From a virus (lineage: Duplodnaviria; Caudoviricetes): a stretch of DNA of 32,351 bases. The first letter of the stretch is position 1. Every line of letters starts with the position of its first letter. Positions 1-32,351 of this stretch are shown here, piece by piece. The stretch spans positions 1-32,351 of IMG/VR virus record IMGVR_UViG_3300035493_000087; one strand, written 5' to 3'. The translations under genes and the position numbers were made by a program. A model generated the notes under the pieces. The model saw only the letters and a list, made by a program, of their open reading frames with translations. It ran no database searches and had not been told where the DNA came from.

Positions 1-2
1 GC

Positions 3-95
3 ATTCATGTGGATGCGGCAGATGAAGCGCCACCGGCCGGTGTTGATACGCCGGAGGACCTGGCGCGCATAGCGGCACTCCTGGCTGAACAATGA
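3..95 (+). CDS. kdsB: 3' end of 3-deoxy-manno-octulosonate cytidylyltransferase (host gene, partial)
   Basis: The frame from nt 3 reads IHVDAADEAPPAGVDTPEDLARIAALLAEQ*. GVDTPEDL is the conserved KdsB C-terminal motif. Confidence 0.88.
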   Translation: MHVDAADEAPPAGVDTPEDLARIAALLAEQ

Positions 96-129
96 GCCTG
101 ATGACAAACTGCAAACAGAAGGTGTTGAC

Positions 130-189
130 GTGAGCAGTAAAACTTCCATTCTTTTTGTTTGCCTGGGCAATACACAAACAGGCCAATAA
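130..189 (+). pseudogene. 5' fragment of a low-molecular-weight protein tyrosine phosphatase gene, truncated by prophage integration
   Basis: GTG at 130 after AGAAGG gives MSSKTSILFVCLGN then TQTGQ*. ILFVCLGN is the start of the LMW-PTP CLGNICRS P-loop, and an LMW-PTP gene directly after kdsB is a known gammaproteobacterial arrangement. Confidence 0.8.
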
Positions 190-260
190 CCTGCTGAAAT
201 AAAAGGCGCTTTTCGGAATTTCTCAAAACTTTCGCAATACTTTCGAAAAACGAAAAGCGC
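150..260. other. attL region: core near 157-172 plus candidate integrase arm-type repeats
   Basis: Similarity to the host gene stops at about 172. TTTCG(G/C/A)AA repeats occur at 211, 230 and 241, just beyond the integrase stop codon. Confidence 0.55.
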
Positions 261-261
261 C

Positions 262-1401
262 TTATATCGCAAGATCGGCGGACACGACTGTCCATTCTAT
301 GCCGTGACCATCCAGATAATGTTTGGTCATCTTGGCGTCGGTGTGGCCGAGAAGTGCCTGCGGATCGATACCCTGATCGCGGTAAAGGTGGGCGCCCAGT
401 GAGCGGATTTCGTGGAAGGTGGGGCGCTGCTTTGGCGGCAGGTCATCGAACAGGCCGCTCCTGTTCCTGGCGCTGGCAAAGCCTCTGGTAATATTGTCGG
501 GCTGCAGTGGCATGCCGGGCTTTACTTCAGTGTGTGTTGCGCCGGCAGCCTTGCGGCCGTGCAGGTGGTGGATCAGGTGGCGGCTGACGATGCCGGTCTT
601 GCGGCAGCGACTGATGATGTCGGCCAGTGCCGGGGTGATCTGGATCGCCAGGTGTGCGGCTTCATTGACCGCATCGGCGCGGCTGGACTTTTTGGCTTTC
701 GAGGTTTTCTGCTGGGCCACGTACAGCACGCCTTCACGGATATCCTTGAACTGCATGGCGGCGATATCTTCACGGCGCTGCAGTGTGATCAGTGCGATCA
801 TCATGGCGTTTTGGATGTGTGCTGGCGCCAGTTTGTAGATCGCATCGAACTGGGCTTTGGTCAGGCGGGTACGCTGAACCTTCGCATCAACCGGCAGCGT
901 TTTGGCGGCAGGGTTTTGATCAGCCAGGCCGTTGGCCACGGCGTAGTCGAAGCACTTGATCAACTGGCTACGCATGCGTGCGGCCATCCTGCGCTTGCCG
1001 TCGCACAGCCATTTGTCAAGGAATTCGGCGCAGTGGTAAACGGTCACGTCGATTACGGGTATGTCGCCCAGCGTGTCCTTCATCAGTGAGATGTCGTATT
1101 TCAGCCCCCGGACACTCTTCTCGGCCAGGTTCTTCTCTTCGAGCCGGATCCGTTCGTACTTCTCCAGCCACGCTGAGAACAGCGCAGTCTTGCCCAGTAC
1201 TCGGTCGACCATCGGTACCTCTATCATCAGCATGCTGTTAAGCTGCTGCGCGGCCAGTATCGCCTGAGTCCTGTCAGCGCCCATGCCGTGTGACTTGCCG
1301 GTTTTCGGATGTTTGTACCGGTAGTAGACGGCGCGACCTTTGCGATCGGCGTAGAGGTTGGGGGGCAGGTCGCGGTTGCCCCGTTTGCGTGGCCTGTTCA
1401 T
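262..1401 (-). CDS. int: Tyrosine integrase, lambda-like, with N-terminal arm-binding domain
   Basis: N-terminus MNRPRKRGNRDLPPNLY...YYRYKHP. Catalytic residues R (TLQRREDI), HEIR, LLGH and Y (MTKHY). ATG at 1401 overlaps the xis stop. Confidence 0.95.
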   Translation of the reverse strand: MNRPRKRGNRDLPPNLYADRKGRAVYYRYKHPKTGKSHGMGADRTQAILAAQQLNSMLMIEVPMVDRVLGKTALFSAWLEKYERIRLEEKNLAEKSVRGLKYDISLMKDTLGDIPVIDVTVYHCAEFLDKWLCDGKRRMAARMRSQLIKCFDYAVANGLADQNPAAKTLPVDAKVQRTRLTKAQFDAIYKLAPAHIQNAMMIALITLQRREDIAAMQFKDIREGVLYVAQQKTSKAKKSSRADAVNEAAHLAIQITPALADIISRCRKTGIVSRHLIHHLHGRKAAGATHTEVKPGMPLQPDNITRGFASARNRSGLFDDLPPKQRPTFHEIRSLGAHLYRDQGIDPQALLGHTDAKMTKHYLDGHGIEWTVVSADLAI

Positions 1402-1595
1402 GCTGACCTCAGTACACGTTCCACCATGCGATCGGCTTCTGTCAGGGTCTCGTAGACCCACCATTTCCCGCCAAACTTCACACCATCAACATGGCCGTTC
1501 TTGATCCAGTTGATGATGGTCTTCTGGGTCGGACGCGATTCGGGTGTGAACTCCCGCTCCAGGTACTGCTCAATGCTCATCTTGCGTTTGCGCAT
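1398..1595 (-). CDS. xis: Excisionase-like protein
   Basis: 65 aa winged-HTH-like sequence (TIINWIKNGHVDGVKFGGKWWV) with an ATGA overlap onto int. Confidence 0.8.
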   Translation of the reverse strand: MRKRKMSIEQYLEREFTPESRPTQKTIINWIKNGHVDGVKFGGKWWVYETLTEADRMVERVLRSA

Positions 1596-1598
1596 TGT

Positions 1599-1685
1599 TC
1601 AATCCTCATCCTCCATGGCCGCCCTGATCATCATCCAGGCGACGGCCAGTGTTGTTGTTGCTAGAAATATCAGCAGCTGGGTCAT
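1599..1685 (-). CDS. Small single-TM peptide (28 aa)
   Basis: MTQLLIFLATTTLAVAWMMIRAAMEDED*. It fills the gap and overlaps the upstream gene by ATGA. Confidence 0.5.
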   Translation of the reverse strand: MTQLLIFLATTTLAVAWMMIRAAMEDED

Positions 1686-2020
1686 TCCGGTTGGGCCTGT
1701 GCGGCGGCGATCATGGTTCGGTACACGCGATCTGCAATCTGATGGTGACGTGATTGGCGCGAAGAGCTACACCAGTTTGCAATCTCTGATTCAGCAGCGT
1801 GTTTTTGCTGCTGTGTAGGCTCAACCGGCACCATCACATAACCTTCGGGAATGTGGCGGGTATTCCATGCCTCCAAATCTTGCGGGCTATCCAATATGAC
1901 CGAAGGCATTTTCCCGCCTCTGCAATCGGGTGTTACACATCTGGCTGTCGGGTTCAATTCGTGCCGCGTTTTCTCAAGCTCGTTTCCGCAAAACGGGCAG
2001 GGCTTCAATTCTTTGCTCAT
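1682..2020 (-). CDS. Lar-family (restriction alleviation)-like zinc-binding protein
   Basis: N-terminal LKPCPFCG and the AWNTR motif. Confidence 0.65.
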   Translation of the reverse strand: MSKELKPCPFCGNELEKTRHELNPTARCVTPDCRGGKMPSVILDSPQDLEAWNTRHIPEGYVMVPVEPTQQQKHAAESEIANWCSSSRQSRHHQIADRVYRTMIAAAQAQPE

Positions 2021-2187
2021 CGGTTTCTCCGATTCATTTGCCGTGACACCGCCCGCCAGTCCCAGTATGTAGGGCGGACGGGCTCCAGGCTGGCGCGCAT
2101 TGATCCGTACATCACCGCATCAGCCTGAGCGGTGATTGGCGCCGTCATGGTCCCGGCGACGGCCAGGGCGAGTTTGGATTTCTTCAT
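2017..2187 (-). CDS. 56-aa secreted peptide resembling the N-terminus of a Gram-negative porin
   Basis: MKKSKLALAVAGTMTAPITAQA-DAVMYGSMRASLE... ATGA overlaps at both ends. Not listed in the ORF track because it is below the size cutoff. Confidence 0.65.
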   Translation of the reverse strand: MKKSKLALAVAGTMTAPITAQADAVMYGSMRASLEPVRPTYWDWRAVSRQMNRRNR

Positions 2188-2438
2188 TGGTCACATTCCC
2201 ATCCCAAATGCTGCGCCAATCGATCAGCCACTTCTGATTGCAAGTCATCGTCATCTGTAACCAGCGCCTGATGCGCCTCTTCGATCAACTGATCTTTTTC
2301 AAAGCTGCGCTCGATCTCATCAAAGATGGATGCCGAAATAGTCCGGCCGCCCAACACCTCGCTGCCCAGTTTGATATCGGGCCAGTCCTGATCGGCCTCG
2401 TATTCCATCACCAGGGTGACGTATTTCTTGTCGCTCAT
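2184..2438 (-). CDS. Hypothetical phage protein (acidic)
   Basis: Coupled ORF within the leftward operon. Confidence 0.65.
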   Translation of the reverse strand: MSDKKYVTLVMEYEADQDWPDIKLGSEVLGGRTISASIFDEIERSFEKDQLIEEAHQALVTDDDDLQSEVADRLAQHLGWECDQ

Positions 2439-2773
2439 GCTGAATGGCCCTCCTTCGTTATGGCTTCAGCGATTTCGGCTTTACTCATCAGAACCGTCCC
2501 GTTCGCTGACGCAACGCCGCGGTCGGAAACAAAGCTGTCACAACAGCCGCAAGGGCACACATACACGCCGCATAATCCCCAATTGAGCTGCCCGGATACC
2601 GGCTTGCTTGTATCAATCTCGGCATAAAATCCATCAGGCCAGCTTTCAAGCGGGTTGATAGTGGAAGTGCCTAGTGGATTATCAAATCCGCCCGGCTTTC
2701 GCCAATAGCATTCGTGCGGCGCCACACCGAAAACGGGGTAATACTCGCACTCTGATTGCTGTTCAATTTCCAT
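2435..2773 (-). CDS. Hypothetical Cys-rich phage protein
   Basis: ATG at 2773 after GGGGAGG; overlaps its neighbours. Confidence 0.6.
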   Translation of the reverse strand: MEIEQQSECEYYPVFGVAPHECYWRKPGGFDNPLGTSTINPLESWPDGFYAEIDTSKPVSGQLNWGLCGVYVCPCGCCDSFVSDRGVASANGTVLMSKAEIAEAITKEGHSA

Positions 2774-2969
2774 TAGCAACCTCCCCAATCGTCGTAAACT
2801 GGAAACCCTCCGGCAGCTTCTGAACCGGCAGGGCCCCAGTATCAGATAGGACTGATGCCATCTGCACCAGGATCATCAGCTGCTCATGCGGTAGGGTGAC
2901 GGCGTATGCCTGGCCACCGGTTTCAATAAACAGGGCGATTTTGTCGATATCTGCTTGGCGTTGCGTCAT
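2763..2969 (-). CDS. Hypothetical phage protein
   Basis: Coupled ORF within the operon. Confidence 0.6.
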   Translation of the reverse strand: MTQRQADIDKIALFIETGGQAYAVTLPHEQLMILVQMASVLSDTGALPVQKLPEGFQFTTIGEVANGN

Positions 2970-3175
2970 TCTGTTTCCACCTCAATCTTGTGTTCACAAT
3001 CCCTCACAGCCATGCTGACCGGGATGCCTTTGTAATTCGAAATACCTGCCTTCCGATCCCATGCCACCCAAGCCATGTAACGCTGACAGGTCTTGCGTTC
3101 GGGACAGGTTTCACTTCGCAGCGGGTCGAAGTCGTGCCGGCCTGAGCACCGGGATACGTCAAGGGGTAGGGTCAC
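2966..3175 (-). CDS. Hypothetical Cys-containing phage protein
   Basis: GTG start after AAGGAG; contains DVSRC...CP...C.RY. Confidence 0.6.
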   Translation of the reverse strand: MTLPLDVSRCSGRHDFDPLRSETCPERKTCQRYMAWVAWDRKAGISNYKGIPVSMAVRDCEHKIEVETE

Positions 3176-3242
3176 TGCCTTTCTCCTTGCTGTATAGCTG
3201 TGATCTGGTTCACTGAAGGAGGGAACGGCATTGAGAACTCGA

Positions 3243-4136
3243 TCATGCCGCTGCCTCCGTCACATCAAACAGCCCGATCGGCTGCCACTCATGCAGATCA
3301 ACACCGCTTTCGAATCGCTTGCCCCACTCGCGAACAGACAAACGGCGACCATTGATCTGCTTAACGAACAGCCTCGCACCCTCAGCCCAGCTATCTCGTT
3401 TCCACATGCCTCGCAGCGCACGACCAGCAGCGTCTGTCGGCTTGCCAGCATCAAGCCACGCCTGGTGCTTAGCATTGCTGGCTTCACGAAATCCGTCCTC
3501 GATCTCGACCGCCTTTGCCCACTCTTCCTGATGATTCAGATACATATCCTTGAGCTCCTCTTCACTCATGAACGGGCAGAAGAAGCAGCTCGACTTGTGA
3601 ACACCGCACCACCCCATATCAACCAACAAGCGGTCCAGCTTCTGTCGGGTCAGGCCAAGTTCAACCAACGGGTACCGGTACTCGGCGCAGCCATCCTTTG
3701 GAGCTGAAAAGCGCTTAACTCGACGCCCTTCGTCAGCCTCAATACCGATCTGCCAGACGGGCTGCATAATTCCTTCCGCTTTGGCCCAAGCCGCCAGCAC
3801 GTCACCCTTGAACTTCATCGAGCAAATATGAGAACCGCCCGGCAGGACTGGAACAGTACCCAGTCGCTTGCACCACTCAAAGATGGTTTCGCCAGCTTTG
3901 CGAGTAACGCAGAGCCGGTCGCCCAGCAGCTCGGCCACACGGTCAATTATCTTGTAGGTCACGGCGAACTCAGCACCTGTGTCAGCAAACACAGCTTTGT
4001 CGAATGGAGGGAATGCGCTATCCAGCTCACTGCGCTCAATGCCCAGGTACTCAGAAACCTGATCACGGTTCGCATCGATCACGACCAGCGCAGTACTATC
4101 AACGCCGCCGCCATAGCTCAGGATGACTTGCCTCAT
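3243..4136 (-). CDS. PAPS-reductase / adenine nucleotide alpha-hydrolase-like protein
   Basis: PP-loop SYGGGVDS, plus FADTGAE, CSMKFK, GIEADE, YPL and KSSCFFCPF. Confidence 0.8.
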   Translation of the reverse strand: MRQVILSYGGGVDSTALVVIDANRDQVSEYLGIERSELDSAFPPFDKAVFADTGAEFAVTYKIIDRVAELLGDRLCVTRKAGETIFEWCKRLGTVPVLPGGSHICSMKFKGDVLAAWAKAEGIMQPVWQIGIEADEGRRVKRFSAPKDGCAEYRYPLVELGLTRQKLDRLLVDMGWCGVHKSSCFFCPFMSEEELKDMYLNHQEEWAKAVEIEDGFREASNAKHQAWLDAGKPTDAAGRALRGMWKRDSWAEGARLFVKQINGRRLSVREWGKRFESGVDLHEWQPIGLFDVTEAAA

Positions 4137-4792
4137 GCCGCCGACCTCCCCTGCGCCGGCTCTGCATCCACCGGCGAAATCTTCACCCGCACCTGCGGAT
4201 CCTCGGCATCGTGGTTTGCAAGACTCACCGCTTTTACCGAAACGCTGCGCTGGATTGCAAATAGTTCGAGCGGCAAGTCTCTATCGTGCTGATTCAGCGC
4301 CATGAATTGCTGGAGGATTTCCTTCAGCTGATCGCGCTCTTGTTCAAGCTCTTCAATGAAAAACTGGTTCTTAGCCTCCAGCTCTGCTTGTGCAGTCGTG
4401 TATACCCGCAACCGTTCCACCTCGGCCTGCAGCCACTCAGCCTTTTCATTAAGCGCAACAAGATCGCGAGCCGACATAAGGCTGGCGGCACGCATGCTGT
4501 CATGGTTGTTGATGGCGTAGGCTATGACCGCCGCCTGTTTTTCGGTTAAGCAGTCAGCAAAATACTCCGCCTGATCGACTATGTTTTCGCCCTCGCTATA
4601 TACAGGGAGGCTGAACACCTCACACATTCTCGGTACTTCGAAACAGCCTGGACTGGCCTTCGGCAGCAGCGTATCAACCAGCGCTGCCGCAAACTCATAC
4701 ACGTACGGGTTCAGGTCTTCGGATCCGTCCGGCTGGGTTTTCAGCTTGAAGCCATTGGCCAGGGCCAGGGCTTTGATCTGTTCACGATGCAT
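4133..4792 (-). CDS. Hypothetical mosaic (Ead/Ea22-like) coiled-coil protein
   Basis: ALANGFKLKTQPDGSEDLNPYVY motif typical of phage early proteins, followed by an LQAEVERLR coil. Confidence 0.65.
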   Translation of the reverse strand: MHREQIKALALANGFKLKTQPDGSEDLNPYVYEFAAALVDTLLPKASPGCFEVPRMCEVFSLPVYSEGENIVDQAEYFADCLTEKQAAVIAYAINNHDSMRAASLMSARDLVALNEKAEWLQAEVERLRVYTTAQAELEAKNQFFIEELEQERDQLKEILQQFMALNQHDRDLPLELFAIQRSVSVKAVSLANHDAEDPQVRVKISPVDAEPAQGRSAA

Positions 4793-5249
4793 GGTTTTGC
4801 TCCTTGCTGTCTTCATACTCGGGTCTTGCGGGTGGATAAGCATCAGCCTTCATCGCCTGATCTATCGCTGCACGTAAGTCTTCGCGGTAGTTTTCACCTA
4901 CGACCCGCTCCCACGGCTTAGCCATAAAGTGGCCTATGATCTCGATTGCTACATCCTCACCAGCATCACCCAGGTAGCGCACATCCCAGCAGTTGGCCTC
5001 AATGGCATCGATTCGCTTTTTGTCTTTGCGCAACCGCTCCACCTCGGCCTGCAGCCGCTTCCGCTCATCATCGATCTGTCGGTACATGTCGGCGTTGTAC
5101 CGGTTGCTGAACAGCAGTCGCTCGTTTTCTTCCTGCAGCTTCTCAGTGCAATACTTGGCAAACAGCTTGGTGCTCACCGTGGTGACGTACTTGCCGTTGC
5201 TGCCTTCCGGGAACTCGATGAACTCATCGAAAAGCTGATCAATGTCCAC
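4782..5249 (-). CDS. Hypothetical coiled-coil phage protein
   Basis: Contains LQAEVERLR and DLRAAIDQAM motifs. Start codon uncertain. Confidence 0.6.
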   Translation of the reverse strand: MDIDQLFDEFIEFPEGSNGKYVTTVSTKLFAKYCTEKLQEENERLLFSNRYNADMYRQIDDERKRLQAEVERLRKDKKRIDAIEANCWDVRYLGDAGEDVAIEIIGHFMAKPWERVVGENYREDLRAAIDQAMKADAYPPARPEYEDSKEQNHAS

Positions 5250-5412
5250 TGTCTTCACTCCTCTCAAATTCGGTACACCGCACGATTACCAGGCTTTCAC
5301 CTTCTTCCTGCTTGACCACCAGATGCGGCATGTCTTTAAACGGCAGGGCGCTGCAGTCTTCGTCTTGATGGGCGCAGCTGGCGCACATGCCGCCTTTGGG
5401 GATCCACTTCAC
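5239..5412 (-). CDS. Hypothetical small Cys protein
   Basis: GTG start; MKWIPKGGMCASC...IVRCTEF; GTGA overlap with the upstream gene. Confidence 0.6.
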   Translation of the reverse strand: MKWIPKGGMCASCAHQDEDCSALPFKDMPHLVVKQEEGESLVIVRCTEFERSEDSGH

Positions 5413-5660
5413 TGCAGCCTCCGGGTTGCCAGTCGGCACAGGGCCTCGATGTCGGTCTGCAGTTCGTAGCGGTTGGGGTGCAGGGCAAAGCGTTCGCTGC
5501 CCAGGCTGGCGCTGATGCCGGTCTGGTCGACTTGCACTGTCATGCCAGCCGGCAGTCGGCCACTGACGAATGCGAGGCATTCGGCTATGACGGAGTGGTC
5601 TTTCTGTTCGACGGTTTCCGTCTGCAGGTATGCGGCGGCTTTACGCTGTATTCCTAACAT
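5409..5660 (-). CDS. Hypothetical phage protein
   Basis: ATG after AAGGAG; coupled to neighbours. Confidence 0.6.
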   Translation of the reverse strand: MLGIQRKAAAYLQTETVEQKDHSVIAECLAFVSGRLPAGMTVQVDQTGISASLGSERFALHPNRYELQTDIEALCRLATRRLQ

Positions 5661-6703
5661 GATGTTTCTCCTTGGATGCGGGGCTGGCGCGTCACTGCAC
5701 TGACGGCCTGCCATAGCACTGACATGCGGCCGTATGGTGACCCGGCTGTGCTCTTGCCGGCTTTGTAGACTCGGTCCTGCTTGCTCAGGATGGTGAGCGT
5801 GGTGGCGACGGTTTCGAAGCGGATGCCGGTTTCGGTTGAGATCTGGCGCGTGGTCTTGGGTTGAAACTGGATGGCATCGAGGATCATCTGGCGGCAGGTT
5901 TTGTCGGGGTCGGCCAGTGTGTGTTCAGTGGTGGCGACTTCGACCAGTGACAGGGCCCAGATGCTGGGTCGCAGTTCTGCCGGTGCGCTGAAGTAGCCGT
6001 TCTGGTTGAGCATCGATAGCTGGCGCCGGCTGATGCAGGCCAGGTTGTCGATGTCGAAGTTGCGCCGATCGGTGTCCTTGAATATGACGACGTGGCCCTT
6101 TGGCAGCGGCTTGTTGTTGGCGACCTCCCACAGGTGGCGTTGCTTGGCGACCCAGTAGGACTCTCGGCCCGTCCATGGGTTTGGCCCCGGCACCTTGATC
6201 TCGATGTAGCCGGTGTTGGCTTCGCGCTCGGCGTACATCGGCATGGTGTTGTCGGGCCGCTGGCCTTTTGAAAAGCTGCCCCTATTCGGCTTGCAGACGC
6301 CTTTGGTGCCGGCATTCCATGGGGTGCGTGTGCCGAACTGTCCGGTGCGGCCACAGATGATGCCGTTGCGCTTGAGCCAGGCAATGATCTGGTTGACCGT
6401 GAGGCTAGTGCCCCATTGCTGGTTGAACGCATCGGTGACCTGGTGCCGATCGAGCGTTTTGTAATGCTCGATCAGCCAGGCTGCCTGTTCATCGGTCATC
6501 AGTCTGTTTTTTCCCAGCCGGATGGCACCACGTTTGCGACCGCAGGTGATACGGTAGTTCTTGAGGGCCGACCGGATGGTGCCAACGGCTTTGTCAGTCC
6601 CGAACCGGGCATTGAAGGCGTCCGTCAGTGAGTAGAGATCCAGACGCGGATACTCCTCTCGCAGAAACTGGAGCATCGCGTCGGTGTATCGGAACCGCTG
6701 CAT
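5654..6703 (-). CDS. HNH endonuclease-domain protein with tandem N-terminal helical repeats and a C-terminal HTH
   Basis: HNH_3-like HLWE...GHVVIFKDTDRRNFDIDNL, two ~55-aa N-terminal repeats and a wHTH-like tail. Confidence 0.78.
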   Translation of the reverse strand: MQRFRYTDAMLQFLREEYPRLDLYSLTDAFNARFGTDKAVGTIRSALKNYRITCGRKRGAIRLGKNRLMTDEQAAWLIEHYKTLDRHQVTDAFNQQWGTSLTVNQIIAWLKRNGIICGRTGQFGTRTPWNAGTKGVCKPNRGSFSKGQRPDNTMPMYAEREANTGYIEIKVPGPNPWTGRESYWVAKQRHLWEVANNKPLPKGHVVIFKDTDRRNFDIDNLACISRRQLSMLNQNGYFSAPAELRPSIWALSLVEVATTEHTLADPDKTCRQMILDAIQFQPKTTRQISTETGIRFETVATTLTILSKQDRVYKAGKSTAGSPYGRMSVLWQAVSAVTRQPRIQGETSC

Positions 6704-6704
6704 A

Positions 6705-6950
6705 TCAGGACCCTTTCGGGCCGGTGAGCGCTGCAGGCATATCGCCGGTGCGCCAGCCGGTGTGCTCGACTTTGAACTTGGCGGCATCCAACTGGGTGCG
6801 CGCGTTGTTGACGATGTCTTTGGAGATGCCGGACAGGGCGGTTGCCCGTTTGATTTCGGCTTCGAGTTCATCGCTGTTGAGCTCGCTGTTGCCCAGGCGG
6901 TCCAGTTGGGCGAACAGGTGGGCGTTGAGGTCGTTCAGGGTGTTGCTCAT
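6705..6950 (-). CDS. Conserved phage protein, usually found upstream of HNH genes
   Basis: MSNTLNDLNAHLFAQLDRL motif; AAGGAG ribosome binding site. Confidence 0.75.
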   Translation of the reverse strand: MSNTLNDLNAHLFAQLDRLGNSELNSDELEAEIKRATALSGISKDIVNNARTQLDAAKFKVEHTGWRTGDMPAALTGPKGS

Positions 6951-7837
6951 TGCGGATCTCCTTTGAATGGGGCCGCGCCGTTGTCTTCTGCATCGAGCGC
7001 TGCCAGTATCTCTATTTCTGCAAATTCGCGTTCGTGCAGCTCGATCACGAATGCCAGGCAGCACATGGCGTGCGCAAGGTGTGGCAGGCCGGTTTCGGGG
7101 TCGCTGTGTTCGCCGATCCTTTGGGCGTTGATGTGGCGCAGTGCTGCGGCGATGTAGCGGTTTTCAGCATCGGGTACATGCTGCCAGTTGCCGGGGGCGT
7201 ACTTGTTGGCGCCGAAGGTGAGCACTCTGGCCAGCATTTCCTCTGCCCTGGGCGGGATCAGGTCGAAGCGGGGTTTGTCCTGGTCGTGCTTGATGCCGAC
7301 CTTTTCGTTGGCGTCACCGGAATGGTTGCCGACCATTTTGCGGGCGTCAGCAATATGGTCTGAACTGCCCGGCACTTCCGGAGGGTTGGGCTTGAGGCCG
7401 GGATGTATCACGCGATCTACGCTGCCCGGGTTGGGTGCCATGCAGCCGATCCATTGTTTCGAGCCGCTTTTCCAACACTCCCAGCCGTACTGGCCTAGTC
7501 GGAAATAGTAGCTCCCTGTAACGTGGGTGGCGGTATCCAGTGGCGGCAGCGCTACCAGAGTGTTGATAATGGCTTGCTCTGGCCGCGGGGCGTGCAACCA
7601 GTCACGGCCGTCTTTTGCTCGCCAGAACCACCATTTGCCATCATGCGCGATTTTGTACCAGCCCGGAACATGACCGATTGCGCCCGGGCTCCAGTAGTGC
7701 GCGGCCGCCGGTCGCTGATCGGCTGGCTCGATTCGGGTGTCGACGTGCCGCTGTTCGTCGCCAGTGTCTTCCAGGTAGTGGTCACCTGTCGGGCCGTTTT
7801 GGCCGATGATGTCCATGCGGCTTACTTGATTGCCCAT
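6947..7837 (-). CDS. Protein with a C-terminal dATP/dGTP diphosphohydrolase-like (DUF5664) domain
   Basis: GIKHDQDKPRFDLIP...VLTFGANKYAPGNW...RYIAAALRH...DPETGLPHLAHAMCC. Confidence 0.8.
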   Translation of the reverse strand: MGNQVSRMDIIGQNGPTGDHYLEDTGDEQRHVDTRIEPADQRPAAAHYWSPGAIGHVPGWYKIAHDGKWWFWRAKDGRDWLHAPRPEQAIINTLVALPPLDTATHVTGSYYFRLGQYGWECWKSGSKQWIGCMAPNPGSVDRVIHPGLKPNPPEVPGSSDHIADARKMVGNHSGDANEKVGIKHDQDKPRFDLIPPRAEEMLARVLTFGANKYAPGNWQHVPDAENRYIAAALRHINAQRIGEHSDPETGLPHLAHAMCCLAFVIELHEREFAEIEILAALDAEDNGAAPFKGDPQ

Positions 7838-8019
7838 CGGTTGATCTCCTTTGCATCCAGTCGGTTGCCTTTCATGTCCCGCCAGTCCGGATCGCAGTCG
7901 CGGTTGAGGACGTGGTTGGGGCGGGTGCCTTCGATGGTGCGGCCATCGGTCATGATCAAAATGAGCGGTACGCCGGGTGTCGGCAGGGTGCTGGCGGGGT
8001 GGAATTCACGCTGTTCCAT
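7822..8019 (-). CDS. Hypothetical phage protein
   Basis: Coupled ORF. Confidence 0.6.
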   Translation of the reverse strand: MEQREFHPASTLPTPGVPLILIMTDGRTIEGTRPNHVLNRDCDPDWRDMKGNRLDAKEINRWAIK

Positions 8020-8949
8020 TCAGGAGGCCTCTTTTTCGTTGGTGGCGGGTTCGCACAGGTTGTCGATGGCGTCATGCAGCTGGGCGTATTTCTCGACCCA
8101 CTGCTGCGCCAGGGCTTTGATCGGTGCCGGTATCGGCTCGGTGCGCATGATGTCGCCGCTGGCGCGACTCAGTACCCGACGCTGGCCGGTGGGCAGGTGC
8201 TCGATGAAGATCAGGTCCTGCGTGTTGCGGTCGTGGCCGGTGATGCCCCAGGTTTCGTCCTTGTAGGCATAGCGGCATTCGTTGGCATCGAGCGTGCCTT
8301 CGGCGATTTTCTCCATGTCGTCCAGGGAGTCCTTGAGATCGCGGTTCATCTGCCGGGTGGCGTGCAGCTCTTGCGCCAGCTGGGCCTTTTCCTTCTTGAC
8401 CTGCTCGGCGTTTTTGACGGCGGTTTCATTACGGGCGGTCAGTTCCTTGTTCTTGTCCTGTAGACGCTTGACCTGCTTCTTGAGCTTATCGGGGTTCATC
8501 TCCCGGTAGATGCGCAGCTGGGTGTTCAGCTCCCGTACCTGCTGCTGCAGGCGGCCAATGGTGTCATTGGCGCGCTCGACGTTATCGTTACTCTTGGCCA
8601 GCATCTTCTCGCACTGGTCTTTGTAGTGATCAGCCAGTTGTTCGAACTTGGCGCAGTTGTCAGCGACGACATTCAGGGTGTCGGTGACGCTGGCATGTTC
8701 GGCGCGGGCTTTGGCCAGTTCGGCCTCGGCGTATCTGGCACGTTCGATGGCGGCGGGGTAGCCGTTCCAGCGATCGATCATGCGTTCCAGAGGATCCTGC
8801 TCGGCTTCGCGCTTGGCTGCGCTGAGTTCTTCAGTGTGTGCGATGCGCTGCTGGCGCAGCTGTTCACGCAGCTGGTCGATTTCGTACTGCTCCAGGCGTG
8901 CGGCCAGATCGGCGTCGCTGGGTTCGTGGTGTTGGGCTTGGGCGGTCAT
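8020..8949 (-). CDS. Long coiled-coil phage protein
   Basis: 309 aa, heptad-rich, coupled to neighbours. Confidence 0.7.
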   Translation of the reverse strand: MTAQAQHHEPSDADLAARLEQYEIDQLREQLRQQRIAHTEELSAAKREAEQDPLERMIDRWNGYPAAIERARYAEAELAKARAEHASVTDTLNVVADNCAKFEQLADHYKDQCEKMLAKSNDNVERANDTIGRLQQQVRELNTQLRIYREMNPDKLKKQVKRLQDKNKELTARNETAVKNAEQVKKEKAQLAQELHATRQMNRDLKDSLDDMEKIAEGTLDANECRYAYKDETWGITGHDRNTQDLIFIEHLPTGQRRVLSRASGDIMRTEPIPAPIKALAQQWVEKYAQLHDAIDNLCEPATNEKEAS

Positions 8950-9446
8950 GCGGCCTCCTGTTCTACCAGTTCGACTTTTTCAAACTCACAAACCCAGCGC
9001 ATAGATGCTTTCGTTTCTGCCTCGCTGCGTTCGTCCGGGATGACCAGGTAACAGCCGGGGCTGTGTTCATCCACCTCATCAATCACGCCGGTTCGTCCGC
9101 GCTGGGTGCACTTGATGTGGCTGCCGATCGGGTAGGGCGGCTGGATGTTGTTGTGTTTCATCCAGCGATGCTCGGCTTCTTTGAGCTGCTGTCGGGCGAA
9201 GTAATCCAGCTCATCCAGCGTTTCCATATCTTCCCGGTCGGTATCCCAGTCGCACCACTTTTCGAGGCGCTTGCACAGTTCGAAGCCGTCCATTCCTAAG
9301 TGGTACTCGCTGGCGATATCGTCTGCGCTGTCGCTGCCGAGTCTTTCAACAAAGTCAGGGTTCTTGTCCAGGAATGCCCTCACTGCAGATTTGAGCAGGT
9401 CGCCTGTGAGTGTGGGGCGGGGCGGGTATTGGGTCATGGGGTTCAT
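8946..9446 (-). CDS. Hypothetical phage protein
   Basis: DGFELCKRLE and W...NNIQPPYPIG motifs seen in phage early proteins. Confidence 0.7.
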   Translation of the reverse strand: MNPMTQYPPRPTLTGDLLKSAVRAFLDKNPDFVERLGSDSADDIASEYHLGMDGFELCKRLEKWCDWDTDREDMETLDELDYFARQQLKEAEHRWMKHNNIQPPYPIGSHIKCTQRGRTGVIDEVDEHSPGCYLVIPDERSEAETKASMRWVCEFEKVELVEQEAA

Positions 9447-9448
9447 GA

Positions 9449-9622
9449 TTACTCCGGTGCATCAATGGTGATGGTCACGCCGTTTCGGTCATTCTCAACC
9501 TCAAACGACCCTGTTGTTTCGGCGACAATCGACAACATGTTGCACAGGACCTTGATGGTCATCTCGACCCCGTGCTCTTCTAAGAAGCTGACGATTGTTT
9601 CCTGAAGTTCTGTAGGCTTCAT
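9449..9622 (-). CDS. Hypothetical protein (57 aa)
   Basis: MKPTELQETIVSFLEEHG...DAPE*. ATGA overlap with the rdgC stop; not in the ORF track. Confidence 0.55.
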   Translation of the reverse strand: MKPTELQETIVSFLEEHGVEMTIKVLCNMLSIVAETTGSFEVENDRNGVTITIDAPE

Positions 9623-10560
9623 GCGGCCTCCTGTTCTTTCATCTCCGGTACCGGCGCTTCATAGCCGAACATCTCGCAGAGCTTTTCCACGATCTTGTTG
9701 AGCACGAAGACGCGGGTGTTGGCTTCGGTCAGCCATTCCTCTTCGGCGCTGTCGAACTCAACCTCTGACGGCTCACTGACAAACACGCCCTTGATGTGGA
9801 ACTTGTCGGTCAGGGTGAAGCGCAGACCCTTGTAGTCGAGCTGGATCTGGTGGACCTTTGCGCCACACGCGATCTTCTCTAACAGCTGGTATTCGTCATC
9901 ACCGTGCGGGAACTCGGTGTCTTTGAAAGTGACGCTGGTGCCATCTTCTTCGTCTTTCAGGCGCAGATTGCTACCCAGCTTAAAGGCTCCGAACGGATCA
10001 CTACCGCCATCGAGGTGCGCGGTCAGGCGGGTAGTAAGGCCCTGTTTCTGGTCGCTGATATGAACGGTTGAGGTTGTCACCTTGCCGTCTGCCATACAGA
10101 CCAGCTTCAGCACGGCGCTGCTGTAACGCTCGGTGGTGTTATCGACAAACAGGTTCTTTTCCTGGCTGTCGTAGAAGCCGTAGATGGTGCGCTCTTTGGT
10201 GAGGGCACGGGGCAGCAGGTCCATGATCACTTCGTCCTTGATCTGAAGGCGCTCTTTGCGACCAACGGCGCGATCCTGCTGCTCCTCGATGTCGCGCACC
10301 TTGCGGTCCACTTCGCTCTTGATGGCGGCCGCCGGAAGGATCTTTTCCTGCACCAGTACGCACAGGCTGTACCCGCGCAGGAGTGGCGTGACGTAACGGT
10401 TGGTGACCGGGTTGCGCTGGAAGCTGAAGCGGATCATCTCGTTGCTGTCGAGCGGATCGTTGCGGGTCAGCGCTTCGTTGCCTTCGATGGCGGTTTCCAG
10501 ATCAGCCAGGGCAGTCAGGCTGGCGCGGTATACGGATACGTTTTTCAGTTGCTTGAACAT
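9619..10560 (-). CDS. rdgC: Recombination-associated protein RdgC
   Basis: MFKQLKNVSVYR, QEKILPAAAI and KERLQIKDEVIMDLLPRA; 313 aa. Confidence 0.9.
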   Translation of the reverse strand: MFKQLKNVSVYRASLTALADLETAIEGNEALTRNDPLDSNEMIRFSFQRNPVTNRYVTPLLRGYSLCVLVQEKILPAAAIKSEVDRKVRDIEEQQDRAVGRKERLQIKDEVIMDLLPRALTKERTIYGFYDSQEKNLFVDNTTERYSSAVLKLVCMADGKVTTSTVHISDQKQGLTTRLTAHLDGGSDPFGAFKLGSNLRLKDEEDGTSVTFKDTEFPHGDDEYQLLEKIACGAKVHQIQLDYKGLRFTLTDKFHIKGVFVSEPSEVEFDSAEEEWLTEANTRVFVLNKIVEKLCEMFGYEAPVPEMKEQEAA

Positions 10561-10562
10561 GA

Positions 10563-11177
10563 TCAGATAGCCTCTTTCTGTTTTGCGTTCTGGTAGCCAA
10601 GGCGCTTCAGGTCGTCCAGATGCTGGATGATCCGGCAGGCGTGCTCGGCTTGGCTGGCTGCGTCATCGATGGCGCAGTGGTGGATGCCGGTGCGCTGGAT
10701 CTCGATGTTGGGGAATAGCTTTTTCAGGGTGCGGTAGCAGCGGTTGTGGTACCGGCCCCAGGGCAGGTCGAAACCGGCTGTGCGGTAGGCGTTGGCCAGT
10801 ATGACGTTGTCGAAGTCGGCGCCGTTGCCCCAGATTTCGAGGTGCGGGCCGTAGGGGTCACCATCTGGCGGGCAGGCGGCGATATTGAGGTTGTGCAGCC
10901 AGCCTTCGAGCGCTTGCAGGGCGTCTTCCAGCGGTTCTGACCAGCCGGTGATCTGCTGGCGAGCTTCTTCGCTCTGCTTGAGCCAGAAGTTGATGGTGCT
11001 GCCGCTGACGGTCAGGCCTGAATCAAGGCTGCTTTGCAGGTCTACGGTGACGTAGAAGCCGCCTTCGCGGTCTACTTGGCCCATGTGCGGGTTAAAGGCC
11101 ACGGCGCCGATGGCGACAATGGCAGCCGTGTGGCGGGTGTCCATGGTTTCGAGGTCGAGCATGATGTGGTTGAGCAT
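10563..11177 (-). CDS. 3'-5' DEDDh exonuclease/exoribonuclease (phage exonuclease VIII-like)
   Basis: HIMLDLETM, WGNGADFDNVIL, RCYRTL and HCAIDDA. Confidence 0.88.
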   Translation of the reverse strand: MLNHIMLDLETMDTRHTAAIVAIGAVAFNPHMGQVDREGGFYVTVDLQSSLDSGLTVSGSTINFWLKQSEEARQQITGWSEPLEDALQALEGWLHNLNIAACPPDGDPYGPHLEIWGNGADFDNVILANAYRTAGFDLPWGRYHNRCYRTLKKLFPNIEIQRTGIHHCAIDDAASQAEHACRIIQHLDDLKRLGYQNAKQKEAI

Positions 11178-11187
11178 TGCGTTTTCC

Positions 11188-11430
11188 TTACGATCTGCTG
11201 CGGTGCCAGAATTCGGCGCCGTCGATTGGGTTGCCGCCCCAGGCGATCCAGCGGTTGCCATGTTCATCAATGGCGTTGATGCCGGGTTGCCAGGTGTGCG
11301 GGTCGCGCAGGCGGTCCATCCAGCCGGTGGGGATGCCTGCATTGAAGATCACCACGCCGCCGTTCAGGCGTTCGCGCTGGCGGTAGCGGGTTGCGGCTTG
11401 AGTGAGGAGGTTGTCGGTCAGGGCGGCCAT
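11188..11430 (-). CDS. ArdR-like protein
   Basis: GGVVIF...GWMDRLRDP..WQPG..AID..G..WIAWGGN..DGAEFW resembles proteins annotated as ArdR. Confidence 0.55.
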   Translation of the reverse strand: MAALTDNLLTQAATRYRQRERLNGGVVIFNAGIPTGWMDRLRDPHTWQPGINAIDEHGNRWIAWGGNPIDGAEFWHRSRS

Positions 11431-11582
11431 TACCACTCCTCCAGCATTTGGCGGAACACCGGGGCGACCGGTTCGCCCTGGTACAGCGCCATCAGGCAGT
11501 AAATGCCGGTGGCGATGGCCCAGCCGATGATGAACAAGGCGCAGATGGCTGCGCAGAATGCGATGATCAGAATTGCTTCCAT
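11430..11582 (-). CDS. Small membrane protein
   Basis: Hydrophobic 50-aa ORF with a GGGAG ribosome binding site. Confidence 0.55.
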   Translation of the reverse strand: MEAILIIAFCAAICALFIIGWAIATGIYCLMALYQGEPVAPVFRQMLEEW

Positions 11583-11863
11583 GACTGTTCTCCCATTTTT
11601 TCCGGCAGCACACTCTGGGAATGCGCTGCATGAATGAAGGTGTTGCGTCTTGCGGGTGCTGCAGTTACACGCCACTGTCAGCTGGGCGATGGTTTATCAA
11701 CCGTCTCGCTGTACCTGGGACTGCTGCCGTTCTGAGGCATCCGGGAAGGGAACGATGGGAAGCACGGCGGTGCCGTGGGTGGGTCAGAGCCACCATGGGC
11801 CAGAAGTTTATTGCTCGCGCTGTGCCGGCTGGCGCCGGGATCTGGCCGCGAGGATCTTGTTTT

Positions 11864-11873
11864 TTAAAGAGCG
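11864..11873 (-). promoter_or_regulatory. boxA (nut-like antitermination element)
   Basis: The minus strand reads CGCTCTTTAA, the lambdoid boxA consensus, just downstream of the first pL gene. Confidence 0.7.
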
Positions 11874-11908
11874 TTCAGCGTCATGCCGCAGCCAGTGGCC
11901 GCCGGTGA

Positions 11909-12418
11909 TCAGCTGAGGGTGTTGCTTGGCTGCATGTCAGCGAGGGTGTAGATGTCGCTGGCGTTGCCGTTGGTCCACATATCGAGGTCGGTCATCATGT
12001 CGCGGTTGGTGCGCATGCCTGACCGGCGACCACCACGGCGGGCGGTGCGGGTTTGGCTGCTGCGGACGCGGCCGGTGCGGGCCTCAATATCCAGATCGGT
12101 ATCCAGTGCGCTGCCGGTGCCAAGGATCAGCGCCAGCAGTAGGGTGTTAATGCGATGGAGTGCGCCCAGCTCGACCAGTTTGTTGATGGCGACGATGGCG
12201 TTGTTGCAGCCCAGCTTGTAGTAGAGGGTCTGCCAATACTGGTCGATGTTGCGGCGGCTGCAGTGCAGCTCTTGAGCGGCTTCGGATGCCTTCAGGCCGT
12301 TAACTCGGCACACTGCTGCGCGTGATTCACCAGCGGTGAACTTGGCGCCAGACGGCAGGGGCATTGGGCGAGCCTCCCATCCGTTCAGTGCGTAGCCGTG
12401 TTCTGTGCGTGTGATCAT
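11909..12418 (-). CDS. LuxR-type HTH protein with an Arg-rich tail (first pL gene)
   Basis: FTAGE...GLKASEAAQELHCSRRNIDQY...YYKLGCNN, then RTGRVRSSQTRTARRGGRR. Confidence 0.7.
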   Translation of the reverse strand: MITRTEHGYALNGWEARPMPLPSGAKFTAGESRAAVCRVNGLKASEAAQELHCSRRNIDQYWQTLYYKLGCNNAIVAINKLVELGALHRINTLLLALILGTGSALDTDLDIEARTGRVRSSQTRTARRGGRRSGMRTNRDMMTDLDMWTNGNASDIYTLADMQPSNTLS

Positions 12419-12426
12419 AATAGTGA

Positions 12427-12491
12427 AACCAAAAGTTACTGTTTGGATGGAAGTATAACCATTGGTTTCACTTTGTCAAAAACTTTTGGTT
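12427..12491 (-). promoter_or_regulatory. pL promoter with three operator-like AAC-N5-GTT sites
   Basis: Minus-strand TTGACA (12474-79), 16 bp spacer, TATACT (12452-57). AAC-N5-GTT occurs at 12427, 12457 and 12481. Confidence 0.78.
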
Positions 12492-12601
12492 AGTAATTGA
12501 GGAGGTTTGTTGATCAGGTGCTGGCGCTGGGTATTATCAAAGTTCGAACCATGCGCAGTAGGAAGTCGCGCAGTAGAACAACAAGGAACGGAGTGCCTCT
12601 C

Positions 12602-13267
12602 ATGTCGTCAATTCCCTTCGATGATCATGGTCAGCCGGTAACAACTCGACTGCGCCGTGCTGCAAACCAAACCCGAAACATCAATGAACTGATCGGCATA
12701 TGCCGCGGCATTGCATTTGATAACCAGGTTACGCAAGGCGAGGCCGTTAGCCTCGCGCAGTGGCTTTATGCACAACCAGATCTACTGGACGTGTGGCCAG
12801 CCAATATCCTTTATGAGCGTTTATGCGACGTGTTGTCCGACGGGGTGGTTGACCAGAAGGAGGCTCGTGATCTGCTGGACTTGCTGAAAAGGGTCATTGG
12901 CGGAGACCCAGCCATTAAGACCAATGTGGACTTTGAGACTGGCGAGTTTGAGTCCGCATCAGCGGCAACTGATCTACCTGTGACTGATCCTGGCATCATC
13001 CACTTCGACGCCAAGAATTTCGTTCTGACAGGAAAGTTTGCTTCCGGCACACGCACCGACTGTGAAGCGGAGATCATGAGGCGGGGAGGGTGCTGCCTTA
13101 AAAACCCAACCAAAAAAACGCATTACCTCGTCATTGGTGAGGTCGGCAGCCGCGATTGGATACACAGCACATGGGGCAGGAAGATCGAGAAGGCAGTGGA
13201 GCTGCGCAACAGCGGTATTGAGATCGAGATAGTGTCTGAACGTCACTGGGTTTCTTTTCTTAAATAG
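12602..13267 (+). CDS. BRCT-domain protein (moron)
   Basis: C-terminal FVLTGKF..GTR..CEAEI..RGG...KKTHYLVIG...WGRKIEKA; helical N-terminal domain. Confidence 0.82.
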   Translation: MSSIPFDDHGQPVTTRLRRAANQTRNINELIGICRGIAFDNQVTQGEAVSLAQWLYAQPDLLDVWPANILYERLCDVLSDGVVDQKEARDLLDLLKRVIGGDPAIKTNVDFETGEFESASAATDLPVTDPGIIHFDAKNFVLTGKFASGTRTDCEAEIMRRGGCCLKNPTKKTHYLVIGEVGSRDWIHSTWGRKIEKAVELRNSGIEIEIVSERHWVSFLK

Positions 13268-13276
13268 GGGTGTGTG

Positions 13277-13963
13277 ATGAGCCAGCAAAAATCTGACTTC
13301 AGCCGAGGCCTTGGGCTGGCTTCGCTGATTCTAGGTGTGTTTGCCTTACTGTTGAGCTGGATTCCGATCATAGGGCTTTTCAGCCTACCAGTGGCTTTGA
13401 TCGGCTTTTTGCTCGGTGCTGGCGGGTTGCTTGCCGGTATTAAATCCCGCTCATTTGGCGTGCCTGGCGCTGGGGTAGTAGTGTGCGCCCTTTCGTTCGC
13501 CTTTCAGATGTACATGGTGAGCAGCATAAATGAGCAATTTGAGGAGGTTGGCAATTCTTTCACTACCTACGAGGACATGAAGCAAAAAGCAGAGCAGGAG
13601 CTTCAGGCCAAGTCAGACGAGGCCTTGCGGTATGCCAAGCTGTATGTCGAAGTCTATGAAGTCGAGACGCGCTGGGGAGAGAATTATCTTGGCGAGCCGG
13701 CGGCGGTTGTTGGGTTCAAGCTGAGAAATTTTGGAAACAAGGACCTGAGTGACGTTGATGTAACGGCATACTTTGAAGACGCCAACGGCAATGTCGTTTC
13801 TGAGCATACCTTTTACCCAGTACTGTCGGCCCGATCAGGCAATGACGGCAAACCTCTGCGCGCTGGTTACATCAAGGAAAGCCGATATGCTGCCAAAGAT
13901 GTCCCTTCTGAATGGGCTGGCGCTGTACGTCTGGAGATCACTGAGGCCAAGCTCCTTGAGTGA
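13277..13963 (+). CDS. Membrane protein (3 TM, DUF4190-like) with an exported beta-sandwich domain
   Basis: GLASLILGV...WIPIIG hydrophobic helices, then LRNFGNKDLSDVDVTAYFEDANG. Confidence 0.75.
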   Translation: MSQQKSDFSRGLGLASLILGVFALLLSWIPIIGLFSLPVALIGFLLGAGGLLAGIKSRSFGVPGAGVVVCALSFAFQMYMVSSINEQFEEVGNSFTTYEDMKQKAEQELQAKSDEALRYAKLYVEVYEVETRWGENYLGEPAAVVGFKLRNFGNKDLSDVDVTAYFEDANGNVVSEHTFYPVLSARSGNDGKPLRAGYIKESRYAAKDVPSEWAGAVRLEITEAKLLE

Positions 13964-14016
13964 GGTCATGAGCCCCAGCCATTTTGAGTGACAGGGTGGA
14001 ACTCTTCTTTTTGTGG

Positions 14017-14032
14017 CTGTATATTCATACAG
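14017..14032. promoter_or_regulatory. LexA (SOS) box
   Basis: CTGTATATTCATACAG is a perfect CTGT-N8-ACAG with an AT-rich core. Confidence 0.8.
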
Positions 14033-14056
14033 CACATGGAGAAGGGTACCGCCGCG

Positions 14057-14254
14057 ATGAAAGGAAAAGTGCTGAGTTTCAAAAGACCTGCAACGGAAGT
14101 GGAAGTGAATGCTGAGCTTGCGCGATACGCCAAGCGCGCACTTCTGCACGAGCGCGCAGTGAGCCAGGGACTGCTCAAGAAGCATGATCGGGTTATTGCT
14201 GAAGCAAACCTGAGGCGCGAATTGCTGACTATCGGCGAGCGTTTTGACCTATAA
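14057..14254 (+). CDS. Small SOS-regulated protein, candidate antirepressor
   Basis: 65-aa ORF directly downstream of the SOS box, convergent on and overlapping the repressor 3' end. Alternative ATG at 14036. Confidence 0.55.
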   Translation: MKGKVLSFKRPATEVEVNAELARYAKRALLHERAVSQGLLKKHDRVIAEANLRRELLTIGERFDL

Positions 14255-14771
14255 CCATTGCAAGCGCAGTTACCGCATCTGGCGGCATTTCTTCGTCCTT
14301 GACCGTACGCTGCAGGTACATCGCCGTGATGATTGAAGCCTTCTCTTTTGGTGAGAAGGTGTCACCTTCCTTCTCAAGAACTGCCTGGATATCCTCAATA
14401 CACTCCTCAAGCACATTCACATCCAGTGGCGGCTTTTCTGCCATGCGTTTGATCCGTCCTAGATCGTACATCCCTTCATCATCCTTGCTCTTGTGACCTG
14501 ATTCTTGCTGACCTGATCGCCTGCCTGTCATCAGGTATTCGAAATCCTCATCAAGCATCTCAGCCAGGTGGCGTATGCGTGACGTTTGAGGCATCGCCTG
14601 AGCTTCCAGCCATTTCCTGAAAGTGGGTATCGAGAGCTTTTCGCCAGTATGTCGGAGCCACTTGCGTTGCAGCCAGGCTGTTCGTCCACGTACCGGCACA
14701 TCGAGATCATCCAGGATCTGACATAGCCGGCCGGAAAAGGCCCTGCGTTCTGTATCTGCAACATTAACCAT
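14229..14771 (-). CDS. CI-like repressor (Cro/C1 HTH; no S24 peptidase domain visible)
   Basis: Divergent from cro. ERRAFSGRL...TFRKWLEAQAMP...LAEML...EYLMTG with a helical C-terminus. Confidence 0.8.
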   Translation of the reverse strand: MVNVADTERRAFSGRLCQILDDLDVPVRGRTAWLQRKWLRHTGEKLSIPTFRKWLEAQAMPQTSRIRHLAEMLDEDFEYLMTGRRSGQQESGHKSKDDEGMYDLGRIKRMAEKPPLDVNVLEECIEDIQAVLEKEGDTFSPKEKASIITAMYLQRTVKDEEMPPDAVTALAMVIGQNARR

Positions 14772-14826
14772 GTACTGCTCTCAATTTGGTGTAACCAATT
14801 AAGTCAATTCTGGACTGAATCACAGA

Positions 14827-14866
14827 AACTTTCAGTTATTGACTAACTGTTACTTTTGGTTATAGT
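14827..14866 (+). promoter_or_regulatory. pR promoter with operator-like sites
   Basis: TTGACT (14839-44), 16 bp spacer, TATAGT (14861-66). AACTTTCAGTT at 14827 and TACTTTTGGTT at 14851 match the pL sites. Confidence 0.78.
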
Positions 14867-14895
14867 TGTACCCATCTGAACGGAAGGGTAGGCAC

Positions 14896-15132
14896 ATGAC
14901 CACACAGCAGAATAGTGAATCTCGAAACTTTGCACTGGAGGCGATTGAGCACGCTGGCGGCTTCGCTACCGTGGCTCGCAAGTTCGAAATCAGCTATGCA
15001 GCCGTGCGCAAGTGGGCTGAAACGCAGCGCATACCCTCTGAACGCATCTTGCGGGTTTGTCAGTTGTGCAATAACGCTGTGACCCCGCATCAGCTTAACC
15101 CTCTCGTTTACCCAGAAGACTTCAGGGCCTGA
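14896..15132 (+). CDS. cro: Cro-like (YdaS family) regulator
   Basis: AIEHAGGFATVARKFEISYAAVRKW...IPSER...VTPHQLNPLVYP. Confidence 0.85.
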   Translation: MTTQQNSESRNFALEAIEHAGGFATVARKFEISYAAVRKWAETQRIPSERILRVCQLCNNAVTPHQLNPLVYPEDFRA

Positions 15133-15167
15133 CAGGTACCAGCTTAACAACTGGTGCCTGTTTTTTT
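15132..15167 (+). terminator. tR1-like intrinsic terminator
   Basis: ACAGGTACCAG-loop-CTGGTGCCTGT followed by a T run. Confidence 0.75.
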
Positions 15168-15204
15168 ACTGGTTGCTCTACATGTATACGCATACAGGTG
15201 ATTA

Positions 15205-15828
15205 ATGACTCACGACCAACGCATCTTTGACCTGCTCGAAACGATCAACAAGGCACCGGGCCTGACAGCTGGCCAGTTGCTGGCGCGGTGCACCTCTGTG
15301 ACGGCCAAAACCTTTCCGTCAGCGATCAAGGATATGCACGCTCGCGGTTTGATCTTCACCACCGGCCTGAAAGAGAAGACCAAATATCACCTGACCGATT
15401 CAGGCCGCACATCGCTTGAGTGTGGTGAGCTTCCGGCAATTAAGGCAGCCCAGCAGGACGCTGAACAGGAGACCCCTGCCGAGCCGGAAGCCGCCACCGA
15501 AGCTTTTGAGTCCACAGTGGAAGAGTTCGCAGATGTTCCGGTATTCGGTGCGGCTGTTGAAATCACAGCTGGCGCTGATGAGGTGATGCTGGATGAGCAG
15601 GTATATGACCCACCCCTGAAAGTCTACGACACCGACAAGACCACTCTTGATGAGGCGCTGGCGCAGCTGAAAGAGCTGACCGCTGAGCTGGACCGTCCGA
15701 CCAATCTGCTTGATCTGATCATGTTTAACCGCCGTGGCGCTGCCTTGGTGCGCAACGCTGCCCCGGTCGCGGCTGCGCTGATGGAATCCAGTGCCAACGC
15801 ACTTGAACGAGCCTATTGCCAGCAGTGA
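15205..15828 (+). CDS. Winged-helix protein at the cII position
   Basis: N-terminal wHTH-like segment (KYHLTDSG) and an acidic linker. Confidence 0.65.
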   Translation: MTHDQRIFDLLETINKAPGLTAGQLLARCTSVTAKTFPSAIKDMHARGLIFTTGLKEKTKYHLTDSGRTSLECGELPAIKAAQQDAEQETPAEPEAATEAFESTVEEFADVPVFGAAVEITAGADEVMLDEQVYDPPLKVYDTDKTTLDEALAQLKELTAELDRPTNLLDLIMFNRRGAALVRNAAPVAAALMESSANALERAYCQQ

Positions 15829-16400
15829 GGGGCACCCAGCGGCGGGGGATGGCGCCGACCGGTATCAGCTGTGAGTGTCCGGGCATGAAATAACCGCAGC
15901 AGCAGAGCGATGGCAAGACTCCTTGGCCTCACGGCTTAGCCAGGCGCTTTCCTGAAAGTACAGGGTGATACAGCTGCAGTGGGGCAGCGCCTTGGATGAG
16001 TAGGGTCGCGGACAGCCGGGAAAGACCGGTGCTTCTCTACTCCTCGGGCATGTTGTGCCGCTGGCAGATCGGCGCTCAAGACAATCTGCAAGCCATGAAG
16101 GTTCACGGACATAGCCGGTTCCCCGCGCCGGTGGCGACAGAGCGGGGCAACTGGATGTTCATTGGGTATGGCAACGAGCCGGTAAGTCTGTGACCACAGC
16201 GCCAGCTCAGTGAGCATCCAGTTGTGGCAACGCAACGGGCCTTAGGGCCACTGGCAGCCGGTAGCCGATAAGCCGGACAGCAGTGCGGAAAGTTACGGGG
16301 TCGAGGGCCGCACCCTGAGGACGCCCCAGCTTACAGGCAAAAGAAAACCCGATGCTCAATGGCCTGGCAGCCGCACCGGGTTAACTCAAAACAACGAGGT
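15829..16400 (+). ncRNA. Structured non-coding leader with serial hairpins (C4-like or other ncRNA candidate)
   Basis: Several inverted repeats, including a ~19-bp stem (16148-16166 pairing with 16206-16224) with G-U pairs. No convincing ORF. Confidence 0.45.
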
Positions 16401-16404
16401 CATT

Positions 16405-17118
16405 ATGAATCAGATAATGAAAATCGACAACCTGAAGATCCGTACAGATGAGGAAGGGCGCTTTTGTCTGAATGATCTGCATAAGGCTGCGGGTGGATCC
16501 AAAGCACACCAGCCGTCCAACTTTACTCGGCGAGCTGAAACCACTGATCTGATTGACGAGATCATTAACTCCTCAGATTCGAGGAGTTTTGATTCGCCGA
16601 TGACCACTGTCGGTGGGCGCAATGGTGGTACCTACGTCTGCAAAGAGCTGGTGTATGCCTATGCCATGTGGATCAGTGCAGCGTTTCACCTGAAGGTGAT
16701 TCGTGCTTATGACGCGCTGATCGGCAACCAGGTGGAGCTGGCGCAGCAGCAGGTGCAGCGAGAGCGTGCCCGTCTGGAGTCTCGCTACCTGAATGACGCG
16801 GTAAAGTTCAATCGCCTGGATAACGGTCAGCCGGTCAAGCACTACCACTTTTCGAATGAATACGACCTGATCAACCGCATTGCGCTGGGTTGTACCGCAA
16901 AGCAGTTCCGTGCCCGTCATGGCCTGGCCGCCAATGAGGCGATCAGGGACCACCTGACGCCGCTTGAGATGCAGTGCATTACCCACCTGCAGAACATCGA
17001 CACGGGCCTGATTGAAGCCGGGATGACCTTTGATCAGCGCAAGAAGCGGCTTTCCCGAATTTATATGCAGCGATACGCAGCCCGACTGTGCGCTGAAGTT
17101 GAGCGGCTGGAGGCGTAA
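16405..17118 (+). CDS. KilA-N domain protein (antirepressor-like)
   Basis: IRTDEEGRFCLNDLHKAAGG...GGTYVCKELVYAYAMWISAAFHLKVIRAYD. Confidence 0.9.
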   Translation: MNQIMKIDNLKIRTDEEGRFCLNDLHKAAGGSKAHQPSNFTRRAETTDLIDEIINSSDSRSFDSPMTTVGGRNGGTYVCKELVYAYAMWISAAFHLKVIRAYDALIGNQVELAQQQVQRERARLESRYLNDAVKFNRLDNGQPVKHYHFSNEYDLINRIALGCTAKQFRARHGLAANEAIRDHLTPLEMQCITHLQNIDTGLIEAGMTFDQRKKRLSRIYMQRYAARLCAEVERLEA

Positions 17119-17122
17119 TACA

Positions 17123-18031
17123 GTGAGCATGACGCTGATGGTAGAGGCCATGAAGGCCAAGGTCGGTAACCCAGGGCGCAAGCTGGTGCTGGTTAAGCTG
17201 GCCGACAATGCAAACGACAAGGGCGAGTGCTGGCCGTCATACCAGCATGTGGCTGATCAGTGTGAGATGGGGCGCAGTACGGTGAAGTCGCACATCAAGG
17301 CGCTGGAAGAGGCTGGCTTTTTGACGGTTGTGGAGCGTAACGGCGGTGTCAGCAGCAACAAGTATCGCCTGCACATCACCAAGGGCAAGACTGAAGAAAA
17401 ACCGAAACAGACCCGGTCAAATCCTGACCCGGTCAAGAATAAACCCGGTCAGTATTCAGCCGCCCCCCGGTCAGAATCTGATACACCCCCCCGGTCAAAT
17501 CCTGACCCCAGAACCAGTCACTCTTTTGAACCAGTCATTGAACCTGTTGATGACGCTGGCGCGTCCAGCAGCACGCAGGCGGTCGATTGCGCTGATCAGC
17601 ATGTCGACGACACCGATGTCGTCGAGACCGGTGAAGATCCGTTCCTGTCCAACCTGTTCAGCCCTGAACCCAGTGAGACGCTGCCGGCTACCACGGCCAC
17701 TGCCGCACCGGCAGGAGCTGGCCACCGCTTCGCAATGCACTTCGAGTGGGTGCCGACCGAGTGGTTTACCGAGCGTTGCCGCACCGCAGGTGTGAGCCTG
17801 CAGCGTCTCGAGCCTGCCCAGCAAGAAGAAATCCTGGGTGAATTCCGGAGCTACTGGGAGGCCCGGGGCGATCAGGCGACGCAGGCCCAGTGGGAGCACA
17901 AGCTGCTGCGCCAGCTGCAACGGGTGATCGGTCAGGCTGCAGGCAACACGCCCGGTCAGCCAGCATCGCGCCAGCAGAAACGCGCGGCAGTCACCGAGGC
18001 GATCATGGATATCAACGACACGGACTGGTGA
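17123..18031 (+). CDS. Phage replication initiator (HTH N-terminus, DnaT-like C-terminus)
   Basis: MSMTLMVEAMKAKVGNPGRKLVLVKLADNANDKGECWPSY...; C-terminal FAMHFEWVP...EFRSYW...QWEHKL; internal iterons. Confidence 0.85.
   Translation: MSMTLMVEAMKAKVGNPGRKLVLVKLADNANDKGECWPSYQHVADQCEMGRSTVKSHIKALEEAGFLTVVERNGGVSSNKYRLHITKGKTEEKPKQTRSNPDPVKNKPGQYSAAPRSESDTPPRSNPDPRTSHSFEPVIEPVDDAGASSSTQAVDCADQHVDDTDVVETGEDPFLSNLFSPEPSETLPATTATAAPAGAGHRFAMHFEWVPTEWFTERCRTAGVSLQRLEPAQQEEILGEFRSYWEARGDQATQAQWEHKLLRQLQRVIGQAAGNTPGQPASRQQKRAAVTEAIMDINDTDW
17412..17509 (+). repeat. Replication origin iterons
   Basis: CCCGGTCA occurs five times (17412, 17428, 17444, 17466, 17490); the first and last read CCCGGTCAAATCCTGACCC. 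They lie inside the initiator gene, as in lambda O. Confidence 0.8.
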
Positions 18032-18036
18032 CCAGC

Positions 18037-18270
18037 ATGAGCCGAGAACAGGACCGCATTATCACTGACCAGCAGCAGGCGCTGCGCAAGGCACACCAGG
18101 CGTTGAGCCTGCAGAAGCAGCAGATCCACGATATGGCCGCGATGTTTGCTGGCGCTCTGAGTGAATTTTGCATGCAGATCGAAAACGGCCGTCCGCAATG
18201 CGCTGCTGACCGCATGCGCCAGCTGCAGGCTCAAATCCAGAAGGAGATCCACATTGACAGCAATCACTGA
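18037..18270 (+). CDS. Hypothetical protein
   Basis: Follows the initiator; in-frame GTG at 18028 overlaps its stop. Confidence 0.55.
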   Translation: MSREQDRIITDQQQALRKAHQALSLQKQQIHDMAAMFAGALSEFCMQIENGRPQCAADRMRQLQAQIQKEIHIDSNH

Positions 18271-18484
18271 TGGCCTGATTACCGAGGCCGACCGGCTGGT
18301 GCTGGTGAACGCGATCATCGAGCGGGGCAATGCCTCGACCACTCACCAACTGGTTGCGCTGGCGCTGAAGCTGGGCGTTGCGCCCGAAACACTGGAAGCC
18401 GCGGCACAGTGGAATGATGACTGCGCTCTGGCTGAAACAGAGGTATCGGCAAGAATCAGGGGGTGCCTGAGTGAGTGCGGCTGA
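18254..18484 (+). CDS. Hypothetical protein
   Basis: TTG start after AAGGAG. Confidence 0.5.
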   Translation: MTAITDGLITEADRLVLVNAIIERGNASTTHQLVALALKLGVAPETLEAAAQWNDDCALAETEVSARIRGCLSECG

Positions 18485-18656
18485 ACAAGTGGTCAACGGG
18501 ATTGATGTGGTGGCGCTGGTGAAGTACCTGCGCACGCTGGATACGCCGCACAGCCGGAAGCAGGCGTTTGCCTGGGAGACGAAACGCTTGTCGCCCATGA
18601 GTCGCCGCGAAGTCGAGAAGGCCATGCGTGAAGAATGGAAGAGGGCGGCTCAATGA
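18471..18656 (+). CDS. Hypothetical protein
   Basis: Coupled ORF with an ATGA overlap onto the next gene. Confidence 0.55.
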   Translation: MSAAEQVVNGIDVVALVKYLRTLDTPHSRKQAFAWETKRLSPMSRREVEKAMREEWKRAAQ

Positions 18657-19174
18657 CCGGACTGGTGATCGGGATCGATCCCGACCTTGAGAAGAGCGGC
18701 GTGGGTGTGGCGTCTGATGGTCGGCTGGTTGATCTGCATTCTATGGACCTGTTCGACCTGTGCCTGCTCATCGATAAGCAGCATGCTCTGGGGGCGCGGT
18801 TTGTGCTTGAGGATGTGGAATCGATGAAACCGACATTTCCTCGACAGTTGAAGGCCGGCAACCGCCAGGCGCAGATCTCGAAGATCAGCCAGAACGTGGG
18901 GCAGGTGAAGGCGATCGCTCGGGTGGTGCGCAAGTATCTGGATCGGGTCGGGGCTGACTATGTGATGGTTAAGCCGTTGACCGGCGCTGATCGGTACATT
19001 GATGCAAGTGGCCGGCAGCGGCTGTTCTACTTCAAGACCACCGGCGGTTACAAGGGCGTCAAAGATGATGCCGACCTGTTCAACCAGGTAACCGGCTGGA
19101 CAGGCAAGAGCAATGAGGACAAGCGCGATGCCGCTATGCTGGCGCTGTATGGATTGAGGAGAGCCCGTGCGTAA
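18653..19174 (+). CDS. RuvC-like Holliday junction resolvase
   Basis: VIGIDPD..KSGVG, VLED and SNEDKRDAAML (RNase H-fold acidic residues). Confidence 0.75.
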   Translation: MTGLVIGIDPDLEKSGVGVASDGRLVDLHSMDLFDLCLLIDKQHALGARFVLEDVESMKPTFPRQLKAGNRQAQISKISQNVGQVKAIARVVRKYLDRVGADYVMVKPLTGADRYIDASGRQRLFYFKTTGGYKGVKDDADLFNQVTGWTGKSNEDKRDAAMLALYGLRRARA

Positions 19175-19448
19175 ACCGAAACTGAAAAGCCGTCCGCTGA
19201 ATATCGAGATGCCGACCGGCGAGCGTTGCAATACCTGTTTTGGCACCGGGGTGATCAGTGGCGCGGTGTCTGAGTACATTTGTGGTGAGTGCGGAGGGCT
19301 GGGGCTGGTGAGCACTGATCAGGACTACTTTGCGGACCTGAATGACGCGCTGGCCAGTAAGTGCGTGGCGCTGGCGCGTGAGAACCGCGCACTGCGTGAG
19401 AGTTTGAGGCCGAGCGACAAGGGCAGTATTGGCAGCAAGATCGACTGA
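19167..19448 (+). CDS. Zinc-finger protein (CxxCxGxG repeats)
   Basis: CNTCFGTG...CGECGGLG. Confidence 0.65.
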   Translation: MRKPKLKSRPLNIEMPTGERCNTCFGTGVISGAVSEYICGECGGLGLVSTDQDYFADLNDALASKCVALARENRALRESLRPSDKGSIGSKID

Positions 19449-19463
19449 GAGAAGGGCGGACTG

Positions 19464-20006
19464 ATGGCGATCGACAAGGAAATGCGCAAACGGATCGACA
19501 ACCTGCTGGCGGTGTACCTGAACCACCTGGAGCGCCACGAAGCAGGCTGGCACTCGGAAAACGATCTTCAGCGCCTTGCCGACTACAAGGGCGACCTGCC
19601 CCCGCCGTCCGGTTTTGATCGGTCGAATGCGGCCATGATTGCGGCGCTTGGCATGACTCGGCAGCAGCATGCACAGCTGGTCAAGATCGAGTACCTGCTG
19701 GGCAAGCCTGTCCGGTGTCAGGACTGCGGCAAGGGCAATGATGCGCGCTGCGCCAGCTGCTCGGGGCTGGGGGTGCGACTGGTGAAAGGGGTGGTGAAGA
19801 ATGAGTATGCCATGGTGCTGCTGGCTGAGCGGTATTGGGTGCGGGATACCGCCAGCGTGGTCAGCGCCAGGCTTGGCTTGAGCGATCGCCAGTATGTGCA
19901 GCGCCTGATGCGCGCACGGGAGGCGCTGGCGCAGGAGATCGAGACGATTGATCGGATTCGACAGATGGTTTTGGAAGCGGAAGGACTGAGGGGTGTAAGT
20001 GCATGA
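19464..20006 (+). CDS. Q-like late antiterminator/activator
   Basis: Position after the resolvase, a CQDC...CASCSGLG zinc finger and a C-terminal HTH (SARLGLSDRQYVQRLMRAR). Confidence 0.65.
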   Translation: MAIDKEMRKRIDNLLAVYLNHLERHEAGWHSENDLQRLADYKGDLPPPSGFDRSNAAMIAALGMTRQQHAQLVKIEYLLGKPVRCQDCGKGNDARCASCSGLGVRLVKGVVKNEYAMVLLAERYWVRDTASVVSARLGLSDRQYVQRLMRAREALAQEIETIDRIRQMVLEAEGLRGVSA

Positions 20007-20473
20007 TTTTCAACTTTGATACAGATGAGCATGAAACAGCGGTGGCGGCTCTGGTGGTGTATGCCATCTACCGCAGCCGCGACAAGCGCCGGTTCAAGGT
20101 GAGCCCTGAAATGTGGGGCCAGATCGAGCGATTCACCAAGGCTTCGGCCAAGCGGGCGATCAACCTGCCGCGGTTCATGGATAGCATGATGCCGCGCATG
20201 CAATGCCCGTCAATCAACCCGAAATGGATGGAGGTCGGCATTAAAGGCGGGCTGCTGGCGCGTGAGAATTCAGCAGGTGGTACCGAGTTCATTGAGTTCA
20301 AGGCGGATGACAGCCGGGAGTTTATGACGCAGGTGCTGAACGGTGTGGATCACATGAGCGTGATCAACAAGCTCTACAAAGAAACTCAGTGGGTGGTGCT
20401 GTTGGTGCGTGAGCGCCTTGAGCGTGAAAAGCCGATTGAGTCATCTCTCATCATTGAAGAGGAATCCCTGTAA
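20003..20473 (+). CDS. Small helical subunit (Cas11-like) of the type IV-like complex
   Basis: 156-aa helical protein immediately upstream of csf2 (TAATG overlap), the usual position of the IV-B small subunit. Confidence 0.65.
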   Translation: MIFNFDTDEHETAVAALVVYAIYRSRDKRRFKVSPEMWGQIERFTKASAKRAINLPRFMDSMMPRMQCPSINPKWMEVGIKGGLLARENSAGGTEFIEFKADDSREFMTQVLNGVDHMSVINKLYKETQWVVLLVRERLEREKPIESSLIIEEESL

Positions 20474-21459
20474 TGAAGGGTCTGAAGCATTTTCGTATTT
20501 TCGGGCAGTTTACTACCCAGTCCCCGCTGTCCCATATCGGGGAAACCATCAGCACCACGACCTATCTGGTCGAGGAGCCCATTCTGCAGCCGTCTGGCGA
20601 GATCGAGCCGGTGTTCTGCTACAACGGCAATGCATGGCGTGGCCAGCTGCGCGATCTGGCGGCTCAGTACATGCTGGACAAGCTCGGTTGCACGGTGTCG
20701 TTGGAGGCGTTCCACCTGCTGTTCTCGGGTGGACGTATCGGCGGTGATCAGTCGGTGGATATCAACCAGGCTCGCCAAATGCGCCGGGTGGTGCCGATGA
20801 TCGGCCTGTTCGGTGGTGGTGTGGGCAACCAGATCATGCCGGGCAAGCTACGCGTGAGCTCAAGTTATCCGGTCTGCCGAGAGGCGTTGCCGGTACTCCC
20901 GGATGATCTGCATGCATCAGCGCTGGCGGTGAGTTACCGGCAGCTGACGATGGAAAAGAGCTACACCCGCATGGATGACAGCAAGAATGACAAGCTGACC
21001 GACCAACTGATCAGCGCTGTGGATGCGCCCCTGCTGGAGGGCGGCAAGGGCAAGAAGAAGGAAGGTGAGGCCAGCACGCAGATGCGCATGACCAGCGAGC
21101 TGTTGATCCCGGGTGTGGTGCTGCACCACGAGATCGATTGCTTGGATGTGTCGCTGATCGAGCTGGGAGCGCTGGTGTCGGCCATGAATGCGTTTGCGGC
21201 CAGCCCGTACATCGGCGGTCAGTGCAACCGTGGTCACGGACGGGTGAAGTACACCAGCACGATTCTGGATATGGAAACCGGCGAAACGCACGACTTCATC
21301 AAGGTGGATGGCGGTCTGGCCAAGCTGTCACAGCCGGCGGCTGAGGCGAAAGAGGCCTATGACCAACACCTGCAGGAGCAGTACGACCAGTTCCTGGCGA
21401 AGTCTGAAACCGAAATCCGTGGGCTACTGGGAGCTGAGCAATGTGGATCTCTGTTTTGA
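20473..21459 (+). CDS. csf2: Type IV CRISPR backbone protein Csf2 (Cas7 family RAMP)
   Basis: SPLSH, NGNAWRGQLRD, LLFSGG, PMIGLFGG, GKLRV and a G-rich IGGQCNRGHGRV. Confidence 0.88.
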   Translation: MKGLKHFRIFGQFTTQSPLSHIGETISTTTYLVEEPILQPSGEIEPVFCYNGNAWRGQLRDLAAQYMLDKLGCTVSLEAFHLLFSGGRIGGDQSVDINQARQMRRVVPMIGLFGGGVGNQIMPGKLRVSSSYPVCREALPVLPDDLHASALAVSYRQLTMEKSYTRMDDSKNDKLTDQLISAVDAPLLEGGKGKKKEGEASTQMRMTSELLIPGVVLHHEIDCLDVSLIELGALVSAMNAFAASPYIGGQCNRGHGRVKYTSTILDMETGETHDFIKVDGGLAKLSQPAAEAKEAYDQHLQEQYDQFLAKSETEIRGLLGAEQCGSLF

Positions 21460-22016
21460 GGAAGCCGGATGTGCCGCAGTATGCCTATCACCAGTTCCTG
21501 TGGCAGTACTTCCCGGATCTGGACAATACAGACGCGCCGCGCCCGTTTCTGTTCCGGGTATTGGGCGAGTCAATTCTAATGCTGAGCCGGTTAAAACCGG
21601 CCACTCAGCATGCAGTTGAAATCAAGGACCGGCTTGTACCCGGCACTGTTTACCAGTTCGATCTGCTGGCCAACCCGGCACGTGGTGGCACGATCACGCT
21701 GGAGGATGGCACCAAGAAGCGGGTTCCGCGCAAATCGTATAAAGGCAACCAGGAACGCAAAGACTGGCTGCGCCGTCGGTTTGAAGATGCTGGCGCTGAT
21801 TTGACGCTGGTGCAGGTGTACGACCGCCCTCAGCGGCGTTTTCGCAAAGCAGATGGCCGTCAGATCGTGATTGATGATGTGATCTATCGCGGCACGCTGA
21901 AGGTGACGGATCGCTCGCTATTTGCTGACAAGCTTTTGCAGGGCTTTGGCGGTCGAGGTGCCTGGGGGTGTGGGTTGTTGGTATTGCCGGAGGTGATGAG
22001 TGGATTCGGCCATTGA
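21441..22016 (+). CDS. cas6e: Cas6e (Cse3/CasE)-like RNA endonuclease
   Basis: YAYHQFLWQYF, FLFR, YQFDLLANP, WLRRR, GTLKVTD and a C-terminal G-loop GFGGRGAWGCGLL. Confidence 0.85.
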   Translation: MWISVLRKPDVPQYAYHQFLWQYFPDLDNTDAPRPFLFRVLGESILMLSRLKPATQHAVEIKDRLVPGTVYQFDLLANPARGGTITLEDGTKKRVPRKSYKGNQERKDWLRRRFEDAGADLTLVQVYDRPQRRFRKADGRQIVIDDVIYRGTLKVTDRSLFADKLLQGFGGRGAWGCGLLVLPEVMSGFGH

Positions 22017-22395
22017 TTATTTCTCTGGCGAACTGTCATTCGTGGGTGCCGGACAGGTGTTTGCACGTCACCCAGGCGGTCTGTCGCCCTGGTATACCCG
22101 CCGGATTATGACTACCAAGGATCTGGCCGGCATATTGGGGCGCGATGAATCCACGCTGCGCCAGCAGGCAGGATGTGGGCAGTTGTCGGGTACGCGTGGA
22201 CGGAACGGCTGGCGTTTTTCATGGCAGGATGTCAGCGATTATGTGGCGGACGGACTATGGAAACCACAGGAACACCGATTTTGGACGCCTGAGGAGCTGG
22301 ATAAGCTGGCACGTGGTGAGCCTGTACCTGGTCGTTCGCCAATGGCCTGCCGGATCAAGCGCTCGAAAATCAGGAGAGAAGCATGCAAGCATTGA
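22000..22395 (+). CDS. DNA-binding protein: excisionase-type HTH plus Myb/SANT-like C-terminus
   Basis: MTTKDLAGILGRDESTLRQQAGCGQLSG...WRFS, then FWTPEELDKL...GRSPMACRIKR. Alternative start at 22108. Confidence 0.7.
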   Translation: MDSAIDYFSGELSFVGAGQVFARHPGGLSPWYTRRIMTTKDLAGILGRDESTLRQQAGCGQLSGTRGRNGWRFSWQDVSDYVADGLWKPQEHRFWTPEELDKLARGEPVPGRSPMACRIKRSKIRREACKH

Positions 22396-23051
22396 AAATT
22401 ACGGCAGAGCTAATGACAGGCTTCGCCAGCTCGGACCCATGGAGCCCTGCTATCGATGGCATTTTGGCCTATCAGTTTATGCGCGAGAAACTGGGCGATG
22501 AAGAGTTTGCGATCCGTTCACACCGTATGGACTTGCAGGAGCCTGTCTCAGGATTGCCGCTAGGTGTTGAGCAACACGGTGACCAGTGGTGGTATCAGTG
22601 TTCATTCCCTGAGTACACCAGTGTAGCGGAGGTCACGCGGCACACGCACCGTCGCTTTGATGCGCGTCAGGCTGAAAAGTACTGGGGCACGCCCGGTAAG
22701 AGCGGCAAGGTGCTGGTGGCGGCAGGGCCCTACAAAAACGCTCGATTGAAACTGCGCCAGCATGTGACGCCTGCTGTTACCTGGTACTGCATTGGCGATC
22801 AGGCTGAAATCGAGCGGCTGCTGGCGCGGGTGACGCACGTCGGGGCGCGTGTTGGCGCTGGATATGGCCGCGTACGTAAGTGGACAGTAGAACCGGCAGA
22901 GTGTGAAACGCTGGCGCGATTCCGTAGGGGCTTGCCGGTCGAGTTCGCGCAGGCTCATCAGCTGGAGGGACAGGAGATGATCCACGGTATCCGCCCACCT
23001 GTTCGCCATCCTGATAACAAGACGCTGTGCGTGATGGTGGCGCATGGATAA
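22383..23051 (+). CDS. csf3: Type IV CRISPR protein Csf3 (Cas5 family RAMP)
   Basis: LKITAEL, IDGILA, WYQCS, GPYK, WYCIGD...IERLL, G-loop VGARVGAGYGRV and RPP. Confidence 0.85.
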   Translation: MQALKITAELMTGFASSDPWSPAIDGILAYQFMREKLGDEEFAIRSHRMDLQEPVSGLPLGVEQHGDQWWYQCSFPEYTSVAEVTRHTHRRFDARQAEKYWGTPGKSGKVLVAAGPYKNARLKLRQHVTPAVTWYCIGDQAEIERLLARVTHVGARVGAGYGRVRKWTVEPAECETLARFRRGLPVEFAQAHQLEGQEMIHGIRPPVRHPDNKTLCVMVAHG

Positions 23052-23742
23052 GGCTCAGTCAGAGCGTGCCCGCTTGTACGCAAAGCTGCCGGTTTACCGC
23101 CGGCGGCTGGCACAGGCCATGGCAATTATCGAGGAGGGGCTGGAGCGATGCGATAGCCCCTATGTCGCCTGTTCATTCGGCAAGGATTCGGCCGTGGTGC
23201 TGCATATGGTGCGGCAGTTGGTGCCGGATGTGCAGGCACGGTTTATCAGCTGGCCGGAGACGGAGCTGCTGGGTGACTATGAGCGCGTGATGGGTGAATG
23301 GCGCGCACTGGGCGCTGATATTCGAGTGCTTAACCTGAGTCGCAAGACGCTGGATGAGAAGGTGGCCGACCGCTGGCTGCAGCTGCAGGCCGTTGAGCCG
23401 GCAGACGGGTATTTCTCGGGCATGCGGAAAGAAGAAAGTCGCGCAAGGCGGGTGATCCTGAATAGCCAGGGCGCTATCGCCTACATAAAGCAGAGTGGCA
23501 CAGTGCGGATCTGTCCGATCGCTGACTGGAAAACGGAGGATGTGGCTGCATATGTCGTTGAACACGACCTGCCCACGCTGAAAGCCTATAAAGATCATGG
23601 ATTTGAGACGCGAACTGCATCCAGAGTACCAAGAGCTGCATTCTCGATAAGGGAACAGGCGCTGGAGCAGCTGCGGCAGGATGATCCTGCTGCATATCGA
23701 CAACTGGAACAAATGTACCCGGAGGTGGCGCAGTGGCGGTGA
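23044..23742 (+). CDS. CysH/PAPS-reductase-like protein of type IV-B loci
   Basis: PP-loop SFGKDS, GMRKEESRAR and PIADWKTEDVAAY. Confidence 0.85.
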   Translation: MDKAQSERARLYAKLPVYRRRLAQAMAIIEEGLERCDSPYVACSFGKDSAVVLHMVRQLVPDVQARFISWPETELLGDYERVMGEWRALGADIRVLNLSRKTLDEKVADRWLQLQAVEPADGYFSGMRKEESRARRVILNSQGAIAYIKQSGTVRICPIADWKTEDVAAYVVEHDLPTLKAYKDHGFETRTASRVPRAAFSIREQALEQLRQDDPAAYRQLEQMYPEVAQWR

Positions 23743-24506
23743 GTATTACGCAGTGGTTTTGGCATGAGTGCCTAGGGATGGATAAATGGCTGCCGCCGGA
23801 GCCGAAATCCAAGAAAAAAGACCGTTTTGGCCCTGATCCGGATTGCTGGCTATGTGGTGGGCCAACGCATGGCAAGGGATGGCCCCTCAAGGACGGGATA
23901 CCGCCAACTTTCACTGATTTTAACCAGGCAAAAGCGCCATGGTCGCTAACGGCGTGTGGTGCCTGTGTGGCGATGTCGAGCAGTGCAGCCTATGGCCAGT
24001 ATGCTGAGCGCGAGGGTAAGCCGCTGACATTCCCGGTCAAAGAGGGCAAGAAGCCTCGGGCGTTGAACTGGCTCTATTTCAGTCATGTGGTGTCACCGAC
24101 CGAGTATCATCAGCCAGACCGCAAGCAGTGGCGCGATCTGCTACTGGAACCGCCTGAACCGCCATTCCTGATGGCAATGGCCGTAAACGGCAAAAAGCAT
24201 GTGATATTCCGGGGCATGACGAACAACAGTCGTGATCAATACGTAGTGCAGGCTGATGAGGAGCGCATCCATGTTGACCGGGCTCAGTTTTCCGAGATGC
24301 TGGCGCAGTTCGAGGAGGCGTATAACGCAGGGTTCAGCAAAGACAGCCTGTTGACCGGCCAGTACAACCAGGCAGCGATTATGTCTGCCGGGTTGTCGGT
24401 GTGGCGTCGGGTCGAGGAGCAGATGAGCCTCTGGCGACAGCATCATCCGGGGCTGCTCCAGCTGGCGCATTTCGTAGGGCAAAAAAAAGATTCAGAAAAC
24501 GTTTGA
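23733..24506 (+). CDS. csf1: Type IV CRISPR large subunit Csf1 (Cas8-like)
   Basis: CWLCG...FTD...CGAC zinc site, LLEPPEPPF and KKHVIFR. Confidence 0.85.
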   Translation: MAVSITQWFWHECLGMDKWLPPEPKSKKKDRFGPDPDCWLCGGPTHGKGWPLKDGIPPTFTDFNQAKAPWSLTACGACVAMSSSAAYGQYAEREGKPLTFPVKEGKKPRALNWLYFSHVVSPTEYHQPDRKQWRDLLLEPPEPPFLMAMAVNGKKHVIFRGMTNNSRDQYVVQADEERIHVDRAQFSEMLAQFEEAYNAGFSKDSLLTGQYNQAAIMSAGLSVWRRVEEQMSLWRQHHPGLLQLAHFVGQKKDSENV

Positions 24507-24531
24507 CTCGGTATGACACCTGTCATACAAT
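24503..24531 (+). promoter_or_regulatory. Near-consensus sigma70 promoter with a palindromic operator
   Basis: TTGACT-17 bp-TACAAT. GTATGACA-CC-TGTCATAC (24511-24528) spans the spacer and the -10 element. Confidence 0.82.
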
Positions 24532-24615
24532 TAAAACGTGGTCAGGGATGACTGGCCACAAACCCTAACTCAGAGAGCCGAAGCGCATAAGCGGGTGAGG
24601 CAAAGGAGAAACACC

Positions 24616-25134
24616 ATGTTCTACGTAATCGAAAACAAATACACCGGCCCGAACCAGGATCAGGACCAGTACGCTGATGTTGACACTGTCGTGATCAGCA
24701 GCGCTCCCGCGGTAACAAATTCCAGCAACGAAGAGCGCACTGAAGGCTGGTGCGGAACCACCAACGATTGGGCGGTTTACGCCCATGGCGAATTCGAAAC
24801 CATCGAAGCTGCCCGTGCTGCTATCGCTGAGAAATTTGGTGATGTGCGTGACCGCGATGCCAATTGGGACGAGTTCGAGTCAATGGATGACGATGTGGTC
24901 GAGGTTTTCAAGCCTGGCAAGTATGAGCCGATGTGCAAAGAAGCGGTTGCAGACTGGTCATATGAAACCGCCAAGGAAGAGATCACCGCAGAGACTACCG
25001 ATGAAGCGATCGCTGGCATGGTCGATGAGTATGAGCGCGAAGCGAACATGAATGGGAGCTCTTGCGCTGATCATATCGAAGATGTGCTGATCGAGTTCCG
25101 CGACAATCTGCGTGAAGAACTGGAAAACGAATAA
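24616..25134 (+). CDS. Highly acidic hypothetical protein (anti-defence candidate)
   Basis: AAGGAG ribosome binding site; 172 aa, about a quarter Asp/Glu. Confidence 0.8.
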   Translation: MFYVIENKYTGPNQDQDQYADVDTVVISSAPAVTNSSNEERTEGWCGTTNDWAVYAHGEFETIEAARAAIAEKFGDVRDRDANWDEFESMDDDVVEVFKPGKYEPMCKEAVADWSYETAKEEITAETTDEAIAGMVDEYEREANMNGSSCADHIEDVLIEFRDNLREELENE

Positions 25135-25141
25135 CAGTATC

Positions 25142-25166
25142 AGCCCGGCCATGCGCCGGGCTTTTT
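25142..25166 (+). terminator. Intrinsic terminator
   Basis: AGCCCGGC-CATGC-GCCGGGCT followed by a T run. Confidence 0.8.
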
Positions 25167-25175
25167 GGAGGTGTT

Positions 25176-25538
25176 ATGAGTCAAGACAAGAAACTGCCAA
25201 GGAATCCGTCATTCACACCATGCCCCGGGCTGCGTGCCGATCTTGAAGATCATCGTGATGCTCTTGGCGTAACAGGTCGTCTGAATCAGGTGTGGGATCG
25301 GTACGAAGCCATGATCAAGCAGGAGTCACTACCGCTCACAGAAGAGGAAGAGTTCGTGCTCAAGCAGGCGATGATGGGCAGTTACGTTGAGCCGTTGCTG
25401 ATCCGATACCTTGAGGCCGAGATTCAGGATTGTGATGCGTACCTGGCCGGGTCTGCTGCTGCGAAGAGCTTGGCTGAGAAGCTGGAGTCTGCGAGCTATG
25501 CGCAGAAACTGGCGACGATTGAGAAAGCTGGGTTTTAA
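25176..25538 (+). CDS. Hypothetical protein, possible regulator
   Basis: GGAGG ribosome binding site; 120 aa with a beta-alpha-alpha-like N-terminus. Confidence 0.7.
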   Translation: MSQDKKLPRNPSFTPCPGLRADLEDHRDALGVTGRLNQVWDRYEAMIKQESLPLTEEEEFVLKQAMMGSYVEPLLIRYLEAEIQDCDAYLAGSAAAKSLAEKLESASYAQKLATIEKAGF

Positions 25539-25542
25539 GTAA

Positions 25543-26364
25543 ATGCCTGCACCAGTTGACCTGACCGGCCGTGTATTTGGTGATCTGGAAGTGATCCGCA
25601 AGGTTGGCAGGGATGAAAGTATCAAGACTGTATCACACAGCTGGATATGGTTGTGTCACTGCCGTAAGTGCGGAAGGGATGAGGAAATAACCCAAGGATT
25701 GATTCCGTATACTCCAAATTTGGCCAAGAAGAGCAAGCTGGCACGGTACGCTTGCACGATTTGCATGCGCGGTCCTTGTGAGATATGCGGTGCAGAGATT
25801 GAAGATGGCACGTATGTTGGCGTCTGCTCAGAGTCGTGCTATCTGGAGCGTCGGCGGAAAAACTTTAGGAATTATCATTACCGTCAACTAGAAGAAGACC
25901 CTGATTACTGGAAAAAAACAGCAGCTCAGAAACTGGCAAAGCTTGATTGTGATCCCGAAAAAAAAGAGCGGTTTCTGCAGAAAGATAGAGAGAGAAATCG
26001 CAAGTACAGAGATCTAAATAGGGATGCAATCAATGCCCGCGCCCGGGAGAGCTACGCGAGAACGCGCGACGAAGTGATTGCAAGGCGCAAGAAAAGGCTA
26101 GCAGCCATGTCGGCAGAAGAGCGACTGATGTTGGAGATTAATCAGCGTCAATACGCCATTGAGTGGTGGAGTAAGAATGGCAAGCGTGTTCTAAAAGAGC
26201 GTAAAGATAGGCTGCGCAATATGTCAGCGGATGAGCGTGAGCGGTATGTTCGGCAGCGCCGTGAGTATAACAGAGAGCGCAGATTGATCAGGGACGCTGA
26301 AAAAGCCTTGTCTGATTTGATGTCAATAGGGGAGCAGCTTAATGAGCTTGGTAGAGAAAAGTAG
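25543..26364 (+). CDS. Cys-rich, highly basic putative nucleic-acid-binding protein
   Basis: DLTGRVFGDLEVI...WLCHCRKCG (an N-terminus seen in HNH/AP2-associated proteins), CTIC/CEIC/CSESC, and a long K/R-rich helix. Confidence 0.7.
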   Translation: MPAPVDLTGRVFGDLEVIRKVGRDESIKTVSHSWIWLCHCRKCGRDEEITQGLIPYTPNLAKKSKLARYACTICMRGPCEICGAEIEDGTYVGVCSESCYLERRRKNFRNYHYRQLEEDPDYWKKTAAQKLAKLDCDPEKKERFLQKDRERNRKYRDLNRDAINARARESYARTRDEVIARRKKRLAAMSAEERLMLEINQRQYAIEWWSKNGKRVLKERKDRLRNMSADERERYVRQRREYNRERRLIRDAEKALSDLMSIGEQLNELGREK

Positions 26365-27016
26365 TAACAGCCTGGCGGAGCTTGAGCGATCAGACCTTAA
26401 AAGCCTGGATACACATGAGCTAAAGCAGCTGCTGAGCGCTGCTGTATCGGTAACGGCGCAATACATCCAGTTCATAGCGCGGGTTTGGCATGAGTTGGAA
26501 AGCCGAGGGGAAGACCTGAGCGAGCTTAGAAGCGGCTTGATGCGTTACCTGCCACTGGTACATGATGGAAAGCTGGATGCCTCTGTTGTCATATCATTTG
26601 CTGGGCAACAGCTGCTTCTGCGTGAAGTCGCCCTAATGCCAGTCGAAGAGCAAAAGCGCCTGGCTGGGGGTGAAAAGATACCGCTGGTAACCCAGAATGC
26701 CGCTGGAGACTTCAGTACTGCATGGGTTGATGTGAAAACACTACACGCCAGGCACTACAGTCAGGTTTTTAACATGGGTGAGGTAAGGACCGAGCAAGAA
26801 CAGATTGCTATACTGTCAAAGCCAGCCCAAAGAAAGCGAAGAAATCAGAAAGTTAGGCGTAAAAAAGTGCATTTCGAGAGCGATGTTTTTCGCTGCGGTC
26901 AAACTAAGATATTGGCGGAAGATTTACTTGATGCGCTATCTGGAATCAGCGGAAAGCCTGTGTCAGACATAAGAGACTTTCTTGGCATCAAGCCTAATCA
27001 CGATGAAGAACTGTAA
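26342..27016 (+). CDS. Hypothetical protein
   Basis: 224-aa ORF overlapping the previous gene. Confidence 0.7.
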   Translation: MSLVEKSSNSLAELERSDLKSLDTHELKQLLSAAVSVTAQYIQFIARVWHELESRGEDLSELRSGLMRYLPLVHDGKLDASVVISFAGQQLLLREVALMPVEEQKRLAGGEKIPLVTQNAAGDFSTAWVDVKTLHARHYSQVFNMGEVRTEQEQIAILSKPAQRKRRNQKVRRKKVHFESDVFRCGQTKILAEDLLDALSGISGKPVSDIRDFLGIKPNHDEEL

Positions 27017-27026
27017 AAAAATACAG
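27011..27026. promoter_or_regulatory. LexA (SOS) box-like site
   Basis: CTGTAAAAAAATACAG matches CTGT-N8-ACAG. Confidence 0.6.
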
Positions 27027-27033
27027 TAAATGC

Positions 27034-27062
27034 TTGCATCCATGAGCATACAGCACTAGAGT
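27034..27062 (+). promoter_or_regulatory. Late promoter (pR'-like)
   Basis: TTGCAT-17 bp-TAGAGT, followed by a terminator and the lysis genes. Confidence 0.65.
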
Positions 27063-27100
27063 TTTAGTCATGCTGGCCGCAGTGGCCACACACGAATTCA

Positions 27101-27126
27101 AGGCCTCGCAATCGCGGGGCTTTTTC
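27101..27126 (+). terminator. tR'-like terminator before the lysis cassette
   Basis: GCCTCGC-AATC-GCGGGGC followed by TTTTT. Confidence 0.75.
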
Positions 27127-27157
27127 ATTTCTAATCCACGCCAAGATCATCCACACC

Positions 27158-27619
27158 ATGCAGAAGAAAACATGGCTTGCCATCGCATTGACAGCAGTGG
27201 CGGGCTTTGAGGGCCTGCGCACGACTGCTTACATCGATCCGGTTGGCATCCCGACTATTTGCTTTGGCCACACCGCTGGCGTCCAGATCGGTGATCAGAA
27301 GACCGTTTCTGAGTGCGAAGCTTTGCTGACTGATGAAGTGGTGGACTTTGGCCTGCAGGTCAGTAATCGCGCCAAGGTGCCCCTGTCGCATCCGGAGCAG
27401 GCTGCGTACACCAGCTTTGCCTACAACGTGGGTATCGGTGCTTTCGAGCAGAGCACACTGCTGCGCAAGCTGAATGCGGGTGATCGGGTCGGTGCATGCA
27501 ATGAGCTGCCGCGGTGGGTATACGCCAAGGGCATCAAACTACCAGGGCTGGTGAAGCGCCGCGCAGCAGAGCGCGAGTTGTGTTTGTCAGGTCTGAGCAA
27601 TGCGCACACATCAAGATAA
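27158..27619 (+). CDS. Endolysin (GH24 lysozyme, probable SAR type)
   Basis: FEGLRTTAYIDPVGIPTICFGHT (E-8-D-5-T), SFAYNVG, GLVKRR and a hydrophobic N-terminus. Confidence 0.93.
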   Translation: MQKKTWLAIALTAVAGFEGLRTTAYIDPVGIPTICFGHTAGVQIGDQKTVSECEALLTDEVVDFGLQVSNRAKVPLSHPEQAAYTSFAYNVGIGAFEQSTLLRKLNAGDRVGACNELPRWVYAKGIKLPGLVKRRAAERELCLSGLSNAHTSR

Positions 27620-27629
27620 GGAGCAACGC

Positions 27630-27824
27630 GTGAACCTCGACCAGCACACCGATATTGTGCAACGAGTGGCTGCAGGCCTTACATACACGGTATCGGGCGG
27701 GCTGATGGTTGGCGACGCCCTGCAGTGGCTCAACAACAATGCAGGGGCTGTTGGCGCAATCATGGCCATGCTGACCTTCGGCGTGAACTGGTACTACCAG
27801 CACAAGCGCAACAGGGAAAAGTGA
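27630..27824 (+). CDS. Holin
   Basis: Small membrane protein ending LTFGVNWYY plus a basic tail, between the lysin and the spanins. Confidence 0.75.
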   Translation: MNLDQHTDIVQRVAAGLTYTVSGGLMVGDALQWLNNNAGAVGAIMAMLTFGVNWYYQHKRNREK

Positions 27825-28192
27825 TGCAGGCCCGTCTGTTGATTATGCTCGCCGGGGTGGTGCTGGTATCTGGGCTGGCCTGGTCACTGATGACCATTGG
27901 CGAGCTTAAGGCAGAGGCCCGTCAATCAGAACAGGCCATCATCCACCTGAACCGGACCATCCGCGAGGAGCGCGCGCGATATGAACAGACCGACCGTATG
28001 CTGGCAGAAACAGCCCGCCAACGCGCCGATGCAGTTCGCAAGGCTGGCCAGCTGGCTGATCAACTGCGTGCTCTGGCTGGGGCAGATCCCTGTGTTGATA
28101 CTCGCATTGGTCCTGATACTGCTGAGCGGGTGCGCCAATACCGAACCCACCCCTCAGTATCTGAGGGAGCCGGTTCCGCAAACGTGGACTGA
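27824..28192 (+). CDS. Rz-like inner-membrane spanin
   Basis: N-terminal TM helix, coiled coil and a C-terminal Cys. Confidence 0.78.
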   Translation: MQARLLIMLAGVVLVSGLAWSLMTIGELKAEARQSEQAIIHLNRTIREERARYEQTDRMLAETARQRADAVRKAGQLADQLRALAGADPCVDTRIGPDTAERVRQYRTHPSVSEGAGSANVD

Positions 28193-28331
28193 TACGTTTA
28201 TACCACCCCTGCTTAACGGCACGTACGGCGATTACATGGCGCAGTGCGAGCTGATCATCCAGCAGTGCAACGCCGACCGGATCAGCGTCAGGCGCTGGTC
28301 TGATGAAGCAACCGAGGAGGTTGAAGAGTGA
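28092..28331 (+). CDS. Rz1-like outer-membrane spanin lipoprotein
   Basis: Overlapping frame; lipobox LLSG-C, Pro-rich segment and CNADR. Confidence 0.75.
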   Translation: MLILALVLILLSGCANTEPTPQYLREPVPQTWTDTFIPPLLNGTYGDYMAQCELIIQQCNADRISVRRWSDEATEEVEE

Positions 28332-28406
28332 TCTGGCCTATCTATCGAATGTATGAGGCGAGTGCCCGTGCCAATGCTCGCATCGCTCTCGCCTGGTTGA
28401 ATCTCT

Positions 28407-28760
28407 ATGCCAAGTAAACCGCCGAGGCCCTGCCGAGCACCGGCCTGTGGCCACAAGACCACAGCCAGCCATGGCTATTGTGATGAACATGCCCACCTGC
28501 ACAAGCCGTGGGGAACACGTAAGGGATCGGGTCGAGGCGGTCGCCCATGGCGGCGTAAGCGTGATCAGGTGCTGCAGCGTGACAAAGGTCTATGTCAGCC
28601 CTGTATGCAGCAGGGCAGGATCAGCCCGGCCACACAGGTGGACCATATCATCCCGGTGGCAGAGGGCGGGACAGACGCGGACAGCAACCTTCAGGCGATC
28701 TGCAAGGCCTGCCATGACGTGAAGACGCAGGCTGAGGCCAAGCGAGCACAGCAGGGGTAG
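28407..28760 (+). CDS. Packaging-associated HNH endonuclease
   Basis: RDKGLCQPC...VDHIIP...GGTD..SNLQAICKACHDVKT, located upstream of terS. Confidence 0.9.
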   Translation: MPSKPPRPCRAPACGHKTTASHGYCDEHAHLHKPWGTRKGSGRGGRPWRRKRDQVLQRDKGLCQPCMQQGRISPATQVDHIIPVAEGGTDADSNLQAICKACHDVKTQAEAKRAQQG

Positions 28761-28840
28761 GGGGGTGTGAATCCCTACAGGAAAAGTGCTCGGACACCGC
28801 CGCCTCCATTACTTTTTTACAGCCGCGAAATATGAAAATC
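28761..28840 (+). other. Probable cos site region
   Basis: Between HNH and terS: a G run, ACCGCCGCCT (28796-28805) and TTTTACAGCCGCGAAAT, similar to HK97-type cos regions. Confidence 0.55.
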
Positions 28841-28865
28841 GATACCGGCGCGATTGGAGGGTGAC

Positions 28866-29363
28866 ATGGCAGGTACTTCTCGCAGTGGCCGCAAGCCCAA
28901 GCCGACCCAGCTGAAAGTGCTTCAGGGAAATGCTGGCAAGCGCAAGCTGAACGGTGTTGAGCCAACAGCCGAATCCCTCAGCGCTGTCCCGCCTGCACCT
29001 GAGTGGATGCACGAACGTGCGGTAGCCGTTTGGGATAACGCCGCGGCTTGGTTGGTCGGCGCCCAGATTCTGACCGATCAGGATCTGCACAACCTCGAAG
29101 CATTCTGTATGGCCTATGCACGCTGGCGCGATGCTCAGGACCACGTAACCACTCACGGCGCCGTGCTTGAAAACCCGAACACCGGTGCCCTTTACAAGAA
29201 CCCGGCTCTCACCGTGATCAACGAAGCGAACCGTCAGATGGTCGTGTTTGGTTCAGCCCTTGGCCTGGATCCGGCAAGCCGCTCCCGACTGGCAGCGCCT
29301 AGCGGTGAAGAAGCGGGGAACCCATTCGCCGAACTGCTCGGCAAGAAGCGGGGCGGGAAGTGA
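28866..29363 (+). CDS. terS: Terminase small subunit (P27 family)
   Basis: GRKPKPTQLKVLQGNAGKR, KNPAL and LGLDPASRSRL. Confidence 0.92.
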   Translation: MAGTSRSGRKPKPTQLKVLQGNAGKRKLNGVEPTAESLSAVPPAPEWMHERAVAVWDNAAAWLVGAQILTDQDLHNLEAFCMAYARWRDAQDHVTTHGAVLENPNTGALYKNPALTVINEANRQMVVFGSALGLDPASRSRLAAPSGEEAGNPFAELLGKKRGGK

Positions 29364-29372
29364 TGAGACTCA

Positions 29373-31076
29373 ATGGCCAGTTATCCGAACGTCAATGCCG
29401 CGAACAAGTACGCGCGGGACATCGTGGCTGGCCGAATTGCCGCGTGCAAAGAGGTACGGCAGGCGTGTGAACGCCATCTCAATGACCTGAAGCTGTCGAA
29501 GAAGCGCAGCTACCCGTACAAGTTTGACAAGGACGAAGCGGAGAAAGCCTGCGTTTTCGTCCAGCTGCTGCCCCACACCAAGGGCGCATGGGCACGAGAA
29601 CGCAAGCTGATCGAGCTGGAGCCCTGGCAGAAATTCATCTTCTGCTGCCTCTTCGGCTGGGTGAAGAAGAAAGATGGCCTGCGCCGTTTCTCTGAAGCCT
29701 ACTGCGAGATCCCGCGAAAGAACGGAAAGTCCGTGATTGCCGCTGGCGTGGGTATCTACATGCTGTGCGCCGATGGCGAATACGGTGCCGAGGTCTACTG
29801 TGGCGCGACCACAGAGAAACAGGCATGGGAGGTGTTCCGCCCGGCCAAGCTCATGCTCGAAAAAACACCGGCGCTGAAAAACGCCGCCGGCATCGAGATC
29901 ATGGCCAAAAACATCAGCATGCCCGCTGATGGCAGTCGGTTCGAGCCGCTGATCGGCAACCCCGGCGACGGTAGCTCCCCCAGCTGCGCGCTGGTTGATG
30001 AGTACCACGAACACGACAGTCCTGATCTCTACGAGACGATGATGACGGGGATGGGCTCGCGTGAGCAGGGCCTGATGTTCATCATCACGACAGCAGGCTT
30101 CAACCTCGCCGGCCCCTGCTACGACAAGCGCCGACAGGCCCAGCAGATGCTGGACGATGTGATGCCGAACGATGAACTGTTCGCCATCATCTACACCATC
30201 GATGCTGACGATGACTGGCAAGATCCGGCCACGCTGCGTAAGGCCAACCCGAACTACGGCGTCTCAGTCTCCGAGGAGTTCCTGCTCAAGCAGCAGCGCG
30301 ACGCGATCCGCTACCCGAGCCGGACAAATGCCTTCCTGACCAAGCACTTAAACGTATGGGTATCGGCGCGCACCGCTTGGCTCAATATGGCCGACTGGCA
30401 TGCATGTGGTCACCCTGAGCTCACACTGGATCAGTTCGTTGGTCGTGAGTGTTGGCTGGGTGTCGATTTGGCCAGTAAGACCGACATTGCCAGCATCGCG
30501 CTGCTGTTCAGAGACAAAGACGAAAACGGCCGCGATCGGTGGATTGTGTTCACCCGCAACTACCTGCCGGAAGGCGCCATCGAGCGTGCTGGGAACAATC
30601 GCGCCGCTTATGAGGCTTGGCAAAACGCCGGTTACCTGGTCGTCACCGATGGCGAAGAGATCGACTTCGACCAGATCCGCGAAGAGATCCGCGATCTGGC
30701 TGCCATGTTCCAGATTAACGAAATCGCCTACGACCCATGGCGTGCCACCCAGCTGGCCCACCAGCTGATGAAAGACGGCGCCGAGATCGTGGAATACCGC
30801 AACACCGTCCAGAACATGAGCCCACCCATGCGGGAAATGGAAGCGGCAATCACCGGCAAGCGCTTCATTCACTCCGATGATCCGGTACTCACCTGGATGG
30901 CCAGCAACGTCACGGCCAAGTCGGACGCCAAGGACAACATCTACCCGCGCAAAGAGCGCAACGAAAACAAGATCGACGGCATCATCGCCATCCTCATGGC
31001 GCTGGGTCGGGCCATGAACGCTGATCACGAAGCGCCAAAAGAATCCATCTACGACACAAGCGAGGTCGCATGTTGA
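29373..31076 (+). CDS. terL: Terminase large subunit
   Basis: Walker A IPRKNGKS, Walker B LVDEYHEH, ITTAG, GVDLAS, YDPW and KIDG. Confidence 0.97.
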   Translation: MASYPNVNAANKYARDIVAGRIAACKEVRQACERHLNDLKLSKKRSYPYKFDKDEAEKACVFVQLLPHTKGAWARERKLIELEPWQKFIFCCLFGWVKKKDGLRRFSEAYCEIPRKNGKSVIAAGVGIYMLCADGEYGAEVYCGATTEKQAWEVFRPAKLMLEKTPALKNAAGIEIMAKNISMPADGSRFEPLIGNPGDGSSPSCALVDEYHEHDSPDLYETMMTGMGSREQGLMFIITTAGFNLAGPCYDKRRQAQQMLDDVMPNDELFAIIYTIDADDDWQDPATLRKANPNYGVSVSEEFLLKQQRDAIRYPSRTNAFLTKHLNVWVSARTAWLNMADWHACGHPELTLDQFVGRECWLGVDLASKTDIASIALLFRDKDENGRDRWIVFTRNYLPEGAIERAGNNRAAYEAWQNAGYLVVTDGEEIDFDQIREEIRDLAAMFQINEIAYDPWRATQLAHQLMKDGAEIVEYRNTVQNMSPPMREMEAAITGKRFIHSDDPVLTWMASNVTAKSDAKDNIYPRKERNENKIDGIIAILMALGRAMNADHEAPKESIYDTSEVAC

Positions 31077-31261
31077 CAGCTCTCATTTTCATTCTTGGCC
31101 TGATCGGTGCTGGCCTGTGCGCTTTTGGGGCGTGGCTGGTGTACCAGCCGGCTGGCTTCATTGTGGCTGGGCTTCTGCTCATGATCACATCATTCATGTA
31201 CGCCCGCGCTCAGGCATATGCCCAGTTCATCCGGACGCACACCGATAAGGCTGAAGACTGA
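31070..31261 (+). CDS. Small membrane protein between terL and portal
   Basis: Two hydrophobic segments (GAWLVYQPAGFIVAG), typical at this position. Confidence 0.7.
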   Translation: MLTALIFILGLIGAGLCAFGAWLVYQPAGFIVAGLLLMITSFMYARAQAYAQFIRTHTDKAED

Positions 31262-32351
31262 TGTTTTTCCCCGGACTCTTTGCCAGCACCCGCGCAGATG
31301 GAATCTCGGCCACACCGGCCCAGAACTTCACCCAGTGGGTAAGTTCTATGGGTGGACGCCAGACATCAGCGGGCACCATGGTCAACACCAAAACGGCTCT
31401 TGCGGTGAGTGCGGTGCGTGCCTGCGTCACACTGCTGGCCGAGTCGCTGGCGCAGCTGCCCTGTGAGCTTTACCGCCGTGATGAAAACGGTGGCCGCACC
31501 AGGGCAACCGACCACCCAGTGTATGACCTGATCCACTCAGCCCCCAACCGCAAAGACACGTCGTTCGAATACTACGAACAGGCGCAGGGCTGCCTGGGAC
31601 TGGAGGGCAACCACTATGCGCTGATTGAGCGTGACGGCGCGGGCTACCCAATTGAACTGATCCCGGTACACCCGAAGAAGGTACAGGTGCTCAAGGGTGC
31701 CGATGGCATGCCGTACTACCACCTGACGGACCTGGGCGAAACGCTGCCCATGCACATGGTTCACCACATCAAGTACTTCAGCCTTGATGGCTATGTGGGT
31801 CTCTCCCCAATCGATACCAATGCAGACGCCATCGGGCTGGCACTGGCTACCGAGCAACATGCCGGGGCTGTTTTCCAGCGTGGTGCCACCATGTCAGGCG
31901 TCATCGAAAGACCTCAAGGCTCGACACCGATTGCAGATCAGGCCGCCATCGACCGCTTGCTGAGCAAGTTTGCCGAGCGCCACGCAGGCCTGCGGAACAT
32001 GTTCTCAGTCGCGTTGCTGCAGGAAGGCATGACCTACCGGCAGCTGGCCATGGACAACGAAAAGGCCCAGCTGCTGGAGTCCCGCAACTTCGGCGTCAAC
32101 GAAGTGTGCCGGCTGTACAAGATCCCGCCGCACATGATTCAGCAGCTCGACAAAGCCACGTTCAGCAACATCGAACATATGGGCCTGCAGTTCGTCATCT
32201 ACACCTTGTTGGCCTGGGTGAAGCGACACGAAGCCGCCATGATGCGCGACTTGTTGCTGCCGGCTGAGCGCAAAAACCACTACATCGAATTCAACGTCAG
32301 CGGCCTGCTGCGCGGTGACCAGAAGTCCCGCTACGAAGCCTACGCCATAGG
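31261..32351 (+). CDS. HK97-family portal protein (partial, runs off the window)
   Basis: MFFPGLF...AVRACVTLLAESLAQLP...GLEGNHYA...GLSPI...LQEGM...RLYKIPPHMI...FSNIEH. Confidence 0.95.
   Translation, partial: MFFPGLFASTRADGISATPAQNFTQWVSSMGGRQTSAGTMVNTKTALAVSAVRACVTLLAESLAQLPCELYRRDENGGRTRATDHPVYDLIHSAPNRKDTSFEYYEQAQGCLGLEGNHYALIERDGAGYPIELIPVHPKKVQVLKGADGMPYYHLTDLGETLPMHMVHHIKYFSLDGYVGLSPIDTNADAIGLALATEQHAGAVFQRGATMSGVIERPQGSTPIADQAAIDRLLSKFAERHAGLRNMFSVALLQEGMTYRQLAMDNEKAQLLESRNFGVNEVCRLYKIPPHMIQQLDKATFSNIEHMGLQFVIYTLLAWVKRHEAAMMRDLLLPAERKNHYIEFNVSGLLRGDQKSRYEAYAI

What the first reader, a model, noticed from the sequence alone, without database searches (positions are those of the whole stretch)
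20003..24506. Array-less type IV (IV-B-like) CRISPR effector operon carrying a Cas6e-like gene inside a lambdoid prophage
Seen: seven overlapping genes with motifs of Cas11-like, Csf2 (Cas7), Cas6e, an HTH protein, Csf3 (Cas5), CysH-like and Csf1. There is no cas1/cas2, dinG or interference nuclease, and no repeat-spacer array anywhere in the window. Established: csf1-csf2-csf3 plus small subunit plus cysH defines subtype IV-B, which usually lacks both an array and Cas6 and has no known function. Inference: this phage variant has its own RNA-processing enzyme, so it should load defined RNAs. Those could be host type I-E crRNAs (anti-CRISPR sponge or hijack) or phage ncRNAs guiding the CysH-like enzyme to a target.
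Basis: partly seen in the sequence, partly recalled or inferred. Interest (0 to 1): 0.95.

Follow-up and report, generated by a model that had tools for sequence, protein, structure and literature searches.

The report
Phage CRISPR-like complex with swappable enzyme
A temperate phage carries a well-conserved, nuclease-free CRISPR-derived gene set (type IV-B) with a predicted RNA-cutting Cas6 and no guide array, and related phages fill its enzyme slot with predicted base-exchange or methylating enzymes instead, so these unexplained complexes likely deliver chemical marks rather than cuts.

Summary
Confirmed. Seven overlapping genes (cas11, csf2, cas6e, HTH, csf3, cysH-like, csf1) lie between a Q-like gene and the lysis genes of a lambdoid temperate phage. 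There is no array, cas1, DinG or interference nuclease in the window or in a 92% relative that covers the missing arm. All seven genes are under strong purifying selection (dN/dS 0.01-0.06).

Cas6e follows csf2 in 12 of 12 members of the window's Csf2 clade and keeps its histidine in 30 of 30. Other phage IV-B clades captured other Cas6 types (31 of 67 complete loci; biased sample).

The main new point is that the CysH slot is swappable. All 6 complete cysH-less loci hold a TGT/DpdA-fold enzyme or a radical SAM enzyme, and 17 of 19 viral hits of that TGT family sit in csf operons.

The host I-E hijack idea is weakened: three clade hosts have type I-F, not I-E. Two of them target their own prophage, but one such prophage also encodes AcrIF11. 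No conserved guide RNA was found.

Best reading: an RNA-bound scaffold that likely aims a base-modifying enzyme; guide and substrate are unshown. New variant of type IV-B.

The parts
20003..20473 (+). cas11 (type IV small subunit), 156 aa
   Evidence: PADLOC typeIV_Cas11 7e-50; dN/dS 0.003/0.226 vs L001
20473..21459 (+). csf2 (Cas7 backbone), 328 aa
   Evidence: PADLOC 2e-72; best solved-structure hit is IV-B Csf2 7JHY, 7e-15; dN/dS 0.008/0.289
21441..22016 (+). cas6e-type RNase, 191 aa; His17 and the C-terminal Gly loop kept
   Evidence: TIGR01907 above cut-off; aligns to E. coli CasE, 2e-10; His17 30/30, G168 and G170 29/29; dN/dS 0.009/0.515
22000..22395 (+). accessory HTH protein, 131 aa (excisionase-like HTH plus a C-terminal W-T-x-x-E motif)
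   Evidence: HTH_17 weak; homologs in L001, L002, L029, L030; absent in L111; dN/dS 0.027/0.49
22383..23051 (+). csf3 (Cas5-like), 222 aa
   Evidence: PADLOC 1e-43
23044..23742 (+). CysH-like PP-loop enzyme, 232 aa; fills the swappable enzyme slot; no C-terminal catalytic Cys
   Evidence: PF01507 4e-13; S44 G46 D48 S49, G126, E131, R135 invariant in 43; model pLDDT 94; Z 18.1 FAD synthase, 18.0 APR-B, 17.5 CysD; only 36% identical to L002's while its other Cas proteins are 61-84%
23733..24506 (+). csf1 (large subunit, Zn-finger C38/C41/C75/C78), 257 aa
   Evidence: PADLOC 7e-34
19464..20006 (+). context: Q-like antiterminator candidate overlapping the cas11 start; the operon likely rides on the delayed-early rightward transcript
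   Evidence: position before the late promoter and lysozyme; weak PA0613 and phrog_5285 hits; same position in L001 and L002
24503..25538 (+). context: separate cassette (sigma70-like promoter with palindrome, hairpin leader, acidic 172-aa ORF 24616-25134, 120-aa ORF 25176-25538); resembles an acr-aca layout but has no family hit
   Evidence: promoter 10 of 12 matches; leader fold z -2.4; no named family

Best explanation
The window holds a selected type IV-B operon with its own Cas6e, whose proteins are predicted to form an RNA-bound complex that likely positions a swappable base-modifying enzyme (here a CysH-like, predicted ATP-using enzyme) on a complementary nucleic acid, likely to help the phage against host CRISPR or rival elements. 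Step 1 (shown): genes, selection, no array or nuclease, enzyme swaps in relatives. Step 2 (inferred from Cas6 chemistry): Cas6e cuts at a hairpin and caps the complex, giving RNAs with defined ends. Step 3 (inferred, about 40%): the RNA is scavenged in trans from CRISPR transcripts with relaxed repeat specificity, because the clade has no array and its hosts have I-F. Host spacers would then lead the complex to the phage's own protospacers or transcripts. Step 4 (inferred, about 60%): Csf1, Csf3 and Cas11 present the paired target to the enzyme, which marks it (adenylation or ligation here; base exchange or methylation in relatives) without cutting.
For: Selection on all seven genes. Cas6e in 12 of 12 clade members with His17 in 30 of 30. 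The prophage Cas6e of L099 is no closer to its own host's I-E Cas6e than other phage copies are, which fits an old lineage. At least four Cas6 types occur in phage IV-B operons. Of 67 complete non-redundant loci, 61 have cysH and none of TGT/MT/radical SAM, and the 6 without cysH have a TGT-like (4) or radical SAM (2) gene (categories chosen after seeing the loci). An independent TGT search put 17 of 19 viral loci in csf operons, none with cysH inside. TGT fold: Z 16.9 TGT, 15.3 Cap10, 15.0 DpdA, next barrel 13.6; two Asp invariant. A SAM-methyltransferase-like gene sits in the exact slot in L092, L113, L118 and in the new locus L216. Clade prophages sit in I-F hosts whose spacers match them with CC PAMs (G002, G006). 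Nucleic-acid modification by CasCysH was proposed in print (PMC8175902).
Against: No guide, substrate, binding or activity is shown. The Cas6e type does not match the I-F repeats of the three clade hosts. G006's self-targeting is explained by an AcrIF11 gene in the same prophage. G002 is a metagenome bin, so array and prophage may come from different cells. G001 (42 spacers) and G004 (3 spacers) have no match; G008 matches carry 3 or more mismatches. A Cas6-less IV-B complex did not enrich co-expressed I-E crRNA (PMC7937560), and IV-B co-occurs negatively with other CRISPR systems. TGT and PP-loop folds also act on proteins (Cap9/Cap10), so the substrate may not be a nucleic acid. The methyltransferase call rests on weak hits (E 0.003-0.5).
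Confidence: 0.4

Rival explanations
1. Pure crRNA sponge: Cas6e captures host crRNA into an inert complex, and the enzyme is incidental or modifies the crRNA itself.
For: No array or nuclease; repeated Cas6 capture; self-targeting hosts G002 and G006; proposed in print.
Against: It does not explain why an enzyme is always present and swaps one for one. The hosts are I-F while the Cas6 is type e. AcrIF11 covers G006. No crRNA enrichment in 7JHY.
Confidence: 0.2
2. The phage makes its own guide: a hairpin RNA not conserved in sequence (a degenerate mini-array, a solitary repeat, or the 15829-16404 non-coding region) aims the enzyme at host or rival sequences.
For: G021/L052 (Cas6e) has two or three degenerate I-E-like repeats about 0.5 kb from the operon, and G027/L049 has a four-repeat mini-array beside a generic Cas6. 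The window has a 575-nt structured non-coding stretch.
Against: No array or degenerate pair of that kind in the window or in G018, G019, G020 (terminal repeats, likely complete), G022, G024, G025, G026. No shared non-coding element other than tRNA among 32 Cas6e loci. The 575-nt stretch is not found in 16 related records. Mini-array spacers have no target among fetched loci.
Confidence: 0.22
3. The enzyme modifies a protein or small molecule (as Cap9/Cap10 do in type IV CBASS), and the complex is a sensor or scaffold that switches it on.
For: Cap10 is the top Foldseek hit of the TGT-like swap. The CysH-like fold is nearest to FAD synthase and CysD, which adenylate small molecules. Cap9/Cap10 abstract.
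Against: All four swapped families include nucleic-acid modifiers (established knowledge). Neighbouring accessory genes include a DNA methylase-like gene, a TET-associated glycosyltransferase and QueC. No conserved partner protein was seen in this clade.
Confidence: 0.13
4. Ordinary or decaying type IV locus whose Cas6 is a passenger, or whose array and DinG lie elsewhere in the phage.
For: The window lacks the head-tail arm. Cas6 is absent from 36 of 67 complete loci, including some inside the wider Cas6e group.
Against: cas6e dN/dS is about 0.02; it is fixed in 12 of 12; the relative's arm has no array or helicase.
Confidence: 0.05

Closest known systems
Subtype IV-B CRISPR-Cas (Mycobacterium sp. 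JS623 Csf complex, PDB 7JHY; PMC7937560, PMC8175902)
   Same: csf1, cas11, csf2, csf3 and cysH-like without catalytic Cys; no array, adaptation genes, helicase or nuclease; on a mobile element
   Different: Own Cas6e fixed after csf2, accessory HTH, csf1 last, in the Q-lysis interval of a lambdoid phage. In relatives the CysH slot is held by TGT-like, methyltransferase-like or radical SAM genes. The residue aligned to Asp42 is Ser/Gly; an acidic residue three positions upstream is kept in 121 of 123.
Subtype IV-A3
   Same: Cas6 recruited from type I-E; relies on host functions in trans
   Different: IV-A3 has DinG and an array and lacks Cas11 and CysH; this locus is the reverse
Fuxivirus type IV-B (10.1101/2023.08.24.554615)
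   Same: virus-encoded IV-B with a CysH-like gene
   Different: archaeal virus with a mini-array; the text has no mention of Cas6
TGT/DpdA/Cap10 transglycosylase family (for the swapped enzyme of relatives such as L093)
   Same: TIM-barrel fold, Z 15-17, conserved Asp motifs
   Different: about 240 aa without the extra domains, and almost confined to csf operons in the viral set (17 of 19)

Membership tests
Type IV-B | Csf2, Csf3 and Csf1 core | tested here: met
Type IV-B | Cas11 small subunit | tested here: met
   PADLOC 7e-50
Type IV-B | cysH-like gene with PP-loop and no catalytic Cys | tested here: met
Type IV-B | no DinG, RecD, Cas10 or adaptation genes | tested here: met
   37 window ORFs and 22 ORFs of the relative's right arm; the window's own right arm is not held
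Type IV-B | no CRISPR array | tested here: met
Type IV-B | usually no Cas6 (typical, stated 'with rare exceptions', so not strict) | tested here: not met
   Cas6e present; this is why it is filed as a variant
Type IV-B | Csf2 groups with reference IV-B rather than IV-A, C, D or E | tested here: inconclusive
   The tree had no reference subtypes. Sequence hits: 7JHY 7e-15, 'Cas7c' 11fs 4e-13, other Csf2 entries 2e-6 or weaker.
Type IV-B | assembles an RNA-bound Csf filament | not testable with these tools
   needs purification
Type IV-A3 | DinG helicase and CRISPR array | tested here: not met
Type IV-D | RecD helicase and array | tested here: not met
Cas6e (CasE/Cse3) | profile above cut-off, catalytic His, Gly-rich loop | tested here: met
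   the role of the His is recalled from E. coli CasE
Cas6e (CasE/Cse3) | cleaves I-E repeat hairpins | not testable with these tools
   three clade hosts carry I-F repeats only in the regions and searches examined
TGT/DpdA (swap in relatives) | TGT barrel fold with catalytic aspartates | tested here: met
   activity and substrate untested

The most novel reading that the evidence does not exclude
Phage type IV-B systems are natural RNA-guided base-modification machines with interchangeable heads (adenylating CysH-like, deazaguanine-exchanging TGT-like, methylating, radical SAM). The Cas6-bearing versions load the host's own crRNAs so as to mark exactly the phage sites the host's CRISPR would attack.
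Probability: 0.25. Interest if true: 0.95.

Novelty: new variant of a known kind. Interest (0 to 1): 0.66.

Why it matters
The function of type IV-B has been open since the subtype was defined, and reviews name two missing keys: the RNA source and the role of CasCysH. A clade with its own conserved Cas6e gives a way to catch the RNA. One-for-one swaps with a TGT-fold enzyme give assays with known chemistry (base exchange). If guidance is shown, this would be a natural programmable modifier without a nuclease, and possibly a new kind of counter-defence.

Tried and rejected
Guide searches, all blank for the window: exact repeat pairs, I-E-like hairpins, degenerate pairs over whole records, masked all-against-all blastn of 32 Cas6e loci (output cut at about 110 short rows), Rfam on the window (Proteo-phage-1 was the only hit at gathering score) and on 9 loci. 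A second Rfam batch of 14 loci was over the size limit and was not run.

The 91-nt gap before the HTH's first ATG is not an RNA: the N-terminal extension is conserved as protein in L029. The interrupted I-E-like hairpin near 16120-16148 had no match in viral contigs.

Complex prediction (CysH-like with Csf1 and Csf3) was not available, so binding is open. No RNA holder was listed. Sequence searches of solved structures missed the TGT family; only folding found it. Atlas and family searches gave nothing for the 172-aa ORF. No known Acr was found among the small ORFs scanned for G002, L092, L002 or the window; unknown Acrs are not excluded.

One search used a wrong Rfam accession and is void. 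The 172-aa ORF query was one base out of frame; no conclusion rests on it. The Fisher p of 1e-8 is not used, because the categories were post hoc and the loci are related.

GenBank phages gave 1 hit (Skermania SPI1) and plasmids 64 records, all under 60% identity, so no cultured close relative was found.
Full report
1. Observation. The seven overlapping ORFs are there. They match type IV Cas11, Csf2, Cas6e, an HTH, Csf3, a PAPS-reductase-like protein and Csf1. The Cas6 scores far better with I-E models (1e-27 to 1e-29) than with type IV Cas6 models (8e-10). The operon starts in the stop codon of a Q-like gene and ends 2.6 kb before the lysozyme of a lambdoid temperate phage. The record has no host flanks and stops in the portal gene. 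G025 is 92% identical over 17.5-25.5 kb and carries a head-tail arm. That arm has no array, and no helicase or cas1 among 22 ORFs. Against that relative every gene is under strong purifying selection, cas6e included (4 non-synonymous vs 52 synonymous changes).

2. Relatives. Five collection scans gave 190 loci. With the window, 169 had a long Csf2 and 123 remained at 95% identity. The window lies in a 12-row clade (SH-aLRT 95), and all 12 have cas6e right after csf2. His17 is kept in 30 of the 30 copies that cover it; the Tyr before it varies. These Cas6e are about 30% or less identical to two host I-E Cas6e, and L099's is no closer to its own host's copy, which fits long co-inheritance; L107 and L154 look like separate captures (FastTree, two references only). 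Other clades carry a generic Cas6, Cas6f or Cas6b. Among 67 complete non-redundant loci, 29 have a Cas6 within 1.6 kb and 31 within 3 kb. The sample was seeded from this window, so this is not a global rate. The HTH occurs in L001, L002, L029 and L030 but not in L111.

3. The enzyme slot. The window's CysH-like protein keeps the PP-loop and Arg-loop residues, has no C-terminal Cys, and folds closest to FAD synthase, APR-B and CysD. L002's copy is 36% identical while its other Cas proteins are 61-84%, so the slot turns over. Within the clade it holds cysH (window, L002, L097, L115), a TGT-like gene (L093; partial in L117) or a methyltransferase-like gene (L092, L113, L118); L111, L114 and L116 are cut short. 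Of the 67 complete loci, 61 have cysH, and the other 6 have TGT-like (4) or radical SAM (2) genes, never both kinds (categories post hoc). A search started from the TGT alignment returned 19 viral loci, 17 of them in csf operons with no cysH inside; the two misses are the weakest hits. Three of the 17 are contigs of alignment members, five appear to be copies of one phage, and a few are truncated, so about nine are independent. The methyltransferase search gave 1 of 1 new locus in a csf operon. The TGT model (pLDDT 83) ranks TGT, Cap10, DpdA and QTRT2 above all other barrels, and the Atlas points weakly to DpdA (17% of one cluster). The methyltransferase name rests on weak hits. Glycosyltransferase-like, DNA methylase-like and IbrB-like genes occur beside cysH, not in place of it (the IbrB and first glycosyltransferase labels are partly recalled).

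4. The RNA. No array, degenerate repeat pair or shared non-coding element was found for the window or most relatives. Two of the nine related records scanned whole have mini-arrays near the operon (G021, G027), with no target among fetched loci. Of 17 host assemblies searched, eight carry a IV-B Cas6e and one of these (G008) has a second Cas6e; G004 has an I-E-type array. The three hosts from the window's clade have I-F1 (G001, G006) or I-F2 (G002). In G002, 2 of 13 spacers match the prophage perfectly and one has 2 mismatches, all with CC PAM. In G006, three spacers match at 31/32, 31/32 and 29/32 with CC PAM (20 parsed; one array only in part). The G006 prophage also encodes AcrIF11 (2.5e-35), and G002 is a metagenome bin. 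G001 (42 spacers) and G004 (3) show no match; G008 (121 I-E spacers) matches with 3 or more mismatches; G010, a Cas6-less IV-B, shows none against 21 kb. These phages do meet CRISPR pressure, but a role for the operon in surviving it is not shown, and I-E-specific hijack is not supported in this clade.

5. Mechanism. Most likely Cas6e trims and caps a hairpin RNA, Csf2 and Cas11 polymerise on it, and the complex presents a paired target to whichever modifying enzyme the operon carries. Shown: anatomy, selection, swaps, folds. Inferred: assembly, guide source, substrate, benefit. I give 0.4 to the whole chain, about 0.6 to 'scaffold plus modifying enzyme', and about 0.4 to trans-scavenged crRNA.

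6. Literature. PMC8175902 (passages): IV-B lacks array and Cas6; CasCysH proposed to modify bound nucleic acid by ATP alpha-hydrolase activity. 10.1101/780106 (passages): no Cas6 'with rare exceptions', sometimes in prophages, negative co-occurrence with other systems; the supplementary data listing those exceptions were not seen (one search gave figure legends and name lists only). PMC7937560 (main text): no crRNA enrichment. 10.1101/2023.08.24.554615, PMC12669027 and PMC11656645 (passages): viral IV-B known, function open as of 2024-25; their supplements were not read. 10.1101/2025.04.06.647259 (abstract). PMC8658065 is not held. Searches showed no paper that links IV-B with a transglycosylase or methyltransferase swap or with a phage Cas6e clade. 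Subscription papers (recalled: Faure 2019, Al-Shayeb 2022, Altae-Tran 2023) are outside the library and may bear on this. Earlier AI notes of this scan describe other Cas6-bearing phage IV-B operons and a radical SAM swap; none mentioned the TGT swap.

7. Verdict. Real, and a new variant of IV-B. Phage carriage and occasional Cas6 are not new. The fixed Cas6e clade, the I-F hosts and the one-for-one TGT and methyltransferase swaps are the additions, and they make the open function testable. Interest 0.66.

Noticed in passing
window 24503-25538 (+): Own promoter with a palindromic operator, hairpin leader, acidic 172-aa ORF and 120-aa ORF, conserved in L001. L002 and L127 have similar promoter-leader cassettes with other small ORFs after the operon. 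Candidate anti-defence cassette; no family hit.
   Followed up: partly
window 25543-27016 (+): Two low-GC ORFs (one with a weak HNH-family hit) are an insertion: absent in L001 and skipped in a contig of run X5.
   Followed up: partly
window 15829-16404 (+): 575-nt non-coding stretch starting with the Proteo-phage-1 RNA (RF03044), with a long hairpin and an interrupted I-E-like hairpin; not found in related IV-B phages.
   Followed up: partly
window 3243-4136 (-) and 6947-7837 (-): A second, distant PAPS-reductase-like PP-loop protein (hhalign probability 93%, 12% identity) and a dATP/dGTP diphosphohydrolase-domain gene in the left arm; possible separate DNA-modification module.
   Followed up: partly
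L249:7306-9262 (G006:C3): AcrIF11 followed by a small ORF and a 420-aa protein with a Csy2 (Cas5f)-like C-terminal half near the contig end, in the same prophage as the IV-B operon; possibly a second CRISPR-derived module.
   Followed up: no
L052:11430-11520 and L049:13535-13750: I-E-like mini-arrays next to IV-B operons (degenerate, period 55/51 in L052; four repeats, period 61 in L049); targets not found.
   Followed up: partly
L176:29-125: Two CRISPR repeats directly upstream of cas11 at a contig end: a IV-B-like operon that may have an array.
   Followed up: no
L232:903-2473 (G025): The close relative carries a diversity-generating retroelement (Avd and reverse transcriptase) after its tail genes.
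   Followed up: no
L169:1297-9013: Operon with duplicated csf1, csf3 and cysH around a Cas6e.
   Followed up: no
L157:1427-6480; L055, L164, L183: Cas6f clade in which csf1 and cas11 are separated by TGT-like, glycosyltransferase-like and (L157) QueC genes; a local deazaguanine supply is possible.
   Followed up: partly
L093:13629-13665: abiF RNA motif (RF03085) just after csf1, beside the attachment site.
   Followed up: no
L012, L036, L082, L029: Small HTH proteins with a W/Y-S/T-x-x-E motif recur in or near IV-B operons of different clades.
   Followed up: partly
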